The position numbers and the translations under genes were made by a program. 64,000 bases of DNA from an uncultured Candidatus Saccharibacteria bacterium (GTDB taxonomy: Bacteria; Patescibacteriota; Minisyncoccia; Phycocordibacterales; GWA1-40-21). The notes under the pieces are model-generated. The model was not told the DNA's origin and made no database searches. It saw only the letters and a list, made by a program, of their open reading frames with translations. Below, piece after piece: positions 1 through 64,000 of the stretch. The stretch's first letter is position 1; the number at the start of each line of letters is the position of its first letter. The stretch is from positions 103 to 64,102 of the forward strand of contig CAZSCE010000001.1 in the NCBI GenBank assembly GCA_964605355.1. Reading direction: 5' to 3'.

Positions 1-79
1 CTGGTTCTTTGTTTGATTGCTTACCAAATCTATAACACAATCCGGGGAAACACTTGGGCGCGTTAAGAAAGGAGAAAGA

Positions 80-235
80 ATGAAGAAATTTCCAAAACTA
101 GTTGAGGGTATTAAAACCCTCGGTGACATACTGATTGCCCCCATAATACTTGTGGGTGCATGTCTCACCTTTATCCCCGCCTTCATCTCGTTTGAGAGAA
201 CAGAGCTGAAAATGGGAATAACTGAAGAGCAGTAG
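80..235 (+). CDS. small hydrophobic membrane protein (hypothetical); start moved to the Met preceded by AAAGGAGAAAGA
   Basis: ORF 17..235 has an internal ATG at 80 with a strong RBS 6 nt upstream. The hydrophobic stretch ILIAPIILVGACLTFIPAFI suggests one transmembrane helix. Confidence 0.35.
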   Translation: MKKFPKLVEGIKTLGDILIAPIILVGACLTFIPAFISFERTELKMGITEEQ

Positions 236-247
236 AGTCACAACCCC

Positions 248-274
248 GGGCCCCGAACCACACGTTCGGGGCCC
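248..274. terminator. G+C-rich hairpin GGGCCCCGAAC-cacac-GTTCGGGGCCC between convergent genes
   Basis: Perfect 11-bp stem seen in the sequence. It lies between the 3' ends of the small plus-strand ORF and minus-strand uvrA. Confidence 0.6.
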
Positions 275-281
275 TAAATAT

Positions 282-2885
282 TTATCTCTTCCGTAGATGC
301 TTCTTTAAATAATGCCCGGTGTATGATTTGGCATTATTGGCAATATCCTCCGGCGTACCTTTAGCCACCACCTCTCCGCCTTTATCCCCTCCTTCTGGAC
401 CAATATCAATCACATAGTCCGCAGATTTTATTATATCCATATTATGCTCAATAATCATGACCGAGTTTCCATGATCCACTAATCTATTAATTATTTCTAT
501 TAACTTTTTTACATCTTCATAATGCAAACCAATGGTGGGCTCATCTAAAAGATAAACAGTTTTTTGTAAATGCGGTTTATAAAGCTCGGAAGCAATTTTT
601 ACACGCTGAGCTTCTCCACCGGAAAGTGTAGTGGCGCTCTGACCTAATTTTAAATAACCAAGGCCCACATCTTGTAGTGTTTTTAATCTGTCATAAATAG
701 CTGGCAAATCTTCAAAGAAAGGAATGGCTTCCTCCACCGTCATTTCTAAAATCTCATGGATATTTTTCTTCTTATATTTTATTTCCAAAGTCTCCTTGGT
801 AAATCTTTTACCATTACATACATCACAGGGCACATATACAGTAGGCAAGAAATGCATTTCCACTTCTATCACCCCATTACCTTCACAAGCTTCACACCGC
901 CCTCCAGCCACATTAAATGAGAAGCGGTTAGCCTTCCAGCCACGCGCTTTGGCCTCAATACTCATAGCAAACATATCCCTAATATGTGACCAGGCGCCGG
1001 TATAGGTGGCGGGGTTTGACCGTGGTGTGCGCCCAATTGGTGACTGATCTATCAGAATAACCCGGCTAACATATTCTGTACCCGTAAAACTTTTACAATT
1101 ATAAACTTCATTTGTGCGGTGACGCTTGGTAAATCTGGCATTTAAATTTTTATCAATAATTTCATAGACAAAGGAAGATTTTCCCGATCCAGATACTCCG
1201 GTAACACAGACCAACTTGCCAAGTGGCACATCAATATTTAGATTTTTTATATTAAATACATTTCCCCCGCGGATTTTTAAGGAGCCTTTATCCGTCTGCC
1301 TTCTTTTTTCTGGGACCGGAATTACTTTATCTCCGCGTAAATAATCCAAGGTAACAGATTCTGAGGGATTAGTTTTATCTGTTAATAATTTATCCAGATA
1401 ACCAGATACCACAATTTCTCCGCCATGCACACCAGCGCCGGGGCCAATATCCACAATATAATCAGAAGAATAGATAGTGTCTTCATCATGCTCTACCACA
1501 ATTATGGTATTACCCAAATCACGCAGTTCCGTCAGGGTTTTAATCAAACGGTCATTATCACGGGAATGTAAACCAATAGTTGGCTCATCCAGAACATACA
1601 GCGCGCCTACCAAGCCAGAGCCCAGCTGTGACGCCAGCCTAATTCTCTGCGCCTCACCTCCAGATAGGGTGTGTGCCCGCCTGTTTAACGAAAGATATTC
1701 AATACCCACATCCATCATAAACTTTAACCGATCATCAATCTCTTTGATAACTACTGTACATATTTCTTTTTCTACCTCAGTTAATTTTATATTATCAAAA
1801 AAAGTTTTAGCATCCGTAATAGATAGTGCGGTGAGAGCCACAATACTCTTACCATTGAGGAGTACATGAAGAGCCTCTTCTCGTAAACGAGCACCATTAC
1901 AAATATCACAATCCTCTTCACCAAAAAATTGCTTTGTCCCTAAACCATTACATTCCGGACAGGCACCATAAGGTGAATTAAAGGAAAATAACCTGGGCTC
2001 AATTTCCGGATAAGAATAACCATCATAAGGGCACATAAATTTTACTGACATCATTTTTTCCTCTCCATCTGTTTCAATTTTTAACAAGCCCTTACTCTCA
2101 TCAATAGCTTTTTCAATAGCTTCACTCAGGCGCTCGCGGGCCGGACCCTTTTTATCCTTATGCTTAAATTCACTAACATAAAACTCATCCACCAGAACAT
2201 CAATATTATGTTTCTTCGTTTTAGATAAAATAATCTGATCACGAAGCTTTTTCATCACGCCATCTATTTTGACCCACTCAAAACCCTTACCCAATAAATC
2301 ATAAAGTAATTGATAATATTCCCCTTTTCTACCCACTACTACCGGAGAAAATATTTTTACTTTTACATCATCATAAGGTACACCCAAAACTACTTTTTCT
2401 TTTTTGGAAACATCTGTAGTAGTCACTGATTTTATAATTGTTTCTAAAATTTCCTCATTGGAAAGTTTCTTAATTTCCCTATTACAAACCAAACAGTGTG
2501 GACGGCCAATACGGGCATAAATTATACGCAAATAATCATAAATCTCCGTAATGGTAGCCACCGTGGAGCGGGGGTTATTTGAGCGGGACTTCTGATCAAT
2601 AGAAATAGCGGGAGAAAGCCCAATTATTTCATCCACATCCGGTTTCTGCATCTGACGTAAAAATTGACGGGCGTAGGAGGAAAGTGACTCTATATAGCGC
2701 CTCTGACCTTCCGCAAAAATAGTATCAAACGCCAAAGAGCTCTTACCGGAGCCGGATAGGCCAGTAAAAGCAATCATTTTATTTCTGGGCATCTCCACGG
2801 ACACATTTTTCAAATTGTGCGTGCGGGCGCCTCTTATAATGATTTTCTCATCCCCCGTATGAAATTTTTCTTTTTGATTCTTCAT
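282..2885 (-). CDS. uvrA: excinuclease ABC subunit A
   Basis: N-terminal ...IIIRGARTHNLKNVSVEMPRNKMIAFTGLSGSGKSSLAFDTIFAEGQRRYIESLSSYARQFL is the canonical UvrA start. Two ABC ATPase modules (GLSGSGKSS, GVSGSGKSS), zinc-finger CxxC pairs and LSGGEAQR signature motifs are present. Confidence 0.95.
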   Translation of the reverse strand: MKNQKEKFHTGDEKIIIRGARTHNLKNVSVEMPRNKMIAFTGLSGSGKSSLAFDTIFAEGQRRYIESLSSYARQFLRQMQKPDVDEIIGLSPAISIDQKSRSNNPRSTVATITEIYDYLRIIYARIGRPHCLVCNREIKKLSNEEILETIIKSVTTTDVSKKEKVVLGVPYDDVKVKIFSPVVVGRKGEYYQLLYDLLGKGFEWVKIDGVMKKLRDQIILSKTKKHNIDVLVDEFYVSEFKHKDKKGPARERLSEAIEKAIDESKGLLKIETDGEEKMMSVKFMCPYDGYSYPEIEPRLFSFNSPYGACPECNGLGTKQFFGEEDCDICNGARLREEALHVLLNGKSIVALTALSITDAKTFFDNIKLTEVEKEICTVVIKEIDDRLKFMMDVGIEYLSLNRRAHTLSGGEAQRIRLASQLGSGLVGALYVLDEPTIGLHSRDNDRLIKTLTELRDLGNTIIVVEHDEDTIYSSDYIVDIGPGAGVHGGEIVVSGYLDKLLTDKTNPSESVTLDYLRGDKVIPVPEKRRQTDKGSLKIRGGNVFNIKNLNIDVPLGKLVCVTGVSGSGKSSFVYEIIDKNLNARFTKRHRTNEVYNCKSFTGTEYVSRVILIDQSPIGRTPRSNPATYTGAWSHIRDMFAMSIEAKARGWKANRFSFNVAGGRCEACEGNGVIEVEMHFLPTVYVPCDVCNGKRFTKETLEIKYKKKNIHEILEMTVEEAIPFFEDLPAIYDRLKTLQDVGLGYLKLGQSATTLSGGEAQRVKIASELYKPHLQKTVYLLDEPTIGLHYEDVKKLIEIINRLVDHGNSVMIIEHNMDIIKSADYVIDIGPEGGDKGGEVVAKGTPEDIANNAKSYTGHYLKKHLRKR

Positions 2886-2973
2886 TACGCTAAATGTCCC
2901 TGGGCTTAACGCCAGGGTTTATACATGAATGTATGTTTATATGATAACACAGCTTTCAAAAAACGCAAATATA

Positions 2974-3240
2974 TTATTTAGAATAGAATTTTAGTCTTTT
3001 TTTAATATAGATTGAGGAAATAAGAAGAATGAGAAAAAATACAGTAAATTTATAATCCCACCAGTGAAAATTAGCAGATAGGCGGCCGTATAATATATCC
3101 ATTATTAAGCCAAATAAAATCAGCTCATTAAAATTTTTGAAATAATAAAGAATAGCTATAGAGAATAAAGCGGTAAACCACCAAGGGCAGGTCAAGGCTG
3201 ATATAAAAAGTAAAACATCAAATATAATTCTTTTTAGCAT
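2974..3240 (-). CDS. small polytopic membrane protein, possibly MreD-like (sits behind mreB-mreC)
   Basis: 88 aa and very hydrophobic. It lies immediately downstream of mreC on the same strand, where mreD normally sits. There is no motif-level confirmation. Confidence 0.3.
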   Translation of the reverse strand: MLKRIIFDVLLFISALTCPWWFTALFSIAILYYFKNFNELILFGLIMDILYGRLSANFHWWDYKFTVFFLILLISSIYIKKRLKFYSK

Positions 3241-3241
3241 T

Positions 3242-4051
3242 TTATTTATCTAAAATTATTTCCACAAAACTTAACTCAGAAATATTAACCGGGCTTTTAA
3301 AAAGAACAGTTTGGGTTGAATCTTTATCTTTAAAATTAATTTTCTCCACAATTCCAAAAACATTGGCGGTAATAGATGGAATCACAATCACATCCCCTTC
3401 CTTTACCTCTACCTCCTTGGGAATAGAAATATTAAAATTACCGCCCCCAATTCCCACGGCCTCAACACTAACAGAGCTATTACCTAATACCACGGATAAC
3501 TTTTGCCCGGGGGTAGAATAAAGGGTAATTTTTGACATATTTGGGTATACCTCAGTCACCTCACCAATATACACATTGGCGTTAGCCACTACCCTATCAC
3601 CCACTTTTATACCCTGATCTGAGCCAATATCCACCGTGAGCATATCATAAGGGGTTTGAGGTGGTTTGACCAAAACGGCGGCTAAAACAGTTTTTTTATT
3701 AATATCTTTACGACCGAGTAAATCTTTTAAATTTTCATTTTCTGCTTGTAGTGTTTCATTTATTGCTATCAAATTTCCGGCCATAAACAGCTTTTGCTCC
3801 ATCACCAGTTTTTCATTTATTAAAGTTTGCTTAAATTTAAAATATTGAAAAAAGTTGGAATTAGTAATTGAATTCTTGATTTGCCAAATTGGAGTAGCTA
3901 TATAAAAGAGTCCTTTGCGCACTGGGCTGGAGGCGATAATCAAAATTAATATTATTAAAATAATAATAACATTTATCACCCTTTTTCTAGCATTCCTCTT
4001 TCGATCTTCAAAATTACTGCTTTTTAGGAGGTAATTCATCTTCGTTTTCAA
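3242..4051 (-). CDS. mreC: rod shape-determining protein MreC
   Basis: N-terminal TM segment, a coiled-coil region (QAENENLKDLL) and a C-terminal beta-rich domain with GDRVVA...GIVEKI-type motifs. It overlaps the 3' end of mreB by 38 nt. Confidence 0.75.
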   Translation of the reverse strand: MKTKMNYLLKSSNFEDRKRNARKRVINVIIILIILILIIASSPVRKGLFYIATPIWQIKNSITNSNFFQYFKFKQTLINEKLVMEQKLFMAGNLIAINETLQAENENLKDLLGRKDINKKTVLAAVLVKPPQTPYDMLTVDIGSDQGIKVGDRVVANANVYIGEVTEVYPNMSKITLYSTPGQKLSVVLGNSSVSVEAVGIGGGNFNISIPKEVEVKEGDVIVIPSITANVFGIVEKINFKDKDSTQTVLFKSPVNISELSFVEIILDK

Positions 4052-5084
4052 TTAAAACTTCAATATAATCATTTAAATTTTCCAAAATAATACCGGTACC
4101 TCTGGCAATTGCTGTTAATGGATCACTGGCAATATATACCGGGATTTTTAATTCTTCATTCAAAAGTACATCTAAACCACGAATCAAGGCTCCACCACCC
4201 ACTAAATATATACCTCTCTGCATAATATCAGAAACAATTTCCGGCGGGGTGGTCTCCAAAACTTCTTTTACTGTTTCTACTAGGGTGGCAATACTTTGAG
4301 CCATAGCTTCACGCACATCACCATCAGTAATAATTACCTCTCTTGGTAAACCAGTGACCAAATCACGGCCTTTGACGGAAACTTCCATACTTTGCTCCAG
4401 CATGACAGAACCAACATTTATTTTAATCTCTTCAGCGGTTTTTTCACCAATTAATATTTTAAATTCGCTTCTAATGTAAGTAATAATATCTGTGTTTAAT
4501 CTATCACCAGCAATACGCAGATTTTTTGACTTTACAATTCCACCAAGGGAAATGACGGCGATATCAGAGGTGCCACCGCCAATATCAATCACCATACTGC
4601 CCACCGGACTTTTTATAGGTAAGCGAATACCAATAGCGCCGGCCATTGGTTCCTCCACAATATATACCTCACGGGCACCAGCATTCCTGGTGGCATCACG
4701 CACCGCCCTTATCTCCACGTTTGTTACGCCCGAGGGAACGCCCACCACTACACGCGGGCCTAATGGTTTTGGTGACAGTTCCTCAGCTTTTTTAACCAAA
4801 TAAGCAATCATTTCCTCCGTCACTTCAAAATCAGAAATCACACCATCCACGAGCGGGCGAACAGCTACAATGTGCGGCGGAGTTCTACCCAGCATGGCTT
4901 TGGCTTGTGACCCAACGGCCACCACGCGCCCAGTCTTCTGATTCAAGGCCACCACAGATGGCTCATTTACCACAATACCTTTTCCAGCTAAATATACTAT
5001 AGTATTAGCTGTTCCCAGATCAATTCCGATATCGTTGGAAAAGCGTCTGTATATTTTTGCTTTTAATTTTTCAAAAAATTCCAT
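4014..5084 (-). CDS. mreB: actin-like rod-shape protein MreB
   Basis: IGIDLGTANTIVY...NEPSVVA...VIDIGGGTSDIAVISLGGIV...LVGGGALIRGLD are the actin-fold phosphate 1, phosphate 2 and adenosine motifs typical of MreB. Confidence 0.9.
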   Translation of the reverse strand: MEFFEKLKAKIYRRFSNDIGIDLGTANTIVYLAGKGIVVNEPSVVALNQKTGRVVAVGSQAKAMLGRTPPHIVAVRPLVDGVISDFEVTEEMIAYLVKKAEELSPKPLGPRVVVGVPSGVTNVEIRAVRDATRNAGAREVYIVEEPMAGAIGIRLPIKSPVGSMVIDIGGGTSDIAVISLGGIVKSKNLRIAGDRLNTDIITYIRSEFKILIGEKTAEEIKINVGSVMLEQSMEVSVKGRDLVTGLPREVIITDGDVREAMAQSIATLVETVKEVLETTPPEIVSDIMQRGIYLVGGGALIRGLDVLLNEELKIPVYIASDPLTAIARGTGIILENLNDYIEVLIENEDELPPKKQ

Positions 5085-6343
5085 AAATCCGTTTCATTAA
5101 GCATACTGACCTTACCGGTAGCTCTATCTTTCACTTCAAACTCGCCTTTCTCAATTGTTTTCTCGCTGATAATTATTCTAAGAGGGATACCCAGTAAATC
5201 AGCGTCCGCAAACTTTTCTCCGGCCCTAGCCTCCCTATCATCACACAATACCTCTATTCCCTTTTTTTGCAACTTTTTATAAATATCCTCTGTTGCTTCC
5301 TTGGCTTTATCACTATTACCAATATTTAATAAGTGAACAGCAAAAGGCGCAATAGACTTTGGCCAGACAATCCCCACTTCATCAGAAAGTAACTCAACAA
5401 CTGTACCCATTACTCGGCCAGGGCCAATACCATAGCAACCCATCACTACAGATTTCTTTTCACCTTTTTCATTAGGGTAAGTTAAATCTAAAGCATCAGA
5501 AAATTTTGTTCCCAGACTAAATATATTTCCAACCTCTATAGACTTTGCTTCACGCAATTTTTCATTTGCACATTCCGGGCACTTATTTTGTTCCTTGATT
5601 AACTCCTTATTTACGGCCACCAAACATTTATCACAAATATAGATTGTATCCTCACCAGCATCAGATAAGGTCTGAAACTCATGTGAATATTTACTAAAAC
5701 TACCGCCGGAAGCAAAAGTAATATAAGTGCGGTCACCTAGGCCAACACGCTCAAAAACTTTTTTATAAGCTACCTTAGACTTTTCATAAAATTTATCATG
5801 CTCCGCAATATCTTTAGAAAAAGAATATAAATCTTTCATCAGGAATTCTCGGCCACGCATAATACCACTTTTGGCCCTGGTCTCATTTCTAAACTTGGTT
5901 TGGATTTGATATGGATAAACGGGGAGATCTTTATAAGAACGGATATGATTTTTCATCAAAACCGTCAAAGGCTCCTCATGTGTGGCACCCAAACCTAACT
6001 CTGTATCATTTTTTAATTTAGTTTTAAACCAAACATCCATCACTTCATCACTCCAACGGTTAGACTTCTCCCAAGGAGTTTTATCCTGAAGCGCAGTTAG
6101 CTGAAGTTCCTGACCGCCAATAGCATCCATCTCCTCCCTGATGATTTTACAGATATTATTAAGCACTCGGAGACCTAATGGTAAATAGTCATAAACCCCG
6201 GCCATTTCCTTGTTAATAAAACCGCCTTTTATGAGTAATTGAGCGTTTTTGCTCACCTCATCCTTAGGCGCCTCCTTACGAGTCTTTGTTAAAAGTTTTG
6301 ATTGATACATACGCGTATAATAGCGTATTTTAGGAAAATCCAC
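5063..6343 (-). CDS. proS: prolyl-tRNA synthetase, short bacterial form without editing domain
   Basis: The N-terminal region QSKLLTKTRKEAPKDEVSKNAQLLIKGGFI and class II aaRS motifs match ProRS. A C-terminal CPEC...C zinc motif is present. It overlaps the mreB start by 22 nt. Confidence 0.85.
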   Translation of the reverse strand: MDFPKIRYYTRMYQSKLLTKTRKEAPKDEVSKNAQLLIKGGFINKEMAGVYDYLPLGLRVLNNICKIIREEMDAIGGQELQLTALQDKTPWEKSNRWSDEVMDVWFKTKLKNDTELGLGATHEEPLTVLMKNHIRSYKDLPVYPYQIQTKFRNETRAKSGIMRGREFLMKDLYSFSKDIAEHDKFYEKSKVAYKKVFERVGLGDRTYITFASGGSFSKYSHEFQTLSDAGEDTIYICDKCLVAVNKELIKEQNKCPECANEKLREAKSIEVGNIFSLGTKFSDALDLTYPNEKGEKKSVVMGCYGIGPGRVMGTVVELLSDEVGIVWPKSIAPFAVHLLNIGNSDKAKEATEDIYKKLQKKGIEVLCDDREARAGEKFADADLLGIPLRIIISEKTIEKGEFEVKDRATGKVSMLNETDLWNFLKN

Positions 6344-6346
6344 AAA

Positions 6347-7441
6347 TTAGAAAAACTTCAAAATATCACGATAGGTGATGATAACCATTAGTGAAATAAG
6401 TATAAAGAAACCAATAGCATTTGCCATATTAGCAACTTTGGGTTTGATTGGCTTTCTGATAATAGCTTCAATAATAATAAAGAACACTCGGCCACCATCT
6501 AGGGCGGGAAAAGGAATCAAATTTATCACCGCTAGGTTAAGAGAGATAAAAGCCACGAAACCAAGGAAGTAAGCAAAACCAAATGTGGCCGCATCACCCA
6601 CCATGCCCACAATTCCCACCGGACCGGAGACCTGAGAATAATCAGCGTGGCCCCGAATAGCCTGAGAAATAAAAGTTCCTAGACCTACAGCCACCTGCTT
6701 GAAGGTTACTACTGTTAATTTTCCACCTTCCCATAAGGCCAAGGCTGGATTTAATTTAACTACACCTACATTTTCCATATAAATACCAATCACTTTTCTA
6801 TTTTCCGTTAAGTTTAATTCTGGAATTGCTACTGTATTTTTTGTCTCGCCATTTCTCTCAAAAATAATATCAACTTTGTTATCCGCGCTAGCATTAACTA
6901 ACTCCCTAACTTTAGTAGTATTTAAATCCTGACCGGTAACCAAATCAACTGATATAAGTTTATCTCCCTGCTTTAAGCCGGCCTTATCCGCCCCTGAGCC
7001 TGGTAAAATGCCGGTAATTACTACCTGGCTATTTTTTATATATTTAGAATAATCTGACGCTCCCTCACCCACCGGCACCAAAGAGCCAAACATAAAAGAA
7101 ATAGAAATTAAAATCCAAGCAAAAATAATATTCATGGCCACGCCAGCAATCAAAACACAAACCTGTTTCCATTTCTTGGCATTAGTAAAACTACGGGCAC
7201 TATCAGCACCAGTCATACTTTCCTCATCGGGGTTCTCACCATGAATTTTTACATAACCACCAAAAGGAATTAAATTTAAAATATATTTTGTTTCCCCGCG
7301 CACCCAACTCAATATTTTAGGTGGAAAGCCAATAGCAAATTCATCTACCCGGATACCGCTCTTTTTGGCCACCACAAAATGCCCCAGTTCATGGACAAAA
7401 ATCAACACTGCTAAAACTACTAAAAATAATATTATGGTCAT
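6347..7441 (-). CDS. rseP: site-2 protease, RseP/M50 family zinc metalloprotease with PDZ domain
   Basis: HELGH zinc motif within the first TM helix, a PDZ-like segment (GILPGSGADKAGLKQGDKLISVD) and a C-terminal LDGG motif. Confidence 0.8.
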   Translation of the reverse strand: MTIILFLVVLAVLIFVHELGHFVVAKKSGIRVDEFAIGFPPKILSWVRGETKYILNLIPFGGYVKIHGENPDEESMTGADSARSFTNAKKWKQVCVLIAGVAMNIIFAWILISISFMFGSLVPVGEGASDYSKYIKNSQVVITGILPGSGADKAGLKQGDKLISVDLVTGQDLNTTKVRELVNASADNKVDIIFERNGETKNTVAIPELNLTENRKVIGIYMENVGVVKLNPALALWEGGKLTVVTFKQVAVGLGTFISQAIRGHADYSQVSGPVGIVGMVGDAATFGFAYFLGFVAFISLNLAVINLIPFPALDGGRVFFIIIEAIIRKPIKPKVANMANAIGFFILISLMVIITYRDILKFF

Positions 7442-7992
7442 TAGGCGGTTATTTCTTTTTGCTTTTTAACAAAGATTTCTTCTAGTGCTTTGTTGCCGGC
7501 ATCTACTAATTTTTGCATTTCTGTTTTGAAACGGAATTTATCATCTTCACCCATACCTCCCTCCTTTTCCTTAGTATCAATATCTTTCACCACCTCATCA
7601 CGCACACTGCGCAAGGTGATTTTAGCTTGCTCATGCTTTTCTTTGGCAATCTTGGTTAATAATTCTCGGCGCTCGCTGGTCAGATCAGGGAAAAATACGC
7701 GCACGCCTTTTTCATCTGTTTTTAGAGAAACACCTAGGTTAGCCACGGTGATGGCTTTTTCCACTGCCTTTACTTGTGAAGCATCCCACGGGGTGACCAG
7801 TAAAGATTTAGCATCAGCAATACTCACAGAACCCACCTGATTTAAAGGCATGCGCTGACCATAGCTTTCTACCTGAACAGCATCTAATAACTGTGGTGAA
7901 GCCATACCGGTCCTGATCCCGGTGTATTCCTTCTTCATCCATTCCTCAGTTTCCTTTATTTTACTATTTAGTTTTTTGAAATCGTATTGCAT
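7441..7992 (-). CDS. frr: ribosome recycling factor
   Basis: 183 aa with Frr-like sequence throughout (e.g. ...IRTGMASPQLLDAVQVESYGQRMPLNQVGSVSIADAKSLLVTPWD...). The size is typical of Frr. Confidence 0.9.
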   Translation of the reverse strand: MQYDFKKLNSKIKETEEWMKKEYTGIRTGMASPQLLDAVQVESYGQRMPLNQVGSVSIADAKSLLVTPWDASQVKAVEKAITVANLGVSLKTDEKGVRVFFPDLTSERRELLTKIAKEKHEQAKITLRSVRDEVVKDIDTKEKEGGMGEDDKFRFKTEMQKLVDAGNKALEEIFVKKQKEITA

Positions 7993-8017
7993 AGTTTTGT
8001 TTGATTAAGGAAGCAAG

Positions 8018-8092
8018 AATTGTTTGAATTTTTTATAGCGTCGGAGCCCACCCGTACTCGGGAAGGGTGAAGCTTAAAAAATTTAAATAATT
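8018..8092. repeat. REP/MITE-like structured intergenic element, copy 1 of 3 (core 8037..8073)
   Basis: The 37-nt core AGCGTCGGAGCCCACCCGTACTCGGGAAGGGTGAAGC is shared with copies at 47447..47483 and 60748..60785. It is flanked by the A+T-rich inverted arms AATTGTTTGAATTTTTT and AAAAAATTTAAATAATT. It lies about 50 nt upstream of the frr start. Confidence 0.7.
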
Positions 8093-8118
8093 TTGATTCC
8101 TGATTACTAATAAATTAA

Positions 8119-8841
8119 TTATAGCACAAGTGCCAGATGTTCCAAAATGACTTTGATGGAGGGTGACTCATCATTGGCATAACTGATGGCTTTCTCAATA
8201 TCTTCAATAGCCAGGAGGCTGCCACTGCGCGCATTATGTGCGTTCTTTACCTTTAGCGTTGATTTAATAACCTTCTCAATATTTTTCAAAAAATTAATAG
8301 CATCACTTTTATTCAGCTTTTCATCTTTTATATCTTTTACAATTTTAGCCACCTGAGTTAAACGCTTCCCCACCTTAGCATTTAGGAATTCTTCAGCTTG
8401 GGCCAGTGGCGTGGCAAACTTACCCTCACCCTTACTAATTATTAATCTGGACTTCAAAGTAGGAAGTAAATCAGAAAATGAGGGGAGAATTAAAAAGAAA
8501 ATAGTATCCGCTCGTGGTTCCTCAAAAATTTTTAATAAAGAATTCTGCGCATCTTTGGTCATAAAATTAGCAGAGATAACAAAAACCTTTCTCTCATACT
8601 TTATGGGCATATTTAAATGCGCTTCATTTATAGCCCGACTATCAATAATTTTAAAAACGTTAAAATCCCCCTGCCAAAAATCCGGATTGTTGGTAACAGG
8701 AAATTTCAAATCCTTCTTTAGGAAATCAAAAAGCTCTTCCTTAACTTTATCCTTGGCCCCTAAAACGCCGTAGGCATGGTGAAGTTGCCCTCGCTTCTTG
8801 TAGTTCTCCCTGATCTGCTTCATAGGTGTAGTATAGCACAC
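8119..8841 (-). CDS. holB: DNA polymerase III delta-prime-like clamp-loader subunit (minimal form)
   Basis: LHHAYGVLG (degenerate P-loop region), NSLLKIFEEP (the NALLKTLEEP box) and LPTLKSRL (SRC-like motif). 240 aa with a truncated C-terminus. Confidence 0.55.
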   Translation of the reverse strand: MCYTTPMKQIRENYKKRGQLHHAYGVLGAKDKVKEELFDFLKKDLKFPVTNNPDFWQGDFNVFKIIDSRAINEAHLNMPIKYERKVFVISANFMTKDAQNSLLKIFEEPRADTIFFLILPSFSDLLPTLKSRLIISKGEGKFATPLAQAEEFLNAKVGKRLTQVAKIVKDIKDEKLNKSDAINFLKNIEKVIKSTLKVKNAHNARSGSLLAIEDIEKAISYANDESPSIKVILEHLALVL

Positions 8842-8912
8842 CTAGAAAACAACCGCCCCATCCATCAGAATGGACACCCCTCCTTAACTAAGGTGGGGAA
8901 AATTGGGAAAAA

Positions 8913-9926
8913 CTAACGTTTTGCTATGATTGATTTCTTATAGACGTCTAAATGTTCCAAAGCAATACCAGTGCCTTTGGCCACACAGTACATAGGATCT
9001 TTAGCAACGGCGGCTTTTACACCAGTTCGGCGGAAAACAAGTTCAGCTAAATTTCTTAATTGAGAAGAACCGCCTGTCATAATTATTCCTTGATCAATAA
9101 TATCAGCGGCCAATTCTGGTGGCGTTTCCTGCAACACATCTTTTATTGCTTTAATCATATCTCGTAATTCCTTGGAGATAGCTTTTACAATTTCATTAGT
9201 TTTTATTTCTGCAGTTCTTGGCAATCCGGACAAAAAGTCTCGGCCTTTTATGGTCATAGTTAATTCCTCTTCCATAGGCACAGCTGAACCAACAACAATT
9301 TTTATTTCCTCCGCGGTTTTATCTCCAATAGCCAAGTTAAAAGTTTTCTTTATATAATCAGCAATAGCATAATCAATTTTATTCCCCGCACACTTTACAG
9401 AAGTTGAAGCCACAATTCCCCCCAAGGAAATCACCGCCACATCCGTGGTCCCTCCACCAATATCCACCACCATATGACCCATGGGCTCCTGAATTGGAAT
9501 ACCGGCACCAATAGCGGCTAAAATAGGTTCTTTCACCACATATGCATTTTTAGCGCCGGCTTTCATGGCGGCTTCTATCACCGCGCGTCTCTCTGTGGAG
9601 GTAACACCGGCCGGTACGGACACCATCACTTCTGGTTTAAATAAATTCCATTTACCAAGTGCCTTATCAATAAAATAACGCAACATGGCCTCAGTCACAC
9701 GGTAATCAGCAATCACACCGTCCTTCATAGGCCGATAAGCAATAATACTGTCCGGAGTTTTACCAAGCATTTTCTTGGCCTCTACCCCCACCGCCAAAAT
9801 TTTATTATCCTGTTCAGATACGGCCACCACAGAAGGTTCAAACAAAACCACCCCTTTACCAGGTAAAAAAACCAGAGTATTAGCCGTTCCTAGGTCAATT
9901 CCAATTTTTTTGGTGAAAAATGACAT
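8913..9926 (-). CDS. second MreB/Mbl-like actin homologue
   Basis: IGIDLGTANTLVF...VVDIGGGTTDVAVISLGGIV...MTGGSSQLRNL are the same actin-fold motifs as in the mreB at 4014..5084. It is a paralog and is not linked to mreCD. Confidence 0.8.
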   Translation of the reverse strand: MSFFTKKIGIDLGTANTLVFLPGKGVVLFEPSVVAVSEQDNKILAVGVEAKKMLGKTPDSIIAYRPMKDGVIADYRVTEAMLRYFIDKALGKWNLFKPEVMVSVPAGVTSTERRAVIEAAMKAGAKNAYVVKEPILAAIGAGIPIQEPMGHMVVDIGGGTTDVAVISLGGIVASTSVKCAGNKIDYAIADYIKKTFNLAIGDKTAEEIKIVVGSAVPMEEELTMTIKGRDFLSGLPRTAEIKTNEIVKAISKELRDMIKAIKDVLQETPPELAADIIDQGIIMTGGSSQLRNLAELVFRRTGVKAAVAKDPMYCVAKGTGIALEHLDVYKKSIIAKR

Positions 9927-9985
9927 ATATTAGCTTTAATATAGCACTTCTTATTTTTTTTACAATCTTATGCTATACTCGCCAT

Positions 9986-11281
9986 ATGAATTTTCAAATT
10001 GAAGGCGGGCACAAATTATCAGGCACAGTAGTAACCAAAACCTCAAAAAATGGGGCCATGGGCGTTATTTGTGCTTCCCTATTAAATAAAGGAAAAACAA
10101 TTATTAAAAACGTGCCTAAAATTGAGGAAGTTTTCAGAATGATAGAAGTTTTAGAAAGTATTGGTGTCTCCGCAAAGTGGAATGACGCTGATTTAGAAAT
10201 ATTACCAGGCAAAATTAATTTAAAAAATATTAATAAAGAAAGTGCGGAGAAAACCCGAAGTATTATTATGCTGATTGGCCCACTGATTCACCTTTTGAAA
10301 AAGTTTTCCTTACCACAACCAGGTGGCTGTAATTTAGGTTCACGAACCTTGAAGCCACATTTATTTGCGTTACAAAAATTTGGTGTACAAATTGAAACTA
10401 AGAAATGTAGTTACAATGTCAGCCGTGGAGCATTACAACCAAATGAAATTATTTTATATGAAAGCGGTGACACCGTGACGGAAAATACCATTATAGCCGC
10501 CGCCTTAATTCCTGGAAAAACCGTTATAAAATATGCTTCTGCCAATTATATGGGGCAGGAAGTTTGTTTCTATTTACAGAAATGTGGAGTAAAGATTGAG
10601 GGTATTGGCACCACCACTATTACTGTTCATGGAGTAAAAGAAATTAATTCTCCAGTCACCTATTATCTATCAGAAGACCCAATTGAGTCTATGTTTTTTA
10701 TTTCTACCGCTATTGTCACTAAATCAAAATTAAAAATAAAACGCTGCCCAATTGATTTTTTGGAACTGGAGCTTTTAAAATTAGAAAAGATGGGTTTGAA
10801 ATATTCCAAATCAAAAGTTTATAAATCATTAAATAAGGAAACAAATTTAGTAGACTTAATTATCTTTTCTTCAAAATTAATAGCCTTGGAGGAGAAAATT
10901 CACCCTAGCGTCTATCCGGGAATAAATATGGATAATTTACCTTTCTTTGCCATTATTGCCACTCAGGCGGAGGGCACTACCTTGATTCATGATTGGCCTT
11001 ATGAAAAAAGAATGATCCATGTCAAAGATATTGATAAGCTGGGTGCTGATACAAACTTGGTTGATTGTCACCGCTTATATATAACTGGTATTACAAAATT
11101 AAAACCAGCGGAAATTATCTGCCCTCCAGCTCTACGCCCCGCCGCTATCCTGCTTATTGGTATGCTAGCTGCCAAAGGCCGCTCCATGCTCAGAAACGTG
11201 TATAGTATTAACCGCGGTTATGAAGATATTGCCCTCCGCCTCAACGCCCTCGGCGCCAAAATAAATATCTTGAAAGATTAG
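9986..11281 (+). CDS. murA: UDP-N-acetylglucosamine 1-carboxyvinyltransferase
   Basis: MNFQIEGGHKLSGTVV...NGAMGVICASLL...CNLGSRTLKPHL...LRPAAILLIGMLAAKG are MurA/EPSP-fold signatures. The start is set at the ATG 9986 (MNFQIEGG), not the track start 9920. A TGnTATACT box sits 10 nt upstream, so the mRNA is leaderless. Confidence 0.9.
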   Translation: MNFQIEGGHKLSGTVVTKTSKNGAMGVICASLLNKGKTIIKNVPKIEEVFRMIEVLESIGVSAKWNDADLEILPGKINLKNINKESAEKTRSIIMLIGPLIHLLKKFSLPQPGGCNLGSRTLKPHLFALQKFGVQIETKKCSYNVSRGALQPNEIILYESGDTVTENTIIAAALIPGKTVIKYASANYMGQEVCFYLQKCGVKIEGIGTTTITVHGVKEINSPVTYYLSEDPIESMFFISTAIVTKSKLKIKRCPIDFLELELLKLEKMGLKYSKSKVYKSLNKETNLVDLIIFSSKLIALEEKIHPSVYPGINMDNLPFFAIIATQAEGTTLIHDWPYEKRMIHVKDIDKLGADTNLVDCHRLYITGITKLKPAEIICPPALRPAAILLIGMLAAKGRSMLRNVYSINRGYEDIALRLNALGAKINILKD

Positions 11282-11286
11282 GGTTT

Positions 11287-13218
11287 TTGTGCCAGTATAT
11301 AGGCCTGATGAAATTACTGAGCGTTATACCCATATCGCGAGGAATTAACAAGGAAAGCTTGTCATATTTTACCGGCTCAGACATTTCCGTGGGATCTGTG
11401 GTAAAAGTCCCCTTAAGGAAGAAAATCATCCCCGCTATCGTTATTTCTGCTGAAGATGTGGCTGATGTAAAAGCCGAGATTAAAAATGCCAGTTTTGAAA
11501 CTCGCAAAGTAGAAAAAATAAAGTCCTCCACCTTATTATCAAAAGAATTTATGGCCGCTGTTTCTGAGACCGCAGTATTTTTTGCCAGCACTTCCGGCAG
11601 TGTATTACATTCTGTTGTGCCCAAAACCATTATTGAGGAAGCGGATAAAATTAAATGTAGTATCCGTGAATTAAAAGGCCAGCGCATCCACGAGAAATTA
11701 GTAATTCAATGTGATGACGAGGAAAGATATGCTACCTATAAAAGTTTGATCCGCGAGGAATTTGCCAAAGGCTACTCCGTTTTTTTCTGCTTACCCACTA
11801 TTCAGGATATTAAAAAAGCACTTGAAAAATTATCCAAAGGGATAGAGCAATATACTTTTGTTCTTCACAGCCTATTATCCCAAAAAGAACAACTGGAGCT
11901 TTGGAACAAGGCGGCCAATGAGGAACACCCATCCCTAATTATTTGTACCGGCTCATTTTTAGGTATCCCCAGAAATGATATTGGCACCATAATTGTGGAC
12001 AAAGAAAATACCCGTTCCTATAAAAGCCAAAGCCGGCCTTTTGTGGATATGAGAAACTTTGCAGAAACCCTGGCGGAAAAAATTAAGGCTAAAATAGTTT
12101 TTGGAGATTTACTTTTGCGGACAGAAACAATTTATCGACACACGGAAGCGGAGATATTTGAAGTGGCGCCTTTGAAATTCCGTTCCCTCACTACGGCAAA
12201 TTTAAAGTTAATAAATATGCGGGAAACTTTACCAGGGAATATTGAAACCGGTAAGGAAGGTAAAGAACCAAAATTTAAATTATTTAGTGATGATTTATTA
12301 AACTTGATTAAAGATAATCAGCTAAATGATGAAAACTTGTTTATTTTTGTGGCCAGACGAGGGCTTTTCCCCTCTACCGTTTGTGCGGATTGTGGCAGCC
12401 TCATCCGCTGTAATTCCTGTGGCGCGCCCACCGTTTTACACAAGGCACCAAGTGAGAACTTTTTCCTTTGCCACCGTTGTGGTGAACACCGCAGTGCCAT
12501 GGAAAAGTGTAATAATTGCCAGAGCTGGAGACTATCCACTTTTGGTATTGGGATAGAGGCGGTAGAGGAAGAATTAAAAGAAAGGTTTCCCAATATCAAA
12601 ATATTTAAGGTTGATTCTGATAGCGCCAGCACTCATAAAAAGGCCCTGGACACTATGGCTAAATTTTATGCTTCCCCCGGTAGTATATTACTGGGCACGG
12701 AAATGGCCTTATTATATTTAAAAGACTCGGTAGCTAATACTGCTGTGGTTTCTATTGATTCATTTTTCTCCATCCCAGACTTTAGGGTAAATGAAAAAGT
12801 AATGAATATATTATTAAAGATTCGCGCCGCTTCATCTAGAAACTTTTTAGTGCAAACCCGTGATATAGAACAAAAAATATTAAAGTATGCGCTGGCGGGA
12901 AACTTGGCAGACTTTTACCGTGATGAGATCAAAGAAAGAACCAGCCTGGCTTACCCACCTTTTTCTATACCAATAAAAATAACCCTGCAGGGTGACAAAA
13001 AAACCGTTTTGGCCGGCATGGAGAATTTACAAAAAGAGATGGCCCCATTTGAGGTGGATATTTTCCCCGCCTTTATCCCCATCCAGAAGGGCAAATTCAG
13101 TATGCACGGATTAATAAAAGTTAAACAGGGTGAATGGGTGGATCAGGAATTATTAAATAAGCTGAATTCCCTTTCCCCAAGCTTTACTGTGAATGTTGAC
13201 CCCGAGAGTCTTTTGTAA
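11287..13218 (+). CDS. priA: primosomal protein N' (PriA)-like, with degenerate helicase ATP-binding motifs
   Basis: The PriA N-terminal 3'-DNA-binding region, the Cys-rich zinc region (CADCGSLIRCNSCGAPTVLH...CHRCGEH...CNNCQSW) and the C-terminal domain are all present. The Walker A position reads QCDDEERYATYKS instead of GxxGSGKTEVY, and the DEEH box reads DKEN. Confidence 0.8.
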   Translation: MCQYIGLMKLLSVIPISRGINKESLSYFTGSDISVGSVVKVPLRKKIIPAIVISAEDVADVKAEIKNASFETRKVEKIKSSTLLSKEFMAAVSETAVFFASTSGSVLHSVVPKTIIEEADKIKCSIRELKGQRIHEKLVIQCDDEERYATYKSLIREEFAKGYSVFFCLPTIQDIKKALEKLSKGIEQYTFVLHSLLSQKEQLELWNKAANEEHPSLIICTGSFLGIPRNDIGTIIVDKENTRSYKSQSRPFVDMRNFAETLAEKIKAKIVFGDLLLRTETIYRHTEAEIFEVAPLKFRSLTTANLKLINMRETLPGNIETGKEGKEPKFKLFSDDLLNLIKDNQLNDENLFIFVARRGLFPSTVCADCGSLIRCNSCGAPTVLHKAPSENFFLCHRCGEHRSAMEKCNNCQSWRLSTFGIGIEAVEEELKERFPNIKIFKVDSDSASTHKKALDTMAKFYASPGSILLGTEMALLYLKDSVANTAVVSIDSFFSIPDFRVNEKVMNILLKIRAASSRNFLVQTRDIEQKILKYALAGNLADFYRDEIKERTSLAYPPFSIPIKITLQGDKKTVLAGMENLQKEMAPFEVDIFPAFIPIQKGKFSMHGLIKVKQGEWVDQELLNKLNSLSPSFTVNVDPESLL

Positions 13219-13230
13219 TATATTATAAAT

Positions 13231-13803
13231 ATGAAGAAAAGTAATTTAGGAAAAACAGCAGTAGAAATTGTCCAAAAAGGCGTGCCGGTATTGAGAGATA
13301 CGGCCCGGAATGTTTTGGCGGAAGAAATATCGGGCCCCAAAATTCAAAAGATTATTGCTGATATGATTGCCGCCCTAGACTCTCAGGATGACGGTGTGGC
13401 TATTGCGGCCCCGCAAATTGGTGTCCCGCTCCGAATATTTGTGGTTTCCAGAAAGGCTGAATTACTAATGAAAGGCGTAGAAAATATTGCCGAGAAGGAT
13501 TTAAAGAATTTAAAATATCCAGTATATATTAATCCAGAAATCAAGAAATTATCCAGGACCAGGGTGCGCGTGGATGAAGGCTGTCTCTCTGTTCGTTATT
13601 TATATGGCAAGGTGGAAAGAGCAGAAAAGGCCACTGTCACGGCTTATGATGAAAATGGCAAGAAATTTACCAAGGGGGCTAGTGGTTTACTAGCCCAGAT
13701 ATTTCAGCACGAAATTGATCACCTAAATGGTATATTATTTATTGATAAAGCAGATGATATTGTAGAGGTTTTACCAGAAAGGAAATCACCAGATGATAAA
13801 TAA
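13231..13803 (+). CDS. def: peptide deformylase
   Basis: GVAIAAPQIGVPLRIFVV (motif 1), EGCLSV (motif 2) and QHEIDHLNG (motif 3, the metal-binding HExxH). Confidence 0.9.
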   Translation: MKKSNLGKTAVEIVQKGVPVLRDTARNVLAEEISGPKIQKIIADMIAALDSQDDGVAIAAPQIGVPLRIFVVSRKAELLMKGVENIAEKDLKNLKYPVYINPEIKKLSRTRVRVDEGCLSVRYLYGKVERAEKATVTAYDENGKKFTKGASGLLAQIFQHEIDHLNGILFIDKADDIVEVLPERKSPDDK

Positions 13804-14659
13804 AACTAATATTGCCTTTTTTGGAAATTCAAAATTCTCGGTTTTTTGTTTGGAAGAAATGAAAAATCAGGGTTTGACACCAGCGGTGGTTATTACCACA
13901 CCAGATAAACCCACGGGGCGAAAAATGCTTTTAACTAAAAGCGAAACCAAAGTGTGGGCAGAAAATAATAATGTGCCTTTCATAGAACAAGATAAATTAA
14001 AAGATGAAACTTTCCTAGAAAAACTAAAACAATATGATTTATTTCTTGTGGCCTCATACGGCAAAATCGTGCCAAAAGTTATTCTGGATATGCCTAAATA
14101 TGGTGTTTTAAACATCCACCCATCCCTATTGCCAAAATACCGCGGCCCTTCCCCACTTCAGGAACAAATTCTAAATGATGAAAAAAATGTGGGTGTGACC
14201 GTGATGCTTATGGATGAGCAAGTGGATCATGGACCAATTATTGCTCAGGAAAAACTGCCTGCCCCGAGCCTGTTGAAGGGGCCGGCTAATTTGATTGAAC
14301 TAAAAGAAATCACTGCAAAAACCGGAGTAAAATTGCTGGTAGAAAATTTAGATGCTTGGATTAATAAAAAAATAGAAGCAGAAGAGCAAGATCATGATCA
14401 AGCTACTTTTACTAAAAAGGTGGAGAAGAATGATGGTTTATTAGACCTAGAATTTGGGAAGCCTTATGAGAATTATTTAAAAACCAAGGCTTATTACCCC
14501 TGGCCCGGCACTTTCTTCTTTATTTCTAAGGGTGACAAAAAAATCCGTGTGGTTATCAAGGAATCAGAATATATTGACGGGGCCTTTCATATCCTAAAAG
14601 TTATCCCCGAAGGTAAGAAAGAAATGAGTTATGGTGATTTTCTTCGTGGTCTAAATTAA
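13793..14659 (+). CDS. fmt: methionyl-tRNA formyltransferase
   Basis: The formyltransferase N-domain (IAFFGNS...VLNIHPSLLPKYRGPSPLQ) and the C-terminal Fmt domain are present. The gene is adjacent to def, the usual def-fmt order, and overlaps it by 11 nt. Confidence 0.9.
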   Translation: MINKTNIAFFGNSKFSVFCLEEMKNQGLTPAVVITTPDKPTGRKMLLTKSETKVWAENNNVPFIEQDKLKDETFLEKLKQYDLFLVASYGKIVPKVILDMPKYGVLNIHPSLLPKYRGPSPLQEQILNDEKNVGVTVMLMDEQVDHGPIIAQEKLPAPSLLKGPANLIELKEITAKTGVKLLVENLDAWINKKIEAEEQDHDQATFTKKVEKNDGLLDLEFGKPYENYLKTKAYYPWPGTFFFISKGDKKIRVVIKESEYIDGAFHILKVIPEGKKEMSYGDFLRGLN

Positions 14660-14660
14660 A

Positions 14661-14729
14661 AAAACCTCAGGAATTTCCTCGTAGTGATTAGTCCGCGTTA
14701 AACGGAGAGGATTTTCCTGAGGTTTTTTT
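14661..14729. terminator. long bidirectional hairpin AAAACCTCAGGAA..TCCTC / GAGGA..TTCCTGAGGTTTTTTT
   Basis: An imperfect stem of about 20 bp lies between convergent fmt and the PPIase gene, with T/A runs on both sides. Confidence 0.6.
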
Positions 14730-14731
14730 GA

Positions 14732-15388
14732 TTATTTTACAATCACCTTTGTCACAATAACTGGTGTGAGTGGTAAATCATTTTGACCAGTTTGGGAATT
14801 TTCAATTTTTTCCACCACATCCATACCTGCCGTCACCTTACCAAACACAGTGTGTTTACCAATGAGCCATGGTGTCTCTAGTGCAGTGATAATAAAGAAT
14901 TGGCTACCGTTAGTATTTGGACCAGAATTTGCCATAGCTATCATACCCTTTACCATTGGTAAACTATTTGGCTCATCGGCAAACTTATAACCAGGACCAC
15001 CAGTACCATAAACAGAGGCATCATCACCCTTGGTATATGGATCCCCGCCTTGGATCATAAAACTCTTGATCACCCGGTGAAATTTGGTATTATCATAAAT
15101 ACCGTCTTGAGCTAGCTTTACAAAGTTAGCCACTGTCTTTGGTGCCTTGGCCGGATAAAGCTCTAAATCAATATTTCCTAAACTGGTTTCTATAGTTACT
15201 AATTGTTTTACTTCGGCCATAACTTTTATTGTTTTAACTTCTTTATTTTCTATTAAAGCGGTTGACGTTCCGGTTTGAGAAGCAGGTTTACTTACGCCGG
15301 AGGCATAACCAATTACTAAAACGATAATCACAATAACTATCACATAAAAAATTGCCCCTGGATTAATTATTTTTTTCCAATCTTCCAT
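14732..15388 (-). CDS. cyclophilin-type peptidyl-prolyl cis-trans isomerase, membrane-anchored
   Basis: N-terminal TM helix, then HRVIKSFMIQGGDP...GTGGPGYKFADE...FFIT...HTVFGKV, the cyclophilin signature. Confidence 0.85.
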   Translation of the reverse strand: MEDWKKIINPGAIFYVIVIVIIVLVIGYASGVSKPASQTGTSTALIENKEVKTIKVMAEVKQLVTIETSLGNIDLELYPAKAPKTVANFVKLAQDGIYDNTKFHRVIKSFMIQGGDPYTKGDDASVYGTGGPGYKFADEPNSLPMVKGMIAMANSGPNTNGSQFFIITALETPWLIGKHTVFGKVTAGMDVVEKIENSQTGQNDLPLTPVIVTKVIVK

Positions 15389-15394
15389 AAATAT

Positions 15395-15745
15395 TTACTC
15401 TTGGTCACTAGACATAAAGCCTTTTAATAAATTCTTGATTTGCGCTCCACCCCGCTTTAGCAAACTCACTTTTTTATCTTTGTTTGACTGCAGGGCGTGC
15501 ACCATATCGTCCTTGGCAATATCAATAGAAGCAAATAATTCACCTTGCTCTGATACTGCGCGTAAGTTTTTACCTGAAATGTGGAGGTTTATTTCTGTCC
15601 TAAATACATCACCATTTTTATGATGATTTGAAACTTTACCAAGCTCTACGTCACATAAGGCACTACTATCTGTGGGGTCTATAAATTTTTCCAAATGTGC
15701 CAGTTTCTTATAAAGATAATCCTTTATATCAGGCGTAATCTGCAT
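15395..15745 (-). CDS. hpf: ribosome hibernation promoting factor / RaiA family
   Basis: MQITPDIKDYLYKKLAHLEKF... resembles the HPF N-terminus. The start is set at the internal Met (15745), which matches the canonical MQ(I/L)xITG-type HPF start. Confidence 0.75.
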   Translation of the reverse strand: MQITPDIKDYLYKKLAHLEKFIDPTDSSALCDVELGKVSNHHKNGDVFRTEINLHISGKNLRAVSEQGELFASIDIAKDDMVHALQSNKDKKVSLLKRGGAQIKNLLKGFMSSDQE

Positions 15746-15779
15746 ATTTGTCCCTTTTTCATTTATAACCATATATTTA

Positions 15780-16481
15780 TTATTTAGCTAATAAACCATC
15801 AATGGTGGATTTTACGGAAGCATATGGCTGCGCACCATTAATAGAATAATTACCATTCTTGGTAATTATAACACTCCAAGGTGTACCCTGACCGCCAGTT
15901 AACTGCGCGTTTTGAACATCAGCCTCTATTTTTGCATCATATTTACCACTACTTAAGCAAACATTAAATTTAGCAACATCTAGACCCACATATTCAGCAA
16001 TCTTTGGTAATTCAGCAGCGTCCAATCCATTATTAGCCGGGGTAATACCATATAATCTATCAGTATATTCCCAGAATTTATCATTTCCACCAAGCTCATT
16101 TGCACACTCCTGAGCTGCAGCTTCTAACCTAGACTTTGGGTGAAGCTGATCAAGTGGTGAGTGCCTATAAACCCAAGCCACCTTACCTGCCTTACCATAC
16201 TCTTCAATTATCTGCTTCATGGTGGTATGAAAACGGCTACAGAAAGGGCACTCAGTATCAGAATATTCCACAACAATAACCGGGGCATTTGGATTACCTC
16301 TAATATGATCATCAGCAGATACTGGTCTGACTTGAGCAAGTCCTGGTGCCGTGACAACTGGTGCCACGGGCGCACTAGGGCTATCTACTTTTTTACCACC
16401 GCCAAAAAACATAGCGCCAGCAATAATAACTCCTGCTAAAACAATAGCTATTGGTGTTGAATAATTTGATTTATTTTCCAT
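15780..16481 (-). CDS. DsbA-family thiol:disulfide oxidoreductase, membrane-anchored
   Basis: N-terminal TM helix and a Pro/Ala-rich linker. The CPFC active site sits in the motif SDTECPFCSRFH, and the C-terminal part has a thioredoxin-fold composition. Confidence 0.7.
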   Translation of the reverse strand: MENKSNYSTPIAIVLAGVIIAGAMFFGGGKKVDSPSAPVAPVVTAPGLAQVRPVSADDHIRGNPNAPVIVVEYSDTECPFCSRFHTTMKQIIEEYGKAGKVAWVYRHSPLDQLHPKSRLEAAAQECANELGGNDKFWEYTDRLYGITPANNGLDAAELPKIAEYVGLDVAKFNVCLSSGKYDAKIEADVQNAQLTGGQGTPWSVIITKNGNYSINGAQPYASVKSTIDGLLAK

Positions 16482-16571
16482 AAATTATAACTAATTAATT
16501 AATAATAAACTAAGTATATCACATTTATAATTTACCTGCCAAAATTTTTATCAGATAAAAACTTAGGCGGG

Positions 16572-17510
16572 TTAATCAAAAAATACGCCTAAATAATTGT
16601 TGATTTTTCTTTGGTCAAGATCGTAAAAATAATCTCCACTTCTGTGAAGCCTCTCAGCTAAATCAACCCCCACAAAACGCCAATGCCATGGTTCGTAAAC
16701 ATAGTAGGAATTACCTTTAGGATAAGATAATATAAAACCATATTTATAAGCATTTTTATTTAACCAGGTATAAGCCTCAGTTTTATCAAAGGTGTCAAAA
16801 GTGTCCTTTAGAACTGCTGTGGTAAAATCTATAGTAGTACCTAATTGATGTTCTGAATAACCCTGATCAGCAGAAAATTGATTTGCTGTCCCCGCTCCAT
16901 AAATAATATTATAAGTAGATTTCAAGGCTGATTGATCACCAAATGATCTATAAGCTGAGATAACTTTTATATCAATACCATCATCAGTAGCTGCTTTTAG
17001 CATTTTTTCTAAAAAAGGCTCCACCTTCCCATAGAACTGATATTTTTTACCATCTTTGTAAACATATTCACTTGGAATATTATCTAAGGTGGCTGGAGTA
17101 TAATTTTCATTTAAGAAGAAAACCTTGGAATATTTCTGTAGTAATTGCGGATCAACCTTACTTAATTTATCCAGAGCCACCGCGGTATCATTTACTTGCT
17201 CCACCTGATCAAGCAAATCACTAGTCTGACTGATCTGATCCTGCACAGTACTATTTAACAAATTGTTTTGGGCCACAATACCGGTAATTTGTTCCTGCAA
17301 ACCCTGAATAGCCCCGGTAAAGGCAACAGTGGTACTAGCTACTTTTTGATTCTGGATCTCAACTGCTTTTTTCAAGGAATAGTTACGGTACTCACCAAAA
17401 CCTATAATTAAAGCCACTAAAACCACCACCCCCATAGTAATAAACACATGATAAGCGGTAAAAACTCGGTGCATCATATCCCTAAATTTTTTTAATTTTT
17501 CCATAGGCAC
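16572..17510 (-). CDS. VanY-type D-alanyl-D-alanine carboxypeptidase (peptidase M15B), membrane-anchored
   Basis: ISAYRSFGDQ, YSEHQLGTTIDF and EPWHWRF are the three zinc/catalytic motifs of VanY/M15. There is an N-terminal TM helix and a coiled-coil-like Gln-rich linker. Confidence 0.7.
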   Translation of the reverse strand: MPMEKLKKFRDMMHRVFTAYHVFITMGVVVLVALIIGFGEYRNYSLKKAVEIQNQKVASTTVAFTGAIQGLQEQITGIVAQNNLLNSTVQDQISQTSDLLDQVEQVNDTAVALDKLSKVDPQLLQKYSKVFFLNENYTPATLDNIPSEYVYKDGKKYQFYGKVEPFLEKMLKAATDDGIDIKVISAYRSFGDQSALKSTYNIIYGAGTANQFSADQGYSEHQLGTTIDFTTAVLKDTFDTFDKTEAYTWLNKNAYKYGFILSYPKGNSYYVYEPWHWRFVGVDLAERLHRSGDYFYDLDQRKINNYLGVFFD

Positions 17511-17600
17511 ATTATAGCACTTTTTCTCTCCACAAGGAATTCACACTTTATACCCGTATTGGATTTGTGGCTTTTAAAAAACATATGCTAAAATGCCAGC

Positions 17601-19001
17601 ATGTCACAACAAACTGTAAAAAAAAGTGTCACCAGGATTCCCCCAAATAATATTGATTCTGAGCGCGCCCTTTTGGGCTCCATCATGCTCCGGCCAGAAG
17701 CTATTCATGAAATCATGGACATAATTAAGGCTGATGCTTTTTATGCGGAAAAACACCGGATTATTTTTCAGGCGATGGGTGAGATTTTTCAGCGCAATGA
17801 ACCAATTGACCTTCTCACCATTTCTGCCCGTTTGACCGAAAAAAACCAGTTGGATCACACTGGTGGCACCGGCTATCTCACAGAATTAGTGAACTTAGTT
17901 CCCTCATCAGCTAACGCTGAGCATTATGCGGAAATTGTGCAGAAAAAATATGTGATGCGCCAACTGATTGAAGCCTCGGAACATATTTCACTTTTGGGTT
18001 ATGAAGAGGCTGAGGACCTCAGTACCCTGCTTGATTTAGCTGAGAAAAAAATATATGAAGTGACCCAAGGAAAAACTTCTAATAAATTTGTGGAGATTAA
18101 AGATATATTAGCGGAAGCCTGGGAGCGTGCTGATAAATTACATAAGAGTAAAGATGAGCTCCGTGGAATTCCTACCGGCTTTCGTGATTTGGACGCTAAA
18201 CTGTCAGGTCTTCAAAAATCAGATTTAATTATTCTTGCCGCCCGCCCTTCTATGGGAAAAACTTCCCTGGCCCTAGATATTGCCCGCCAGGCCGCTATCA
18301 AACATAATGTTCCTGTTGCTATCTTCTCCTTGGAAATGTCAAACCAGCAATTAGTGGACCGTATGATTGCCGCTGAATCACGAGTGGATTCCTGGAAATT
18401 ACGTACTGGTAAATTAACTTTGGAGAGTGATTTTGACCGTATTCGTGATTCCCTGGGTGTCTTGGCCAAGGCCCCTATCTTTGTGGATGATCAGCCTGCC
18501 AACAATATTTTGAAAATGCGCGGTGTGGTGCGCCGATTAAAAAATGAAAAAGGAATTGGCCTAGTGGTGGTGGACTACCTACAACTCATGGCACCAGTAC
18601 AAAATAAAAATAATGATAATTTGGTTCAGCAAATAACAGAGATTTCCCGCTCGCTAAAGCATTTGGCTCGTGAATTTGATGTGCCGGTATTAGCCCTTTC
18701 CCAGCTTTCTCGTGCGGTGGAACAACGTGGAGGCCGTCCCCGCCTTTCAGACTTACGTGATTCTGGTTCTATTGAGCAGGATGCGGATGTAGTTATGTTT
18801 ATTCACAGTGAAGACAGATATAAAGATGAATCCGAGCATACCAATATTACTGAAATCCTGATTGAAAAGCACAGAAACGGCCCCACCGGTGTGGTACAGC
18901 TGTTCTTTGATAAAAATAAAACCAGCTTTATGGACATTGATAGAAATTCTGATTTCAAGGATTTTGACGGGGCGGCAAAGTCAGATGGTGGCGTGTTTTA
19001 A
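17601..19001 (+). CDS. dnaB: replicative DNA helicase DnaB
   Basis: N-terminal ...IPPNNIDSERALLGSIMLRPEAIHEI..., a RecA-like domain with ARPSMGKTSLALDIA (Walker A) and VVVDYLQLM (Walker B). No intein insertion. Confidence 0.95.
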   Translation: MSQQTVKKSVTRIPPNNIDSERALLGSIMLRPEAIHEIMDIIKADAFYAEKHRIIFQAMGEIFQRNEPIDLLTISARLTEKNQLDHTGGTGYLTELVNLVPSSANAEHYAEIVQKKYVMRQLIEASEHISLLGYEEAEDLSTLLDLAEKKIYEVTQGKTSNKFVEIKDILAEAWERADKLHKSKDELRGIPTGFRDLDAKLSGLQKSDLIILAARPSMGKTSLALDIARQAAIKHNVPVAIFSLEMSNQQLVDRMIAAESRVDSWKLRTGKLTLESDFDRIRDSLGVLAKAPIFVDDQPANNILKMRGVVRRLKNEKGIGLVVVDYLQLMAPVQNKNNDNLVQQITEISRSLKHLAREFDVPVLALSQLSRAVEQRGGRPRLSDLRDSGSIEQDADVVMFIHSEDRYKDESEHTNITEILIEKHRNGPTGVVQLFFDKNKTSFMDIDRNSDFKDFDGAAKSDGGVF

Positions 19002-19023
19002 AATACTATACTAATATATTCAG

Positions 19024-19641
19024 ATGGACACCATAGACAAGCTAACCGAAATATTTAGAAGCTTCCCGGGGATTGGCCCACGCCAAGCCAAACGCTTTGT
19101 GTATTTTTTACTGACCAGAAATAAAAGTTATATAAAAGACTTTGTGAGCCTGGTGGAAGAATTACAGAAAGAGATCCAGATCTGCTCCGAATGTTTTCAA
19201 TATTTTACTAAAAATAAATCGGCCACCCCACTTTGTGAAATCTGTAATAGTAAGAACCGTGATGAAAATGTACTGATGATAGTGGCTCGGGATATTGATT
19301 TGGAAAATATTGAAAAAAGCCATTCCTTTAATGGCAAATATTTTGTGCTGGGTGGCACGGTACCAATTCTAGAAAAGAATCCAGAAAATAGAATTCATTT
19401 AAAAGAACTGCTCTCCGCTATAGAAAACAAAGTAAAAAAGGGTTTGAAGGAAATAATTTTAGGTTTTAGTATTAATCCAGAAAGTGAATATACGGCTGAC
19501 TTTGTTATCCTGTCCCTTTCCCCACTTATTTCAAAATATAATTTAAAAATCTCCCACCTCGGCCGCGGCCTCTCCACCGGTACGGAACTTGAATACTCTG
19601 ACGCTGACACCATCAAAAGCGCGCTAGAAAATAGAAAATAA
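19024..19641 (+). CDS. recR: recombination protein RecR
   Basis: The HhH motif (FPGIGPRQAKRFVYFLL), a C4 zinc finger (CSECFQYF...CEICN) and a Toprim domain are present. Confidence 0.9.
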   Translation: MDTIDKLTEIFRSFPGIGPRQAKRFVYFLLTRNKSYIKDFVSLVEELQKEIQICSECFQYFTKNKSATPLCEICNSKNRDENVLMIVARDIDLENIEKSHSFNGKYFVLGGTVPILEKNPENRIHLKELLSAIENKVKKGLKEIILGFSINPESEYTADFVILSLSPLISKYNLKISHLGRGLSTGTELEYSDADTIKSALENRK

Positions 19642-19643
19642 AT

Positions 19644-21293
19644 CTATTTCTTATGTTTTGTGGAAGCCCGGATAAAAGCGGTGAAAAGTGGGTGGGGGGC
19701 CAGAGGGCGGGCGAGGAATTCGGGGTGGAACTGGGTACCAAGGAAGAAAGGGTGCTGGGATTTTGGGAGTTCGGCAATTTCCATCAGGATTCCATCCGGT
19801 GATTTACCAGAAAATACCAAACCAGCATCTGTGAGCTTCTTTATATAATCTGGATTTACTTCATAACGGTGACGGTGACGCTCCTCTACCGCATCTTTCC
19901 TGTATGCTTCATAGGCCACTGTTCCCCTGCTCAAAACCGCTTCATAAGCCCCCAGGCGCATACTTCCCCCATAATTCCCCTCAGCGATCTTTTTCTTCTG
20001 GTCCGGCATAATATCAATCACCAAGGCGCTTGATTTTGGATTTATCTCTGCCGTATTGGCATCCCGCAATTTCAAAACATTTCTGGCGTATTCAATAACC
20101 AAAAGTTGCATACCATAACAAAGTCCAAAATAAGGAATTTTATGTTCGCGCGCGTATTTAATTACGGAAATAATTCCCTCTATCCCGGTAGAGCCAAATC
20201 CACCTGGCACTAATATACCGTCATATTTACTGAGATCTTTTAGTTTTTTTGGATCCTTTTCAAAAGTTTGTGAACCAATATAATGAAGTTTCATCTTATG
20301 ATTCAGTTTGTAGGCAGAATATTTCAAAGCTTCCAAGACAGAAATATACACATCGGAAAGAATAAAATCTCCAGAGCTAAAGTATTTCCCCACCACCGCA
20401 ATATTCACTTCTTTTTTAACTGATTTTGATTTTTTCACAAAAGCTTGCCATGGTCCAAAATCTAACGGCTTTTTCTTCAAATCTAGTTTTAAAACTTCTG
20501 CCAGAACAGCGCTCAAATTATCCCGCTCAAAATTAATTGGCACATCATAAATACTTTCTACATCCGGTGCTGAGATAACCCCCTCCGGCTTGATATTACA
20601 AAACATGGCTATCTTATCTTTTCTCTTTTGATCCAAGGGGACTGAGGCGCGGGCAATAATCACATCTGTCTGAATACCGGCGCTGTTTAAAGTACGGGAG
20701 GCATACTGAGTAGGCTTGGTTTTCATCTCGCCAATTTTTGAGGGAATAGGTAAATAACTAACCATCACAAAAGCCACATCATCATGTGACTTACTTTTCA
20801 TCATACGGGCGGCCTCTAGGAAAAGCATATTTTGATACTCACCTATTGTCCCGCCAATCTCAATAATGGTTATGTCCGCATTGGCCTTATCAGAAGCGTG
20901 CTCTATCCTCTTTATTATTTCAAAAGGAATGTCCGGCACCACCTCCACATTTTTTCCTTTGTATTCCAAATTTCTCTCTTTCCTGATTACTTCCTGATAC
21001 ACCCGGCCGGTGGTCATATAATTTGTCCTGGTCAATGAAACATTGAGAAACCTTTCATAGTTTCCCATGTCCTGATCACATTCATCACCATCTTCCAGCA
21101 CAAATACTTCACCATGCTCCGTGGGGTTCATGGTGCCCGCATCCACATTAATATATGGATCAATTTTAATCATAGTCACCACAAATCCTCTAGCCTTAAA
21201 AATAGCCCCTATTGATGATGCGGCAATTCCTTTACCCACGCCGGACATCACCCCACCTGTTACGAAAATGTATTTATGTATTTTATTATTCAC
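19644..21293 (-). CDS. pyrG: CTP synthase
   Basis: YIFVTGGVMSGVGKGIAASSIGAIFKARGFVVTMIKIDPYINVDAGTMNPTEHGEVFVLEDG is the hallmark PyrG N-terminus. The C-terminal GATase domain has GLCYGMQ and HPEF. Confidence 0.95.
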   Translation of the reverse strand: MNNKIHKYIFVTGGVMSGVGKGIAASSIGAIFKARGFVVTMIKIDPYINVDAGTMNPTEHGEVFVLEDGDECDQDMGNYERFLNVSLTRTNYMTTGRVYQEVIRKERNLEYKGKNVEVVPDIPFEIIKRIEHASDKANADITIIEIGGTIGEYQNMLFLEAARMMKSKSHDDVAFVMVSYLPIPSKIGEMKTKPTQYASRTLNSAGIQTDVIIARASVPLDQKRKDKIAMFCNIKPEGVISAPDVESIYDVPINFERDNLSAVLAEVLKLDLKKKPLDFGPWQAFVKKSKSVKKEVNIAVVGKYFSSGDFILSDVYISVLEALKYSAYKLNHKMKLHYIGSQTFEKDPKKLKDLSKYDGILVPGGFGSTGIEGIISVIKYAREHKIPYFGLCYGMQLLVIEYARNVLKLRDANTAEINPKSSALVIDIMPDQKKKIAEGNYGGSMRLGAYEAVLSRGTVAYEAYRKDAVEERHRHRYEVNPDYIKKLTDAGLVFSGKSPDGILMEIAELPKSQHPFFLGTQFHPEFLARPLAPHPLFTAFIRASTKHKK

Positions 21294-21325
21294 TTTTTAT
21301 AAATTAACTAATAAATTTTACAGAA

Positions 21326-21352
21326 GAAAACCGCCTTTTCGGGGGCGGTTCT
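21326..21352 (-). terminator. intrinsic terminator of rplU (AACCGCC-loop-GGCGGTT then U-run on the minus strand)
   Basis: The hairpin overlaps the rplU stop codon and is followed by a T-run in the direction of minus-strand transcription. Confidence 0.5.
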
Positions 21353-21668
21353 ACTTGATGGCGTCAATTTTGATTTTAAAGAATGGCTGGCGGTGGCCGT
21401 TTTTCTTGAAATAGCGGCTCTTTTGTTTAAAGTGAATAACGGTGATTTTCTGAGCGCGGCCTATTTCCTCTAGGGTAGCCTTTACCTCGGCGCCTTTAAT
21501 GGTAGGGGTGCCAATGGTGGTGTCTTTGCCATTATCTACCAAGAGAACCTGGTCAAAAGTAAGCTTGTCACCTACGGCAAATTTACCGGTGATTTTCTCA
21601 ATTTTAAGAGTATCTCCCACGGAGACTTTATATTGCTTTCCACCTGTTTTTATCACGGCAAATTCCAT
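21351..21668 (-). CDS. rplU: 50S ribosomal protein L21
   Basis: MEFAVIKTGGKQYKVSVGDTLKIEKI...VLLV...KGAEVKATLEEIGRAQKITVIHFKQKSRYFKKNGHRQPFFKIKIDAI is an L21 signature. No L27 gene follows. Confidence 0.9.
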   Translation of the reverse strand: MEFAVIKTGGKQYKVSVGDTLKIEKITGKFAVGDKLTFDQVLLVDNGKDTTIGTPTIKGAEVKATLEEIGRAQKITVIHFKQKSRYFKKNGHRQPFFKIKIDAIK

Positions 21669-21725
21669 AAGGTGTATATTACACGATTTTTAAATAAATG
21701 CAAGAACAAGGCAATAATTGTTTGA

Positions 21726-21779
21726 TTTTAAAATGTCTGGTTGAGCCGTTCTATGGGCGACCCGAGGACTTTTAAAATT
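21726..21779. repeat. left copy of a roughly 54-bp inverted repeat pair flanking rmuC (partner 22940..22994)
   Basis: TTTTAAAATGTCTGGTTGAGCC...GGCGACCCGAGGACTTTTAAAATT is the reverse complement of 22940..22994 at about 45/54 positions. The divergence is confined to the central 9-10 nt. Confidence 0.8.
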
Positions 21780-21802
21780 AAATAATTATTGCCCTGTTCG
21801 TA

Positions 21803-22864
21803 TTATTCTTCCGTCTCTGGGCGGGAAACCTCCAGTAATTCAATGTCTGATTCTACGCCAGTGATGCGCACCACATCTTTATCAATCTTTTTAAATTCTT
21901 TATTGGACGCATTAAAATGATTCACGGTGGTGGCCAGGGCATTACCCAGCTTGCCTTGATACTCCTCAAAGGTCTTTAAATGCTTTTGCAGACCCTCTAC
22001 ATTCTTCCTTATTTCCATAGCACTTTCCTCTATCTGCATAGCCTTTAGGCCCTGCAAAACAGTCTGCAAATAAGCTAAAAATGAAGTGGGTGACACAATT
22101 ATCACCTTGTATTTATTGGCCGCGCGCTGAATTAAATTATCCGTTTCCTCCGTAATAGCCCCAATTTTATTTACCAGTAAATCATAATAAATAGCCTCGT
22201 GCGGGATGAACATAAAGGCAAAATCCATGGTTCCCTCTTTAGGCCGAATATATTTTGAGGTTTCTTGGATGCGTAATTTCAAATCATTTACAAAAGCTTT
22301 TTCCAGCTTTTCTTTTTCCTGTGGATTCTGCTCCACACTTAATTTATTATAATTCTCCAAAGAAAATTTGGAGTCCACGGGGATTATTTTTTCTTTCACA
22401 AAAACGGCGGCGTCCACTATCTCACCATTAGCAAAAGCATATTGCATTTTATATTGCGTGGGTGCTAAAACATTTTGTAAAAGAGTTTCTAGATAATATT
22501 CACCCAGTATTCCGCGGTGCTTTGGGTTCTTTAAAATATCCTGGAGGGACTGGAGCTGATCCGCAAAACTAACTACTTGTTTATTTGTCTCATCTAGTTT
22601 AGTCAGGCCTTGGGTCACATCCTTTATTAACTTAGCTGATTCACTAAACTGATTCCTAACTGATTCATTCATATGCTTGGCATTCTCACTAATTTTACTA
22701 TCCATAGTGCGGGAGAGCTCATTTATCTGCTGTAAAATAAGGTTTAGGCCGGTATCGTCCTTCTTTTCCTCAGCGGGGGTCTTCTTACTATTTATATTTA
22801 GCCAAATAAGAATAGCTAATGCCAGAAAAACTAATATTAAAACAATAATTATAATTATTTCCAT
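21803..22864 (-). CDS. rmuC: DNA recombination protein RmuC
   Basis: N-terminal TM helix, a long coiled coil, then KHRGILGEYYLETLLQNVL (the RmuC RGxxGExxLE motif) and DFAFMFIPHEAIY. The start is set at the internal Met (MEIIIII..., 22864), which lies just behind a perfect TATAAT. The track start at 22978 lies inside the upstream inverted repeat. Confidence 0.8.
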   Translation of the reverse strand: MEIIIIIVLILVFLALAILIWLNINSKKTPAEEKKDDTGLNLILQQINELSRTMDSKISENAKHMNESVRNQFSESAKLIKDVTQGLTKLDETNKQVVSFADQLQSLQDILKNPKHRGILGEYYLETLLQNVLAPTQYKMQYAFANGEIVDAAVFVKEKIIPVDSKFSLENYNKLSVEQNPQEKEKLEKAFVNDLKLRIQETSKYIRPKEGTMDFAFMFIPHEAIYYDLLVNKIGAITEETDNLIQRAANKYKVIIVSPTSFLAYLQTVLQGLKAMQIEESAMEIRKNVEGLQKHLKTFEEYQGKLGNALATTVNHFNASNKEFKKIDKDVVRITGVESDIELLEVSRPETEE

Positions 22865-22939
22865 ATGTAGAGTATTATACCAATTAAAGGCAAAATGTGA
22901 TAGTATTTTAAGTATATAAGCACGGAAGTAAAGATGTTT

Positions 22940-22994
22940 AATTTTAAAAGTCCTCGGGTCGCCAACAGTAAGGCTCAACCAGACATTTTAAAAT
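22940..22994. repeat. right copy of the inverted repeat pair flanking rmuC
   Basis: See 21726..21779. It lies about 75 nt upstream of the inferred rmuC start and promoter. Confidence 0.8.
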
Positions 22995-23027
22995 CAAACC
23001 TCTCTACTTCCTTAATAATATATTACG

Positions 23028-23483
23028 ATGTCATTACAACAAACTATGCGTGATGGGATAAAGGCAGCCATGATTGCCAAAGATGCAGTCCGGCTAACCG
23101 TGCTCCGTGGCTTGATTTCTGCTTTTACTAATGAATCAGTGGCCAAGGGTAAAACCCCTCAGGATGAATTAGCAGATGAAGATGCTGTAGCAGTTATAAA
23201 GCGCGCGGTCAAACAAAGAAAAGATTCCATTGATCAATTTACCAAAGGCAACAGACTGGATTTGGTGGAGACTGAAAATGCGGAATTAAAAATTTTAGAA
23301 ACTTTCTTGCCGCAAACTATGAGTAAAGAGGACATCAAAAAAATTGCCGAAGCAAAAAAAGCAGAACTGGGCGTTACTGATAAAGCTGGTATGGGTAAAT
23401 TTATGGGCGCGGTGATGAAGGAACTAAAAGGCAAAGCAGATGGTAATGATGTAAAAGAAGTTATAGAAAGCTTGTTTAATTAA
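23028..23483 (+). CDS. yqeY: GatB/YqeY domain protein
   Basis: 151 aa, all-helical, with MRDGIKAAMIAKDAVRLTVLRGLISAF...AELKILETFLPQ...EDIKKIAEAKKAELGVTDKAGMGKFMGAVMKELKGKADG typical of YqeY. Confidence 0.8.
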   Translation: MSLQQTMRDGIKAAMIAKDAVRLTVLRGLISAFTNESVAKGKTPQDELADEDAVAVIKRAVKQRKDSIDQFTKGNRLDLVETENAELKILETFLPQTMSKEDIKKIAEAKKAELGVTDKAGMGKFMGAVMKELKGKADGNDVKEVIESLFN

Positions 23484-23492
23484 AATAATATT

Positions 23493-23759
23493 ATGAAGGA
23501 AGAACAACTGGATTTTTTAGGTAAATTACTACCCACTGACGTGATAGGTCTGACCGATAATCAGATTCATGCACTGGCAAATAATCACGAGTCTACCGTG
23601 GAAGGAAGAATGCTTTCACCTGAGAAGGCTGCCGTCAACGCAATGGGCAGTATGACTTATACTGAAGCTGATTTGGAAAAAGTATTAAACGCTATTAAAA
23701 ATATCCGGAGAGAAGCTGAACGTGAAGATGATAAGGATCTGGAATATTGGAAAAAATAA
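23493..23759 (+). CDS. hypothetical protein (88 aa, acidic)
   Basis: ORF only. No recognisable motif. Confidence 0.35.
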   Translation: MKEEQLDFLGKLLPTDVIGLTDNQIHALANNHESTVEGRMLSPEKAAVNAMGSMTYTEADLEKVLNAIKNIRREAEREDDKDLEYWKK

Positions 23760-23889
23760 AAGATAAGGAGGTTATCGAAGGTCTATTTAGCTAGAATACT
23801 CTAACTTGACAAAACACAATCTTATATTATATACTATAGTCTGGTCTTTAACGTAAACGTAGTATAAACTTCAAAAAATAGGGGGAGAC

Positions 23890-24126
23890 GTGAGTGGATA
23901 TGAACAGCTGGCTCATGAAGCAATGGAGCTTGTAAGAACAGGCGGGTTTTCTCACGAGGTGGCAGCAAAAATGATCTGTCGGTTGAAAGAGATTGTACCA
24001 AGGAATGGTCCCAAGAAGGTATTGAAAGAAATGGAGATACTGTTAAGGGGCCCGGCTCATCCAAGGACAAATCTACGGCAGGAGTCTATTAACCATCAAC
24101 TCCAAAGGGTTGATATATACGGCTAG
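23890..24126 (+). CDS. hypothetical small protein on a G+C-elevated cassette with its own promoter, GTG start and terminator
   Basis: TTGACA (23806..23811), an 18-nt spacer, TATACT (23830..23835), an AGGGGGAGA RBS 4 nt before the GTG at 23890, then an intrinsic terminator. Base composition is visibly richer in G+C than the flanks. Confidence 0.4.
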   Translation: MSGYEQLAHEAMELVRTGGFSHEVAAKMICRLKEIVPRNGPKKVLKEMEILLRGPAHPRTNLRQESINHQLQRVDIYG

Positions 24127-24132
24127 GATCCC

Positions 24133-24175
24133 AAAGGGTGCTCTCGCAACACGACCGAGCACCCTTTTCTAATTT
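24133..24175 (+). terminator. intrinsic terminator AAGGGTGCTC-loop-GAGCACCCTT then TTTCTAATTTT
   Basis: 10-bp stem followed by a T-run, directly after the 23890..24126 ORF. Confidence 0.7.
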
Positions 24176-24210
24176 TGAAAATTTCATAATTAATGCTATA
24201 TTTTCACCAC

Positions 24211-24283
24211 GGCCCTATCGTCTATCGGTTAGGACGGAGCCTTCTCAAGGCTCAAAGCGCGGTTCGATTCCGCGTAGGGTCAC
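24211..24283 (+). tRNA. tRNA-Glu (anticodon CTC)
   Basis: Manual cloverleaf: acceptor GGCCCTA/TAGGGTC, U8, D-arm GTCT-ATCGGTTA-GGAC, anticodon arm GAGCC-TTCTCAA-GGCTC (anticodon CTC at 34-36, U33, A37), a 4-nt variable loop, T-arm CGCGG-TTCGATT-CCGCG and discriminator A. CCA is not encoded. Confidence 0.75.
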
Positions 24284-24384
24284 AGATTTGTTAAGCCTTA
24301 TTTCATAAGCATTTTTTAGTGACGCTATTGGGGACAATGGAACACTTTTTTCTGTGGTATTTTTATGATAGAATGTACCCAATG

Positions 24385-24582
24385 AAAAAATTACTTAAAA
24401 ACATATTACGGTGGTCATTATATATTATTATAATATTATTGATTTGTAGTATCTTTTACATAAACCGAGGTAAAACTTTTTGTGAAATTAAGCTGACTAT
24501 TCTGGCTGGTCTCCAAAGGAGTGGATATACATCAAATCTATTGTCCCAACCAGAATACATTAAAGAAATGTGCCGAAAGTAG
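24385..24582 (+). CDS. small hydrophobic protein (hypothetical). The start may be 24319 or 24385.
   Basis: ORF with one predicted TM helix (SLYIIIILLICSIFYI). There is no supporting motif and the region has low coding confidence. Confidence 0.25.
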   Translation, partial: KKLLKNILRWSLYIIIILLICSIFYINRGKTFCEIKLTILAGLQRSGYTSNLLSQPEYIKEMCRK

Positions 24583-24674
24583 TATTTATACCACTTCAAA
24601 CACTCTATTCCACCCCTTCACTATTGTTTCAATAGTGTTCCATTCCAGGCTCTGTAGGCTCACAAAAGCTAAAA

Positions 24675-24700
24675 AAGACTGAACTACTTCAGTCTTTTTC
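24675..24700 (+). terminator. hairpin AAGACTGAA-ctac-TTCAGTCTT followed by a T-run
   Basis: Perfect 9-bp stem plus TTTTCGCTTTT, in an ORF-poor stretch downstream of tRNA-Glu. Confidence 0.55.
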
Positions 24701-24890
24701 GCTTTTGTGAAGACGGAAGCATGTTTTTTCAGCAGAAAAAACGGCTGAGTCCGGGGCTGGAGAAATCATTTTCGACGGAAAATGATTTACTGTGGCTCAC
24801 GCTATTCTGAATGCAAAGCATACCTAATTTTTCTCCTTGCTTTTTTTGTTAAAAAGAGTAATTTAATAAGCAGAACAGTTCTAATAAACA

Positions 24891-25136
24891 ATGGAGGGCT
24901 TTATGTGGTATTTTATTATTAGTCTCTTTATCATATTGTATATTCTCACTATTGGTGGACTTGGTTTTTTTGCACCAATTATTATGTGGGATTTGGGTCT
25001 GAGACTTAGGAAGCTTTCAAATTGGTTCTTCGAACCATCAATTACTTCTTTTGGTTCAAACCAATATTACCCAAGATGGAAATCCGTCTTGAAGGATTGG
25101 GGCTGTTTCTTCACATTTGGTCTATACAAACCATAA
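24891..25136 (+). CDS. small membrane protein (hypothetical)
   Basis: An AATGGAGGG RBS lies 5 nt upstream. Two predicted TM helices. A bidirectional terminator follows. Confidence 0.35.
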   Translation: MEGFMWYFIISLFIILYILTIGGLGFFAPIIMWDLGLRLRKLSNWFFEPSITSFGSNQYYPRWKSVLKDWGCFFTFGLYKP

Positions 25137-25153
25137 CCGCTCTCACGAGCAAG

Positions 25154-25190
25154 GAAAAACCGCCTTGCATCTGTGAGGCGGTTTTTCTTT
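25154..25190. terminator. bidirectional intrinsic terminator AAAAACCGCCT-loop-AGGCGGTTTTT
   Basis: Stem with A-run and T-run on either side, between the convergent 24891..25136 ORF and the hemerythrin gene. Confidence 0.65.
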
Positions 25191-25209
25191 TACCTATTTT
25201 TTAAAAATT

Positions 25210-25626
25210 TTATAACCCCTTCTCTATAAAGAAAGGGGCGTACATTTTATCGGCGGCTAAAATGTGAGTGGCAAGCCATTTGGTAGCAAAATCTGTGACG
25301 TCTTGAGCTAGTTTGTTAATATCTACACTCTCATCTTTTATTCTATCCATATATTCACCCGCCTGAATTCTAAACATGGTATGATATTTCATATGATGAG
25401 CCATATCCGAGTAAGCAAACTGATTAAAATATTTCTCCTCAGTGGCTAAATGATAAAAAGCATAATCTTTTAATTCATTAATGATGATAACTAATTTCTC
25501 TTTCTCTCCCTGCTTTGTATCAAGCATGTCATAAATCTGATTAGCAATCTCAAAAAAATGCTGATGCTGCTCATCTATAATCCCTATTCCCAATTTATAT
25601 TCATCCGTCCAAATAAATTTTGACAT
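25210..25626 (-). CDS. bacteriohemerythrin (hemerythrin HHE cation-binding domain protein)
   Basis: WTDEYKLGIGIIDEQHQHFFEIANQIYD..., with H...HxxxE and H....D spacing of iron ligands. 138 aa, typical size. Confidence 0.8.
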   Translation of the reverse strand: MSKFIWTDEYKLGIGIIDEQHQHFFEIANQIYDMLDTKQGEKEKLVIIINELKDYAFYHLATEEKYFNQFAYSDMAHHMKYHTMFRIQAGEYMDRIKDESVDINKLAQDVTDFATKWLATHILAADKMYAPFFIEKGL

Positions 25627-25695
25627 TTTATTTTAAATTAATCTGATATGCCTTATATAATACCATAGCTAATATCCGCAAACAAATCAAAGAGT

Positions 25696-26991
25696 TTAGC
25701 GAGCCAGCCACTCACTTTCCTGCCTGACTAGCAATTCTATAGCTGTTTCAGGCTCAGCCATCATTTCTTTCACCGCCTTCTCCATCCTGGTGGATTGGGA
25801 TCCTTTAGCAAGAATAATATCGCCTGTTTTTATAATATCTTTCAAATATTTACCTGCCTCAATAGAATTATCAAATTGTAAAACGCTATCTTCATCCAAA
25901 CCAGCATCAATAGCGCTTTCCGCCAGTGTCCTGGATCGTAAACCCACAGTTACTAATAGATCACAGGAGGTAGCGGCTATAATACCAGCTTCCTTATGAG
26001 AGGGAATGGTATGTTTACCCAGCTCCATCATATCGCCCAAAACAGCAATTTTTCTGTTTTTTGTTTTAATGTTTTTTAAAGTATCTAAGGCAGAGGCCAA
26101 GGCTACCGGTGAGGAATTATAAGTATCATCAATGATAGTAGATTTGTTTATTCCTTTTATCAGACTCATCCGGCCTTTTGGGGTACTATAACGAGAAAGG
26201 TTTTCTGTGGCCTCCACTAAATTTAAATTAAGAGTAATACCCACCGCTAAAGCCGCAAGTGAAGAGTAAATGTTATTTTGACCGAGGGTCCCAATTATTT
26301 TCACCGGTAAACAATTACCAGCATATTCCACCTTAAAATAAATACCGAATGGATCAAAGGTATCCTCTTTACTATAAATAGAGTAATTTGTAGCCCTAAC
26401 CTCTGCATCCCCCATCATACCGTAGGTTAAAATATTATTTTGAGTCTTGTTTTTAAAAGCAAATACATCAGCATCATCACTATTCAAGATAAGAGTTCCG
26501 TCATGTTTAAGAGCATCCACCAAATTCCCCTTTTCCGCTATCACTTCCTCTTTTGATTTGAAATATTCAATATGAACCGGCACGTTGGCAAACTTGGTCA
26601 CCACCACAATATCGGGTTTTAGCCACTCTGATATTTTCTTTATATCTCCCGGTCTGTCCGCACCCACCTCCAAAACCAACCATTCTGGATAAGCCTTTTT
26701 AAAAAGAATATATGATAATCCCTGCCAAAAATTTAATAGCCACTTTAGGGGGTTATTCCAGGCATTACTCACGCCCAAAATAGTTAGAGGTACACCAATA
26801 TCACTATTAAAACTTTTTTCACTTTTGCGAGTATGGAATGATTTTGATATTACCGCATAAATAGCGTCCTTGGTAGAAGTTTTACCCACACTACCAGTGA
26901 CTGCTATAATTTTAGGCCGATATTTTTTAAGAATAGCCCGTGCCTCAATCTCTAATATTTTAGCTATAATTTTTTTTAGTATACTTTTCAT
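25696..26991 (-). CDS. murF: UDP-N-acetylmuramoyl-tripeptide--D-alanyl-D-alanine ligase
   Basis: Mur ligase P-loop IIAVTGSVGKTSTKDAI. The C-terminal TIIDDTYNSSP matches the MurF-specific DDSYNANP box. It sits in dcw-cluster context after ftsI. Confidence 0.75.
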   Translation of the reverse strand: MKSILKKIIAKILEIEARAILKKYRPKIIAVTGSVGKTSTKDAIYAVISKSFHTRKSEKSFNSDIGVPLTILGVSNAWNNPLKWLLNFWQGLSYILFKKAYPEWLVLEVGADRPGDIKKISEWLKPDIVVVTKFANVPVHIEYFKSKEEVIAEKGNLVDALKHDGTLILNSDDADVFAFKNKTQNNILTYGMMGDAEVRATNYSIYSKEDTFDPFGIYFKVEYAGNCLPVKIIGTLGQNNIYSSLAALAVGITLNLNLVEATENLSRYSTPKGRMSLIKGINKSTIIDDTYNSSPVALASALDTLKNIKTKNRKIAVLGDMMELGKHTIPSHKEAGIIAATSCDLLVTVGLRSRTLAESAIDAGLDEDSVLQFDNSIEAGKYLKDIIKTGDIILAKGSQSTRMEKAVKEMMAEPETAIELLVRQESEWLAR

Positions 26992-26992
26992 T

Positions 26993-28723
26993 TTATTCTT
27001 GGGTTAAAGCCTGTCTATCCGGCGCTATATTATAATAATTGATTAAAAACTTTGTTATATCCATAAACGGCATTGTTAGGGTTTGGGAGGCAAAAGGAAC
27101 GCCTTGTGGCTCCACAGTATAAAGGAAAACTAGAAATCTGGGGTTATATGAGGGGAAATATCCAAAGAACGAGTGCAGCCATCTATCATCATAGTACCCT
27201 CCGCCCGGTTTGGCAATCTGGGCAGTACCAGTTTTAGCTGCTACAGAATAGTTTTCCATTTTTACCTTACCGTTCATCAAGGCCTTATCTACCACTACTG
27301 TAAGCATCCGTGATATTTCCTCTGAGGTTTCCTTTTTAATTACTTGCTTGGCTTCATTAATATAAGAAATATTATTAAATAATCCAGTGGAATAATTAAT
27401 TTTTTTAACAACATGAGGAATAATTAATTTACCACCATTAGCTAATATAGATAAGGCGCGCACGGTTTCTATTGGCGTTATAGAAATGCCCTGACCAAAG
27501 GAAGCAGTGGCATATTCAATATCTCTAGGGCTGTTTAAGTTTTCTAGTCTACCGTGATTTTCCCCTGGCAAATCAATTCCCGTTTCTTCAGCCAAACCAT
27601 AGTTACGCATATAATCCGCAAAATTATTTTTACCCATTTTTCTCACCACAAATGACACACCAAGGTTTAAGGATTGATTTAAGACTTCTTGCATGTTCAC
27701 CACACCATGCGGTTTCTTGTCATGATTATAAATAGTAGCAGTATCCAGAGTAAGTGAACCCGTATCATTATAGGTAGTTTCTGCCGTAACTGCTCCTGAA
27801 TCAATTCCAGCCGCCATAGTAAGAGGTTTAATAATAGAGCCCATTTCATACAAGCCTTCTACCAGGGGATCATTAAAAACGCTCAAGTCTTTTTCTTCGC
27901 CAAATTTATTTAAATTATAGGTGGGGTTAACAGCCATGGCATATATTTCACCGGTCATAGGATCAATAATAATTCCACCGCTAAGTTTTGACTTATACTG
28001 AGTAGATATTTCAGCCAGTTTCTTTTCTAAATAGCCCTGAGTGGCGGGCTCTATACTGGTGACTATATCCCCCTCTCTTTTTGAATTATCTGCAATAGTC
28101 TGCTTTATATTTGAAAATATCTCGGCAAAAAAGTTTACATATGACTTGTTACCATCCCTGGACAAAACGTCATTGTAATATTTCTCCAGTCCATATCTCC
28201 CCACCAAGTCATCTCCATCATAACCTACAAAACCTAATATATTGGCAGCGGTATTATCACCAGGATAATAACGCCAGCGCTCTTTTTCAATATTAACCCC
28301 AGCAATATTTAGGGCCTCAATTTTTTTCATTATTTCCTCTGGCACCTGATCGGCAATTTTTTGATAAACGCTTTCTTTCTGACTTACCTTTTGATAAAAA
28401 ATATCAATTTCTATTGGCAATACCGTGGAGAGTAAATTATAAGCATCCTCCGGATTAATAATTTTCTGCGGATTAATAGTAATCAAGTATCCGGTAGTTA
28501 ATGAAGCAGCACCAAGCAGTGTGCCGTCTTTATTTTGCATAAAAATACTTCCCCTATTAAAAATATTATGAGCTGGTGACACATACTGCCTATCCGCTTT
28601 ATCTACATATTCCTGACTATGAATTATTTGAACGTAGTAAAGCCTGACACATAAAACCAAAGCAAAGAACAAGAAACAGAAAAATATAAATCTTATTCTG
28701 TTCTTTTCTCCGTTAGCATTCAT
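26993..28723 (-). CDS. ftsI: penicillin-binding protein, FtsI-type transpeptidase
   Basis: N-terminal TM anchor, a dimerisation domain and a transpeptidase domain with SIIKP (SxxK) and KTGTA motifs. It lies downstream of ftsL. Confidence 0.85.
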   Translation of the reverse strand: MNANGEKNRIRFIFFCFLFFALVLCVRLYYVQIIHSQEYVDKADRQYVSPAHNIFNRGSIFMQNKDGTLLGAASLTTGYLITINPQKIINPEDAYNLLSTVLPIEIDIFYQKVSQKESVYQKIADQVPEEIMKKIEALNIAGVNIEKERWRYYPGDNTAANILGFVGYDGDDLVGRYGLEKYYNDVLSRDGNKSYVNFFAEIFSNIKQTIADNSKREGDIVTSIEPATQGYLEKKLAEISTQYKSKLSGGIIIDPMTGEIYAMAVNPTYNLNKFGEEKDLSVFNDPLVEGLYEMGSIIKPLTMAAGIDSGAVTAETTYNDTGSLTLDTATIYNHDKKPHGVVNMQEVLNQSLNLGVSFVVRKMGKNNFADYMRNYGLAEETGIDLPGENHGRLENLNSPRDIEYATASFGQGISITPIETVRALSILANGGKLIIPHVVKKINYSTGLFNNISYINEAKQVIKKETSEEISRMLTVVVDKALMNGKVKMENYSVAAKTGTAQIAKPGGGYYDDRWLHSFFGYFPSYNPRFLVFLYTVEPQGVPFASQTLTMPFMDITKFLINYYNIAPDRQALTQE

Positions 28724-28730
28724 ATATTAC

Positions 28731-29063
28731 TTAATTGTTTCCTGTAACTAGAGACAGACCGGTTGTTTTGGTATCCTTGGTCACAAACTTCTGATTAGAA
28801 ACGGCTATAAAGCCTAAATTTACTGCTAATTCTTGTGTAATACCATTCTTGGCCTTAATATAGTCAGACTCTAAATTAGCTACTTTGGAACTAAGGCTGG
28901 ATAGCTCACTCTCCATATTCTGCCTAGCTACAATATTTACTAAAGCGCCACGAAATAATAAACCGTATGAAATAACGCATAATGTAAGTATGACAAGCAG
29001 AGACCAAAAATATTTCTTATTTGGTTCACAATTATTTATTCTATTTTGTTTTCTGTTTGACAT
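28731..29063 (-). CDS. ftsL: FtsL-like cell division protein
   Basis: 110 aa, one TM helix and a short coiled coil (LESDYIKAKNGITQELAV). It sits in the mraZ-rsmH-ftsL-ftsI position. Confidence 0.5.
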   Translation of the reverse strand: MSNRKQNRINNCEPNKKYFWSLLVILTLCVISYGLLFRGALVNIVARQNMESELSSLSSKVANLESDYIKAKNGITQELAVNLGFIAVSNQKFVTKDTKTTGLSLVTGNN

Positions 29064-29065
29064 AT

Positions 29066-29962
29066 TTATATTTTTTGAATGATTCTTAATTTGGCGCTTC
29101 TGGATCTAGGGTTTCTTTTTATTTCCTCTGAACCGGCCGTGATTGGTTTTTTATTTATTAAAATGGCTTTTTTTTCCTTGCTCCAGTCTCTAAAATAATT
29201 TTTCACTATCCTGTCTTCACCGCTATGAAATGAAATGACTGACATCCGCCCAGCAGTACTTAATTTTTCGAAACCTTTGATGAGTCCGTCTCGTAGGGCA
29301 CCCAGTTCATCATTTACTGCCATCCGGATTGCCTGAAAAGTTTTGGTGGCAAAATGAATCTTTCCTCTTTTATAAACAGCTGGAACCGCCTGACTTATAA
29401 TTCCCACTAAATCTCCGGTGGTTTTGATTTCTTTTGCGGCTCTCTCCTCTACTATCTTTTTAGCAATCCTCTTGGCATAACGCTCGTCACCATAACCGTA
29501 AATGATGTCAGCCAGTGTTTCCTCACTCCAATCATTCAAAACGGTTTGCGCAGTTACTACTGGTTTCTCACTTGGTAAAGTGAAAGTCATATAAAGTGGT
29601 TCCTCATTCCGGAAAGAAAATCCGCGGCCGCTTTCATCTAACTGATTAGAACTTAATCCTAGGTCTAAAATTATTCCCTGCACTTTTTCTACTTTCTGAT
29701 CAGCTAAAACCTGATCTATATTTCTATAATCAGAAAGGGTGAGAGTGTAATTAGCCTTGAGATCTTTTAGCCTGGCCTCGGCTCTGGCAAGTGCTTCACT
29801 GTCACGGTCCACGGCAATTATTTTTACGGCCTGACCAAATGTCTGTGCTACATAAGCACTGTGCCCACCACCACCCAGGGTGCCATCAAAAACGGTATCT
29901 CCACTTTTGAGATTAAGTCCGTCTACTGTTTCTTTTAAAAGAACTGTTTCGTGCTGCATCAA
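29066..29962 (-). CDS. rsmH: 16S rRNA (cytosine1402-N4)-methyltransferase RsmH/MraW
   Basis: HETVLLKETVDGLNLKSGDTVFDGTLGGGGHSAYV is the RsmH N-terminal SAM-binding region. It follows mraZ. Confidence 0.9.
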   Translation of the reverse strand: MMQHETVLLKETVDGLNLKSGDTVFDGTLGGGGHSAYVAQTFGQAVKIIAVDRDSEALARAEARLKDLKANYTLTLSDYRNIDQVLADQKVEKVQGIILDLGLSSNQLDESGRGFSFRNEEPLYMTFTLPSEKPVVTAQTVLNDWSEETLADIIYGYGDERYAKRIAKKIVEERAAKEIKTTGDLVGIISQAVPAVYKRGKIHFATKTFQAIRMAVNDELGALRDGLIKGFEKLSTAGRMSVISFHSGEDRIVKNYFRDWSKEKKAILINKKPITAGSEEIKRNPRSRSAKLRIIQKI

Positions 29963-29968
29963 ATTTAT

Positions 29969-30403
29969 TTATATGGCGCCCGCGCTACCCAGCTTTTCTG
30001 CTAAACTATCAGCTTCTTTTTCCACCACATTCTTGTAAGCTTTCCAGGCTTCTTCATTCCAGATTTCTACGCGATCCTGCACTCCAATCAGGGCTACTTT
30101 ACCTTTTAAATTTGCACGCTCGGTCAGGAAATCCGGGACCAGCATTCTACCCAGGGCATCCACCTCTACCTCTGTGGCGCTACCAAACATGTAGCGGTTA
30201 AAACTACGATTATCAGCCTTGAGCATATTGGCCTCAGATAATTTGTCAGAAATTTTTCCCCACTGCTTCATAGTGAAAATAAAAAGACAATTGTCCAGTC
30301 CAGAAGTAATCACAATTTTCTTTCCCATTTCTTTACGAAACTTCACCGGCAAGGAGAGCCTTTTTTTATCATCTATCGTGTGAATGTATTCGCCAATTAA
30401 CAT
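29969..30403 (-). CDS. mraZ: transcriptional regulator MraZ
   Basis: MLIGEYIHTIDDKKRLSLPVKFRKEM.. plus a second DxxxR-like repeat, giving the two-fold MraZ domain. 144 aa. Confidence 0.9.
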   Translation of the reverse strand: MLIGEYIHTIDDKKRLSLPVKFRKEMGKKIVITSGLDNCLFIFTMKQWGKISDKLSEANMLKADNRSFNRYMFGSATEVEVDALGRMLVPDFLTERANLKGKVALIGVQDRVEIWNEEAWKAYKNVVEKEADSLAEKLGSAGAI

Positions 30404-30477
30404 TTTATTTTTTAAGAATTAATTTATTTAATTTTTCAAATTTAGCTTTGTGTTTTCAGTGTTTTTTCTCTCATACC

Positions 30478-30554
30478 ACTTCATCCCACTTACTTACTAT
30501 TTTATAACACTTCATCCCACTCCACAAGCCAAATATCCACTTAGTTGTGGATAA
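30478..30554 (-). promoter_or_regulatory. mraZ upstream control region: two copies of CACTTCATCCCACT plus the inverted repeat TATCCAC-N6-GTGGATA
   Basis: Read on the mraZ strand the repeats are AGTGGGATGAAGTGG, i.e. GTGGG-N5-GTGG with 10-bp periodicity. This matches the direct-repeat architecture of MraZ operators. TGTGGATAA (30546..30554) equals the DnaA-box consensus. Confidence 0.55.
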
Positions 30555-30575
30555 CTTTTCCTTTCCCAATATAAC

Positions 30576-30599
30576 AAAAAAGCCTTCTGTAAAAAGGCT
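30576..30599 (-). terminator. intrinsic terminator AGCCTT-loop-AAGGCT plus U-run (minus strand) behind the protease cassette
   Basis: 6-bp stem followed on the minus strand by TTTTTGTT. It separates the cassette from the mraZ promoter region. Confidence 0.55.
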
Positions 30600-30616
30600 C
30601 CTTTACTAGGGAATTA

Positions 30617-31015
30617 CTATCGATTCTTTAATTCAATTTCTTCCTTAAGTAGATCAAATTTAATGATAAAATTATCAAAGAACCCGTTCTGTCCAACAAG
30701 CCCAAAAGGCATAACCCTTCCTGACACATCAGGCATAAAACCGGCTTCTATTTTACATGGCCAGCCACCCACCTCAATTTCAATACTATGAAGATAGTAT
30801 GGTGATGATTTGCCCCCTACTCCCGTAACAGCCATCATCTTCCCTTTCATAATGTCTAATCCTAACGCCTCACCAATTTCTGCATCAAAAATACAAAGAT
30901 CTGCACCAGAATCTACTAATACTTCATAAACGATAGAGACGTCACCCTTTTTTAATTTTATTGGTATTACTGGGCGGAGAACGTTATTACCATAACGTTT
31001 ATAATCAAATTTCAC
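30617..31015 (-). CDS. retropepsin-like (clan AA) aspartic protease
   Basis: VLVDSGADLCIF is the hydrophobic-hydrophobic-D-S/T-G-A motif. The distal NFIIKFDLL is the retropepsin dimer-interface-type motif. 132 aa. Confidence 0.6.
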   Translation of the reverse strand: MKFDYKRYGNNVLRPVIPIKLKKGDVSIVYEVLVDSGADLCIFDAEIGEALGLDIMKGKMMAVTGVGGKSSPYYLHSIEIEVGGWPCKIEAGFMPDVSGRVMPFGLVGQNGFFDNFIIKFDLLKEEIELKNR

Positions 31016-31206
31016 AAAGAGCCAACGAAGGCCGTTAAATTTTCAGGCATTCTGGTTAAAATAGGTTTTTCATCACTTTTTTTAGTTGCCTTTAATAAGG
31101 CTTCTTTTACGGTTTTTCCCACACCAAGAACCGTCACCTCATCTGATGCTAATGCTACCCACATACCCTTGTATTTCTTATATATTTTTGACCAATCTTT
31201 TCTCAT
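31012..31206 (-). CDS. small partner protein of the aspartic protease (DUF5678-like KGxWVAL motif), leaderless
   Basis: MRKDWSKIYKKYKGMWVALASDEVTVLGVGKTVKEALLKA... It overlaps the protease gene start by 4 nt. The start is moved to the Met at 31206 because the track start (31242) lies inside the -35 box. Confidence 0.45.
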   Translation of the reverse strand: MRKDWSKIYKKYKGMWVALASDEVTVLGVGKTVKEALLKATKKSDEKPILTRMPENLTAFVGSL

Positions 31207-31212
31207 ATTTTT

Positions 31213-31242
31213 AGTATACCACTTCTCACAACGACACGTCAA
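31213..31242 (-). promoter_or_regulatory. sigma70-type promoter TTGACG-N18-TATACT ending 6 nt before the ATG (leaderless transcript)
   Basis: On the minus strand the sequence reads TTGACGtgtcgttgtgagaagtggTATACTaaaaatATG. No Shine-Dalgarno sequence is possible in the 6-nt gap. Confidence 0.55.
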
Positions 31243-31282
31243 TCGACATGGTGTATTGAGTAAATTAATTGATACTTACCAT

Positions 31283-31897
31283 TTAAACTATTTTTTTTGA
31301 AAACAAACCCCAAACTAAACTTCCATCATTAACTTCCCCAATTTTTTCAAAACCTTTCTTCTGAAAAAAATCTAAAGATTTATTATTCACTATTGGAAAC
31401 TGTAGGATATCACCTATCGCAAAATCATATCCAAGATCTCTGGCTTCAATTAAAAATTTAATTACCAATCTGACACCATAACCTTCTTTACCTGGTAAAA
31501 CCGCCACCTGTCTAATATAAACAATCTTTTCCTTTAAAAAATCACTTGGGACTTTTTCATTTAAAACTACACCTTCTTTCCATGATGACTTTTCCGCAAT
31601 CCAGGTATTCAAATGATAGCCAAGTAAATAACCAATGACTTTTTCACCATCTTTCACTACTAAAAATGTATGGTGTTCCGGATCATCAATTACTCTCTTC
31701 AATTCGTCTCTGGAGGTCTTATATATTAAAAAACCTCTCTCGGAAAGTGAAGGATCCTTGGTTAATTGATCTTTTTCAACAAATACCGTATTTTGTACAT
31801 CAATAACACCTTCAATATCTGATAATTTTGCAACCTCTGGTCTTATGAGTGCGGGGGGTTCTTGAATATTTACTGGATTGAGAGGATTTTCTTCCAT
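31283..31897 (-). CDS. GNAT-family N-acetyltransferase
   Basis: IRQVAVLPGKEGYGVRLVIKFLIEARDLGYD is the GNAT motif A (Q/RxxGxG/A). 204 aa. It lies immediately upstream of panD. Confidence 0.6.
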   Translation of the reverse strand: MEENPLNPVNIQEPPALIRPEVAKLSDIEGVIDVQNTVFVEKDQLTKDPSLSERGFLIYKTSRDELKRVIDDPEHHTFLVVKDGEKVIGYLLGYHLNTWIAEKSSWKEGVVLNEKVPSDFLKEKIVYIRQVAVLPGKEGYGVRLVIKFLIEARDLGYDFAIGDILQFPIVNNKSLDFFQKKGFEKIGEVNDGSLVWGLFSKKIV

Positions 31898-31902
31898 CTT
31901 AT

Positions 31903-32244
31903 TTATAAAAATTTTACGAATTTATTTTGTTTATCAACCAAAATCTGTTTTGGAGTAATTGGATTATCACTTAAAGCAAAAGCCATAATTATTATTTCCT
32001 CTCCTTTTTTGATTAAATGAGCCGCTGCACCATTCATGCAAATAACACCGCTACCAGAAGCGCCTTCTATAACGTAGGTTTCCAATCTTGCCCCACTAGT
32101 ATTACTGACAACCATGACTTTTTCAAAATGACTGAGTCCTACCAAGTCTATAAGGTCTTTATCAATAGTTATACTTCCAATATAAGCCAGATCTGCCTCT
32201 GTTACAGTTGCTTTGTGTATTTTTGCATTAAGAAAAATTCTCAT
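31903..32244 (-). CDS. panD: aspartate 1-decarboxylase (pyruvoyl-dependent)
   Basis: MRIFLNAKIHKATVTEADLAYIGSITID... has the GS self-cleavage site. GSGVICMNGAAAH is present. 113 aa. Confidence 0.85.
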   Translation of the reverse strand: MRIFLNAKIHKATVTEADLAYIGSITIDKDLIDLVGLSHFEKVMVVSNTSGARLETYVIEGASGSGVICMNGAAAHLIKKGEEIIIMAFALSDNPITPKQILVDKQNKFVKFL

Positions 32245-32248
32245 AATT

Positions 32249-33709
32249 TTATTTCTTAGGCTTTAAAAGTGGGAAAATTTGGCAGTCACGGACGGGTTTA
32301 TCCATAAGGAAGCTGAAAAGGCGCTCGGAAATACCAAAGCCAAAGGTGGGGGGCATACCGTGCTCTAGGGCCTCCACAAAAGAAGTGTCGTTCATCTGGG
32401 CCTCAAGATCCCCGGCCTCTCGTAATTTAGCTTGATCAGCAAAACGGCCAGCCTGATCCACTGGGTCATTTAATTCTGAGAAACCTTTACCCATTTCTGA
32501 ACCGGCTAATATTATTTGGAATCTCTCCACTAATTCTGGATTCTTTTCCACCCTCTTGGCCAAAGGCTCCATCATCACCGGCACATTTATCAAAAAACCG
32601 GGACCGGCAATCTGTTTACGGCAATATTTCCAAAGGTTATCCACCGCCCTGGTCAAGTTAAAACCGTTCTTGCTATCATACTCCACCTTTAATTCTCGTA
32701 ATTTATTTTCAACCGTTTTTAAATCAGCCTGGCCAATATCCACCCCGGTTTTATCTTTTATAATTTCCGTAAAATCATATATTTCCCACTTCTGGCCTAA
32801 ATCAATATCAAAACCTTTTATTTTAAATTTTAAAGTGTTAAAAGTTTTCTCCGCAATATATTTATACATTTCCTCGGTAAATTTCATCCCCTCTTCATAA
32901 TTTGAATAAGCCTCATAACACTCCATCTGGGTATAATCTTGCAAATGTTCGGCATCCATCCCTTCATTTCTAAAAATCCTACCAATCTCAAATACTTTGG
33001 GAAATCCGGCTACCATCAAGCGCTTTAGCCATAATTCTGGAGAGATACGTAAATAAACATCCATATCCAGGGCATTGTGATGAGTAATAAAAGGTTTGGC
33101 CTCCGCTCCACCGGTGGTGTTTTCTAAAATAGGAGTTTCTACTTCCATAAAACCTTTGTCTAACAAAAACTGACGAGTGGCGGACCAGAATTTGGACCTT
33201 TTTTCTATCATGTCTTTCACCTCGGGATTAAAAATAATATCTAAATATCTTTTGCGTAGCCTCTCTTCTTCATCCTGTAAACCATCCCATTTATCCGGCA
33301 AAGGACGCAAACTTTTGGCTAGCATTTTCCAGCCTACTACCTGTAATGTCTGCTGACCTTTCTTGGTTACAAATAATTTTCCGGTAATTTCCACAAAGTC
33401 ACCAATATCCACTGTGTTTACAAATAAATCAAAAATATCAGCCTCCATCTCATCCTTCTTCAGGAGACCCTGAAAGGTGGCCGTACCATCATTTATATTA
33501 AAGAAAATAATGGCGCCCTGTCCGCGGATAGCCATCACCCGGCCGGCCAAAATAACACTTTTCTTTTCAGTCAGTTTTTCAAAACTTTCTATTACCTCAC
33601 TCAGAAAATATTCTTTGTCAGTTTTAGCTGGAAAAGGATTCAGACCTTTCTCCTGAAGCATTTTCAGCTTATCAATCCGGATTTTTCTTATTTCATCAAT
33701 TGAAGACAT
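32249..33709 (-). CDS. lysS: lysyl-tRNA synthetase (class II)
   Basis: An N-terminal OB anticodon-binding domain and a class II core with FRNEG (motif 2) and a GxGxxR motif 3 region. 486 aa. Confidence 0.9.
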   Translation of the reverse strand: MSSIDEIRKIRIDKLKMLQEKGLNPFPAKTDKEYFLSEVIESFEKLTEKKSVILAGRVMAIRGQGAIIFFNINDGTATFQGLLKKDEMEADIFDLFVNTVDIGDFVEITGKLFVTKKGQQTLQVVGWKMLAKSLRPLPDKWDGLQDEEERLRKRYLDIIFNPEVKDMIEKRSKFWSATRQFLLDKGFMEVETPILENTTGGAEAKPFITHHNALDMDVYLRISPELWLKRLMVAGFPKVFEIGRIFRNEGMDAEHLQDYTQMECYEAYSNYEEGMKFTEEMYKYIAEKTFNTLKFKIKGFDIDLGQKWEIYDFTEIIKDKTGVDIGQADLKTVENKLRELKVEYDSKNGFNLTRAVDNLWKYCRKQIAGPGFLINVPVMMEPLAKRVEKNPELVERFQIILAGSEMGKGFSELNDPVDQAGRFADQAKLREAGDLEAQMNDTSFVEALEHGMPPTFGFGISERLFSFLMDKPVRDCQIFPLLKPKK

Positions 33710-33733
33710 TAGACAAAAATTATATCACATTTA

Positions 33734-34207
33734 TTATTCAATAGTAACCACTTTGTAAGTCATCACACCTACGGGAGAAGTAAAAGTAAATGTCTCCCCT
33801 ACTTTTTTACCTAAAATAGCGGCGCCTAATGGGCTTCTGTTTGAAAGTTTACCCTGAGCCATATCTGTTTCCTCAGAACCAACAATTTTAAATTTCTTAT
33901 GATTTTTATCACCGTGCTTTTCCACAATTACAATAGAACCAATACGCACATGCTCACCGTGAGCAGGCTCGGCTGACATAATAGTGGCGTTCTTTAACAT
34001 GGACTCCAATTTGGCAATTCTGTCCTCAATATTAGCCTGTAATTCCCTGGCCTCATGATATTCGGCATTTTCAGACAAATCACCCAAACCACGAGCATAA
34101 TCAAGGCTTTCTGCTACCTCCTTTCTCTTCACAGTCTTCAGATCCTTCAGCTCATTGTTTAGCTGTTCAAACTTCTCTTTAGTTAAATATTCTCTTTCTT
34201 CTTTCAT
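33734..34207 (-). CDS. greA: transcription elongation factor GreA
   Basis: LTKEKFEQLNNELKDLKTVKRKEVAESLDYARGLGDLSENAEYHEA is the GreA N-terminal coiled coil with the acidic tip. The C-terminal FKBP-like domain is present. Confidence 0.9.
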   Translation of the reverse strand: MKEEREYLTKEKFEQLNNELKDLKTVKRKEVAESLDYARGLGDLSENAEYHEARELQANIEDRIAKLESMLKNATIMSAEPAHGEHVRIGSIVIVEKHGDKNHKKFKIVGSEETDMAQGKLSNRSPLGAAILGKKVGETFTFTSPVGVMTYKVVTIE

Positions 34208-34272
34208 TTTAATTTAATGATTAATAAGCTGATATTAACTGGTATCCTAGCATATTTTGCCCAAAAAACAAA

Positions 34273-35988
34273 TTATTTGAGATATTCCGGTTTATTGAGG
34301 GCAATATAATCCATCACTTGACGCATGACAGAGGTGGCACCCATGGTATTAGCCACCGGTCCTTTCTCCATAATAATTACAAAAGCATATTTAGGATTTT
34401 CATACGGAAAAAATCCGGACACCCAGGAATTTATAAACTGTTTATAAACTCCCAATTCAGCGGTACCCGTTTTAGCGGCCACGGAATATTTTGGGGAGTT
34501 TAGTCCCTTGACCACGCCGTAATCTTTTATCACGCCGTCCAGCATACCATCACGCACAATTTTTAAATAATCTTGATTTAAATTTAAATCCTGCACAGAG
34601 TCAGCGGATAATGGCTGATCTAGCAAAACCGTGGGTTCAATTAATTTACCACCATTAGCCAAGGCGGAAACAGCACGCAGGAGTTGAATGGGTGCCACTT
34701 GAAAACCATACTGACCAATAGAGGTGTGATAAGTGTTTCCCACGCGCCAATCCGGATCATCAGGAAAAGTGACCGCTTTCCAATCCGGAGTAGGTATTAC
34801 TCCCGCCGGTCCGGAAAAAAATGGTGAAGTCATAGGTTTTGAAAAACCAAACAGCTTCATATATTTATCAATATTTAAGATACCCAAACCTTTTTGATCT
34901 TCAAAACCACCGCCCACCTCATAAAAATAAACGTCAGAAGAAACCGCGAGGGCTTTTTTCATATCCACATAACCATGCGCCTTCCAGTCTTTAAAAATTG
35001 TTGGCTTGTCCGGATTATAAGGGTTTGGTAATGTCAGCGCCCCACTACTGAAAATATTAGTATAGGGATCAATTATATTTTCATTTTGCGCCGCGTAGGC
35101 CATATATGGCTTTATGGTGGATCCTGGTGTATATAAACCATCAATTATTCTATCCAAAAAAGGATTATTTTTATTACTCAGATAACTATTAATCATGGTT
35201 TTGTTTTGACCGTCAGTGAGAATTTGTGGGCTATATTCCGGATAACTGGTCAACGCTAATATCTGGCCATTAGTAATGTCCATAATCACCCCGGCGCCAC
35301 CGGAAAAGCCGGCATTAGTAGCCAGACTTTTTATCTCTTGGTACATTTTATTCTGAATTCCAGCCACCACAGAAAGCTTTAAGTCTTCACCGTCTACTGG
35401 TGTATGAATAATATTTTCAGATTGCGTTTCCCCCATAGCGTCCACTTCCACAATCCTCCTACCATTCTCACCGGACAAAATATCATTGTAATACTTTTCC
35501 ACTCCGTCTATACCACTAAAAACATCAGAATAATAAAAACCATATTTATCTTTTGATGGATATTTTAAATAACCAAGTAAATGAGCAAAACCATCCAAGG
35601 GAATATATTTACGAAGATCAAAGGCATTATCAATTGTATTTTCACTATTCCAAACCAGCTTTGTTCCCTCCCGGTCATATATCACGCCACGCTTGGCAAA
35701 AATAAGGGAGTTTCTCAGGCGGTTTTTTTCACTTTTAGCAAAATAACCATCACCATTACTAATTTGTAAATTACCAATTCTAAACATAAAAACAACAATG
35801 ATCACCGCCACCACACCAGCTAAAATAAAAATACTACGGCGAGAGATAGATTTCTCCAGCCGGCCTTCAAACTGATTAGTATCAAAGTTTGGTAAATTTT
35901 CCGAGTCAATAAAAATCTCATCCGGATCAATGGCTTTTTCTCGTCTGTCATATTTAATTCCCTGGCGCCTACGGCCAAATCTCATCAT
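34273..35988 (-). CDS. mrdA: penicillin-binding protein 2-type transpeptidase
   Basis: TM anchor and a transpeptidase domain with STIKP (SxxK) and KTGTAE. It is a second PBP, distinct from ftsI. Confidence 0.8.
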   Translation of the reverse strand: MMRFGRRRQGIKYDRREKAIDPDEIFIDSENLPNFDTNQFEGRLEKSISRRSIFILAGVVAVIIVVFMFRIGNLQISNGDGYFAKSEKNRLRNSLIFAKRGVIYDREGTKLVWNSENTIDNAFDLRKYIPLDGFAHLLGYLKYPSKDKYGFYYSDVFSGIDGVEKYYNDILSGENGRRIVEVDAMGETQSENIIHTPVDGEDLKLSVVAGIQNKMYQEIKSLATNAGFSGGAGVIMDITNGQILALTSYPEYSPQILTDGQNKTMINSYLSNKNNPFLDRIIDGLYTPGSTIKPYMAYAAQNENIIDPYTNIFSSGALTLPNPYNPDKPTIFKDWKAHGYVDMKKALAVSSDVYFYEVGGGFEDQKGLGILNIDKYMKLFGFSKPMTSPFFSGPAGVIPTPDWKAVTFPDDPDWRVGNTYHTSIGQYGFQVAPIQLLRAVSALANGGKLIEPTVLLDQPLSADSVQDLNLNQDYLKIVRDGMLDGVIKDYGVVKGLNSPKYSVAAKTGTAELGVYKQFINSWVSGFFPYENPKYAFVIIMEKGPVANTMGATSVMRQVMDYIALNKPEYLK

Positions 35989-36007
35989 AGGAAGATTCTA
36001 ACATTCA

Positions 36008-38017
36008 CTAGGATTTTTTACTAATCAATTTATTTAGTTCTATGAGTTCATCACGGAGGATGGCGGCGGTTTCAAAATCTAGTATTTTTACAGCAGCATT
36101 CAGCTGAATTTCTTTTTGCTTAATAAGTTTTTTAGGATTTTTTAGTACTCCCGGCTGATCAATTCGTAATAATTCCTTGACCGCTTTATCATGTGGGGAC
36201 TTCAGATTCTCCATAATATCATTTATCTTTTTAATAATAGTTTTTGGAGTAATACCGTGTCTGGTATTATAAGCCACCTGGATAGCGCGCCTTCTGTTTG
36301 TCTCATCCATAGCCCGCTTTATAGAACCGGTAATATTATCGGCGTACAAAACCACTTTGCCTTTTACATTTCTGGCGGCCCGGCCAATAATTTGAATCAG
36401 GGAGGTATCACTACGCAAGAAACCTTCTTTATCTGCATCTAAAATACCAATAAATTCTACTTCGGGTAAATCCAAACCTTCACGCAAAAGGTTTACTCCC
36501 ACAATACAATCAAACTTCCCTTTTCGAAAGTCTGTCAAAATACCAATCCGGTCAATTGTTTTTATATCACTGTGTAAATATTCTGCTTTCACACCTTTCG
36601 CTTTCAAATATTCACTGAGATCCTCAGCCATTTTTTTGGTCAAAGTAGTGGCTATCACGCGCCCGCCACCTTTAATCACGGTCTCTGTCTCCGCAATAAA
36701 ATCATAAACCTGGCCTTTATACTTGCCCTTTTCAATTATGCCACGGATTTCCACCTCCGGATCAATAAGACCGGTGGGCCTAATGACTTGCTGTACCACC
36801 TGTTTACTTTTTTCTAATTCATAAGTGCTTGGGGTGGCAGAAGTATAAATTACTTGACCAACTCTCTCCACAAATTCTGGGAATTTTAACGGGCGGTTAT
36901 CACTGGCTGATGGTAAACGAAAACCATGATCAATTAAATTTTTCTTACGGGAAGCATCCCCCGCATACATACCATTTAGTTGTGGCACGGTCACATGTGA
37001 CTCATCAATAATAGTTAAAAAATCTTCAGGAAAATAGGCCAGCAAAGAATCCGGCGGTTCACCCGGCATTTTACCAGAAAAGTGCCTAGAATAATTCTCA
37101 ATACCGTTACAATAACCTACCTCTTTAATTAAAGATAAATCATAACTGGTTCGGCGTTTTAGGCGCTCCGCTTCCAAAATTTTCCCCTCTCTAGTTAATT
37201 TCTTTAACTGACCATCAAGCTCGGCTTTGATACTTGAAATGGCGCGCTTTTTCTCATTTTCGTTGGTAATAAAGTGTTTGGCGGGAAATAAAAAGAAAGT
37301 TTTCTCCTCACTCACTATCCGCCTGGTGATGCCATCAATTTTATAAATAGTTTTAATTTCATCCTCTTGAAAGTCAATTCGGTAAATTAATTTTTCATTC
37401 ACCGGCATAATTTCCAGGGCGTTACCCACGGCGCGGAATTCTCCTGGTTTTAAATCCGTATTATTTCTTTCAAAATGAATATTGATAAATTTACGGATCA
37501 TCTCGGCGCGGGAAATTTGCATCCCCACAGAGATTTTTAAATTTACTTTTTCATATTCGGCCGGAGAACCCAAACCATAAATACAAGAAACTGAAGCCAC
37601 AATAATCACATCTTTCCTAGACAAAAGGGCCTGGGTGCTGGCGTGGCGCAGACGGTCAATCTCTTCGTTGATCATGGCTTCCTTTTCAATATAAGTATCC
37701 GTCACAGGAATATACGCCTCAGGCTGATAATAGTCATAATAAGAAACAAAATAATGAACAGCGTTATGCGGAAAAAATTCCTTATATTCTTGAGCTAATT
37801 GTGCCGCCAGGGTTTTATTATGAGCAATCACCAGGGTAGGCCGTTGAACTTGCTGTATCACATTGGCCACCGTAAAAGTTTTCCCGGATCCGGTTACGCC
37901 TAAAAGAGTCTGATCTTTCAAACCTTTTTTCACCCCTTTTACCAGCTTCTCAATAGCCTCTGGCTGGTCTCCCGCGGGCTTATATTCAGCCTTAATTTTA
38001 AATAAATTCTGTTGCAT
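36008..38017 (-). CDS. uvrB: excinuclease ABC subunit B
   Basis: FKIKAEYKPAGDQPEAIEKLVKGVKKGLKDQTLLGVTGSGKTFTVANVI is the UvrB N-terminus. Helicase motifs and the C-terminal UvrB/UvrC interaction domain are present. The start is set at the internal Met (MQQNLFK). Confidence 0.95.
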   Translation of the reverse strand: MQQNLFKIKAEYKPAGDQPEAIEKLVKGVKKGLKDQTLLGVTGSGKTFTVANVIQQVQRPTLVIAHNKTLAAQLAQEYKEFFPHNAVHYFVSYYDYYQPEAYIPVTDTYIEKEAMINEEIDRLRHASTQALLSRKDVIIVASVSCIYGLGSPAEYEKVNLKISVGMQISRAEMIRKFINIHFERNNTDLKPGEFRAVGNALEIMPVNEKLIYRIDFQEDEIKTIYKIDGITRRIVSEEKTFFLFPAKHFITNENEKKRAISSIKAELDGQLKKLTREGKILEAERLKRRTSYDLSLIKEVGYCNGIENYSRHFSGKMPGEPPDSLLAYFPEDFLTIIDESHVTVPQLNGMYAGDASRKKNLIDHGFRLPSASDNRPLKFPEFVERVGQVIYTSATPSTYELEKSKQVVQQVIRPTGLIDPEVEIRGIIEKGKYKGQVYDFIAETETVIKGGGRVIATTLTKKMAEDLSEYLKAKGVKAEYLHSDIKTIDRIGILTDFRKGKFDCIVGVNLLREGLDLPEVEFIGILDADKEGFLRSDTSLIQIIGRAARNVKGKVVLYADNITGSIKRAMDETNRRRAIQVAYNTRHGITPKTIIKKINDIMENLKSPHDKAVKELLRIDQPGVLKNPKKLIKQKEIQLNAAVKILDFETAAILRDELIELNKLISKKS

Positions 38018-38101
38018 TTGATTTGTGATTATGATACATTTTGAGAGGAAAAGCAAGAAAGGTTCGTGGCTAAATAAACAACAACATGTGGGGGTTTTAC
38101 A

Positions 38102-38368
38102 ATGCTGCCAATGAATAGACTGGGAGAAATTGCACTGAGAGAACTAAAGATCCAGGCTGCCGATAGTCTCATGGAAGAGCCTCTAACGCCCGAAGTAGCA
38201 GAAAGGGCGGTCCAGGAAATTATAGACGGGAGCCACACCTGGATAACTCGAGGAGTGATGAACTGGGAAGAAGCTCTTGATTTTGCTCTTTATCTCATGC
38301 CAGATGAGGATAGCCGGCTTATGCTATGTCAAGCTATCACAAAAATAACGGGTATAGCCGTCAAATAA
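38102..38368 (+). CDS. hypothetical small acidic protein on a G+C-elevated segment
   Basis: ORF only. Composition is visibly G+C-richer than neighbouring genes. A strong terminator follows. Confidence 0.35.
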   Translation: MLPMNRLGEIALRELKIQAADSLMEEPLTPEVAERAVQEIIDGSHTWITRGVMNWEEALDFALYLMPDEDSRLMLCQAITKITGIAVK

Positions 38369-38387
38369 GGAGAGATCGAAACATTGA

Positions 38388-38419
38388 GCGACCGTGAATG
38401 CCACACGGTCGCTTTTTTT
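38388..38419 (+). terminator. intrinsic terminator GCGACCGTG-loop-CACGGTCGC-TTTTTTT
   Basis: Perfect 9-bp stem and a 7-T run. Confidence 0.75.
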
Positions 38420-38522
38420 ATTCAAAATAAATACAACCCCCTTAATCCCCCTTGTCAGGGGGAGATCAGAAACTCCAGCTTTTCCCCTCCCCTGACAAGG
38501 GGAGGGTTAGGGAGGGGTTTTC

Positions 38523-39740
38523 TCATCTCTTATATTTTTCTAAAAATTCTTCCTTATATTCTTCAAATTTATTATCTAAAATAGATTGGCGGATCTGAGC
38601 AACCAGGCCCACCAAAAAATGAATGTTGTGGATGGAGGCGAGCGTACCCGCGAGCATTTCTTTACCATGAAATAAATGGCAAATGTAGGAGCGAGAATAA
38701 TGCTGACAAGTATAACAGGTACAGTCACTTTCTACCGGGCTGACGTCATCTCTAAATTTAGTATTTTCAATATGGATTTTTCCAGACTTGGTATACAGCG
38801 TGCCATTTCTCCCCAGGCGTGTAGGCAAAACACAATCAAATAAATCCACCCCGCTTTCCACCCCCATAAATAAATCCTCTGGCTCCCCTATACCTAACAA
38901 ATGCCGGGGCTTTTCTTCAGGTAATATTTCATTTACCCACCTTACCGCGGTCTGCATATCTTCTTTGGCAAAAGAACCGCCAATACCATAACCGTCAAAA
39001 GTTTTTCCCTCCACCTCTAATTCCGAAATAATTTTGGCTGATTTTTTTCTCAGTCCTTCATCCCGCCCACCTTGTACAATACCAAATAAAGAAACTTTAT
39101 CTTCTGTATTTAGTTTTAAATGCTCTTCAAGCGAGCGTTTGGCCCACGCGTGCGTGCGGTCCAGGGCCTCACCTTGATATTTCAAATCTTCAGTGGGAGC
39201 GGTGCATTCATCAAAAGCAAAAATAATATCCGCGCCTAAATTGTGCTGAATCTGAATTGATTTCTCCGGCGTAATATAATGAACAGAGCCATCCAAATGT
39301 GAAGTAAAAGAAACTCCGTCTTGACCTATTTTTACTAATTTTGGCGCCAAGGAATCATCAAACCGTTCCGGGATTAACAAATTTGGGTCTGTCACCTGGA
39401 GCACTTTGGAAATTCCCTTACCATAAGCGGCCCCCAGGGAAAATACCTGGAATCCCCCAGAGTCCGTCATTGTAGGCCCGGTCCAATTCATCATTTTACC
39501 CAGTCCCCCATTTTTCTTTACTATTTCATCCCCGGGTTGTAAATATAAATGATAAGTATTAGCCAAAACTACCTGCGCCCCGGCTTCTTTCACTTGATCA
39601 GTATTCACAGACTTTACCGTGGCCTTGGTTCCCACCACCACAAAAGCCGGGGTTTCTACCACCCCATGCGCGGTGGTAATTTTCCCCACGCGCCCCATTT
39701 TCCCCTCTAGCTTTTTTTCTATCTTAAAGTCTAATGACAT
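38523..39740 (-). CDS. tgt: queuine tRNA-ribosyltransferase
   Basis: VVETPAFVVVGTKATVKSV...LANTYHLYLQPG...TDSGGFQV and the zinc site CTCYTCQHYSRSYICHL. Confidence 0.9.
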   Translation of the reverse strand: MSLDFKIEKKLEGKMGRVGKITTAHGVVETPAFVVVGTKATVKSVNTDQVKEAGAQVVLANTYHLYLQPGDEIVKKNGGLGKMMNWTGPTMTDSGGFQVFSLGAAYGKGISKVLQVTDPNLLIPERFDDSLAPKLVKIGQDGVSFTSHLDGSVHYITPEKSIQIQHNLGADIIFAFDECTAPTEDLKYQGEALDRTHAWAKRSLEEHLKLNTEDKVSLFGIVQGGRDEGLRKKSAKIISELEVEGKTFDGYGIGGSFAKEDMQTAVRWVNEILPEEKPRHLLGIGEPEDLFMGVESGVDLFDCVLPTRLGRNGTLYTKSGKIHIENTKFRDDVSPVESDCTCYTCQHYSRSYICHLFHGKEMLAGTLASIHNIHFLVGLVAQIRQSILDNKFEEYKEEFLEKYKR

Positions 39741-39782
39741 TAGATTTACTATATTACATTATTTTATGATATAATCCACTCC

Positions 39783-40499
39783 ATGAATATATTAAATTTG
39801 TTTAAAAAAATAAAAACAGAGATGAAAGTTCCCCGTGGTGAAAAATTTACCATTAAATCTCTAGACGCTATTGCCCAAAACCGCACGGAAACTACCGGCT
39901 GGGAATTTCAAAGCGGTTATGAGATGGTGAAGAAATACCCCAAATCTGTCAGTATTCTTGGCTCCGCTATTTTAACTCCGGATAATGAGTGGTATAAAAG
40001 GGCAGAAATATTGGCTGGGCGCATTGCCCATGAGCTTAAATATGCCGTGGTGACCGGTGGCGGCCCTGGTATTATGGAGGCAGCAAATAAAGGCGCTTAT
40101 GAGGCTGGTGGAGATTCTATTGGTTACGCTATCAAATTACCCAATGAACAATATGTAAACAAATATTTAACAGATTCTGTAACTTTTGAATATTTTTTCA
40201 CCAGAAAAACCATGATTTTCTGTTCCGCTGAAGCTTATATTTATTATCCGGGGGGTTTTGGGACAATGGATGAATTGTTTGAAATATTAACCCTGATTAA
40301 AACAGGGAAAATGCCTCAAGCACCAGTTATATTGGTGGGTAGAGATTTCTGGCAGCCACTTTTAAATTTCATTGAAAATGAACTATATGAAGATTACCGC
40401 GTTATTCCAAAAGATTTCATGGAGATATATAAAATTGTGGACTCTGATGACGAAATACTAAAAATCATCAAAAACGCTCCTTTAAGAACTGACTATTAA
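39783..40499 (+). CDS. LOG-family protein (cytokinin riboside 5'-monophosphate phosphoribohydrolase-like, TIGR00730)
   Basis: VVTGGGPGIMEAANKGA...PGGFGTMDELFEILTLIKTGK are the LOG signature PGGxGTxxE and GGGxG. Confidence 0.85.
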   Translation: MNILNLFKKIKTEMKVPRGEKFTIKSLDAIAQNRTETTGWEFQSGYEMVKKYPKSVSILGSAILTPDNEWYKRAEILAGRIAHELKYAVVTGGGPGIMEAANKGAYEAGGDSIGYAIKLPNEQYVNKYLTDSVTFEYFFTRKTMIFCSAEAYIYYPGGFGTMDELFEILTLIKTGKMPQAPVILVGRDFWQPLLNFIENELYEDYRVIPKDFMEIYKIVDSDDEILKIIKNAPLRTDY

Positions 40500-40517
40500 T
40501 ACTACTGTTAGGAAATT

Positions 40518-40961
40518 CTAAATTGAAGAACCTGAATAAGGTAAGGGCAAAAGCTCTTTTAGGCTGGTTTTTATAATATTATCCTTAGCGCTATTTGAAC
40601 AAATTATTTCTATATTTCCCCCATTCATCGTTAAATACTCCTCCATGAACTGTCGGCAAACCCCACAAGGCATCACCGGGTTCTCCACTACGCCATCACT
40701 ATCAGTACCAATCAGGGCCAGGCTGGTTACTTCCCTTAAACCCTGAGTATTAGCATTAGCAAAAGCAATCCTTTCTGCGCATAGATTCACAGTAGAGGAA
40801 GCGTTAGCCATACTGGAGCCCAAAATTATTTCCCCACTTTTAATCCTAACTGCCGCGCCAACTTTATTTTGATTATTATAGGGGTTATAGGCATTTACCA
40901 AGGCCTTTTCTGCCTCTAATAATAGCTCCTGTTCTTCTTTATTTAAATCTGTAAATTTCAT
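40518..40961 (-). CDS. cdd: cytidine deaminase
   Basis: The zinc ligand motifs CAERIAFANA and PCGVCRQFMEE (CAE and PCxxCRQ). 147 aa. Confidence 0.85.
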   Translation of the reverse strand: MKFTDLNKEEQELLLEAEKALVNAYNPYNNQNKVGAAVRIKSGEIILGSSMANASSTVNLCAERIAFANANTQGLREVTSLALIGTDSDGVVENPVMPCGVCRQFMEEYLTMNGGNIEIICSNSAKDNIIKTSLKELLPLPYSGSSI

Positions 40962-41491
40962 ATTGTTATTTGATTATATATTAAAAAATACTTTACTCCA
41001 TACAGTATAGCAATTAATACAGCTAAAGTGCAAAACTGCAGGAATACCCCGGCTAATTGATTTAGTTTAAAGATAACTTTTGAGTGTATTAAACCTGCAT
41101 GAAAATCAAAAAAATGACCGAGCGGTTTATGTTTCAAAGTAAAATAAAGAAAAGTCAGACCGTCCGGAATCAGTGCCGCAAAAGCGCCCAGAAAAAAAAT
41201 CAAAGGATGAACCGGATTAAAGAAAAACATAAAAGCTAGAATAAAACCCAAAAAAGCATCAAAAGAAACCAAGATAATATCCCTGATTAAGCTAAATTTT
41301 TTCTGAATTATATCTATTACTTTATCTTTTGTATTACTACTAAAATCTACAGAGATTAATTCATAATCTTTATGAGGAATGGAGTCCAAAGCAAAATGGC
41401 TGGCAAAACCCAGGGCAAAGCCAGCCACGGGATGGTTTGGCATCAGGGAGGCCACCGCGGCACCAAAAACGGCATGAACGGATAAAATCAT
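40958..41491 (-). CDS. polytopic membrane protein, possibly DUF457/YdjM-like metal-dependent membrane hydrolase
   Basis: His-rich TM helices (HAVFGAAVAS...HFALDSIPH). Weak resemblance only. Confidence 0.3.
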   Translation of the reverse strand: MILSVHAVFGAAVASLMPNHPVAGFALGFASHFALDSIPHKDYELISVDFSSNTKDKVIDIIQKKFSLIRDIILVSFDAFLGFILAFMFFFNPVHPLIFFLGAFAALIPDGLTFLYFTLKHKPLGHFFDFHAGLIHSKVIFKLNQLAGVFLQFCTLAVLIAILYGVKYFLIYNQITI

Positions 41492-41497
41492 ATTTTG

Positions 41498-42496
41498 TTA
41501 ATTAGCTATACAGACATTATATCCGGCCACCTGCGCATTATAAATATCAATCAAGCTTTTAAGAGCCGCTACCGCGTCATTTACCCTTCTGGCTAATAAA
41601 TTATATTCGGCCACTTTCTGTCTATATATTGCCACATCAAAACCAGAGGTACTAGTTATAATAGCCAAATTATCTGACAATATTTTGGCATCGGCCTGCA
41701 TTTGTTTTATGGCGGTTGATGAGGAATCAATTAAATTTTTTGTTCCTGTATTAGGTCCAGCGCAATTTGCTAATGGGCGCCCAAAAACCTGTACAGCGAT
41801 AGTGGTTTCCTCTCCTTTATATATTCCCTGCCTCACTGCCACTCCTAACTCAGTATATTTTCCATTTAGGATATTAGCCCGGTGACCAGCGCTATTCATC
41901 CAGGCTGTCACAATAGCCTGATCATTATCATAATTACCCAACGCTAAATTTTCACCAATTAAAAGATAACTATATCCATCTATTTTTGCTAATTCAGAAA
42001 CAGATTTACCGTCCGGTGACTCGTGCTCAAAATACTGATTGGTAAACAAATCATCAACTCGGCCCAAAGCAACAATATCTAATATATGATTAGCAGATAG
42101 TGGTGGTAATGATTTAGCCGCCCTCTCCTGGTTAGTATAAAATAATATTTCAGAATAATTATTATCCCAAACAGGTTCTGTCACAGAAAAATCTGAAGCA
42201 GAAGTATTTGTGAATATTATAGGGCGAGGTAAATCAGGTACTGGAGCTTGATTAACAGAAACAGAGACAGTAGGTGGAGTTACAACATTTGCGGGCTTAT
42301 TAACTAATAACTGTAAATTAAGTAAAAAGGAAATAAAATCGGAAACGCTAACGGTAATAGCGTTACCGGCCTGCTGAATCATATTTATAGGGCTAAAACC
42401 AATGGCCGTAGCTGGAGTAGCCATAAATAAATAACCGGCCATAATAATCACCATCAAACAAACCAGGCTAATTTTCATATACTTACCGCCTATCAT
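41498..42496 (-). CDS. secreted or membrane-anchored CAP/SCP-domain protein (PR-1-like)
   Basis: An N-terminal signal/TM segment and a C-terminal CAP domain (NQERAAKSLPPLS...GENLALG...WMNSAGHRANILNGKYTELGVAV). Confidence 0.7.
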   Translation of the reverse strand: MIGGKYMKISLVCLMVIIMAGYLFMATPATAIGFSPINMIQQAGNAITVSVSDFISFLLNLQLLVNKPANVVTPPTVSVSVNQAPVPDLPRPIIFTNTSASDFSVTEPVWDNNYSEILFYTNQERAAKSLPPLSANHILDIVALGRVDDLFTNQYFEHESPDGKSVSELAKIDGYSYLLIGENLALGNYDNDQAIVTAWMNSAGHRANILNGKYTELGVAVRQGIYKGEETTIAVQVFGRPLANCAGPNTGTKNLIDSSSTAIKQMQADAKILSDNLAIITSTSGFDVAIYRQKVAEYNLLARRVNDAVAALKSLIDIYNAQVAGYNVCIAN

Positions 42497-42539
42497 GTTT
42501 ATAATTCTACCATATTTTTAATATTTATTGTATAATTGA

Positions 42540-42932
42540 ATGATGAAAATCATCTTCACCGTTTTGGGGTATTTAAAGTGGCATTATGGCAAGGCCATAT
42601 ATTCACTTGGTAAAATTTGGAAAAACTTTTTAAATTTTCTATTTGACCTTTTCTCCATTAATTTATTATTTAAAAACTTCTTTGACCCCTGGAAAAGAAT
42701 GGATGATACATACCCAAAAAGCTTTAATATCAAGGAATACTTTTATGCCTTCTTAACAAACTCTATCGTAAGAATTGTAGGCATGCTAACAAGAACATTT
42801 TTTATTATTATTGGCTTACTGTCTTTAACTATCCTTACCCTACTATATCCGGTAATAATAATCATCTGGCTTTTGCTGCCTTTTATAATTCTAGCACTTA
42901 TGGGTATAGGCCTGCTATTAATATTAAAATAA
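42540..42932 (+). CDS. membrane protein (hypothetical) immediately upstream of the Clp-like gene
   Basis: 130 aa with 2-3 TM helices. Its stop is adjacent to the next start (42934). Confidence 0.4.
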   Translation: MMKIIFTVLGYLKWHYGKAIYSLGKIWKNFLNFLFDLFSINLLFKNFFDPWKRMDDTYPKSFNIKEYFYAFLTNSIVRIVGMLTRTFFIIIGLLSLTILTLLYPVIIIIWLLLPFIILALMGIGLLLILK

Positions 42933-42933
42933 G

Positions 42934-45426
42934 ATGACCAGAACAGAAATATTATTAAAGAAAAGTCACATTTACCCCGCACTTCTACTTGAGGGATTTT
43001 TCTCAGGTGAAAAAAGAAGGTTGATAATTAAGATAACAAAATATTTATTAATATCTATCCCTATCATAATTATTCTAAGCCTTATTTTTGGTAGTTTTAT
43101 GGGGCCCAGTATTAACACGCTAATTAATACAATCATATTAAAATTATTAGGCCTAATTATTCTTTCCTTTGCCCTATATCTATTGATGCAAGCCTTTGAA
43201 GCTTATTTTGCTTCTACTTATTATTTTGAATATGTAGCCAAAAATAAATACACGGCTGGTGATATATACACCTTCTCGGCTGGAAGAATATTAAGGAGGG
43301 TGGAGAATGATAATTTATTAACTGGTCTTTTAAAATCTCAGGGTGTTGGTAAAAGGATAATTCGTCGGTTAGGAATAAGTGAAAATGAGGCAGATACTCT
43401 ACTCATGAAACAGGCAGATATTAAAAACCCGCCAATTTTTAAAACAGATAATATACCTCTGATCAAGGTCTCTACTATAGTTGATTTTATTTATGAAAAT
43501 CATTCAGATTTTAAGGAGTTATTATCAAATCGTGGTATTAAACAAGCTGATCTGGACGCCGTGGTAAGCTGGGTGATTTATGATTTGGAAGATATAGAAT
43601 ACAACAGACAGTGGTGGGTGCCAGAAAAATTATCAATGATACCAGGGGTAGCAGAAGATTGGTCATTTGGCAGAACGTATTTATTAAGCCGATACAGCCG
43701 AAATATATTAAATGATGTTGAGGTAAATTCTGGAGCAATTTCCTTTTCAGGCAGGACCAGAGAATTAGAACAACTTCAATCTGTCTTGGCCAGATCCTCT
43801 GGTGCCAATGCCCTACTCGTGGGCCTACCGGGGCAAGAGAAAATGGAAGTAATTTGGAACCTAAGCCGAAATATTAAGAACAAGACCGCTAGCCCAGAAT
43901 TAATTGGTAAAAAACCATTACTATTCTTAACAACCAATTTTACGGCAGAGATGAATAATAAGGATGACTTTGAAGATAAGCTGGTTACTATATTTGCTGA
44001 AGCTCTTCAAGCGGGAAACATTATTTTAGTGGTAGATAACTTTCCAAGACTTATTTTACAAGCAAAGCAATACGGCCTAAATTTAATTGAGATAATTGAA
44101 CCATATTTAAATAGTATTAATGACCCTATCATAGCTTTGGCTGACACAGAATATTTTCACACCCTGATAGAATCAGATCAGGCCACAATGTCACACTTTG
44201 AAACCGTACTTACCAAACCCCTTCTCTTAGATGAAATAGTAAAAATTATTTCTCATCAAGTTTTAGTTGTTGAAAGAATATACGGCATAACATTTACCTA
44301 TCTGGCGATACTTGAAATTGCCAAGAGTGCAGAATATTATTTCCCAGATGGAGTATCATCTGATAAAGCCACAGATTTATTAAAAGAAATTTCTCCTTGG
44401 GCAATAGAACATAGGTTAGAAATTCTTGGTAAGGAAGAAGTATTAGATTATGTTGGACAAAAAACTAATATTCCCCTAGCCAGGATTTCATCTGACGAAA
44501 AAGACAAGTTACTTAATCTTGAGGATTTACTGATGAAGCGAGTGGTGGCACAAAGAGAAGCCATCTTTTCTGTGGCTAGTGCCATGAGACGTAGCCGAGC
44601 GGGCATCAGAAATGAAAAGAGGCCGTTGGGATCATTCTTATTCCTGGGCCCAACCGGTGTGGGAAAAACAGAAACCGCTAAAGCCATGGCTGACGTATTT
44701 TTTGGTGATGAGAAATTATTAATGCGCCTGGACATGTCTGAATATCAAAATACAGAATCCCTGGCTCGCCTGATAGGCTCTAGAGAAAATAACACCCAAG
44801 GAATACTTTCAAATATGTTACGCGAACGCCCTTATGGCGTACTATTACTGGATGAATTTGAGAAAACTAACAAAGACGTGCTGAACCTATTTTTGCAAAT
44901 AATTGATGAGGGGTATTTCTCTGATGTCTTTGGCAAAAAGGTTATGGCCAGGAATATTATGTTTATTGCCACCAGTAACGCCGGCGCCGAGAAAATATTT
45001 GATATTGTCTCAACCGGTAAAGACCTAAAGAAGTTTGAAACTGAAATAGTGGCTGATATAGTAAAACAAGGTATTCTTAAGCCAGAACTTATTAACCGTT
45101 TTGATGCCACTGTTTTATTTCACCCCCTCACCAAGGAAAATTTATTTGAGATTGCTAAAATTATGCTAAATAAAGTTGCTAAACGCTTAGCAGAAAAAGG
45201 TATGATCCTAACTGTAGACAAAGAATTAATTGATTTTGTGGTCACCGGTGGCTACAACCCCACCTTTGGTGCCCGCCCCATGAACCGCCTTATTCAGGAT
45301 ACAGTGGAGCAACATTTAGCTGACTTAATTATTCGTGAAGAATTAACTGCCGGCCAAACGGTCAGTTTCAAGATACTCTCAAATGAAGATAATAAAAATA
45401 GCTTGAAACCAATAGTGGAAGGCTAA
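42934..45426 (+). CDS. membrane-anchored Clp/Hsp100-family AAA+ protein with degenerate D1 and intact D2 ATPase domain
   Basis: Residues about 14-100 form 3-4 TM helices. A Clp_N-like repeat follows (NLLTGLLKSQGVGKRIIRRLGI). D1 has GLPGQEKMEV in place of GxPGVGKT and DN in place of DE. D2 is canonical: GPTGVGKTE, LLLDEFEKT, ATSNAG and FGARPMNR. Confidence 0.7.
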   Translation: MTRTEILLKKSHIYPALLLEGFFSGEKRRLIIKITKYLLISIPIIIILSLIFGSFMGPSINTLINTIILKLLGLIILSFALYLLMQAFEAYFASTYYFEYVAKNKYTAGDIYTFSAGRILRRVENDNLLTGLLKSQGVGKRIIRRLGISENEADTLLMKQADIKNPPIFKTDNIPLIKVSTIVDFIYENHSDFKELLSNRGIKQADLDAVVSWVIYDLEDIEYNRQWWVPEKLSMIPGVAEDWSFGRTYLLSRYSRNILNDVEVNSGAISFSGRTRELEQLQSVLARSSGANALLVGLPGQEKMEVIWNLSRNIKNKTASPELIGKKPLLFLTTNFTAEMNNKDDFEDKLVTIFAEALQAGNIILVVDNFPRLILQAKQYGLNLIEIIEPYLNSINDPIIALADTEYFHTLIESDQATMSHFETVLTKPLLLDEIVKIISHQVLVVERIYGITFTYLAILEIAKSAEYYFPDGVSSDKATDLLKEISPWAIEHRLEILGKEEVLDYVGQKTNIPLARISSDEKDKLLNLEDLLMKRVVAQREAIFSVASAMRRSRAGIRNEKRPLGSFLFLGPTGVGKTETAKAMADVFFGDEKLLMRLDMSEYQNTESLARLIGSRENNTQGILSNMLRERPYGVLLLDEFEKTNKDVLNLFLQIIDEGYFSDVFGKKVMARNIMFIATSNAGAEKIFDIVSTGKDLKKFETEIVADIVKQGILKPELINRFDATVLFHPLTKENLFEIAKIMLNKVAKRLAEKGMILTVDKELIDFVVTGGYNPTFGARPMNRLIQDTVEQHLADLIIREELTAGQTVSFKILSNEDNKNSLKPIVEG

Positions 45427-45971
45427 AATTTCCCTCTGGAAATATACATGCCAATTAGTAAAAAAATCAGAGCCACTAAATAGCCTCCAATAATATCTGT
45501 AAAATAGTGAACACCTAAATATATTCGGCTGTAACCTATTAGTAATATAATTAAAAGGGAGGTAATAGATAAAATAATTTTCAGGGTCAAACCTAGGCGG
45601 AATTTCCAAAAACAGTAAGCCAAAAAGCCAAAGAAAGCCAGAGTAAGGGTGGCATGGGCACTGGGAAAAGAAGGCAGCCTTTCTACGTATAAAGCAATCT
45701 CCGCCCCCGGTCTTGCTCGATGGACTAAATACTTTACGATCACCGTCATAACGCCTGAGCCTAAAATTGTAACAATAAAAGGTAAAATCAGACCTTTCTT
45801 TTTTCTCAACCAGAAAAAATAGATACTAATAATTGACATAACAGCAACAATATACCAAGTACCAATCATGGTAAAAATCATAAAAAAATTATCCCAGAAA
45901 ACGCTTCTTAAACCCACCACCACCTCTGCAATATTATGATCAATTAAAACTAAAAAATTTAGAATATTCAT
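45423..45971 (-). CDS. PAP2-family membrane phosphatase (BcrC/undecaprenyl-diphosphatase-like)
   Basis: KYLVHRARPG (KxxxxxxRP), PSAH (the PSGH box) and SRIYLGVHYFTD (SRxxxxxHxxxD). Confidence 0.75.
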   Translation of the reverse strand: MNILNFLVLIDHNIAEVVVGLRSVFWDNFFMIFTMIGTWYIVAVMSIISIYFFWLRKKKGLILPFIVTILGSGVMTVIVKYLVHRARPGAEIALYVERLPSFPSAHATLTLAFFGFLAYCFWKFRLGLTLKIILSITSLLIILLIGYSRIYLGVHYFTDIIGGYLVALIFLLIGMYISRGKF

Positions 45972-46029
45972 GAATTATGGTAATTATTTCTATTAGCCGT
46001 CCGAATAAATCAGACGGCCGGAGAAATCA

Positions 46030-46242
46030 CTACATCATTGGCTGATTCTTGCCAAGCTTCTTGGCAATAACCAAAAGATAAAGTGCAGACAAGCCTACTA
46101 AACCGTAAACTACCTTTGCCACTACACCTACGCCCAATAGAGCGGCAACCAAGTTATAATCAACAACTGCTAATCCCCAATTCAAGCCACCAACTATGAC
46201 AAGAACAAGAGCTACCCAATCCAATACATTTAGTTTTGACAT
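46030..46242 (-). CDS. DUF378-family small membrane protein
   Basis: VALVLVIVGGLNWGLAVVDYNLVAALLG matches the DUF378 GxxNWGLxG core. 70 aa. Confidence 0.55.
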   Translation of the reverse strand: MSKLNVLDWVALVLVIVGGLNWGLAVVDYNLVAALLGVGVVAKVVYGLVGLSALYLLVIAKKLGKNQPMM

Positions 46243-46318
46243 ATTTTTATTTTTAAAAATTAAAATACGACCTTTATTATCAATCCATTATATCATATAA
46301 AACAAATCGTCAATAGGG

Positions 46319-46552
46319 CTAATTTTTTTCGAGATAATTCATATCAGTAGTAGGGATACTAGAAAAACTGTCCCCAGCAACAGACGAAAATTCTCGTCCT
46401 GTTCTAATTTCAAATTCTTGCAAAGCCACCTCCATTGTGGGCGCTAAAAAAGTTTCCAATATTTTACCATTATTACAAAAAGTGTATTCAGAAGCGGGTA
46501 GACTCTCTTTAGACTCTATTTCTAAATCTGGTTGTTGTGGCATGCCCTCCAT
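46319..46552 (-). CDS. hypothetical protein (77 aa)
   Basis: ORF only. Confidence 0.25.
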   Translation of the reverse strand: MEGMPQQPDLEIESKESLPASEYTFCNNGKILETFLAPTMEVALQEFEIRTGREFSSVAGDSFSSIPTTDMNYLEKN

Positions 46553-46592
46553 ACTTATACTATATCAAATGATTTACCATATTCCAAGGTAA

Positions 46593-47162
46593 TTAGTATT
46601 TACGAATTACCCCTTTGACAATAGCTGCTATTTGAAGTTCGTGTTCTGGGTAAATAGGGGAAAAATCCTTGTTTGCGGGCTCCAGATATATTTTACCTAG
46701 CCTGTTCCGGTAATATTTCATAGTCCAGCCACCATCCACAGAAGCAATAACAATCTCACCATCCCGGGGCTCTCTCTTGGTTTTCTCAGCAATCACCATA
46801 TCACCTTCGTGAATACCAGCATCAATCATGGAGTCACCTTTTACTTTTAATAAATAAGAGGAATCTTTATCCCTAATCAAATAATCATCAATATTTATGG
46901 TATCCAGATCAATTTCCTCTGCGGTGGTGGGAAAGCCGGCCTCTACCAAACCCAGAAGTGGCACCTCGCCAAGCAACTTATTGGGAATCAAATGCCCGCT
47001 ACTATCCTTATCTAGTACACCGTCATCAATCAATTTATGAATTACTTTGGCTACCGCATTTTTAGATTTGAAGCCAAGAAGCTTCATCATTTCCGTATAA
47101 ACCGGCATGCGCTTGTTAGCTTTGTAAAAGGAGATTATTTTGTTTTTATAATTATCCAGCAT
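46593..47162 (-). CDS. lexA: LexA repressor (S24 peptidase)
   Basis: An N-terminal winged HTH, the Ala-Gly cleavage site (VEAGF), VKGDSMIDAGIHEGD (catalytic Ser), and the catalytic Lys in GEIVIASVDGGWTMKYY. Confidence 0.9.
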   Translation of the reverse strand: MLDNYKNKIISFYKANKRMPVYTEMMKLLGFKSKNAVAKVIHKLIDDGVLDKDSSGHLIPNKLLGEVPLLGLVEAGFPTTAEEIDLDTINIDDYLIRDKDSSYLLKVKGDSMIDAGIHEGDMVIAEKTKREPRDGEIVIASVDGGWTMKYYRNRLGKIYLEPANKDFSPIYPEHELQIAAIVKGVIRKY

Positions 47163-47189
47163 TTTATTTATAATAAATCAGTAGCCCTA

Positions 47190-47405
47190 TTATAGCAGAA
47201 ATGTAGCTACTACGTTTACTGTGCGCTGTAACCAGTTAGACTGAAAGCGAGACAGGCGGTGTAGGTCACTTAACCGGTTCAACAAAAAGCGGTGACGGAG
47301 GGCTTCACGCCTATAAGATACACCTTCAACAATTTTCACATCAATGATGTCATTAATCTTGGCTAACTCTGACTTAATCCTCTTTTCTAAAATAAATTTG
47401 CTCAT
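47190..47405 (-). CDS. hypothetical small protein co-transcribed upstream of lexA
   Basis: 71-aa ORF between the SOS promoter/REP element and lexA. No motif. Confidence 0.3.
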   Translation of the reverse strand: MSKFILEKRIKSELAKINDIIDVKIVEGVSYRREALRHRFLLNRLSDLHRLSRFQSNWLQRTVNVVATFLL

Positions 47406-47418
47406 GTTATTATTGCTT

Positions 47419-47510
47419 AAAGAGAAAATAATGTTTACAATTTTCAGCGCGTAGGACCCACCCGTACTCGGGAAGGGTGAAGCGTGAAAATTTAAATATT
47501 GTTTTCTCTT
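47419..47510. repeat. REP/MITE-like structured element, copy 2 of 3 (core 47447..47483), in the lexA-operon 5' UTR
   Basis: AGCGCGTAGGACCCACCCGTACTCGGGAAGGGTGAAGC with arms ACAATTTTC / GAAAATTTAAATATTG and the outer complementary pair AAGAGAAAA / TTTTCTCTT. Confidence 0.7.
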
Positions 47511-47527
47511 ATATTATTATGTAGTTA

Positions 47528-47556
47528 AGTATAGGTGAACGCTCGTTCACCGTCAA
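47528..47556 (-). promoter_or_regulatory. SOS promoter: TTGACG - 17-nt spacer - TATACT with a LexA (Cheo-type) operator filling the spacer
   Basis: The minus strand reads TTGACGgtgaacgagcgttcaccTATACT. The 18-bp perfect palindrome GGTGAACGCTCGTTCACC (47534..47551) contains GAAC-N4-GTTC, the Gram-positive-type LexA box. Confidence 0.7.
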
Positions 47557-47646
47557 CCCTAAAACTGTGGATAACTTATTTCCGATACATTATCCCCCAC
47601 TTGTAAATAGTTGTGCCAAGCCAGCCTTTAATATATAGTTATATTT

Positions 47647-48396
47647 ATGCTACCAATAATTCTTTCATCCCTGGTTATAATGCTGGCTTCCTTGATTGGG
47701 GTGATTTCTGTTTGGAAAAATCTGGGGCAAATTATTGAGAGAAATTTACACTTTTTAGTCAGTTTCTCGGCTGGGGTCTTTCTTTATATTTCCTATGAAT
47801 TATGTCTGGAAACTATTCACGAGGCTCCCACAATTCAGAACGGTTTCTTATGGATTCTGGTTGGTATTTTTGGAGTCTGGTTAATTTTTAAATTACTCCC
47901 CACTTTTCACCACCATCATGACAATGAAACAGAGATTCACGTTCACTCTCAGATTGATGCCCGAAAAATATTGATTAGTGATGGTTTACACAATATTGGT
48001 GATGGTATTTTACTAGTCACATCTTTTACTGTCAGCTTGACCCTGGGTATGGTGGCCACCTTAAGTATTTTTGTTCATGAAATAATCCAAGAAATCTCAG
48101 AATTTTTTGTTCTTCGCGGGGCTGGTTATTCTGTGAGGAAGGCTCTTATTACCAGCTTTGCTATTTCCAGCACCATTTTGATTGGCTCTGTTGGTGGTTT
48201 ATTTTTATTAGACAATTTTAAAGTATTTGAAATCCCCCTCCTGGGCCTAGCCGCTGGTTCATTTTTAATGGTGGTTATCCAAGATCTCATCCCCCATTCT
48301 ATAAAAGTTTCCACCAGCCGCGCCCACATTATAAAACACCTTGCCTGGTTTTTAGCCGGCCTATTAATTATGATAGGGCTGAGTACTATTAGTTAG
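47647..48396 (+). CDS. zupT: ZIP-family metal transporter (ZupT-like)
   Basis: TM protein with a His-rich loop (HHHHDNETEIHVH) and the ZIP signatures LHNIGDGIL and VHEIIQEISEF. Confidence 0.75.
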   Translation: MLPIILSSLVIMLASLIGVISVWKNLGQIIERNLHFLVSFSAGVFLYISYELCLETIHEAPTIQNGFLWILVGIFGVWLIFKLLPTFHHHHDNETEIHVHSQIDARKILISDGLHNIGDGILLVTSFTVSLTLGMVATLSIFVHEIIQEISEFFVLRGAGYSVRKALITSFAISSTILIGSVGGLFLLDNFKVFEIPLLGLAAGSFLMVVIQDLIPHSIKVSTSRAHIIKHLAWFLAGLLIMIGLSTIS

Positions 48397-48436
48397 TTAA
48401 TAAAATTCACAGAATAATATGATTTTGGAGACGTAA

Positions 48437-48642
48437 AATTAAACGTAACCAGAATACAGTGCTAGAGGAGGCTTGGGAGCGCGACGGCGCGAGTTGAGAT
48501 TTGGGGAGGGACCCAAATGAAAGACCTTGAATGTTTTGTATTCAAAATGTGAAAGGTGTACTGTCCCTGTAAGGGACGAGGAATTTTTTAGCAAAAAAAT
48601 ATCCGTGCTCCGGTTAGTACTGTATTCTGGTTACGTTTAATT
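48437..48642. mobile_element. MITE-like element: 24-bp perfect terminal inverted repeats around a roughly 158-bp G+C-richer core
   Basis: AATTAAACGTAACCAGAATACAGT (48437..48460) is the exact reverse complement of 48619..48642. The core contains internal hairpins (GTCCC-tgtaa-GGGAC). The element touches the stop codon of the adjacent gene. Confidence 0.55.
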
Positions 48643-49299
48643 ACAGTAAAGGTACGACTCTGGGATTTCTTTTAGAATTTGGGCGGGCATTTCCGTTAAA
48701 GGTAAATCTTCATTTTGAAGTTTAATAATTATTTCCTTTTTAGATTCCCCAAAAGCAAAAGTGTAAGCCACAGTAATATTCTTTATTGTTTTTAAAGTGA
48801 GAGTAATGCGCCTAAACTTTCCACCATCATAACCACTAGCGGTAGCTTGATCTTTGACCCCCACGGTACCAGGCAAAACCCCGGCTGTATGCCCATCAGT
48901 GCCCAGACCAAACTGCCCTACCACCACCTCGGCCCAAGCTGTCAGATCCCGATATTTCTTGCCAAAATAGATTACTGTTTCCTTTAATTCCAAATCATTT
49001 AAAACCGGCACTGCCTGCACAGCGTCAAAATCAAAACCTGCCTCCCCCAGCTGCTGCCAATTTGAATCAGCGTGGCCCACGGGACCATGGCGCTCATCAG
49101 TGAGAGTCACCGCTAAAATATTTTTCAATTTACCGCCAAAATCTTTTTTTAATTTTTCTAAAACCTCCACTTCAATATTTATATTTGACCCACCAGAAAG
49201 TAACCACAACACATTTTTATTTCCCTTTAAATATTTCCCTATCCCCTCTACCAATATTTTCACCCCCTCCACCTCCCCTTTTATTTTTATAAATTCCAT
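48637..49299 (-). CDS. 6-phosphogluconolactonase-like (NagB/Pgl sugar-phosphate isomerase fold)
   Basis: GLGTDGHTAGVLPG matches the 6-phosphogluconolactonase G(M/L)GxDGHxASlFP box. 220 aa. Confidence 0.65.
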   Translation of the reverse strand: MEFIKIKGEVEGVKILVEGIGKYLKGNKNVLWLLSGGSNINIEVEVLEKLKKDFGGKLKNILAVTLTDERHGPVGHADSNWQQLGEAGFDFDAVQAVPVLNDLELKETVIYFGKKYRDLTAWAEVVVGQFGLGTDGHTAGVLPGTVGVKDQATASGYDGGKFRRITLTLKTIKNITVAYTFAFGESKKEIIIKLQNEDLPLTEMPAQILKEIPESYLYCN

Positions 49300-49315
49300 C
49301 TCACTATCTTAGCAC

Positions 49316-49360
49316 AAAAAAAGAGCGCTATCCCCACACCGGTGTGTGAAAATAGCGCTC
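49316..49360 (-). terminator. intrinsic terminator GAGCGCTAT-loop-ATAGCGCTC plus a 7-U tail (minus strand), the 3' boundary of the high-G+C island
   Basis: 9-bp stem with an internal CACACCGGTGTG palindrome and an A7 run on the plus strand. Confidence 0.7.
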
Positions 49361-49389
49361 CGTGTTGTCATAAAGAACTCCTCGTTAAC

Positions 49390-50571
49390 TCACAGAAGAG
49401 AAAGAATCAGCTCGCCCATTTCTGATGTATGCAAGAGGCTAGAACCTTTGCTGTAAACCAGTGTCAGGTTCGGATCACCACCAACATACATATCCCCCGT
49501 CCGATAGCCCTGCTTCAGAGCCTCACGAACTGCTTCCTCAATGGCTTTTGCGCCCTTCACCGCACCCAAATGCCGGAGCATCATGGCCGCCGTGAGAATG
49601 CGCCCCAGCGGATTAGTTTTGTTCTGCCCAGCCAATGTCGGAGCCGTCCCCGCACCGCTTTCAAACATCGCTGCGCCCGTGTCCGGATTGATGGCCGAAC
49701 TGCACATCATCCCCATACTGCCAAGTGCCGCCGCTGCTCCATCCGAGAGGATGTCCCCGTGCTCATTTCCACAAGCAATGACGCCGTGGAGTTTGGCCGG
49801 AGTGAACAACAGTGCATTCGCCGAGTCTACCAACTGGTGCTGGAGTGGCACGTCCGGGAATTCCGTCCTCCCGATTCTCGTGACAATCTTGCGCCAAAAG
49901 TCATACCGCGCCATCACGTTTGCCTTGTCGATGGAGATGAGAGGCAAGCCCACATCTCTCGCGTAAGTAAACGCCGCCCGGATATACTTCTCAATTGTTT
50001 CCCGGCGATAGTAGGCGATGTCAGAGACGAGCCTCTCGTCACCCGTCACACACTTCTTCAACCTGACGCCGATCCGTTCACAACCATCGCTTGGTATAAG
50101 TGACATCAGATCCTCGTTCCCGAAGTAGCTGTCCTCCAGGAGGAAGCGAATCCAAACCTGGGTGATGCCCTCGGCCGGAATTGTTTCCGGTCTGACGTTG
50201 GCCAAATGCGCCAGCTCCTTGTAGTAGATCATGGGGCGGAAGTTGAGCAACAACCCCATGTCTTTACGCAGTTTCAGCAAACACCTTGACTCCGGCTTCA
50301 TCTCCGGCTTCTCCTTGCCGATGGTGTCGTCCCACTTGGGATCACCCACGCCACCGAAGAAGATTGTGCCGATTTCAACCGCTCTTTTCAGAGACGCTTC
50401 CGGCCGTGTGTCGCCAAACTTTTCGTAGGCGCTCCACCCCATCGGAGTCTTTTCAAAAGCGATCTGGATGTTGTCCTTCTCAGCGGCCTTGATGGCAACA
50501 GCACAAGCCACCGCCATCATCTCCGGACCAGAGCCATCTCCAGTCACCAGAGCAACTGTTTTTTTTATCAT
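49390..50571 (-). CDS. 3-isopropylmalate/isocitrate/homoisocitrate dehydrogenase family enzyme
   Basis: LVTGDGSGPEMM (the GDGIGPEV box) and NEHGDILSDGAAAALGSMGMMCSSAI (the IMDH/IDH signature N-x-x-GD-I-x-SD). High G+C composition. Confidence 0.8.
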   Translation of the reverse strand: MIKKTVALVTGDGSGPEMMAVACAVAIKAAEKDNIQIAFEKTPMGWSAYEKFGDTRPEASLKRAVEIGTIFFGGVGDPKWDDTIGKEKPEMKPESRCLLKLRKDMGLLLNFRPMIYYKELAHLANVRPETIPAEGITQVWIRFLLEDSYFGNEDLMSLIPSDGCERIGVRLKKCVTGDERLVSDIAYYRRETIEKYIRAAFTYARDVGLPLISIDKANVMARYDFWRKIVTRIGRTEFPDVPLQHQLVDSANALLFTPAKLHGVIACGNEHGDILSDGAAAALGSMGMMCSSAINPDTGAAMFESGAGTAPTLAGQNKTNPLGRILTAAMMLRHLGAVKGAKAIEEAVREALKQGYRTGDMYVGGDPNLTLVYSKGSSLLHTSEMGELILSLL

Positions 50572-50645
50572 TTCGCGTTTCCTTTCTTGAGCTGTAACCC
50601 GTGGGCTGATTTTTCATGTCAACCCACGGGTTCATCTTGTTTCGC

Positions 50646-52637
50646 TTACTTCAGCAGTCCTGCTCCCTGCAGTTCCGCCGCCATCTTCACCATTACGCCG
50701 ACGCTTCCGCCGTTACGAATGAGGTCCTTCTGGTATACTGAATGATTGAAAGAAACCCCCTTCAAGCCAACACAGTTGCCAGAGCAACTAGTACTCGGGT
50801 CCATCTCCCAACCTATTGTGCCTTTCTCCCAATCAACACTAATCACTTCAGGCTTCTCGGCGAAGATAGAAGCGATTGTCTCTTTTGGAAGCGTAATGCA
50901 CAACAGTCCGTTGGCAAACATGTTGTTCTCAAAGATGCGAGCAAAGCTCGGTGCAATGACGCACCGAATACCCGCACCCTCGAGTGCCCAAGGCGCATGT
51001 TCACGAGATGAACCGCAACCAAAGTTCTCACCCGCTACCAGTATCTGTGACCCAAAGAGCTTGGGCCAGTCCGCCGACGAAATCGGCGCATCCTCGAGAC
51101 AGTGTTGGCCAAAAGCCTTCTTGTCTGTCTCGGTCAAATACTTGGCCGGAATGATCTGATCAGTATCTACGTTGGCCACCGGCAGGTAAAACACCTTACC
51201 GGAAAAATCCTTCGTCTCCCCCACTCCGAAGAGCTCGAGAAGCTGGCCGTAGTCCGGCCGTTGTGAAGGAACTTCTTTCCAACCCGTGATGCTGGTCAAT
51301 TTCGGAACCGACATCAAACTCACTTCGCGCGCGACCAATCGACAAGTATCTTCAGTTGCCTCTGATACCACTCCGTTGATAGCAGTTTTCGCCGCCGTCG
51401 CCGGTGATGCCAGATGCACCATACCATCCTTGCCCATGCGTCCCGGGAAATTGCGATTCGTCGTCGAAACGCAAACTTCTCCTGGAGCAATCACCCCACA
51501 ACTCATTCCCAGGCAGGCACCGCAAGTGGGACCGCTCACGAAACACCCCGCGTTAGCGAAGATTCCAAACAGCCCTTCCTCAAGTGCCATCTCCCAGATA
51601 TGCTGAGTGGCTGGAACTACAATGCAACGAATATTGTCTGCCACCGGGCGCCCCATCAAACGAAAGATTGTTGCGGCAATCCGCAAATCTTCCAACCGTC
51701 CGTTCGTGCAAGAGCCGATGTAGACCTGGTCAACTTTCTTGCCGGCCAAGTCACTCACCTTCTTCACACAACCTGGTGAATACTCGTCAGTGATGACAGG
51801 AACCATGTCCGAGGCATCAATCTCGATCACCTGATCGTAGACCGCATCCGGATCACTATTCCAGTAGTCGCCCATAAGATAATTCCCAACCTCGAGATTC
51901 TCATGAACTAGGCGCCGGTATCCCGACCCAAGATAATCCATGGTGGTTTGATCCACCATCATCATCCCGGACGTTGCACCTGCTTCCACCGCCATGTTGG
52001 TGATGGTCATCCGCGCTTCCATACTCATCTCATCAATGACTGGGCCACCAAATTCCAACACCGCGTTGGTGGCGCCCTTCACACCAATCTTGCTGATCAG
52101 CGTGAGGATGAGATCTTTGGCGTAAACATTCGCTGGCAATGCGCCGGTGAAGTTCACCCGAATGACTTTCTGAGGTGGACAGATCCAGAGACCGGTTATG
52201 ATGCCGTTCTCCACTTCTGTCGTACCGACACCCGCCGTCAAAGCACAAAAAGCGCCGTGCGTGCAGGTGTGGCTGTCACCCATGATTCCGATCTGGCCCG
52301 GTTTGATCCAGCCCTTCTCAGGAATGACGGCGTGACAAACGCCGTTGCGACCGACGTCCAAAAACTCGATCCCGTGTTCCCGGCTCCAGTTGCGGACAAT
52401 CTGACCTTGAAGGGCCGAAGCCGTATCCTTGGCCGGATTGACGTGATCAATCATGGTCTTGACCTTGTTCGGGTCAAAAACCACATCGCACCCGCGAATC
52501 TTGGCGTCCAGGATAGCGTTTGGTGTCGTAATCTCATGACCCCAAACCCAATCCAGCTGAAGAACCATCCGGCCATCCGGCAAGGTCTTCACACAATGTG
52601 TATCCACGATTTTCTGAAACGCTGTCTTTCCGTTCAT
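50646..52637 (-). CDS. fused aconitase-family dehydratase (LeuC-like large plus LeuD-like small subunit)
   Basis: GVCHAVIPEKG, IGSCTNGRLEDL and the C-terminal GENFGCGSSREHAPWAL. 663 aa, matching the sum of the two subunits. High G+C composition. Confidence 0.8.
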   Translation of the reverse strand: MNGKTAFQKIVDTHCVKTLPDGRMVLQLDWVWGHEITTPNAILDAKIRGCDVVFDPNKVKTMIDHVNPAKDTASALQGQIVRNWSREHGIEFLDVGRNGVCHAVIPEKGWIKPGQIGIMGDSHTCTHGAFCALTAGVGTTEVENGIITGLWICPPQKVIRVNFTGALPANVYAKDLILTLISKIGVKGATNAVLEFGGPVIDEMSMEARMTITNMAVEAGATSGMMMVDQTTMDYLGSGYRRLVHENLEVGNYLMGDYWNSDPDAVYDQVIEIDASDMVPVITDEYSPGCVKKVSDLAGKKVDQVYIGSCTNGRLEDLRIAATIFRLMGRPVADNIRCIVVPATQHIWEMALEEGLFGIFANAGCFVSGPTCGACLGMSCGVIAPGEVCVSTTNRNFPGRMGKDGMVHLASPATAAKTAINGVVSEATEDTCRLVAREVSLMSVPKLTSITGWKEVPSQRPDYGQLLELFGVGETKDFSGKVFYLPVANVDTDQIIPAKYLTETDKKAFGQHCLEDAPISSADWPKLFGSQILVAGENFGCGSSREHAPWALEGAGIRCVIAPSFARIFENNMFANGLLCITLPKETIASIFAEKPEVISVDWEKGTIGWEMDPSTSCSGNCVGLKGVSFNHSVYQKDLIRNGGSVGVMVKMAAELQGAGLLK

Positions 52638-52765
52638 CTTTCTACCCTATCCTTTCTTTTCTATTTTGGCCTATAAGGCCGATGTTAACGTACAAAAAAT
52701 CCGGGTAATCCCCAGATAAACAATCTGAATAAACATTAACACAAAATTTTGTAGTTAGTCAACAT

Positions 52766-52794
52766 AAAAGCCCGACTTGTGGTCGGGCTTTTAT
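52766..52794. terminator. intrinsic terminator AAAGCCCGAC-ttgtg-GTCGGGCTTT, the 5' boundary of the high-G+C island
   Basis: Perfect 10-bp stem with A-run and T-run flanks. Confidence 0.7.
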
Positions 52795-52801
52795 TATTAA
52801 A

Positions 52802-52936
52802 TTATTTCTTTCCTTTCTTTGGACCTTTCTTGGTGGCCTTGGCGGCGAGACGAACGAATTTGGCGGCCAAACGCTTCTTGGTTTTACGAGAACGGGAAGT
52901 TTTATTTTTAATATCTTGAGCTGCTCTTTTTGCCAT
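52802..52936 (-). CDS. 44-aa lysine-rich basic peptide (MAKRAAQDIKNKTSRSRKTKKRLAAKFVRLAAKATKKGPKKGKK), hypothetical
   Basis: Below the 60-aa track cutoff. It lies between the RGG/zinc-ribbon gene and the terminator, behind a 7-bp hairpin (GCAGAAG-attac-CTTCTGC). The RBS is weak. Confidence 0.3.
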   Translation of the reverse strand: MAKRAAQDIKNKTSRSRKTKKRLAAKFVRLAAKATKKGPKKGKK

Positions 52937-52998
52937 TTTTTTCTTTTTAAGCAGAAGATTACCTTCTGCGTGTTAATAATGAAACGATTATAGCTTAT

Positions 52999-53544
52999 TT
53001 ATTTCTTTTTGGAAACCTTCTTGGCAACTTTTTTAACTGGAGCGGCTTTGGCTACAGGGGTAGCTTTTACCACTTCCTTAACTTCTACTACTGGCTTATT
53101 TCCGGCGCTCATCTTTTCAATCACGCTGGTTAGTCTGTCAATCTTAACGTTCAAGACTTCTATTTGTTTCTTGATTTCCTCACCGCTGACTTTCTTTACA
53201 TCATTACCAAAATCAGTTCTTGGCGGAGTTTTGTAATCACCAAAAGATTTCTTTTGGAAACCACCACGATCACCCCCTCTATCACCCCCGCCCATTTCCT
53301 TTTTGCCACCAAAACAAGCACTACAGTAAACTGGCTTACCAGCAGTTGGTAAAAAAGGCACCTCACAAGGCTTTTTACATTCATCACAAATCACTTTGTG
53401 CATGGTCACTGGGCCACGGTCAGAACGGAAACCACCACCTCTGTTACCACCACCAAAAGGACCACCGCGGGCCTTGAAACCTCCACCGTGACCACCATGG
53501 CCACCACCAAATCTACTTCCGCCACCTTGTCTAAATTCTCCCAT
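52999..53544 (-). CDS. Gly/Arg-rich (RGG) protein with a CxxC-x17-CxxC zinc ribbon and a Lys/Ala-rich C-terminal tail
   Basis: CDECKKPCEVPFLPTAGKPVYCSAC has exact C-x2-C-x17-C-x2-C spacing. It is flanked by GGGHGGHGGGF/RGG repeats and ends AKAAPVKKVAKKVSKKK. Confidence 0.6.
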   Translation of the reverse strand: MGEFRQGGGSRFGGGHGGHGGGFKARGGPFGGGNRGGGFRSDRGPVTMHKVICDECKKPCEVPFLPTAGKPVYCSACFGGKKEMGGGDRGGDRGGFQKKSFGDYKTPPRTDFGNDVKKVSGEEIKKQIEVLNVKIDRLTSVIEKMSAGNKPVVEVKEVVKATPVAKAAPVKKVAKKVSKKK

Positions 53545-53611
53545 TTTATTTTGACCCTTGCGGGTGATTAGTTAATAATTAAATGAAGGTGTAGTATACA
53601 CTATTTTCAGT

Positions 53612-53650
53612 AAAAACGCAAGGCGTCATCAGTTTCTGATGACGCCTTTG
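53612..53650 (-). terminator. intrinsic terminator GGCGTCATCAG-tttc-CTGATGACGCC plus U-run (minus strand)
   Basis: Near-perfect 11-bp stem with an A5 run on the plus strand. It follows the 53668..53877 ORF. Confidence 0.7.
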
Positions 53651-53667
53651 CTAAATCCTCCCTAACT

Positions 53668-53877
53668 TTACTTATTGTTTTTGCCCTTTCTTTCTGCCAG
53701 ATATATCTCCAGAGCCCGAATCAGCTCCTGGCTATACCGGTAGATTCCAGGATTATACCCAAAAAAGAAATCTCCCTGCAGTTCACGAAGTATGGACACC
53801 AGCTTGGATATCCTCTTCTTTGACATCCTTACCCGGTTTGAATGTACAGGTATTGGTTTTATCAAAAGCTTACCCAC
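53668..53877 (-). CDS. hypothetical small basic protein (69 aa)
   Basis: ORF only. A strong terminator lies behind it. Confidence 0.3.
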   Translation of the reverse strand: MGKLLIKPIPVHSNRVRMSKKRISKLVSILRELQGDFFFGYNPGIYRYSQELIRALEIYLAERKGKNNK

Positions 53878-53967
53878 AGTTATTCCTCCTTCATTACTGA
53901 GTTAATACAAAAAACCAAATCTGTTGCAAGATTAGCAAAAAAACCATAGAAGTCAAACAAAATCTTT

Positions 53968-54843
53968 TTAATTTAATTTAAAATAATCAAAAAGGGCTTT
54001 AATACCCGCTAAATTTTTCTCCCACTCCACGGTCTCATGCGTAGAGAGCTCTACTGTGATGGTGGGAATATTTATAGAGGCCAGCCAATCACCAGCATCA
54101 CCAGTGATAACATAGCTGTTAAACGTCCTGGCCTTGGCATATCCCGCCGCTGTGGAATATATATCCATAATATTATTTGTTTCAGCTAAAACCCCCGCCT
54201 GACATTCCGAAGCATAAATAGTATTTGACATGCTATGCCAAAAAATTACAGCTTTGGGTTTGTTATTTAAAACAAAATCCCGAATGGACCTAGCCTCTGG
54301 CTCGGAAAAAACTGTTTTCCCCGCGCTCACAATATTTGTTTTCCAAGTACTAGTAGCTTGCCATTTACAATCAAAATTTCTATTCAAGTCTACTTTGTTT
54401 CCATTAAACCGACCGGTACCATTTGGCAAATCCGTCTTTACATCCGCCAAAACAAACCGCCCTTCTTTACCGGTCACCTGATATAAACCATCGGGATTAG
54501 CAGAGGGAATAACGGTCACCGCCATATTTTCCGGAATCATTTCTGGATTAGCTTTTAAATAATCCATAAATTTATAAGCGAGCATCACACTGTTCCACTC
54601 ATAACCACCATGAATACCCCCCACAAAAAGTAACGGCTCTTTACCCTGTCCATAAGTATAGGCTTCTATTTTACGCCCCTGGGTAGAAGTGCCAACAATT
54701 TCATATTTTGGCCCCGTCTCCACTACTGGCGCTGTAATAATTATTGGCGCTGACTTATAGAAGAATGAATAATAAATCACTCCACCCAAACCAAATAGAA
54801 TAACTATAAAAATAATTATTTTCTTCAGAGAATATTCCCGCAT
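53968..54843 (-). CDS. M14-family zinc carboxypeptidase (murein-peptide/gamma-D-Glu-DAP peptidase-like), membrane-anchored, paralog 2
   Basis: GGIHGGYEWNS (zinc His/Glu), DLNRNFDC (the substrate-binding NR of the NRNW box), FWHSMSN (third zinc His) and TVELSTHE (catalytic Glu). Confidence 0.7.
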   Translation of the reverse strand: MREYSLKKIIIFIVILFGLGGVIYYSFFYKSAPIIITAPVVETGPKYEIVGTSTQGRKIEAYTYGQGKEPLLFVGGIHGGYEWNSVMLAYKFMDYLKANPEMIPENMAVTVIPSANPDGLYQVTGKEGRFVLADVKTDLPNGTGRFNGNKVDLNRNFDCKWQATSTWKTNIVSAGKTVFSEPEARSIRDFVLNNKPKAVIFWHSMSNTIYASECQAGVLAETNNIMDIYSTAAGYAKARTFNSYVITGDAGDWLASINIPTITVELSTHETVEWEKNLAGIKALFDYFKLN

Positions 54844-55748
54844 TATTTAGTATAATATTTAATGATAGCAGTAATACCGGCCTGATTTTTGCTCCAGTCA
54901 GTATCAGTATGATTTGTCAAAAGAATGCTAATAGCGGGCACATTTATTTTAGCTAACCAATTTGTCAGATCTCCGGTAGTGGCATAATCATTGAAGGCGG
55001 AATATGAAGGATAAGCAGAAGCTTTGGCATAAGCCGTATTCATAGCCTTGGTCTCAGTGGAAATACCATTATTACAACTAGAAGAATATACCCCGCCAGC
55101 CGAGGCATAATAAGCAATAACCGCTTTTGGCTTACTGGTTTCAATATAATTCTTTACAGCTAAACTTTCTGATTCAGAAAAGGCCGCTGTACCGCCACTT
55201 ACAGTTTTGCTCTGCCACATGCCAGTTGATTTCCAATCACAATCAAAGTTTCTGTTTAAATCCACCTCATTAGCATTAAAACGTCCGGCCACAGATAAAG
55301 CTTGTGAAGAGGAAACATCAGAACTTTTAAAGCGCCCTTCAACATCCACCACTTTATTTAAACCATCCGGATTCAAAACTGGAATAATAGTTACTTTTAC
55401 ATTAGTAGGAATAACACTTGGATTAGCTTTTAAATAATCCATGGCACTATAAGCCATCAAAGTTGTGTTCCAAGCATAACCACCATGAATACCAGCCACT
55501 AATAATATTTCATCAGCTCCGGTACCATAGTGATAGGCAGTGATATCCTTACCATCTACTGACTTTCCAACCACGGTTTCTACTTTATTAACCGGCGTAG
55601 TGGTGGCGGTAGTGGTGGCCTGATTTTTCAAAAGCTCGGCTGCTTTTTGCTCATTAGTTAAGGTAACAGTCTTTGAAGAATTAATATAATAATAAATACC
55701 AAGGATAATAAGTAAGGCTACAATAATCCAAACAATTGTTTTCTTCAT
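54843..55748 (-). CDS. M14-family zinc carboxypeptidase, membrane-anchored, paralog 1
   Basis: AGIHGGYAWNT, DLNRNFDC, AYYASAGG and ILLTNHTD are the same motif set as in 53968..54843. A tandem duplicate. Confidence 0.7.
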   Translation of the reverse strand: MKKTIVWIIVALLIILGIYYYINSSKTVTLTNEQKAAELLKNQATTTATTTPVNKVETVVGKSVDGKDITAYHYGTGADEILLVAGIHGGYAWNTTLMAYSAMDYLKANPSVIPTNVKVTIIPVLNPDGLNKVVDVEGRFKSSDVSSSQALSVAGRFNANEVDLNRNFDCDWKSTGMWQSKTVSGGTAAFSESESLAVKNYIETSKPKAVIAYYASAGGVYSSSCNNGISTETKAMNTAYAKASAYPSYSAFNDYATTGDLTNWLAKINVPAISILLTNHTDTDWSKNQAGITAIIKYYTK

Positions 55749-55858
55749 AAAACTTAAGATCAGATGTTATGTATTTAATCTAATCAAAATTACATTAATA
55801 AAATCTGGTATCTATTATACCATAATCTTAAGCCGTAAGAACAGAGTTTATATTTCAC

Positions 55859-56164
55859 CTATTTCTCTCCTTTTAGGATAATCCGCTTGGAAAAACCGCC
55901 TTTTTCATTCCTTTTTCTTATTTTAATATCCTCCACATTTTGATACTCTGTCAATCCTTTTAGCGCTTCCACCACTTCTACCACATCAGCCAGTTCCTCC
56001 GGATCTCCACCGGACTCGGTAAATTCCCCCACCTCCTCTGCTAGTTTTTTTATCAATTCAGCCCTGTATTCCTCCGGGGTAGCAATCCTCTTTTCATACG
56101 GCACACCCTTGGCATCAAGTATTTCCGGTATCCTATCCCGCACTAATTTATTATATGATTCCAT
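55859..56164 (-). CDS. MazG-like nucleoside triphosphate pyrophosphohydrolase (all-alpha NTP-PPase)
   Basis: YNKLVRDRIPEI...ELIKKLAEEVGEF...EELADVVEVVEAL is the MazG/HisE-type EExxE metal-binding helix pattern. 101 aa. Confidence 0.55.
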   Translation of the reverse strand: MESYNKLVRDRIPEILDAKGVPYEKRIATPEEYRAELIKKLAEEVGEFTESGGDPEELADVVEVVEALKGLTEYQNVEDIKIRKRNEKGGFSKRIILKGEK

Positions 56165-56184
56165 ATTTAGATTATAACAGTATT

Positions 56185-56436
56185 CTAAGGCTTTTTAAAT
56201 AGAGCTAATTTTTCAGCTCTTTTCCACCTTTTAATCTCGGCCTCACGCGTTCGGGCCTTAGCAAGGGTTCTAAATTGTTCCTTATATTTTAAAATTACTG
56301 GCCGGCGGATTTTTGTGTAGTGGGCGCCGGCCTTGGCATGATTATGCTGATGTAATCTTTTTTCCAGATCATTGGTACTGCCAACATATAAAGTCTTGTC
56401 AGCACATTCTAGGATGTAGGTGAAATATTTGGACAT
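56185..56436 (-). CDS. GIY-YIG nuclease-superfamily protein (YhbQ/UPF0213-like)
   Basis: [28 protein letters not shown]...AHYTK: the GIY-YIG motifs, the catalytic Arg/Glu region and the YT motif. Confidence 0.75.
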
Positions 56437-56492
56437 AATTTTCTCGGCCGAAATTTACTAATTTCGGCACGAATTTTACGCTTAAAATTCGG

Positions 56493-56563
56493 CTGGGGGA
56501 TTTGGAATCGAACCAAAATAAACGGATCCAAAATCCGTTGTCCTACCTTTAGACGATCCCCCA
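56493..56563 (-). tRNA. tRNA-Gln (anticodon TTG)
   Basis: Manual cloverleaf on the minus strand: acceptor TGGGGGA/TCCCCCA (U1-A72), U8, D-arm GTCT-AAAGGTA-GGAC, anticodon arm ACGGA-TTTTGGA-TCCGT (U33, anticodon TTG), variable loop TTAT, T-arm TTTGG-TTCGATT-CCAAA and discriminator G. Confidence 0.7.
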
Positions 56564-57244
56564 ATATTTATTTATACCCCTTATCCAACCCGTCACTTGA
56601 CGGTTCAAGGACGAGCTCCTATATACTTTAACTCTTAATTGGCCATTATACAAGTCCCCAATATTTTTTCTTTTGGTATTTATTTTGTTTCTCTTAAAAT
56701 ATACAGTCTTAAAATAACTGATTGGTAAACCAGTCTTCTGTGACCAAAATTTTTGAAAACGTCCAACTTCATCATGAAAAATATCGTGGGTATAAATTTC
56801 ACAACCAATTTCTTCTTTTTTAACACCAACAATCTCAGTTAACCATTTTAAAAATAAAATAATCATTTCTGGATCAGAATTAGAGAAATTTATACCAGAC
56901 CCAGGACGTCCTTCCTTCTCCTTTGACCCCTCCGCCCAATATAAGGCAGTGCCAATAAGCCATAACTCTCTTTTTGATAACTTTCCAATTTCACCCTCGG
57001 CTAAATTAAATATTTTATTTGATCTTTCAATTCTTTGGCGTCTTTTAGCCTGACCACCACGCAGTGAAGCCAGCCTTCTCTTTTCAGTAAAAAATTGTTT
57101 GACTTCCTTGACCATACCAACAGAGCGAAGCCATTCAGAAAGAGTAGATTTTGCCACAGGAACAATCTTCATTATTTCAGAATAAGTTTTCCCTTCTTTT
57201 CTTAGGGCTACCGCTTTATTTCTTAATTCAATTTTCACGAACAT
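56549..57244 (-). CDS. HTH-containing LAGLIDADG-like (single-motif) endonuclease-like protein whose 3' end overlaps tRNA-Gln
   Basis: N-terminal HTH (KAVALRKEGKTYSEIMKIVPVAKSTLSEWL). Then LIGTALYWAEGSKEK (the LAGLIDADG-type L-x-G-x-x-x-x-a-E/D-G-s box) followed by DPEMIILFLKWLTEI. The last 5 codons are encoded by the 5' acceptor half of the tRNA. Confidence 0.4.
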   Translation of the reverse strand: MFVKIELRNKAVALRKEGKTYSEIMKIVPVAKSTLSEWLRSVGMVKEVKQFFTEKRRLASLRGGQAKRRQRIERSNKIFNLAEGEIGKLSKRELWLIGTALYWAEGSKEKEGRPGSGINFSNSDPEMIILFLKWLTEIVGVKKEEIGCEIYTHDIFHDEVGRFQKFWSQKTGLPISYFKTVYFKRNKINTKRKNIGDLYNGQLRVKVYRSSSLNRQVTGWIRGINKYWGIV

Positions 57245-57326
57245 TAATCCTAAGTCCTAGTATACATGATTAGTGTTCTAAAAGCTAGTCTGCTTTCCCC
57301 GCCTTTCTTAGGAGGGGACGTCATTC

Positions 57327-58367
57327 TTATGACAGGGGTGGTTTAATAATCTTCCCCAACACTAACTCCAGAACCATCTCCGGCAGGTAAGCGTGGGAGA
57401 CTAAATCATAGTGGGATAATAGGGTGAGAAGGGTGTCAGAATTAATGGAAGATGGGGTTTGGGCGGAGAGAGATTTCAAGAAATTAAAATCTGTATCCGT
57501 CATTTCTTCCTTTAACTTTTCTTCTGATGATTTTAAAGTGCGGAGCAGTAATACGGCGCGGATTTTATGTAAAACCAGTTTAAAAAATAAAAGCAAATCA
57601 ATATTAGCCTCCGTGGCGGCAGAAACAGCGGAGAGGCCTAATTCTAAATTATTATCGGCAATCGCCCGAATAAAATCATTTACCAACTCCCCTTTTGGCG
57701 CCCCAGTGACCAGCACTACTTCATCTAGAGAAATCTTTTTATCTTTTGATGAACCCATCACTTTTTGTAAAATACTCTGGGCATCACGGAAAGAACCATC
57801 ACCCAGCAAGGCCACCAAATCAGCCGAGGCCGGCTCTAAAATAAAACCTTCTTTTTTAGCAATAGCAGTCACCACATCTTTCAAAACTTTCTGCGTTGGC
57901 TTTTTAAAGGAAAAAGTTTGGCAACGAGAAATAACGGTTTCCGGAATTTTCTCCGCCTCCGTGGTAGCCATAATAAAAATCACATGGGCTGGTGGCTCCT
58001 CCAGGGTTTTTAGCAAAGCGTTCCAGGCGGATTTTGAGAGCATATGGGCTTCATCTAAAATGTATACTTTGTATTTTGATTCAAAGGGAATGGTATTTAC
58101 ACTTTCATTTAAAGCCCGGATCTCATCCACACCATTATTAGAAGCGGCATCTATTTCTGTAATGTCATTGGCACTGGTCCCTATTTCATGAGCAAAGATT
58201 CTGGCTACGGAAGTTTTCCCTGTACCGCGGCTGCCGGAAAAAATATAAGCGTGAGCCAGGCGCTCCAGCTCAATAGAAGATTGTAAAACTTTTACAATAT
58301 GATCCTGACCCAAAACTTCTTTAAAATTTTGTGGACGGTATTTCCGATATAATGCGGTATCTGACAT
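57327..58367 (-). CDS. dnaX: DNA polymerase III gamma/tau subunit (short form)
   Basis: ALYRKYRPQNFKEVLGQDHIV...FSGSRGTGKTSVARIFA, YILDEAHMLS, ISRCQ. The start is set at the internal Met (MSDTALYRKYRP), which lies 6 nt after a TATACT box, so the mRNA is leaderless. Confidence 0.9.
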   Translation of the reverse strand: MSDTALYRKYRPQNFKEVLGQDHIVKVLQSSIELERLAHAYIFSGSRGTGKTSVARIFAHEIGTSANDITEIDAASNNGVDEIRALNESVNTIPFESKYKVYILDEAHMLSKSAWNALLKTLEEPPAHVIFIMATTEAEKIPETVISRCQTFSFKKPTQKVLKDVVTAIAKKEGFILEPASADLVALLGDGSFRDAQSILQKVMGSSKDKKISLDEVVLVTGAPKGELVNDFIRAIADNNLELGLSAVSAATEANIDLLLFFKLVLHKIRAVLLLRTLKSSEEKLKEEMTDTDFNFLKSLSAQTPSSINSDTLLTLLSHYDLVSHAYLPEMVLELVLGKIIKPPLS

Positions 58368-58407
58368 GAATGTAGTATAGCAGAAAAATAAAATAAAAAA
58401 ATACATG

Positions 58408-58446
58408 AAAAAAGGGCCGGCGCAGAAACTGGAAGCGCGCCGGCCC
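58408..58446 (-). terminator. strong intrinsic terminator GGGCCGGCGCGC-loop-GCGCCGGCCC plus a 6-U tail (minus strand), immediately upstream of the dnaX promoter
   Basis: 10-12-bp G+C stem with an A6 run on the plus strand. It ends the roughly 300-nt unassigned transcript region. Confidence 0.75.
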
Positions 58447-58727
58447 TCATACTCACCTACACGGATCCTTGTTGTGACTCACAACATTTTCCTTTCCCTT
58501 TGGGGGTTAAGGACTCTAATCTAGGATTTTGCTCCTCACTAGTGCTCGGGACTAGCTACATAGTGATTTGCGACATCTACGGCGTTTACCCCGCAGACCT
58601 AGATTGGATCACCTCCTTTCTTGTGTTATTGTCCCGCCCGCGAAAATTGTGAACTGTTCTGCTGTACAGTGTATTCCTATTTTTTAAAAATGAAAAGGGT
58701 AAATTAAAATAACCTGTGGATAAAGGT

Positions 58728-58856
58728 AAAAAGAAGCGGGCAGTTCCAGAAGGAACTGCCCGCGATCTAACCAATATGGTTTTCTGATGGACCTTCCATG
58801 GTCAACCCCCTTTCATAGCTGTGTACTGTTACTGCCACTCCTGTGGCGACCTTAGA
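58728..58856 (-). ncRNA. candidate small RNA of about 130 nt: consensus promoter, three hairpins, intrinsic terminator
   Basis: Promoter TTGACA (58885..58890, overlapping the dus stop), a 16-nt spacer, then TATACT (58863..58868). The terminator GCGGGCAGTTCC-agaa-GGAACTGCCCGC plus U-run lies at 58726..58763. Internal hairpins GCCAC-agga-GTGGC and GACC-atggaa-GGTC are present, as is a 10-codon micro-ORF with an AAGGGGG SD. Confidence 0.4.
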
Positions 58857-58886
58857 TATACAAGTATAGCATACCCACTAAAATTG

Positions 58887-59882
58887 TCAATCTTTTGGCA
58901 GATAGGTGGAAATTATGCCCTTTACCTCTTGATATGACTCTGTGGCCATCAGTTTTACGCGTAATTCCTTGGCCCCGTCAAAACCGTTAACATAAGCCTT
59001 ATAATGCTTCTTTAGCACGGAGAAATTCTTCTCCTTACCTAATAATTTTTCAAATAATTTAGTATGTTCTAGCAAAGCTTTTAATTTTTCCTTGGTAGTA
59101 ATCACTTTTTTCTTTTTATTAAAAAACCACGGGTTACCAAAAGCTCCCCGCCCCACCATTATCCCGTCACAGCCGGTTTCCCGCGCCCGCGCTTCACCCT
59201 CAGCAATACTTTTTATATCACCGTTTCCAATCACCAGTATTTTTTTTCCACTCGCCCGCACCAGCTCTACCACTTTTTTTACTTGGCTCCAATCAGCGGG
59301 CGGGTCAGACATTTCTTTCATGGTCCGGGCATGAATAGTGAGTGCAGAAATATCTTCCTTTATTATTTCACTAATCCAGGACTCAAGTTCCGTTTTTTTA
59401 CTAAAGCCAATTCTGGTTTTAACAGAAATTGGCATATTTTTATTTCCCTTCTTGGCCAGTTTTGCCCCGGCAATAGCGGCCCGGATTATCTCCCGTGCTA
59501 GGTCTGGATTTTTTATCAAAGCGGAACCGGCGCCTTGTTTGACCACGCTTTTATCCGGGCAACCCATATTTATATCCAGTCCATCAAAGCCCAGTTCCGC
59601 CACCAAGGTACTGGCCCGCTTTATATTTTCCGGCTTAGCGCCAAATATCTGTGCCACTATTAGCCGTTCCTTATTTGAGAATTTAAAATGATGCAAGAGT
59701 TTCTTTTTTCCCACGGAGCACAGTCCATCTGCCGACACAAATTCCGTCCACAACACATCTGGTTTACCATATTTAGCAAACATCCCGCGGAAAGCCACAT
59801 CCGTCACATCCGCCATGGGTGCCAAGCAAAAAAACGGCCGCCCCTTTATTTTATTCCAAAAATTAGCTTTCATAATTGGCAC
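58887..59882 (-). CDS. tRNA-dihydrouridine synthase
   Basis: FFCLAPMADVTDVAFRGMFAKYGKPDVLWTEFVSADGL is the Dus N-terminus. A TIM-barrel FMN-binding core is present, with catalytic Cys in NMGCP. Confidence 0.9.
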   Translation of the reverse strand: MPIMKANFWNKIKGRPFFCLAPMADVTDVAFRGMFAKYGKPDVLWTEFVSADGLCSVGKKKLLHHFKFSNKERLIVAQIFGAKPENIKRASTLVAELGFDGLDINMGCPDKSVVKQGAGSALIKNPDLAREIIRAAIAGAKLAKKGNKNMPISVKTRIGFSKKTELESWISEIIKEDISALTIHARTMKEMSDPPADWSQVKKVVELVRASGKKILVIGNGDIKSIAEGEARARETGCDGIMVGRGAFGNPWFFNKKKKVITTKEKLKALLEHTKLFEKLLGKEKNFSVLKKHYKAYVNGFDGAKELRVKLMATESYQEVKGIISTYLPKD

Positions 59883-59886
59883 TATA

Positions 59887-60711
59887 CTATATTTGTTTCT
59901 TTCCTACCACTATTTTATTATCAAAGCGTAAATCAATATAATTTATGGTACCGGCGTTTTTAGCCAGATCCAGATCCCCGGTTTGGATGGCGGTAAATAA
60001 ATTACCAAAGGATTGATCTAAACTGTTCTTTAAATTAAAAATTAAAGTTGGCCCATTTTCCAAACCAAATTTAAAATCCCGCTCATCATAGGCCACCGTG
60101 GTGACTTTTATTCCCTTTTTATCCAAAACATCTATCAAGCTGAATATTTGAGTATAAAGTGTGGGTGTCAGGAAATATCCACCAATAGTACTCGTGGTAG
60201 TACCATAATCCCGAATAAACATATTACCGGAAAAAGTAGGTGCTAAATTATAAATGAGGCCGGTATTATCTACAAAATAGCAGTCAGCCTTTACCGCCGG
60301 ATCAGACCCACACCAAGCAGAATGCGCCTTGCGCTCCTCCACCTTTATGGATATCTGTTGCCAATTATCAAAATTAATATCCACACTTTTTATAGTCTTT
60401 AATTTAGTCAGTATATCCTGCTTGATTTTAAGACGCGGAAAGATCAAGGAATTACTCCGAGAAAATAAATACCAATACCGCCCGGCCATGTCCCGGTTAG
60501 CAATTTTTAAAATATCATCTGTGGCCACCGCGGCATTACCGGAAACTATAATAGTCTGAATTTTCACTTTCTCATGACTGGAGAAAATAGCCAAAGTAAA
60601 AATAATCACCGCCAGTAAAATAAAAATAATAGTCAGTCTAATGTAAAACAACCTTCGCCTTTTCAGCCGGACTTGTGACGGGCCTAAATTTAAATTTCTA
60701 GTAACTGACAT
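59887..60711 (-). CDS. ftsQ: FtsQ/DivIB-like cell division protein (POTRA domain)
   Basis: N-terminal TM helix, then IQTIIVSGNAAVATDDILKIAN... (POTRA) and ISIKVEERKAHSAW (the ExRxPxAxW-like box). Confidence 0.5.
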   Translation of the reverse strand: MSVTRNLNLGPSQVRLKRRRLFYIRLTIIFILLAVIIFTLAIFSSHEKVKIQTIIVSGNAAVATDDILKIANRDMAGRYWYLFSRSNSLIFPRLKIKQDILTKLKTIKSVDINFDNWQQISIKVEERKAHSAWCGSDPAVKADCYFVDNTGLIYNLAPTFSGNMFIRDYGTTTSTIGGYFLTPTLYTQIFSLIDVLDKKGIKVTTVAYDERDFKFGLENGPTLIFNLKNSLDQSFGNLFTAIQTGDLDLAKNAGTINYIDLRFDNKIVVGKKQI

Positions 60712-60720
60712 ATTTCTTTA

Positions 60721-60812
60721 GAGCTCTGGTATTGTTCTAATTTTTTGTCGCGTAGGACCCACCCGTACTCGGGAAGGGTGAAGCGCAAATAATTTGAATA
60801 ATACCAGAGCTC
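60721..60812. repeat. REP/MITE-like structured element, copy 3 of 3 (core 60748..60785) between serS and the ftsQ-like gene
   Basis: GTCGCGTAGGACCCACCCGTACTCGGGAAGGGTGAAGC with arms CTAATTTTTT / AAATAATTTGAATAAT and the outer 13-bp complementary pair GAGCTCTGGTATT / AATACCAGAGCTC. Confidence 0.75.
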
Positions 60813-60821
60813 TTAATAATA

Positions 60822-62087
60822 CTACTTCGTTATCACACTTTTCCCCATATATTTTTGTAGCACCTCCGGTATTTTAATAGACCCATCAGCTTGCTGGAAA
60901 TTTTCTACCAAGGAAACCAAGATACGCGGTGTAGGGATGGCGGTACAGTTCAACGAATGAGTATAGTGAGTTTTCCCTTCGGCATCACGATATTTAATAT
61001 TTGAACGGCGGGTTTGGAAATCATGAAAATAGGAAGCCGAGGAAATCTCCCGGTATTTATTTTCTTTTGGCACCCAGAGCTCGATGTCATATTTCTTTAC
61101 TTGTCCCAGGCCCAAATCCCCACCACAGTTCACCACCGTATGATAAGGGATGCCCAGTGACTCAATAAATTCTTGAGTGTTATGATTTACCTCCTCATGA
61201 TATTTTACGGACTCCTCGTGGCTGGCCTCACAAATGATCACTTGTTCTAATTTATAAAACTCATGAACACGGATAAGTCCCTTCACATCTTTAGTATGAC
61301 TACCCACTTCACGCCTATAACAAGGAGAAAAGCCTAAATACCTCTTTGGTAATTCCTTCTGATCCAAAATTTCACCGGAGTGATAAGCCATGAGCGGTAC
61401 TTCTGCAGTACCAGCTAAATAATCACCGTCCTGAGTTTTATACAAATCATCTTCACCTTGGGGTAAATATCCGGTACCAAGCAGGGCTTCTCTTCTATCT
61501 ATAATTGGTGGCAACACTGGGATAAAATTTCTATTGGAGAAAAATTCCATCGCATAATTCCAAATAGCCAGTGAAAGTCTGGCTCCGTCACCCATCAAGA
61601 AATAACCACGAAAGCCGTGTACTTTTATTCCACGTTCAAAATCCACCATTTTCAAACTAGTCATAAGCGCCACGTGATCCTTGGCTTCAAAATCAAATTT
61701 TGGTTTTTCACCCCAAACAAAAATTTCCTTGTTATCAGCATCAGTGTCACCCTCGGGCACAGTCATATCCGGAATATTTGGCACCTGGAGCATCAGGCCC
61801 TGCCACTGCTTCATAATTTCTTTTAATTCTTCCTCACCTTTCATCAAAGCATCCTTTACCACTTTCATCTCATCTATCAGTTGCTTCTTTTCTACCGGAT
61901 TTTGGATTTTAATTATTTCATCACTAAATTTATTTTGCTCCGCTTTCTTATTTTCAGTAAAAGTTAGTAATTCCTTTCTCTTGTCATCTATAGTAAGAAG
62001 GGCAGATACATCAAATGTAAGATGTTTCTTTTTGGCCCCCGCTTCAATCAAATCTTTATTTTCTCTAATGAATTTTATGTCTAACAT
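60822..62087 (-). CDS. serS: seryl-tRNA synthetase
   Basis: N-terminal coiled-coil tRNA-binding arm and a class II core (FRRE, GxGxxR-type motifs). 421 aa. Confidence 0.95.
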   Translation of the reverse strand: MLDIKFIRENKDLIEAGAKKKHLTFDVSALLTIDDKRKELLTFTENKKAEQNKFSDEIIKIQNPVEKKQLIDEMKVVKDALMKGEEELKEIMKQWQGLMLQVPNIPDMTVPEGDTDADNKEIFVWGEKPKFDFEAKDHVALMTSLKMVDFERGIKVHGFRGYFLMGDGARLSLAIWNYAMEFFSNRNFIPVLPPIIDRREALLGTGYLPQGEDDLYKTQDGDYLAGTAEVPLMAYHSGEILDQKELPKRYLGFSPCYRREVGSHTKDVKGLIRVHEFYKLEQVIICEASHEESVKYHEEVNHNTQEFIESLGIPYHTVVNCGGDLGLGQVKKYDIELWVPKENKYREISSASYFHDFQTRRSNIKYRDAEGKTHYTHSLNCTAIPTPRILVSLVENFQQADGSIKIPEVLQKYMGKSVITK

Positions 62088-62147
62088 ATGATTACTATTT
62101 AATAATTATTATACTTACATAATATAGGAAAAATAGGAAATAGACAA

Positions 62148-63065
62148 ATGCCATGTTACTATTGGCCCAGAATGAAAATATTACACGTAATGGATCAAGA
62201 CTTCCCTATTCGTGAACTAAAGAAAAAGGAATTTCCGCCTCAGTTATTACAAATTCCCCAAACCCCAGAGAAACTCTATATTAGAGGTGAACTCCCCGGG
62301 CCAGATACCAAATTACTTTGCGTGGTAGGTAGTAGACGTTATACAAACTATGGTAAGGAAGCTTGTGAAAAACTAATTGCCGGCCTCCGCGGTTATGATG
62401 TGGCTATTGTCTCCGGCCTAGCTATTGGTATTGATGGTATTGCGCATGAGGCCGCCATGAATACGGGATTAAGAACCATTACTGTGCCTGGCTCCGGCCT
62501 GGGCGTCAGCGCCATTCACCTAATTGCTCATGTGGGGCTAGCCAAAAGAATATTGGACTCTGGTGGCTGTATGTTATCTGAATACGAGGCTGATTTTAGA
62601 TCAACCCTTTGGAGTTTTCCGCAGAGAAATAGACTTATGGCGGGCTTATCTTGTGCGGTCATGGTTATTGAGGCGGAAATAAAATCCGGGACATTGATAA
62701 CTTCCAGAATGGCCACGGATTATAATAAAGATGTGCTCACCGTACCGGGAAATATTTTTTCTAAAACCTCTGAAGGCCCGCATATGCTAATCCGCCTTGG
62801 TGCCACCCCCATAACCAAACCAGAAGAACTGATAGAGGCGCTGGGTTTTAAAAATAAAAATGAAAAGCCTAGAAATTTGGAATTAGAGTATAATGAATGC
62901 AGTCCGGAAGAGAAAAAAGTAATTGCCTTTTTGCGCGCGCCCACAGAGAAAGATGAGCTCCTCCGCTCCCTCAATATGCCTGTAGGCCAAGCCAACGCCG
63001 TCCTCTCCGTCATGGAGCTGAAAGGCCTCATCAAAGAAACCCTCGGTGAAATCCATTTGACATAA
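62148..63065 (+). CDS. dprA: DNA processing protein DprA (Smf)
   Basis: PPQLLQIPQTPEKLYIRGELPG...LCVVGSRRYTNYG...VSGLAIGIDGIAHEAA is the Rossmann-like DprA domain. The true start may be the downstream Met at 62172. Confidence 0.85.
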   Translation: MPCYYWPRMKILHVMDQDFPIRELKKKEFPPQLLQIPQTPEKLYIRGELPGPDTKLLCVVGSRRYTNYGKEACEKLIAGLRGYDVAIVSGLAIGIDGIAHEAAMNTGLRTITVPGSGLGVSAIHLIAHVGLAKRILDSGGCMLSEYEADFRSTLWSFPQRNRLMAGLSCAVMVIEAEIKSGTLITSRMATDYNKDVLTVPGNIFSKTSEGPHMLIRLGATPITKPEELIEALGFKNKNEKPRNLELEYNECSPEEKKVIAFLRAPTEKDELLRSLNMPVGQANAVLSVMELKGLIKETLGEIHLT

Positions 63066-63116
63066 ATTTGACAAAATTTGGTGAAAATTATATTTTGTGC
63101 CATACTAGCAAAAGTT

Positions 63117-64000
63117 ATGAAATTATTAATTGTGGAGTCACCATCAAAAGCCAAAACCATTTCCAAATATTTGGATGGCAAATATGAAGTCCGCGCCAGC
63201 GTGGGGCATATTCGTGATTTACCAAAAAGTAATAAAAAGGCTATTGATATTCCCGGCGGCTTTATTCCCCATTATGAAATTTCCCCGGGTAAAGAAAAAG
63301 TGGTAGCCGAAATAAAATCCCTGGCTAAAAAAGCGGATGAAATATTATTAGCGACTGACCCAGACCGTGAAGGTGAAGCTATTGCCTGGCATATCAAAGA
63401 AGCCGTGGGCCTTAAGAATCCAAAAAGAATAGTTTTTTATGAAATTACCAAGGACGCGGTGCAGGAGGCCATGAAGCACCCGCGCGATATTGATGATAAC
63501 TTAAAGCAGGCCCAGGAAGCCCGCCGAGTTCTGGACCGCCTGGTGGGTTATGATTTATCCGGCCTTATTTGGAAAAAGGTGCGTTATGGGCTTTCTGCTG
63601 GCCGAGTCCAGTCCCCCGCCCTCCGTATTATTATGGAGCGAGAAAGAGAGATCCGCGCTTTTATCCCGGAAAGCTTTTGGGTAATTACCGCTGACACCCA
63701 AACCAAAGCAAAAGATAATTTACAATTAGTTTGTTCTGAGGAGCCACGAGATGAAAAAATAGTAAATAAAATATTAGAAGTTGGTAAGAAAAGTAAATGG
63801 ATAGTAAAGGATGTGACCGAGACCGAGGCCAAGCGTGTGGCCAAAGCGCCGTTCACCACTTCTACTCTACAGCAGGCCGCCAGCTCTAGGCTTGGTTTTG
63901 CCCCGTCTAGAACTATGGGTATTGCCCAGAAACTTTATGAAAGTGGTTATATTTCCTATATGCGTACGGACAGTGTAAACTTGAGTAAGGTGGCACTTGA
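63117..64000 (+). CDS. topA: DNA topoisomerase I (5' part; continues beyond the window end)
   Basis: MKLLIVESPSKAKTISKYLDGKYEVRASVGHIRDLPKS is the Toprim domain. It is absent from the ORF track only because no stop occurs before position 64000. Confidence 0.9.
   Translation, partial: MKLLIVESPSKAKTISKYLDGKYEVRASVGHIRDLPKSNKKAIDIPGGFIPHYEISPGKEKVVAEIKSLAKKADEILLATDPDREGEAIAWHIKEAVGLKNPKRIVFYEITKDAVQEAMKHPRDIDDNLKQAQEARRVLDRLVGYDLSGLIWKKVRYGLSAGRVQSPALRIIMEREREIRAFIPESFWVITADTQTKAKDNLQLVCSEEPRDEKIVNKILEVGKKSKWIVKDVTETEAKRVAKAPFTTSTLQQAASSRLGFAPSRTMGIAQKLYESGYISYMRTDSVNLSKVAL

Follow-up and report, generated by a model that had tools for sequence, protein, structure and literature searches.

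A G+C-rich cassette of a fused LeuC/LeuD-type hydro-lyase and a divergent LeuB-like dehydrogenase in a Patescibacteria contig

A two-gene island of high G+C content was found in the window (the whole 64,000-nucleotide stretch analyzed here, to which all positions refer), where a gene for a fused LeuC/LeuD-type hydro-lyase is followed by one for a divergent LeuB-like dehydrogenase. Judged from their sequences, the two enzymes most probably catalyze the central steps of 2-oxoacid chain elongation of the leucine type. Our overall explanation, to which we give a probability of about 65%, is that this fused isomerase and its dehydrogenase partner, both of a Patescibacteria lineage, would perform these steps and would be encoded by an orphan cassette that is exchanged horizontally. 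The [4Fe-4S] hydro-lyase would convert a 2-alkylmalate (2-isopropylmalate or (R)-citramalate) into a 3-alkylmalate, which the dehydrogenase would oxidize and decarboxylate to a 2-oxoacid (4-methyl-2-oxopentanoate or 2-oxobutyrate) with reduction of NAD(P)+; these substrates of the pair are ones that we infer. The following elements were delineated.

52765-49316, minus strand: self-contained transcription unit of ~3.45 kb (promoter-like element, leader, fused gene, hairpin, dehydrogenase gene, terminator)
52733..52762, minus strand: promoter-like element at the extreme left end of the cassette (-35 TTGACT at 52762-52757, 18-nt spacer, -10-like TAATGT at 52738-52733)
52635..52762, minus strand: conserved 5' leader (promoter, hairpin 1 with U-run, hairpin 2, ribosome-binding site)
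52693..52717, minus strand: leader hairpin 1, ATCTGGGGATTACCCGGAT then T6, from the terminator scan, ~10 nt after the predicted transcription start
52668..52680, minus strand: leader hairpin 2, GGCCTTATAGGCC, just upstream of the ribosome-binding site
50646..52637, minus strand: fused LeuC-LeuD (aconitase-superfamily) hydro-lyase, 663 aa, assigned from Pfam, NCBIfam, solved relatives, motifs and gene context
50596..50632, minus strand: intercistronic G+C-rich hairpin lacking a U-run (14-nt arms, 93% complementary; -26.6 kcal/mol, z = -4.6)
49390..50571, minus strand: divergent LeuB-like beta-decarboxylating dehydrogenase, 393 aa, assigned from Pfam, NCBIfam, solved relatives and residues
49316..49361, minus strand: intrinsic terminator at the right end of the cassette (hairpin 49361-49322 with an 18-bp stem and T7; -32.8 kcal/mol, z = -4.1)
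52794-52764: upstream terminator (13-nt arms, 100% complementary)

The two coding regions (49390-52637) have a G+C content of 53.8%, compared to 38.7% for the rest of the window, where no other 3.25-kb stretch exceeds 41.8% (island z = 9.7). The tetranucleotide distance between the island and the rest was 0.565 (0.171 ± 0.019 for other stretches). A sequence-only reading of this DNA had reported the jump above 50%, which these values bear out, but its figure of ~35% for the remainder was too low. Most of the shift lies at synonymous sites, with a GC3 of 0.605 and 0.660 in the two island genes and 0.29-0.40 in six neighboring genes, and the rise and fall in G+C coincide with the ends of the two genes. 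The long antisense ORFs noted earlier are present inside the island (89-242 aa) and are spurious.

DNA homology with two related loci whose flanks are unrelated to the window's (L005 and L001) spans 52765/52762 to 49319/49316 and ends there, starting 0-3 nt ahead of the promoter-like element. The left junction of the island falls between the upstream terminator and the promoter, and the right one just past the cassette terminator, whose hairpin is conserved in L005, L001 and L040 with compensatory changes, homology ending past its T-run. Both terminators said to bound the island were recovered, the upstream one belonging to a small ORF (52802-52936) outside it. Within the clade of the window, the pair forms a discrete promoter-to-terminator unit with identical ends across unrelated contexts. 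The cassette adjoins tRNA genes in some genomes.

The TTGAC of the promoter-like element is invariant across 14 aligned leaders, consistent with a role as promoter; a simple consensus scan missed the element because its -10 matches at 3/6 positions only. A covariance model of the leader (R1) scored 102.7 bits (E = 2.7e-17) in the window and matched 21 loci at E < 0.01, each time immediately in front of the fused gene, with no such match elsewhere in 935 kb. Each of the ten pairs of the leader has changed on both sides, with 96.4% of the cells paired, compared to 76.9% in shuffles. An Rfam search with the leader matched no family. Hairpin 1 resembles a terminator or attenuator; it recurs with its T-run and compensatory changes in nine loci (L001, L005, L006, L007, L009, L040, L049, L053 and L055), while the stem of hairpin 2 covaries across loci (GGCC/GGCC, GACTC/GAGTC, GGCTC/GAGCC, GGTTC/GAACC). 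The leader may be regulatory. The intercistronic palindrome described earlier is real, but it had been placed at 50604-50640, eight bases off; a hairpin of other sequence occupies the same place in L005, L006, L007, L009, L010 and L012.

The 663-aa and 393-aa products had been recognized from the sequence alone, and the ORFs and Pfam domains agree (Aconitase 2.2e-105 and Aconitase_C 1.8e-23 for the former, Iso_dh 7.3e-86 for the latter). The fused protein is most probably a 3-isopropylmalate/(R)-citramalate isomerase, as suggested by its scores with PRK00402 (485, cut-off 385) and TIGR01343 (443.6, cut-off 385.7) and by its best solved relative, the large subunit of the Methanocaldococcus jannaschii isopropylmalate (IPM)/citramalate isomerase (4kp1, 1.8e-95). 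With the isomerases of this type (M. jannaschii LeuC/LeuD, 4kp1, 3vba) it shares the domains, the Fe-S cysteine motifs (GSCTNGR, CGACLG) and GSSRE, passing the subfamily cut-offs and having orthologues in leu/ilv clusters. Unlike these two-subunit enzymes, it is one polypeptide with a variable linker of ~60 aa, it stays under the equivalog cut-offs of LeuC and LeuD, and no synthase lies near it in the window. In the small-subunit domain, the substrate-recognition loop (a concept described in PMC7308503) reads YLTET, where M. jannaschii IPM isomerase has YLVYT, and lacks the Arg of the homoaconitase loop YLRTT. The closest proteins outside the Patescibacteria are unfused LeuC and LeuD of the PRK00402 type (Spirochaetes, Desulfobacterales, Geobacteraceae, Clostridium), with 46-56% identity between their LeuC and the large-subunit part. 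As the nearest relatives are unfused bacterial proteins, the fusion looks independent. The fungal isopropylmalate isomerase Leu1 is likewise fused, LeuC-like then LeuD-like.

For the 393-aa protein, the top NCBIfam model was leuB (TIGR00169), at 246.7 bits and under the cut-off of 353.2. Its 32 best solved relatives are all isopropylmalate dehydrogenases (IPMDH; 1e-56 to 1e-48), and the first isocitrate dehydrogenase (IDH) appears at 3e-30. Like LeuB of the same fold family (1v53, 3u1h, Thermus thermophilus 1hex), it retains the Arg/Tyr/Lys/Asp substrate and metal residues and the hydrophobic Glu..Leu-Leu pocket. It departs from LeuB in RFLLEDSYFG (RELTGGxYFG in LeuB), in NEHGDILSD (N-x-F-GDILSD) and in AGTAPTLAG, with Thr at the site of LeuB's NAD-selecting Asp, as well as in ~20-25 inserted residues in total after the YFG motif. 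On two contigs, of 3.26 Mb and 1.09 Mb, its gene stands alone, and L001 and L016 have the fused gene without it. In Patescibacteria leu/ilv clusters, the divergent enzyme fills the position of LeuB; conversely, in L011 a canonical LeuB (PRK03437 522 bits, cut-off 393) replaces it after the fused gene.

Dozens of contigs of Patescibacteria carry the same pair. Every close relative (59-83% identity, >120 proteins per gene) is of Patescibacteria type, and catalytic and cluster motifs do not vary among 21 copies from these bacteria. The pair belongs to a lineage of these enzymes specific to this group. Six loci of a basal clade carry the orthologous pair among leuA, ilvE, ilvD and ilvB (L013, L020 and L021 from genomes; L063, L065 and L066 from metagenomes), and the LeuA of L013 passes the equivalog model NF002086 (771 bits, cut-off 532). 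These six loci and the canonical LeuB of L011 make isopropylmalate isomerase plus dehydrogenase the best-supported chemistry. The proposed pairing of isomerization with oxidative decarboxylation is upheld; among the pathways listed for it, the leucine/citramalate type is favored over the TCA, lysine and coenzyme B ones. Across 22 loci, the only recurring neighbors are the two genes themselves. The synthase reported as missing from the island was also missing around it: tblastn with the LeuA, IlvE, IlvD and IlvB of related loci gave no match in the window, where leuA, cimA, ilvE, ilvD and ilvB are all absent, as they also are from the 8-10 kb flanks of the pair in ~25 loci of the window's clade. 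This leaves the proposed substrates without a visible source.

This gap bears on what the orphan pair does. We consider it unlikely that the pair acts by itself in catabolism or salvage of other substrates of LeuCD/LeuB-like enzymes (for example, hydration of maleate or citraconate, then oxidative decarboxylation of D-malate or 3-methylmalate to pyruvate or 2-oxobutyrate), or that it completes a pathway shared with a host cell supplying the 2-alkylmalate. LeuB is promiscuous on D-malate, and LeuCD-like maleate hydratases exist. The autonomous unit seems to spread into genomes without nearby leu/ilv genes, the orphan pair is under purifying selection (dN 0.14-0.17 and dS ~1.0 between the window and L040), and close relatives of the L013-type LeuA number ~27 against >120 pair copies, none of them on a contig equal in length to one with an orphan pair, the complete 639,534-bp Nealsonbacteria genome included. 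However, active-site and recognition-loop residues are identical in orphan and cluster-embedded copies, so no change in specificity is visible, and the absence of other pathway genes is established for flanks of 8-10 kb. A miniature aconitase and IDH branch, which would convert imported citrate to 2-oxoglutarate with production of NAD(P)H and would make sense as a stand-alone module, is very unlikely. In its favor, citrate is a common metabolite and isopropylmalate is not, and the pair usually lacks a synthase beside it. Fused LeuC/LeuD-like proteins of ~650 aa with the same domain order are annotated as aconitases in some lineages (PRK07229, TIGR01342; PMC11237513), but the island protein scores far under both cut-offs (337 vs 612 and 276 vs 719, respectively). 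Every IDH model is also far under its cut-off, among solved relatives IPMDH is ahead by 26 orders of magnitude in E-value, and the dehydrogenase keeps the Glu..Leu-Leu site where IDH has Ser..Asn. The loop without the homoaconitase Arg and the orthologues within leu/ilv clusters argue further against it.

As to the origin of the island, the fused gene has a higher GC3 than the mean of its flanks in 18 of 21 loci (by as much as 0.37), and the excess is ~0 at loci with the full leu/ilv cluster; high-excess copies form a derived clade in a neighbor-joining tree. At four-fold sites, the window's fused gene is 0.63, 0.58, 0.56 and 0.52 identical to those of L005, L040, L001 and L006, respectively, compared to 0.28-0.39 for host genes of the same genome pairs (ClpB 0.30, PyrG 0.36; random expectation ~0.27). 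In three syntenic pairs, the values were 0.45-0.60 for the cassette and 0.29-0.36 for ClpB and other flanks. Moreover, the trees of the fused gene, the dehydrogenase and the flanking genes are mutually discordant for the window, L040 and L053, and the syntenic L053 is farther from the window than the non-syntenic L005 and L001. Together, the GC3 excess, the four-fold identity (0.45-0.63 vs ~0.30 in flanks, which are saturated) and the conflict between trees and synteny point to horizontal exchange, apparently among Patescibacteria, from putative donors of ~48-50% G+C.

A slower synonymous rate in the pair could instead account for the lower divergence, seen in 3/3 syntenic pairs, and one gene-specific rate effect is simpler than three transfers. 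Vertical inheritance within Patescibacteria, with selection or a biased process (codon, mRNA structure) keeping G+C high and synonymous divergence low, would also fit the shared locus in the window, L040 and L053 and the excess in 18/21 loci. We nevertheless regard it as quite unlikely, as the excess is missing from leu/ilv-cluster copies, the composition is unmatched by any other gene of the window, the unit has identical ends in the unrelated contexts of L005 and L001, and the two gene trees conflict with each other and with synteny. In distant copies of the fused gene, four-fold sites have reached saturation (0.28-0.30), so no universal constraint acts on synonymous sites. An assembly chimera or contamination, or a recent archaeal or actinobacterial import, has the compositional jump as its sole support and is effectively refuted. 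The cassette sits at the same locus with syntenic AT-rich flanks in independent assemblies of related genomes (L040, ENA; L053, JGI), so it is neither a chimera nor private to the window's genome, and its junctions lie exactly at the terminator/promoter boundary and past the terminator. The suggested archaeal (HACN/AksDE-F) or actinobacterial donors find no match among the close relatives, and archaeal IPM isomerase and HACN models score under the general family model. Of the "striking import" proposed earlier, the foreign composition stands, but what carries it is a recurrent cassette.

Horizontal exchange of the orphan cassette, or replacement of its alleles, between AT-rich Patescibacteria would then explain the G+C island. 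The cassette and its surroundings yielded neither an integrase or transposase nor flanking repeats, which leaves the transfer without a known mechanism. Genomic islets of the "selfish operon" type share its foreign composition, its constant ends in varied contexts, its tree-synteny conflict and its position beside tRNA genes in some genomes; it differs from them in having no integrase, transposase, direct repeats or attachment site found, in being just one promoter-to-terminator transcription unit, and in that donors and recipients appear to be of the same phylum. GC-moderate Patescibacteria have the pair inside a complete leu/ilv cluster and with host-like composition; in the clade of the window, it stands alone as an orphan cassette. 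By these sequence comparisons, the pair is a recurrent cassette of Patescibacteria, carried by many of their tiny genomes.

Taken in 1-kb steps, the G+C content of the window lies between 32 and 44% except at 49-53 kb, where it reaches 48-54%. At 200-nt resolution, the upstream gene's start codon marks the beginning of the climb and the downstream terminator its end. The two coding regions have 53.8% G+C compared with 38.7% for the remaining window, no other stretch of equal length exceeds 41.8% (z = 9.7 for the island), and in tetranucleotide distance the island stands at three times the value of every other stretch within the window. Most of the shift falls on third codon positions: GC3 is 0.605 and 0.660 in the two genes and 0.29-0.40 in six of their neighbours. 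The G+C island described in the sequence-only reading is thus real, and the two ORFs and the antisense ORFs it listed were all found. Its palindrome is also present, but at 50596-50632 and not at the position it gave. Both of its terminators exist, but the upstream one (52764-52794) belongs to a separate small ORF. The features of the locus are the following, where handles beginning with L denote comparison loci from other genomes or metagenomes:

52999-53544, minus strand: Gly/Arg-rich CxxC-x17-CxxC zinc-finger protein, upstream of the 44-aa ORF; conserved in L040 and L053
52802-52936, minus strand: very basic 44-aa ORF with its own terminator; conserved next to the cassette in L040, with a match in L043
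52765-49316, minus strand: cassette with promoter-like element, leader, fused leuC-leuD gene, hairpin, leuB-like gene and terminator
50646-52637, minus strand: fused gene, 663-aa LeuC/LeuD-type protein
49390-50571, minus strand: dehydrogenase, 393-aa LeuB-like protein

The limits of the cassette can be read to the base. DNA homology between the window and L005/L001, whose flanks are otherwise unrelated, begins at 52765/52762 and stops at 49319/49316. The left end lies directly past the terminator of the upstream gene, 0-3 nt ahead of an invariant TTGAC, and a TAATGT-like -10 element stands 17-18 nt past TTGAC. Further into the leader, a hairpin of 6-7 bp with a U-run precedes a conserved stretch resembling GTTCGTTAACAACGG, which is followed by another short hairpin and then the ribosome-binding site. 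Run over 935 kb with a threshold of E < 0.01, a covariance model of this leader picked out 21 loci, in each of which the match lies immediately before the fused gene, and no other site. Compensatory changes affect 10 of its 10 base pairs; although this alignment had been fitted to the model, the raw sequences show the changes as well. Rfam 15 at gathering score, including T-box, amino-acid leader and riboswitch families, returned only two tRNAs in the whole window, and a permissive scan of 52560-52830 gave only sub-threshold, terminator-like matches. The first hairpin, which has a U-run and lies ~10 nt past the predicted start, points to an attenuator, or perhaps to a 5' stabiliser. Attenuation through a leader peptide was considered and dropped, since L005 does not share the short ORF found in the leader of the window. 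The leader is a candidate for a new attenuator-type leader RNA. The intercistronic hairpin, which has no U-run, recurs with different sequences in six other loci, and the cassette terminator is kept with compensatory changes.

The fused protein matches PF00330 (2.2e-105, residues 8-422) and PF00694 (1.8e-23, residues 529-585) in Pfam, placing aconitase catalytic domains 1-3 and the swivel (small-subunit) domain in a single 663-aa chain. In LeuC/LeuD proper, by contrast, these are two subunits, and the separate genes of the nearest outsiders encode 426-431 and 174-178 aa. The motifs GSCTNGR and PTCGACLG, with the three [4Fe-4S] Cys ligands, and the substrate motif GCGSSRE align with solved isopropylmalate isomerase (IPMI), and the Fe-S cysteine motifs and GSSRE are kept in nearly all of the 21 Patescibacteria copies. 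The protein scores above the LeuC/HacA-type subfamily cut-offs (PRK00402, 485 vs 385; TIGR01343, 443.6 vs 385.7) and below the LeuC and LeuD equivalog cut-offs (TIGR02083, 393.7 vs 610.65; TIGR00170, 306.1 vs 560.25; TIGR00171, 109.5 vs 116.25); it passes no equivalog model for LeuC, LeuD, methanogen homoaconitase or fused small aconitases. Among solved structures, it comes closest to the M. jannaschii isopropylmalate/citramalate isomerase (large and small subunits) and to bacterial LeuD.

A homoaconitase of the lysine (AAA) or coenzyme-B pathway is unlikely on the scores of HacA_Meth (355 against a cut-off of 550) and HacB_Meth (92 against 230). The recognition loop of the small-subunit domain also differs: it reads YLTET both in orphan pairs, which have no leuA or ilv genes nearby, and in cluster copies, which lie inside a leu/ilv cluster, whereas it is YLVYT in M. 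jannaschii IPMI and YLRTT in homoaconitase. It thus has no counterpart of the Arg of the M. jannaschii HACN loop, which we take to be the Arg of YLRT. The small-subunit loop has a part in substrate specificity (PMC7308503). A fused small-type aconitate hydratase is unlikely as well (PRK07229, 337.4 against 612; TIGR01342, 276.2 against 719.15). Other fused LeuCD-like database proteins (P0122-P0164), tried as aconitase references for the loop, were uninformative because none passes the aconitase cut-offs.

The 393-aa dehydrogenase matches Iso_dh (PF00180) at 7.3e-86. Its LRK, FRP, IR..SYFG, DKANV, LVD and GDILSD motifs align with solved 3-isopropylmalate dehydrogenase (IPMDH), covering the catalytic Tyr/Lys, the three substrate Arg and the metal-binding Asp residues. 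The Glu..Leu-Leu before the first Arg, presumably the hydrophobic pocket for the isopropyl group, is kept (PESRCLLKLRK vs PE-KGLLGIRK of 3u1h). The best models and the 32 best solved relatives are all 3-isopropylmalate dehydrogenases, and the protein falls below the LeuB equivalog cut-offs (TIGR00169, 246.7 vs 353.2; PRK03437, 158.8 vs 393). While LeuB carries the NAD-selecting Asp in GSAPDIAG, the dehydrogenase reads GTAPTLAG, with a Thr for Asp that is conserved in its family; RFLLEDSYFG, NEHGDILSD and additional inserted residues past the YFG motif are further family-specific oddities. Isocitrate dehydrogenase is also unlikely, as the best IDH model gave 128 bits against a cut-off of 509 and the best solved IDH 3e-30 against 1.5e-56 for IPMDH.

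Genomic context is the best evidence for the function of the pair. Orthologous pairs lie amid leuA, ilvE, ilvD, ilvB and a threonine-synthase-like gene in six loci (L013, L020, L021, L063, L065 and L066), and the LeuA of L013 passes the 2-isopropylmalate synthase equivalog model. These six clusters contain no second LeuB, and the odd dehydrogenase therefore fills the LeuB position. In L011, a canonical LeuB, above the equivalog cut-off, follows the fused gene instead of the odd dehydrogenase, and a dehydrogenase of another type is also found in L017, L070, L083 and L089. Because of the cluster context, the L011 LeuB and the recognition loop, the predicted chemistry is best read as that of an isopropylmalate/citramalate isomerase and a 3-alkylmalate dehydrogenase. 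Domains, model scores and solved relatives bear out the earlier calls of a fused LeuC/LeuD-type enzyme and an IMDH/IDH-family dehydrogenase; among the pathways then listed, the leucine/citramalate type fits best, and aconitase/IDH, lysine and coenzyme B are unlikely.

The same clusters encode a 612-620-aa protein (L013:6090-7928, L020:7675-9537, L021:13313-15163) that joins a threonine-synthase-like PLP domain (PRK08197, 316 bits vs cut-off 303) to a C-terminal match to the LeuA regulatory domain, and that may be an amino-acid-regulated substitute for threonine dehydratase. Some Patescibacteria relatives of the L013 LeuA in the database (P0418, P0419, P0424 and P0477; 75-79% identical) are only 381-392 aa long, with no C-terminal regulatory domain (PF08502).

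For each of the two proteins the database holds more than 120 relatives (64-82% identity), and the few that are named come from Pacebacteria, Parcubacteria, Nealsonbacteria, Taylorbacteria or the 'Patescibacteria group'. Species-representative genomes yielded 20 loci of Patescibacteria type (59-82% identity), followed by the unfused LeuC and LeuD of a Clostridium, Spirochaetes, Desulfobacterales and Geobacteraceae (46-56%), and a metagenome scan added ~40 further loci. The pair is very common, within one phylum, and the import noted earlier, with Archaea and Actinobacteria as candidate sources, is instead a recurrent intra-phylum cassette. In nearly all loci the fused gene is followed by the dehydrogenase. 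One of the loci, L008, belongs to the complete Nealsonbacteria genome CP179888.1 (639,534 bp), and contigs of 606, 325, 239 and 228 kb have the pair too. When all neighbouring ORFs of 22 loci were clustered, only these two genes recurred, and no third gene (a synthase, an aminotransferase or an integrase, for instance) was conserved with them. The other genes of the window (tRNA synthetases, penicillin-binding proteins, Mur ligase, UvrB, DnaB, CTP synthase, TGT, ClpB and DprA) are a typical housekeeping set for such genomes.

Several loci depart from this arrangement. The dehydrogenase of L001 is deleted, its last ~7 codons and the terminator being left after an intact fused gene (L001:9957-10086). 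L014 has an inverted dehydrogenase, and its pair lies within a tRNA cluster. Between the two genes of L020, an ORF of ~140 aa with flanking G-rich inverted repeats (L020:11996-12469) looks like a small selfish insertion. A dehydrogenase without the fused isomerase, 72-74% identical, occurs at L037:10001-11221 (3.26-Mb contig) and L038:10001-11161 (1.09-Mb contig), in genomes of ~48% G+C whose composition the gene matches; these are possibly donor-like lineages, or else evidence of a stand-alone role for the dehydrogenase.

In its deviant composition, and in being an identical unit in differing genomic contexts, the cassette resembles a genomic island. No neighbouring gene recurs in the 22 loci and no integrase or transposase was found, and a search for flanking direct or inverted repeats gave short chance-level matches only, one 23-nt match at 74% linking the leader hairpin and the terminator. 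No tRNA gene lies beside the cassette in the window; tRNA genes abut the pair in three genomes:

L006: 9442-9789 and 13787-13860
L014: 9813-9887 and 13371-14281
L016: 12193-12265

Natural transformation as a route of transfer is speculation, conceivable because the window encodes DprA.

The surroundings hold further features. In L005, the DNA directly past the cassette is similar to what follows the window's tRNA-Glu (24280-24345). Directly downstream of the cassette, 47660-49300 differs among the syntenic genomes and seems to be a second variable site. In the window it holds a 6-phosphogluconolactonase-like gene (48637-49299), where local G+C rises to ~0.5, and one ZIP transporter variant; in L040 and L053 it holds a metallo-beta-lactamase-fold gene and a ZIP gene without a tblastn match to the window. 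At 53968-55748 (minus strand), two adjacent paralogous ORFs of ~290-300 aa with signal-anchor-like N-termini and GIHGGYxWN and DLNRNFDC motifs were found, suggesting secreted zinc carboxypeptidase-like proteins. In L003, ~3 kb without called genes directly upstream of the fused gene (L003:4750-7750; 41-55% G+C in a locus of otherwise 30%) is probably an rRNA gene.

High G+C goes with the cassette from genome to genome. In 18 of 21 loci the fused gene has a GC3 above the mean of its flanks, the largest excess being 0.37 (L016); it is close to zero in loci with the full cluster and in hosts that themselves have ~47-50% G+C. Neighbour-joining groups the high-excess copies in a derived clade, with host composition on the basal branches. 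L040 and L053 are syntenic with the window (zinc-finger gene, small ORF, cassette, LexA-like gene, PAP2, ClpB) and show the same excess, which rules out an assembly chimera and a private recent import. The import proposed from sequence alone thus holds as to foreign composition, with exchange favoured, and fails as a single event or one private to this genome.

Identity at four-fold degenerate sites of conserved codons (random expectation, 0.27) between the window and L040 is 0.58-0.60 for the cassette genes and 0.30-0.31 for ClpB, dCMP deaminase and PAP2. The non-syntenic L005 and L006 reach 0.63 and 0.52, respectively. Cassette values for L001 and L007, likewise non-syntenic, are 0.56 (PyrG, 0.36) and 0.49 (MraW, 0.39; Mur ligase, 0.37), respectively, and distant copies are saturated at 0.28-0.30. 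A slow synonymous rate specific to these genes, or selection for G+C, could replace transfer as the explanation; it strikes us as improbable and is kept because the cassette has the lower synonymous divergence in all three syntenic pairs. Within the syntenic trio (window, L040 and L053), the fused-gene tree, the dehydrogenase tree and the flanks are mutually discordant, and the non-syntenic L005 and L001 are nearer to the window than the syntenic L053. The GC3 excess, the four-fold-site identities, the discordant trees and the identical ends in unrelated contexts together favour repeated horizontal exchange or allele replacement among Patescibacteria. Under such exchange, the donors would be lineages of ~48-50% G+C; the composition is native, at GC3 0.55-0.6, in L006, L037 and L038.

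The window encodes no leuA, ilvE, ilvD or ilvB in its 64 kb, so that the missing synthase partner, noted earlier for the island, is missing from the window as well. No leuA or ilv genes were found within 8-10 kb in ~25 loci of the window's own clade (at least 69% identity), and the six cluster-embedded copies are all basal branches (61-69%). The 120 best relatives of one LeuA type listed include ~27 close Patescibacteria-like relatives of the L013 LeuA, none on a contig equal in length to one with an orphan pair, which is suggestive but weak evidence. The pair is nevertheless under purifying selection (dN 0.14-0.17, dS about 1) with intact active sites, and each gene also occurs alone, the fused gene in L001 and the dehydrogenase on the 3.26-Mb and 1.09-Mb contigs.

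A literature search on leucine or branched-chain amino-acid biosynthesis in Patescibacteria, CPR or Nealsonbacteria found nothing on this gene pair. The enzymes themselves are of known kinds; what is new is the fused architecture, the divergence of the LeuB lineage, a unit defined to the base from promoter to terminator, whose structured leader is new, and the orphan state. A bolder reading, less likely than not at a probability of about 0.3, is that a leuCD-leuB cassette with a previously undescribed leader circulates horizontally in AT-rich, biosynthetically poor Patescibacteria, working without synthase or aminotransferase in a stand-alone role and needing no element-encoded recombinase. 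The two enzymes would, for example, process a host-derived 2-alkylmalate or another hydroxy- or unsaturated dicarboxylate, and the cassette could move by routes such as natural transformation with recombination in the terminator regions between genes.

With base-exact limits, foreign composition and no mobility gene, the cassette offers a clean case for gene flow and base-composition change inside a phylum. The usual view of Patescibacteria is of symbionts with a minimal metabolism, scavenging their amino acids. It is at odds with a pair that occurs widely, is kept by purifying selection, seems to pass between genomes and usually has no visible first or last step; the pair may mean that the remaining steps are hidden, that intermediates are shared with hosts, or that the enzymes act on another substrate.

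What the first reader, a model, noticed from the sequence alone, without database searches (positions are those of the whole stretch)
56185..57244. Nuclease cluster at tRNA-Gln: a GIY-YIG protein, then the tRNA, then an HTH plus LAGLIDADG-like gene whose last codons are encoded by the tRNA
On the minus strand the order is HTH/LAGLIDADG-like ORF, tRNA-Gln(TTG), then the GIY-YIG (YhbQ-like) protein, with a MazG-like NTPase just beyond. The 231-aa ORF has a resolvase-type HTH and a single LAGLIDADG-like box (LIGTALYWAEGSKEK). Its C-terminal residues ...KYWGIV are translated from the complement of the tRNA acceptor and D-stem (TGGGGGATCGTC). An overlap of an endonuclease gene with a tRNA gene is the footprint expected of a homing-endonuclease or mobile-element insertion that used the tRNA as its target. 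It could also be a domesticated derivative.
Basis: partly seen in the sequence, partly recalled or inferred. Interest (0 to 1): 0.5.

Follow-up and report, generated by a model that had tools for sequence, protein, structure and literature searches.

The report
tRNA-hugging LAGLIDADG-like endonuclease gene family
The 231-residue gene whose last codons lie inside tRNA-Gln belongs to a large, unannotated family (a DNA-binding helix-turn-helix plus a divergent LAGLIDADG nuclease-like domain) that always sits against tRNA genes in candidate-phyla-radiation bacteria and huge-phage-like contigs, and is most likely a free-standing homing endonuclease that uses tRNA genes as its landing site.

The parts
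56549..57244 (-). 231-aa gene ('X'): N-terminal HTH, long basic linker helix, C-terminal LAGLIDADG-like domain. Member of an unannotated family.
   Evidence: ORF. 2375 homologues, all 'hypothetical'. Superfamily of 1627 cluster representatives at E<=1e-30. pI 10.2. dN/dS 0.06-0.15.
57122..57241 (-). Three-helix HTH (residues 2-41), resolvase/IS630/Tc3 type
56987..57085 (-). Long basic linker helix (residues 54-86)
   Evidence: Model. Residues 46-88 have pI 11.3.
56564..56980 (-). LAGLIDADG-like alpha/beta domain (residues 89-227)
56915..56959 (-). Motif LIGTALYWAEGSKEK (residues 96-110), at the C-terminal end of the domain's first helix. Glu105 and Gly106 are invariant; Lys108 is at least 90% conserved.
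   Evidence: Invariant columns across bacterial and phage-type members. Same E-x-x-K spacing as I-DmoI E117/K120, residues that WhiA lacks (PMC3384342). hhalign places YWAEGSK on I-DmoI YVAEGDK, but with probability only 1%.
56549..56563 (-). 15-nt overlap: the last four codons plus the stop of X are tRNA-Gln nt 1-15 (TGG GGG ATC GTC TAA)
   Evidence: The same 15-nt overlap, with TAA in the D-loop, occurs in 22 of 73 related loci.
56491..56563 (-). tRNA-Gln (anticodon UUG), the conserved partner of X
   Evidence: Directly downstream of X on the same strand in all 74 evaluable genome loci.
57327..58406 (-). dnaX (clamp-loader gamma/tau), the usual upstream flank. dnaX-tRNA-Gln is the empty-site configuration.
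   Evidence: Pfam DNA_pol3_delta2 E 3.9e-35. A dnaX homologue lies somewhere within the 4 kb upstream of X in most loci, sometimes with other genes between. It directly abuts tRNA-Gln in L100, L101, L139, L150 and L167.
57245..57326 (-). 82-nt dnaX-X spacer with an extended -10-like TGTATACT about 20 nt before the ATG (weak; possible own promoter)
   Evidence: Read from the sequence. Not reported by the sigma-70 scan. A similar TG-TATAAT is seen in L031.
56185..56436 (-). GIY-YIG (YhbQ-like) 83-aa gene. A neighbour only, not part of the conserved unit.
   Evidence: Pfam E 1.1e-16. A homologue lies within 4 kb downstream in 8 of 80 loci, at variable distance.
55859..56164 (-). Identity unconfirmed; not part of the unit.
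   Evidence: No hits. No homologue in the related loci.

Best explanation
X is a free-standing homing-endonuclease gene of a divergent, previously unannotated LAGLIDADG-like family that has an extra N-terminal HTH.

Shown:
- It occupies one fixed chromosomal site, immediately 5' of tRNA-Gln and normally between dnaX and tRNA-Gln.
- That site is polymorphic among Paceibacteria/Minisyncoccia: occupied, empty, or occupied by another allelic type.
- The motif acid and lysine are conserved.
- Relatives sit against many different tRNA genes, on either strand, in huge-phage-like contigs.

Inferred:
- The protein dimerises through the motif helix, as single-domain LAGLIDADG enzymes do.
- It binds DNA with its beta-sheet, with added affinity from the HTH and the basic linker.
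- It cuts the tRNA-Gln locus of genomes that lack it or carry another allele.
- Repair from an X-bearing copy then copies X in, together with adjacent tRNA sequence.
- The tRNA gene is the landing pad because its sequence cannot drift.
- X is probably co-transcribed with the tRNA. In the overlap alleles, RNase P cleavage at tRNA +1 would remove the last four codons and the stop from the mRNA.

For: 2. Catalytic-type residues. Glu105-Gly106 at the helix end are invariant and Lys108 is at least 90% conserved over 62 diverse members. This matches I-DmoI E117/K120, which the non-nuclease WhiA has lost (PMC3384342).

3. Fused two-domain versions exist. P0241 is HTH plus two tandem C-domains. P0254, P0275 and P0315 each hold two full units. 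This mirrors the homodimer-to-monomer path of LAGLIDADG enzymes.

4. Fixed site. In all 74 evaluable genome loci (73 intact, one frameshifted) the stop of X lies inside tRNA-Gln or 0-27 nt upstream of it.

5. Empty sites. dnaX is followed by tRNA-Gln after about 4-83 nt in L100, L101, L139, L150 and L167, with no detectable remnant of X. These loci nest within X-bearing clades with 100% bootstrap.

6. Horizontal exchange.
- dnaX groups (L028, L038, L059) at 97.5% bootstrap. X groups (L031, L043, L059) at 100%.
- A sliding window places the switch at about X residue 105.
- The anticodon-arm allele of L059 matches that of L031 and L043.
- Two C-domain allele types differ by 44-48% within one clade.

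7. Relatives at 23-36% identity. All 17 distinct contexts (19 loci, plus L224) have a tRNA gene within 153 nt. About 13 tRNA identities are involved, and five loci are antisense to the tRNAs. One array also holds an HNH gene.

8. Precedent. T4 SegB is a free-standing homing endonuclease in a tRNA cluster and recognises a conserved tRNA-gene motif (PMC2330249).
Against: - No cleavage data exist.
- There is no sequence-profile link to LAGLIDADG families.
- X broadly co-diverges with dnaX (Mantel r 0.54, 0 of 2000 permutations). No near-identical X is seen across distant hosts.
- dN/dS is as low as for dnaX: 0.086 against 0.066.
- Only 1 of 80 copies is disrupted (L060), whereas the classical homing cycle predicts many decayed copies.
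- Empty sites could be plain deletions.
- The one clear chimera could be ordinary homologous recombination.
- The sample of X-bearing loci was selected by X itself, so prevalence is not measured.
Confidence: 0.5

Rival explanations
1. Domesticated DNA-binding protein: a WhiA-like regulator built from a LAGLIDADG scaffold plus an HTH. It would bind at tRNA genes or promoters and control expression of tRNA-Gln (tRNA arrays in phages), with no DNA cleavage.
For: - X has the same two building blocks as WhiA.
- Purifying selection is strong (dN/dS about 0.1).
- X broadly co-diverges with dnaX.
- Nearly all copies are intact.
- Automatic annotations of relatives read 'transcriptional regulator', but these are based on the HTH only.
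Against: - WhiA lost the motif acid and lysine (PMC3384342). X keeps them invariant or nearly so across the whole superfamily.
- Close relatives do without X.
- Allelic replacement of the C-domain occurred within one clade.
- The architecture differs: one domain and an N-terminal HTH.
- No WhiA Pfam hit.
Confidence: 0.2
2. RNA-level role: a maturase-like or tRNA-precursor-binding protein. It would be encoded on the same transcript as the tRNA and would assist its folding, processing or stability.
For: - The stop-codon/tRNA junction is extremely tight, from 65 nt of overlap (usually 15) to a 27-nt gap, which implies co-transcription.
- Some LAGLIDADG proteins are RNA maturases (established knowledge).
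- The protein is very basic (pI 10.2).
Against: - In five phage-type loci the gene is antisense to the adjacent tRNAs.
- The partner tRNA varies over about 13 identities.
- The gene is dispensable in close relatives whose tRNA-Gln is of the same kind.
- No intron-like RNA is present in the region.
Confidence: 0.08
3. Cargo of another mobile element (an integrase- or transposase-driven island that targets tRNA genes). The adjacency would then reflect that element's site choice, not X's own activity.
For: - tRNA-Gln is a rearrangement and integration hot spot.
- The downstream sequence differs in every locus.
- L038 has a serine recombinase overlapping the tRNA 3' end.
- 13 of 80 contigs end within about 170 nt of the tRNA.
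- The HTH resembles transposase and resolvase HTHs.
Against: - X lies on the 5' side, between dnaX and the tRNA, with no other gene in the insert.
- There is no recombinase or DDE domain in X.
- No duplicated tRNA fragment or terminal repeats were found.
- The insert is always just X.
Confidence: 0.07

Closest known systems
Phage T4 SegB, and similar free-standing homing endonucleases of phage tRNA regions
   Same: A free-standing gene between tRNA genes. [quoted passage not shown] SegB recognises a conserved tRNA-gene motif and drives inheritance of its own gene plus neighbouring tRNA markers (PMC2330249). The phage-type relatives of X sit in tRNA arrays in the same way.
   Different: SegB is a GIY-YIG enzyme, whereas X has a LAGLIDADG-like domain plus an HTH. 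X also has a large chromosomal branch in CPR bacteria fixed at one tRNA (Gln). Cleavage by X is untested.
Single- and double-motif LAGLIDADG homing endonucleases (I-CreI, I-CeuI, I-DmoI, I-Tsp061I)
   Different: No profile-level sequence similarity. The first beta-hairpin is reduced and a helix is inserted. X has an added N-terminal HTH and a basic helix. It is not in an intron or intein.
WhiA/DUF199
   Different: WhiA has two LAGLIDADG domains and a C-terminal HTH, lacks the catalytic acid and base, and is universally present in its clade. X has one domain and an N-terminal HTH, keeps Glu and Lys, and is patchy.
LAGLIDADG endonucleases of rRNA insertion sequences and introns in CPR bacteria (Tsurumaki et al. 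2024, PMC11270868; listed)
   Same: Same host group. Homing-type nucleases that target highly conserved RNA genes.
   Different: Those lie inside rRNA genes. The tRNA-intron survey (PMC13011429) classifies them as LAGLIDADG family and found tRNA-intron HEGs by Pfam scan (E<0.01), with LAGLIDADG hits to PF03161. X has no Pfam LAGLIDADG hit, is intergenic and flanks a tRNA. It would not be detected by such Pfam-based surveys.

Membership tests
LAGLIDADG homing endonucleases | [quoted passage not shown] | tested here: inconclusive
LAGLIDADG homing endonucleases | Sequence-profile match to LAGLIDADG families (e.g. PF00961, PF03161, PF14528) | tested here: not met
   No hit for the window protein or for any of 40 family members. 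A PDB profile search finds only HTH matches. hhalign against I-CreI finds nothing and against I-DmoI gives probability 1%.
LAGLIDADG homing endonucleases | Conserved acidic residue at the C-terminal end of the motif helix, with a nearby conserved lysine | tested here: met
   E105 and G106 are invariant and K108 is at least 90% conserved in 62 sequences spanning both branches. The motif sits at the end of helix 91-105. The comparison residues come from PMC3384342.
LAGLIDADG homing endonucleases | Site-specific double-strand cleavage of a long target leaving 4-nt 3' overhangs | not testable with these tools
   Needs biochemistry.
Homing endonuclease genes in general | Presence/absence polymorphism at one homologous site, with clean empty sites | tested here: met
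   Empty dnaX-tRNA-Gln junctions in L100, L101, L139, L150 and L167. No remnants by HMM search. They nest in X-bearing clades.
Homing endonuclease genes in general | Horizontal spread: gene tree conflicts with flanking or host genes, with co-conversion of flanks | tested here: inconclusive
   One well-supported conflict and one chimera whose tract runs into the tRNA. The overall pattern is co-divergence with dnaX, and there is no global co-variation between C-domain and tRNA.
Homing endonuclease genes in general | Degenerate copies expected from the gain-decay-loss cycle | tested here: not met
   Only L060 is frameshifted among 80 loci, and that could be an assembly error. dN/dS is 0.06-0.15.
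WhiA/DUF199 | Two LAGLIDADG-like domains followed by a C-terminal HTH, with the catalytic acid and base lost | tested here: not met
   X has a single domain and an N-terminal HTH, keeps E105 and K108, and has no WhiA Pfam hit.
Serine recombinase / resolvase | N-terminal catalytic resolvase domain with the active-site serine | tested here: not met
tRNA-targeting integrative element | Duplicated tRNA segment (att) or terminal repeats bounding the insert | tested here: not met
   The tRNA 5' 18-mer occurs once in the window at up to 3 mismatches. No flanking repeats beyond short chance-level matches.
GIY-YIG superfamily, YhbQ-like stand-alone domain (the neighbouring 83-aa gene) | GIY-YIG catalytic domain profile match | tested here: met
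   PF01541, E 1.1e-16, 61.3 bits against a cut-off of 22.6. There is no DNA-binding extension, and the gene is not linked to X in relatives.

The most novel reading that the evidence does not exclude
The family is a tRNA-gene-specific mobilising system: an endonuclease that recognises generic tRNA-gene features and moves itself together with the adjoining tRNA gene, or part of it, as one cassette. This would make it a driver of tRNA-allele exchange in CPR bacteria and of the assembly and shuffling of tRNA arrays in huge phages. The CPR branch could alternatively be a host-retained version that polices or regulates the tRNA-Gln locus.
Probability: 0.15. Interest if true: 0.75.

Novelty: new variant of a known kind. 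Interest (0 to 1): 0.55.

Why it matters
- If the reading is correct, a family of thousands of proteins gets a function. It has 1627 clusters at E<=1e-30 and is invisible to Pfam, NCBIfam, PHROGs and PADLOC.
- It adds a chromosomal, tRNA-flanking class of homing endonuclease to the intron-rich CPR bacteria.
- It links CPR chromosomes to huge-phage tRNA arrays through one gene family.
- It offers compact HTH-plus-single-domain nucleases with presumably long, tRNA-gene-based targets as possible new meganuclease scaffolds.
- The recurrent stop-codon-inside-tRNA arrangement is a natural case in which tRNA 5' processing and completion of translation of one transcript conflict.
- A cultured host (Minisyncoccus archaeiphilus PMX.108) carries an intact copy, so the idea can be tested.

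Tried and rejected
1. Sequence-level placement. Pfam, NCBIfam, PHROGs, PADLOC, and PDB phmmer and profile searches all gave only HTH hits. hhalign against I-CreI found nothing, and against I-DmoI gave an in-register but non-significant alignment.
2. Fold searches. Foldseek against viral structures (BFVD) gave only HTH matches. The AFDB library was unavailable.
3. GenBank phages. No homologue of X or of the phage-type relative was found.
4. Group I intron or other RNA around X. Nothing but the tRNA.
5. Transposon or integration signatures. No tRNA-fragment duplicate and no meaningful flanking repeats.
6. Decayed X in empty or differently occupied sites. None by HMM search of six-frame translations.
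7. Co-evolution of the nuclease domain with the tRNA sequence beyond phylogeny. Partial Mantel r was 0.07, not significant.
8. Exact insertion boundaries from an X-bearing/empty sister pair (L031 against L150). The spacers are too diverged; only the tRNA aligns.
9. 'Nuclease cluster' with GIY-YIG. Rejected, because the linkage is not conserved.
10. 'MazG-like' identity of the 101-aa ORF. Not confirmed by any library.
11. Some dnaX rows of the dN/dS table are artefacts of gapped HSP coordinates (pN about 0.7) and were ignored.
Full report
**What is in the window**

All features below are on the minus strand.

| Feature | Coordinates | Evidence |
|---|---|---|
| dnaX | 57327-58406 | Pfam DNA_pol3_delta2, E 3.9e-35 |
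| Spacer | 57245-57326 (82 nt) | |
| 231-aa ORF 'X' | 56549-57244 | |
| tRNA-Gln(UUG) | 56491-56563 | ARAGORN; Rfam 61.8 bits |
| GIY-YIG gene, 83 aa | 56185-56436 | PF01541, E 1.1e-16 |
| 101-aa ORF | 55859-56164 | |

- X and the tRNA are on the same strand and share 15 nt. TGG GGG ATC GTC TAA encodes W-G-I-V-stop and is tRNA nt 1-15, with the stop in the D-loop.
- K and Y of '...KYWGIV' lie upstream of the tRNA.
- The 101-aa ORF has no hit that would justify 'MazG-like'.

**What the protein is**

- No curated library has a family for it. Pfam gives only sub-threshold HTH hits (HTH_SB E 2.7e-4; HTH_23 in 31 of 40 relatives). NCBIfam, PHROGs and PADLOC give nothing for the C-terminal two thirds.
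- It has 2375 detectable homologues, all named 'hypothetical', from Patescibacteria/Paceibacterota/Minisyncoccia.
- A profile that also includes distant relatives finds 8668 cluster representatives at E<=1e-3, 4967 at <=1e-10 and 1627 at <=1e-30. Most are 217-235 aa.
- AlphaFold2 (pLDDT 84) gives a three-helix HTH (residues 2-41), a long basic helix (54-86) and an alpha/beta domain (89-227).
- Ten of these are LAGLIDADG-fold proteins: WhiA 7.5, I-Tsp061I 6.9, TliVMA intein endonuclease domain 6.9, I-DmoI 6.6, E-DreI 6.5, T. maritima WhiA 6.2, I-CeuI 6.1, PI-PfuI 5.6, I-Vdi141I 5.5 and I-CvuI 5.1.
- The scores are modest, and unrelated alpha/beta sandwiches reach 6.4. The first beta-hairpin is modelled as a loop and a helix is inserted. 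I call the fold LAGLIDADG-like, not proven.

Three further points favour a real relationship and an active enzyme.

1. Both are invariant over 62 sequences from both branches, and Lys108 is at least 90% conserved.
2. This is the spacing of I-DmoI E117/K120. These catalytic residues are exactly what the domesticated, non-cleaving WhiA has lost (PMC3384342).
3. Natural fusions exist, as in the known homodimer-to-monomer evolution of LAGLIDADG enzymes. P0241 is HTH plus two tandem C-domains. P0254, P0275 and P0315 each hold two whole units.

**Genomic behaviour in CPR bacteria**

Junction with tRNA-Gln
- Of 80 genome loci found through the protein, six end before a tRNA could be seen.
- All the other 74 (73 intact, plus frameshifted L060) have tRNA-Gln directly downstream on the same strand.
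- In the 73 intact ones, the stop of X lies inside the tRNA in 26. Of these, 22 overlap by exactly 15 nt using the D-loop TAA, three by 16-21 nt and two by 65 nt.
- In the other 47 the stop lies 0-27 nt upstream of the tRNA.
- The overlap is thus one recurrent state of an extremely tight junction, not a special scar.

Flanks
- In most loci a dnaX homologue lies somewhere within the 4 kb upstream of X, sometimes with other genes between.
- About 16 loci with full upstream sequence lack it, yet keep X-tRNA-Gln.
- The sequence downstream of the tRNA differs in every locus. L038 has a serine recombinase overlapping the tRNA 3' end.

Empty sites
- An independent scan of metagenome contigs used a tRNA-Gln D-arm/anticodon pattern.
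- It returned loci in which dnaX is followed directly by tRNA-Gln, after about 4-83 nt: L100, L101, L139, L150 and L167.
- In other loci, unrelated genes or non-coding spacer fill the gap: L098, L104, L122, L141 and L175.
- Only four loci carry X: L106, L153, L171 and L176.
- HMM searches of six-frame translations find no decayed X in the empty loci.
- In dnaX trees the empty loci nest inside X-bearing clades. The clade {L028, L031, L038, L043, L048, L059 with X; L150 empty; L104 other} has 100% bootstrap. So does {L029, L033, L058 with X; L101 empty}.

**Vertical or horizontal?**

For vertical descent and function
- Overall, X distances track dnaX distances (Mantel r 0.54, 0 of 2000 permutations). 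No near-identical X occurs in distant hosts.
- dN/dS is 0.06-0.15. In the one unsaturated pair it is 0.086, against 0.066 for dnaX.
- Only L060 is frameshifted.

For exchange, within one clade
- dnaX groups (L028, L038, L059) at 97.5% bootstrap.
- X groups (L031, L043, L059) at 100% and (L028, L038) at 99.5%.
- A nucleotide sliding window shows L059 closest to L028/L038 through dnaX and the first half of X. From about residue 105 to the end of the region it is closest to L043/L031.
- Its tRNA has the anticodon-arm allele of L043/L031, but the T-arm of its dnaX relatives.
- The C-domain exists as two allele types: 73-83% identity within a type and 52-56% between types. The N-terminal 100 residues show no such split.
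- This is what a conversion tract starting near the tRNA would leave. One case cannot exclude ordinary recombination.
- There is no global co-variation of C-domain and tRNA beyond phylogeny.

**Relatives outside CPR**

- A scan of IMG/VR found 16 loci at 23-36% identity. Many are on contigs of 73-498 kb.
- A protein search with one of them found 170 more proteins, annotated at most as HTH regulators or 'transposase-like'.
- All 19 loci tabulated have a tRNA gene within 153 nt of the gene.
  - Typically a tRNA ends 43-95 nt before the start.
  - Often another tRNA begins from 15 nt inside the ORF to 58 nt after the stop.
- With L224 these make 17 distinct contexts. The partners are Leu, Cys, Met, His, Val, Asp, Glu, Pro, Gly, Ile, Lys, Arg and Tyr.
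- In five loci the gene is antisense to the tRNAs.
- Three contexts look chromosomal or phage-embedded:
  - an Anaerolineae chromosome, with two tRNA-Met genes then X;
  - a 71-kb bacterial-looking contig, with the stop of X 15 nt before a solitary tRNA-Val;
  - an array that also holds an HNH gene.
- Orientation-independent adjacency to many different tRNA genes points to recognition of tRNA genes as DNA, not to a co-transcriptional role.
- No homologue exists in GenBank phage records.

**Interpretation**

- Shown: a fixed, polymorphic, tRNA-abutting site; conserved catalytic-type residues; fused two-domain forms; at least one allelic replacement; and tRNA-array relatives.
- Inferred: dimerisation, DNA cleavage at tRNA loci lacking the gene or carrying another allele, and repair-mediated copying.
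- The closest functional analogue is T4 SegB. It is a free-standing GIY-YIG homing endonuclease inside a tRNA cluster that recognises the T-psi-C motif of tRNA genes and drags neighbouring tRNA markers with it (PMC2330249).
- X would do the same with a different, LAGLIDADG-like catalytic scaffold.
- The main rival is a WhiA-style domesticated regulator. It is favoured by strong constraint and near-absence of pseudogenes. It is disfavoured by the retained Glu/Lys, the patchiness and the allelic turnover.
- I give homing endonuclease 0.5, regulator 0.2, an RNA-level role 0.08 and cargo of another element 0.07.

**Side consequence**

- No separate sigma-70 promoter is predicted in the X-tRNA junction, and there is no room for one.
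- The tRNA is therefore probably made from the X transcript.
- In overlap alleles such as this window, RNase P cleavage at +1 would leave an mRNA without its last four codons and stop.

**Novelty**

- The family is absent from four curated libraries. It is also not mentioned in the passages searched of a tRNA-intron survey of Patescibacteria (PMC13011429), nor listed in the paper searches on CPR rRNA-insertion endonucleases.
- The kind, a free-standing homing endonuclease next to tRNA genes, is known.
- The scaffold, the architecture and the stable chromosomal tRNA-Gln niche in CPR bacteria are new.
- Verdict: a new variant of a known kind, of moderate to good interest.

Noticed in passing
window 58407-58886 (-), between the Dus-like gene and dnaX: A 480-nt non-coding gap with a near-consensus promoter (TTGACA-16-TGnTATACT, 58890-58863). 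It has two strong terminator-like hairpins, at 58763-58736 and about 58445-58412, just before the dnaX ATG. It also holds GAAAGGAGGTGATCC (58628-58612), complementary to the 16S 3' end. This suggests one or two small RNAs or a leader. No Rfam family reaches threshold (weak CC2171 hit only), and the motif is absent from all related loci.
   Followed up: partly
L059:about 4300-4790, compared with L028, L038, L043 and L031: X of L059 is a chimera. The N-terminal half resembles its dnaX relatives. The C-terminal domain and the tRNA anticodon arm resemble another lineage. The tRNA T-arm again resembles its relatives. The breakpoint lies at the HTH/nuclease-domain boundary.
   Followed up: yes
L004, L009, L015, L022, L028, L032, L037, L044, L049, L050, L069, L072, L078 (contig ends): 13 of 80 contigs stop within about 170 nt of tRNA-Gln. 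Six stop before it and seven after it. The downstream sequence differs in every locus examined. This suggests strain-level variation or an integration hot spot at this tRNA.
   Followed up: partly
L038:4640-6154: A large serine recombinase gene on the opposite strand overlaps the 3' end of tRNA-Gln by about 60 nt. It looks like an integrated element at the same tRNA.
   Followed up: no
L060:3974-4692: This is the only disrupted copy. X is split into two frames near residue 195. It is either a pseudogene or an assembly error.
   Followed up: partly
P0241, P0254, P0275, P0315: Fused forms exist. One has an HTH with two tandem nuclease-like domains. Three high-GC proteins have two complete HTH-plus-domain units in one chain. 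All copies keep the W-x-E-G-x-K motif.
   Followed up: partly
L224:10001-10769 and L217:2751-3669: Phage-type relatives also occur in bacterial-looking chromosomal contexts. In L224 the order is ArgRS, dCTP deaminase, X, then a solitary tRNA-Val 15 nt after the stop. L217 is an Anaerolineae chromosome with two tRNA-Met genes and then X.
   Followed up: partly
window 56546-56572 and 56643-56669: A 27-nt direct repeat at 78% identity. The tRNA leader plus its 5' end (AATAAATATTGGGGGATCGTCTAAAGG) resembles an internal segment of X that encodes the conserved KNIGDLYNG. It is probably chance.
   Followed up: no
window 53968-55748 (-): Two tandem paralogous secreted M14 zinc-carboxypeptidase-like genes of 291 and 301 aa, each with an N-terminal hydrophobic segment. 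Their stop and start overlap at 54843.
   Followed up: no
X against dnaX codon comparisons: In every clean genome pair the synonymous difference is lower in X than in the adjacent dnaX (for example 0.51 against 0.60, 0.58 against 0.74 and 0.59 against 0.76). This could mean more recent shared ancestry of X, or only a composition effect near saturation.
   Followed up: no

Follow-up and report, generated by a model that had tools for sequence, protein, structure and literature searches.

A palindromic repeat of Patescibacteria in the serS/ftsQ-like spacer is probably mobile DNA and not a purpose-built terminator

A long hairpin fills the short spacer between serS and an ftsQ-like gene in the window studied here (64,000 nucleotides of DNA from an uncultured Candidatus Saccharibacteria bacterium), and its position raises the question of whether it serves the genes on either side or came there on its own account. 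An earlier note on this DNA had called it copy 3 of a REP/MITE-like element, and had proposed that it could act both as the serS terminator or stabiliser and as part of the downstream 5' region. Both genes are on the - strand. The upstream gene in the direction of transcription, serS (60822..62087), has homologues that are 93% identical and carry the seryl-tRNA synthetase domains Seryl_tRNA_N and tRNA-synt_2b; the downstream ORF (59887..60711) encodes an FtsQ-type POTRA protein (Pfam POTRA_1, E 3.8e-6). The MFE fold of 60715..60818 is a single long hairpin, 60720..60813 (94 nt), whose stem lies 9 nt from the end of the serS ORF at 60822 and whose base lies 9 nt from the ftsQ-like start codon at 60709..60711, in agreement with the spacings of about 10 nt given in that note. 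We assigned the hairpin to the + strand, which reads GCGT..GAAGC and is antisense to serS and the ftsQ-like gene. On this strand its fold energy is -51.8 kcal/mol (z = -9.53; 0 of 200 shuffles as good), compared with -46.1 kcal/mol on the - strand, and a repeat search returned arms at 60714-60747 and 60786-60819 with 85% complementarity.

The outermost part is a stem in which the 5' arm GAGCTCTGGTATT (60721..60733) pairs perfectly with the 3' arm AATACCAGAGCTC (60800..60812), the 13 bp that had been described for 60721-60812, with A60720-T60813 as a 14th pair. Its sequence is copy-specific, and its columns covary across 45 copies. Within it lie AT-rich inner arms, GTTCTAATTTTTTGT on the 5' side (60734..60748) and CAAATAATTTGAAT on the 3' side (60786..60799), placed from alignments (A1 and A2 for the 5' arm, which is semi-conserved in the family with the consensus ..AAATTTTT..). 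The conserved core (60749..60785) is invariant in the 45 aligned copies, which were retrieved from their loci by a pattern that fixes 22 of its bases. It consists of a CGC/GCG helix (60749-51/60783-85), an asymmetric, purine-rich internal loop GTAGG/GAA (60752-56/60780-82) that holds a GTAG tag, an ACCC/GGGT helix (60757-60/60776-79) and a small A/AA loop (60761/60774-75), and it encloses a replaceable apical hairpin, CCCG-TACT-CGGG (60762..60773). All of these parts are given on the + strand.

The window holds two further copies. A 27-mer, CCCACCCGTACTCGGGAAGGGTGAAGC, occurs in it exactly three times, always on the + strand (at 8047, 47457 and 60758), against an expectation of 0.00 from 100 shuffles; copy 3 is therefore the same element as the one at 8018..8092, as the earlier note had it. 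Covariance model R1 scores copy 3 at 93.8 bits (E 2.4e-17), copy 1 (8009..8100, +) at 85.2 bits and copy 2 (47420..47510, +) at 80.1 bits. Copy 1, with a CGTC-tag variant of the core at 8038..8073, lies between a DNA polymerase III delta'-like gene and frr; copy 2, with its core at 47449..47483, lies between a 71-aa ORF/lexA operon and a ZIP transporter gene. All three are oriented alike, on a strand whose skew is uniform. Copy 3 had been credited with the longest outer stem, which is true of its uninterrupted run of 13-14 bp, but the three hairpins are otherwise similar in overall length. Just upstream of copy 1 is a promoter-like site, TTGGAA-16-(TG)TATAAT (8118..8145, - strand; 10 of 12 matches, extended -10), which by its sequence would put copy 1 in the frr 5' UTR and which is conserved in locus L079, where the spacer is empty. 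A second such site, TTGACG-17-TATACT (47528..47556, - strand; 10 of 12 matches), lies just upstream of copy 2, and between its hexamers is a LexA-box-like palindrome, GAACGCTCGTTC, which can be read as a LexA box on the consensus GAAC-N4-GTTC.

Beyond the window, we found the family core in 57 metagenome loci (groundwater metagenomes, with many copies at the Hainich sites) and in Patescibacteria MAGs whose labels are Paceibacteria and Saccharibacteria, one MAG having six copies, and model R1 retrieved further copies beyond the pattern matches. The consensus centre is CGC-GT[A/C]GGA(G)-CCC ... GGG-T-[G/A/T]AA-GCG, flanked by the AT-rich inner arms; sequence varies in the outermost 9-12 bp and in the apical stem, where pairing is nevertheless kept. 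Among copies found by the model alone, variation in the core is confined to A60761 (to G), G60780 (to A or T) and the apical hairpin, which elsewhere reads CCCCG/CGGGG, CCGCG/CGCGG or CCTG/CAGG and is missing in two copies (L014:2011-2108 and L035:427-524). Pairing is kept in 94.4% of cells, versus 70.6 +/- 0.8% in shuffles and 32-47% with the partner slid; both sides have changed in 343 cells versus 105 in shuffles, and 22 of 31 pairs are compensatory. The tag is GTAG in copy 3 (60752..60755) and copy 2, and CGTC in copy 1 and most metagenome copies; across 71 matches the variable base of GCGTNGGA is only A or C, the flanking GCGT and GGA being fixed by the search pattern. Copies are singletons throughout, with no inverted dimers, and close pairs occur only inside desulfurase genes, in the same orientation (cores 336 nt apart in L038 and ~350 nt apart in L049). 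The left flank is A-rich, 32 of the 45 copies having A at -1. This one architecture is common to several unrelated core families, at least two of them in this window. One subfamily has outer stems with GAA/GUA internal loops.

Our favoured explanation, held with moderate confidence, is that copy 3 arose by insertion of a palindromic, non-autonomous element, mobile or recently so, that is widespread in Patescibacteria (CPR). The element is probably selfish mobile DNA and not a purpose-built terminator, because it has spread through many CPR bacteria, even in-frame inside essential genes. Comparison of relatives reveals its turnover. The serS spacer carries a different hairpin family in L073 and L074 (SerS 93% and 91% identical), that other family again in L077, there with a further hairpin inside its loop, and no hairpin in L075 and L076, where the spacer is 40 nt and the genes overlap, respectively. 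The copy 1 spacer (holB-frr) is empty in L079 and L080, with no pre-existing palindrome. In-frame copies lie inside the genes for GatB, KsgA, a cysteine desulfurase (two sites), a XerC-like protein and RecG, and divide the Pfam domains GatB_N, RrnaAD and Aminotran_5 into two or three stretches. At the second desulfurase site L038 and L049 have the insertion and L059 does not, the difference being the whole hairpin with its outer stem, although the empty L059 site could reflect precise loss instead of the state before insertion. Antisense-oriented intragenic copies always use one reading frame, with three open. In a profile search with the element-encoded peptide, which reads ..QNFSRFTLPR..GSDASQNF.., one 77-aa protein was the only find among 36 candidates.

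Two non-orthologous copies (L047 and L048) have the entire hairpin in common and unrelated wider flanks, as full-length copying would leave them. Insertion into existing terminator hairpins was not supported as the source of the variable outer stem: the empty sites in L079, L080 and L059 have no palindrome, and it is the whole hairpin that is missing there. Inverted duplication of the target was likewise not supported, as neither arm is recognisable at the empty sites, the intergenic ones of which have diverged. Template-switch extension of palindromes (PMC10710096) was also considered as a mechanism for these hairpins. The hallmarks of cut-and-paste transposition are lacking, because there is neither a terminal inverted repeat, the outermost 9-12 bp differing between copies around an invariant centre in the 45-copy alignment, nor a consistent direct repeat in the filled/empty comparisons at serS, holB-frr and the desulfurase, where divergence of the intergenic empty sites leaves room for short duplications. 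tblastn with approximate sequences of IS608 TnpA and E. coli RAYT, a weak test for a transposase, gave a best E of 0.46 across the window and 80 loci (~0.5 Mb), and the element had no match in viral contigs, phage records or plasmid records.

The two strands of the element are not equivalent. Stem mismatches outside the core, scored symmetrically on the GCGT..GAAGC strand, are G·T in 43 cases and A·C in 14; the ratio is 24:7 where this strand is antisense to the gene and 6:1 where it is sense, and for 38 of 47 copies folding is more stable on the + strand. A G·T bias that holds on this strand in any gene direction points to a single-stranded intermediate specific to one strand. Relative to GC skew, orientation is biased about 2:1 (34 of 50 copies); known elements that target the lagging-strand template show a stronger skew orientation than this. 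We propose that a trans-acting enzyme, most plausibly of the REP-moving kind (HUH/Y1-type, acting on single-stranded DNA), would recognise the central module on the GCGT..GAAGC strand. That module, within a unit of ~94 nt, is the two short GC helices round the asymmetric loop GT[A/C]GGA(G) // [G/A/T]AA with its GTAG/CGTC tag, carrying a replaceable apical hairpin above and, below, the AT-rich inner arms and a 9-12 bp outer stem of which only pairing is demanded. The element would be copied as an entire hairpin, and new copies would enter A-rich sites, either intergenic spacers or tolerant protein loops, and then persist. Selection for recognisability or gene conversion may hold the centre constant while the outer stem drifts by compensatory change.

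We consider it very unlikely that copy 3 is instead a host cis-regulatory hairpin kept for a purpose, whether to terminate or attenuate serS transcription or to stabilise the ftsQ-like mRNA or regulate its translation. Its end is only 9 nt from the ftsQ-like start codon, copies are commoner downstream of ORFs (neighbouring genes, by crude ORF calls, are convergent in 10 cases, tandem in 19 and divergent in 4), and some outer stems resemble bidirectional intrinsic terminators, such as AAAAAGCCCC..GGGGCTTTTG in L043 and those of L003, L011 and L014, all of which would suit such a role. However, copy 3 is followed by TAAAGAAAT on the - strand and by TTAATAATAC on the + strand, with no T-run in either direction and no call in a terminator scan; lacking a U-tract, it is not an intrinsic terminator, and the proposal that it terminates serS is not supported. 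Relatives also manage without the element, and the overlap (L076) or 40-nt gap (L075) between their serS and ftsQ-like genes suggests one operon; copies 1 and 2 sit behind promoter-like sites in what would be 5' UTRs, intragenic copies cannot be terminators, and in L020, L044 and L053 a separate terminator-like hairpin adjoins the element. A lesser effect of copy 3 as an mRNA stabiliser, processing site or effector of the ftsQ-like 5' region is possible. It would be transcribed inside the - strand mRNA of the spacer as a hairpin of ~-46 kcal/mol with no U-tract, and would then at most affect processing or stability, either because an RNase III-type enzyme cuts it or because it blocks 3' exonucleases; translation of the ftsQ-like gene, whose AUG is 9 nt away, may be hindered at initiation as well.

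The strand asymmetry would also suit structured RNA genes or cis-antisense RNAs made from the GCGT..GAAGC strand, in which the internal loop binds a protein or makes a tertiary contact and the long stem is a scaffold, a reading that we regard as unlikely. The excess of G·U-compatible mismatches in either gene direction, the more stable + strand fold, internal loops that are purine-rich on that strand only (GUAGG/GAA, and GAA/GUA in the outer stems of the one subfamily), a core conserved above the coding flanks in orthologues, and a distinct terminator-like hairpin that follows the element immediately on the same strand in L020, L044, L053 and L048 all speak for it. Against this, we found no conserved promoter upstream on the GCGT..GAAGC strand and none that fits in promoter scans round the three window copies, many copies lie in-frame within essential genes, close relatives have the same spacer empty or occupied by another family, the apical hairpin can be deleted, and no Rfam family matches. 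Conservation in place, coding sequence included, is what would be expected of a cruciform or motif bound at the DNA level by a chromosome-organising, replication, recombination or DNA-uptake protein and selected where it stands, as are occurrence independent of transcriptional context, the ~2:1 orientation bias and the common orientation of copies 1-3 on a strand of uniform skew. This reading is nonetheless improbable: the G·T over A·C asymmetry favours a single-stranded fold and not duplex recognition, density is low and irregular with fast turnover between close relatives, and several unrelated core families with the same architecture fit parasitic families better than one host site.

Besides the missing transposase and cut-and-paste hallmarks, the modest skew orientation and the possible loss in L059, two observations count against a mobile element. 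Between orthologous copies, identity is 94-100% in the core and inner arms, compared with 75-82% for the housekeeping coding flanks and 46-67% for the outer stems; although the retrieval pattern fixes 22 core bases, this looks like purifying selection on each copy and fits a host function. Conserved purine-rich internal loops are also more characteristic of structured RNAs than they are of selfish DNA. A tentative alternative, to which we give a minority but appreciable weight, is that the hairpins form a distinct, undescribed CPR class of "centre-conserved" elements, which would be defined by at least two unrelated core families of the same architecture in the window, by purifying selection on the module at each site, even in essential coding sequence, and by a module that acts through its own strand in either direction of host transcription. 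If so, there would be either a new strand-specific, non-RAYT-like mobilisation that recognises the middle of the hairpin and not its ends, or each copy would serve the host or the element, whether by forming a structured antisense RNA or by giving a single-stranded DNA signal for replication or repair.

Among known systems, the best reading is that the element belongs with the REP/RPE/ERIC-like non-autonomous kinds, by a manner of movement that we infer. REPs have a GTAG/CGTC tag beside a GC-rich stem-loop and are rarer between divergent genes (PMC3733652, Di Nocera et al. 2013). The repeat resembles them (PMC3733652) in the unpaired GT[A/C]G-type tetramer adjoining a GC-rich imperfect stem-loop, in G·T pairs in its stems, in a unit without a transposase, and in a mostly intergenic placement, downstream of ORFs, with some copies in-frame within genes, notably those for DNA repair or with RNA-related roles. 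Unlike in REPs, the tagged stem-loop caps a 94-nt hairpin that has AT-rich arms, and its tag is in an internal loop. REP units are short (20-40 bp), GC-rich palindromes; here the GC-rich stem-loop of the core (60757..60779) measures 23 nt, and the repeated unit is the whole 94-nt hairpin, with AT-rich arms that are also conserved. Copies here are singletons whereas REPs are often inverted dimers (BIME/REPIN), the A/T first stem pairs and CCA tail of the CGTC family are absent, no RAYT (the Y1 HUH transposase whose gene REPs flank) was found in the window and 80 loci with the approximate queries, and the host phylum is Patescibacteria. The label "REP/MITE-like" is essentially right for a multi-copy palindrome with presence/absence between relatives and a REP-like GTAG/CGTC tag by a GC-rich stem-loop, but the element is not a textbook MITE, its ends being variable, its centre conserved and no target-site duplication having been seen.

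The ERIC/IRU elements of enterobacteria are also imperfect palindromes (~100-130 nt), with a central inverted repeat that is highly conserved, transcribed intergenic locations, long RNA hairpin folds and unclear origin and mobility; compared by description, they differ in being conserved over their full length and restricted to Gammaproteobacteria, and they are not known inside coding sequences. The Correia/NEMIS MITEs of Neisseria are likewise small, non-autonomous, multi-copy units that vary in presence between strains and are co-transcribed with their neighbours into hairpins that RNase III can cut, but conserved terminal inverted repeats match them to a parent IS and their target-site duplication is defined (TA for Correia); we found neither feature here. 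Rickettsia palindromic elements (RPE), reportedly described by Ogata et al. in 2000, come close: they are palindromic repeats of ~100 nt whose mobilising enzyme is not known, intergenic or in-frame in conserved protein genes, to which they add a peptide of ~30 aa. In-frame insertion of this kind is seen in the family here and not in copy 3 itself. The likeness is again one of description, not sequence; the host lineage differs, the outer arms here are copy-specific around a conserved centre, and the antisense-oriented intragenic copies all keep to one reading frame. RPE-4 and RPE-6 have themselves been equated with CGTC REPs (PMC3733652). None of the papers searched holds the core sequence or describes such an element in CPR, and the ~94-base palindromic repeat is apparently undescribed.

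The genomes of Patescibacteria are tiny and streamlined, and mobile DNA is usually said to be scarce in them. A repeat that occupies their short intergenic spacers, recurs at the same spacer in different families and lies in-frame within conserved genes bears on how these genomes evolve and on mRNA processing in them. It bears on gene calling and protein modelling too, because inserts of 30 residues split conserved domains. Model R1 enables a genome-wide census, and the invariant centre, the free but paired ends and the strand-specific wobble bias offer a handle for finding the enzyme that moves the element.

Several RNA identities were considered and set aside. Rfam 15 at the gathering threshold found only tRNAs in the whole window; permissive E-values around copy 3 and the GC-richer copy L025 gave as best hits only generic models of long hairpins (Phe_leader, miRNA precursors), which scored 15-28 bits against gathering thresholds of 55-184. 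By inspection only, a K-turn was rejected for a second pair after the bulge that is a G·A in the wrong order, sarcin-ricin/loop E for an AGUA/GAA register unfit for both tag variants, and the 11-nt tetraloop receptor because there is no CC with which GG could pair. To the eye, the core looks like helix III of 5S rRNA (CCACCCGU..CGGAAGUGAAAC), but a 5S-profile nhmmer search matches no copy at E <= 10, and local-alignment scores of the element against 5S are matched by 1-87% of shuffles. The same profile search found true 5S genes in four loci (L036, L066, L067 and L072), where they lie ~55 nt from the element.

Copy 3 of the family-1 repeat is a long imperfect palindrome at 60720..60813. Its outer arms, GAGCTCTGGTATT (60721..60733) and AATACCAGAGCTC (60800..60812), pair perfectly and are extended by one further pair, A60720/T60813. 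When 60715..60818 was folded alone, the + strand formed a single hairpin of -51.8 kcal/mol (z = -9.53; 0 of 200 shuffles equalled it) and the - strand folded at -46.1 kcal/mol. The element sits between serS (60822..62087, - strand), whose stop codon is 9 nt from the stem, and a - strand gene for an FtsQ-type POTRA domain protein (ftsQ-like, 59887..60711), whose ATG is likewise 9 nt away. The window has three exact matches to the 27-mer CCCACCCGTACTCGGGAAGGGTGAAGC, all on the + strand (8047, 47457 and 60758), against an expectation of 0.00. The earlier note's description of copy 3, with paired arms, short gaps on both sides and a core shared with copies 1 and 2, is correct, and we found further copies in other MAGs and in metagenome loci. 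Its suggestion that the hairpin could terminate serS is unsupported: neither strand has a T-run after the stem, a terminator scan called nothing, and copy 3 is no intrinsic terminator at the serS/ftsQ-like locus.

Alignment of the three window copies (8009..8100, 47420..47510 and 60720..60813) revealed a centre that does not vary, GCGT[A/C]GGA(G)CCCACCCGTACTCGGGAAGGGTGAAGC, AT-rich arms of about 16 nt per side that are semi-conserved, and an outer stem of about 10 bp whose sequence is different in each copy while its pairing is always kept. On the + strand of copy 3, the core consists of a CGC/GCG helix (60749-51 with 60783-85), an internal loop GTAGG/GAA, an ACCC/GGGT helix, a loop A/AA, and an apical hairpin CCCG-TACT-CGGG (60762..60773). 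Apical stems in metagenome loci vary in a compensatory manner (CCCG/CGGG, CCCCG/CGGGG, CCGCG/CGCGG, CCTG/CAGG). Of the 31 predicted pairs, 22 carry pair-preserving double changes across 45 distinct copies. In this set, 94.4% of cells are paired (vs 70.6 +/- 0.8 in column shuffles and 32-47% with slid partners), and 343 cells have changed on both sides vs 105 in shuffles. Family-1 hairpins have a median length of 94 nt (range, 83-133). A covariance model built from them (R1) scored highly (80-94 bits) only at the three known copies in the window, and on the retrieved loci it detected copies beyond those matched by pattern. These R1-only copies also tolerate G for the single A facing AA, and AAAGC or TAAGC for GAAGC; what stays constant in them is the pair of GC helices plus the GT[A/C]GGA // NAA loop. 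The apical hairpin is wholly deleted in two retrieved loci (L014:2011-2108 and L035:427-524).

Scanning one genome per species with an exact pattern recovered the same core, with AT-rich arms and copy-specific outer stems, in one MAG labelled Paceibacteria, two labelled Saccharibacteria (six copies in one) and one unclassified MAG. Five further matches, in high-GC genomes, lacked the AT-rich arm and outer stem context and were rejected as chance. A looser pattern, in which the apical hairpin was left free, yielded 57 metagenome loci, many from Hainich groundwater. The record titles give no ground for claiming cross-phylum spread. The closest named SerS homologues of the window come from Nomurabacteria and Paceibacterota MAGs. 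MAG CAYVWL01 (GCA_964455475.1; source of L078, CAYVWL010000015.1, and of L003 and L014) is labelled 'uncultured Candidatus Saccharibacteria', a doubtful label because its ribosome recycling factor is 88% identical to the window's; L078 also shares the window's gene order, MreB / holB-like / frr / M50. It is the GC-richer subfamilies and the differing host genes that place family 1 in several distinct Patescibacteria lineages. Neither viral contigs nor phage or plasmid records gave a match to family 1, and the core sequence did not turn up in the literature searched. RNA-family searches returned nothing relevant, and an origin from 5S rRNA was not detectable, despite a resemblance by eye. In four loci (L036:269-371, L066:909-1011, L067:1347-1448 and L072:9997-10098), a 5S rRNA gene and a family-1 element lie about 55 nt apart in opposite orientations; the four represent one orthologous locus in four samples, and its rRNA operon transcript may include the element.

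Several comparisons indicate that family 1 is, or was, mobile. The order DprA / serS / ftsQ-like / Dus is kept in relatives, and the content of the serS/ftsQ-like spacer varies. The window has a family-1 element antisense to serS; L073 and L074 (SerS 93% and 91% identical to the window's) each have a member of family 2, a different hairpin repeat with boxes GTCTGGTT and CGAGGAC; in L077 (83%) a family-2 hairpin holds a further hairpin within its apical loop; L075 (86%) has an empty spacer of 40 nt; and in L076 (84%) serS and ftsQ-like overlap. At the copy 1 site, L079 and L080 have an empty holB-like/frr spacer (37-43 nt), free of any palindrome. L047 and L048 contain near-identical full-length hairpins in unrelated wider flanks, which indicates that hairpins are copied in their entirety. 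We saw no consistent duplication of the target site; the sole regularity at insertion sites is an A on the 5' side, at -1 in 32/45 and at -2 in 26/45. The nested hairpin of L077 (3770..4010) is an oppositely oriented second element, which suggests that the loops of hairpins also serve as targets for insertion.

Family 1 also lies in frame within long conserved ORFs of metagenome loci: GatB (L022, L051 and L059, at one shared insertion site), KsgA/RsmA (L025, L026), cysteine desulfurase (two sites each in L038 and L049, one in L059), a XerC-like recombinase (L060, L027) and RecG (L062). With these inserts, Pfam domain matches fall into two or three pieces. At desulfurase site 2, L038 and L049 have an element that L059 lacks; the differing segment comprises 9 nt plus a complete hairpin, including the outer stem, between AAGAAAAAA and TAAG. 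Since the highest pairwise identity, 88.7%, is between L049 and L059, the empty site may reflect precise loss from L059, not a gain. Almost every intragenic copy runs antisense to its gene, and all encode ..QNFSRFTLPR..GSDASQNF.. (antisense-copy variants, ..QNFSRFTLPR[SNG][AG][VA]GSDASQNF..). By translation, all three frames are open on the peptide-encoding strand, yet one frame is used. A profile of this peptide matched only one protein in a collection of 5.8 billion sequences. Two smaller GC-rich palindromic inserts were seen in the desulfurase genes: one of 30 nt, TCCGCCAAAGGCGGACCAGCCTCTGGTTGG, adding SAKGGPASGW in L059 (gene at 4613-5917, +), and a 21-nt hairpin, CTGCCTGCCGGCGAGGCAG.., inside the family-1 copy of L038 (gene at 1024-2400, -).

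Stem mismatches outside the core are biased on the GCGT..GAAGC strand, the element's own reading strand: 43 G·T vs 14 A·C under equal scoring (binomial p = 1.5e-4, with orthologous copies not independent). The bias is alike for antisense (24:7), sense (6:1) and mixed (13:6) local gene directions, and hence does not come from folding of host mRNA. This strand folds better in 38/47 copies and has purine-rich internal loops. Relative to genes and GC skew, orientation shows a bias of only about 2:1, with negative flanking skew in 34/50 copies; all three window copies are on the C-rich strand.

Family 1 fits the REP/RPE/ERIC type of non-autonomous palindromic element, given that it is multi-copy, has been gained and lost in particular lineages, is copied as whole hairpins, occurs in frame within genes, and has a tag and a strand-specific wobble bias. 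The tag, GTAG/CGTC beside a GC-rich stem-loop, has a counterpart in tagged REPs, whose published description also includes G·T pairing, a tendency to sit downstream of ORFs, and copies inside repair and RNA-related genes; no transposase is known for CGTC REPs (PMC3733652). We infer a mobility mechanism in which a trans-acting enzyme would recognize the central module on the single-stranded GCGT..GAAGC strand, and the outer stem, needing only to pair, would drift by compensatory change. Locally, copy 3 would place a very stable hairpin within the serS/ftsQ-like mRNA, its base 9 nt from the ftsQ-like AUG, where it is plausible as a putative RNase III substrate or exonuclease barrier.

Conservation of each copy fits less comfortably, as simple selfish DNA does not predict it. 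Orthologous pairs are 94-100% identical across the core and inner arms, 75-82% in housekeeping coding flanks and 46-67% in outer stems; core conservation is partly ascertainment (the search pattern fixed 22 core bases and left the inner arms free). GatB orthologues differ in the apical stem by a compensatory exchange of C-G for G-C. It looks as though selection or gene conversion acts on each resident copy. This per-copy conservation, element ends without a conserved inverted repeat, the lack of a transposase in about 0.5 Mb (a weak test, with IS608 TnpA and E. coli RAYT as queries) and a second family with an unrelated core and the same architecture in the window leave room for a less likely, more novel reading, in which families 1 and 2 may form a distinct class of centre-recognized hairpin elements or the element's own strand may carry a function. 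The finding is real, and family 1, widespread in Patescibacteria, is apparently undescribed; palindromic repeats of the REP/RPE/ERIC-like kind are known, and the architecture of family 1 represents a new variant.

Copies 1 and 2 adjoin promoter-like sites. A conserved extended -10 site, TTGGAA-16-TGcTATAAT (8145..8118, -), lies directly ahead of copy 1 and places it in the frr 5' UTR. Directly ahead of copy 2 is TTGACG-17-TATACT (47528..47556, -), with a palindrome between its -35 and -10 hexamers, GAACGCTCGTTC, that we take to resemble a LexA/Cheo-box (GAAC-N4-GTTC). Copy 2 is upstream of a 71-aa ORF/lexA operon with an S24-peptidase (LexA-like) gene at 46593..47162, and this unit looks like an SOS-autoregulated operon in a Patescibacterium. 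Elsewhere, a separate, classical terminator-like hairpin lies directly 3' of the element on the GCGT..GAAGC strand (L020, L044, L053 and L048:3630-3660; sequences AAAACATCAAGAAC..TTCTTGATGTTT and AAAAGGCGAAC..GTTTGCCTTTT).

The window also holds two copies of family 2, at 21690..21812 (+) and 22912..23022 (-), with a family-1-like architecture and an unrelated core, TGATTTTAAAATGTCTGGTTGAGCC-loop-GGCGACCCGAGGACTTTTAAAATTAAA (minimum free energies, -47.5 and -42.6 kcal/mol; z = -8.7 and -8.2). A long hairpin at 14654..14733, AAAAAAACCTCAGGAATTTCCTC..GAGGATTTTCCTGAGGTTTTTTT (-39.5 kcal/mol, z = -6.7), lies between the 3' ends of two convergent genes and looks like a bidirectional terminator. A GC-rich imperfect palindrome at 38462..38529, with G-run/C-run arms (..TTTTCCCCTCCCCT / AGGGGAGGGTTAGGGAGGGG..), is unrelated to families 1 and 2; it is mostly intergenic between the ORFs at 38523..39740 (-) and 36008..38056 (-), downstream of the former and overlapping its last few bases.
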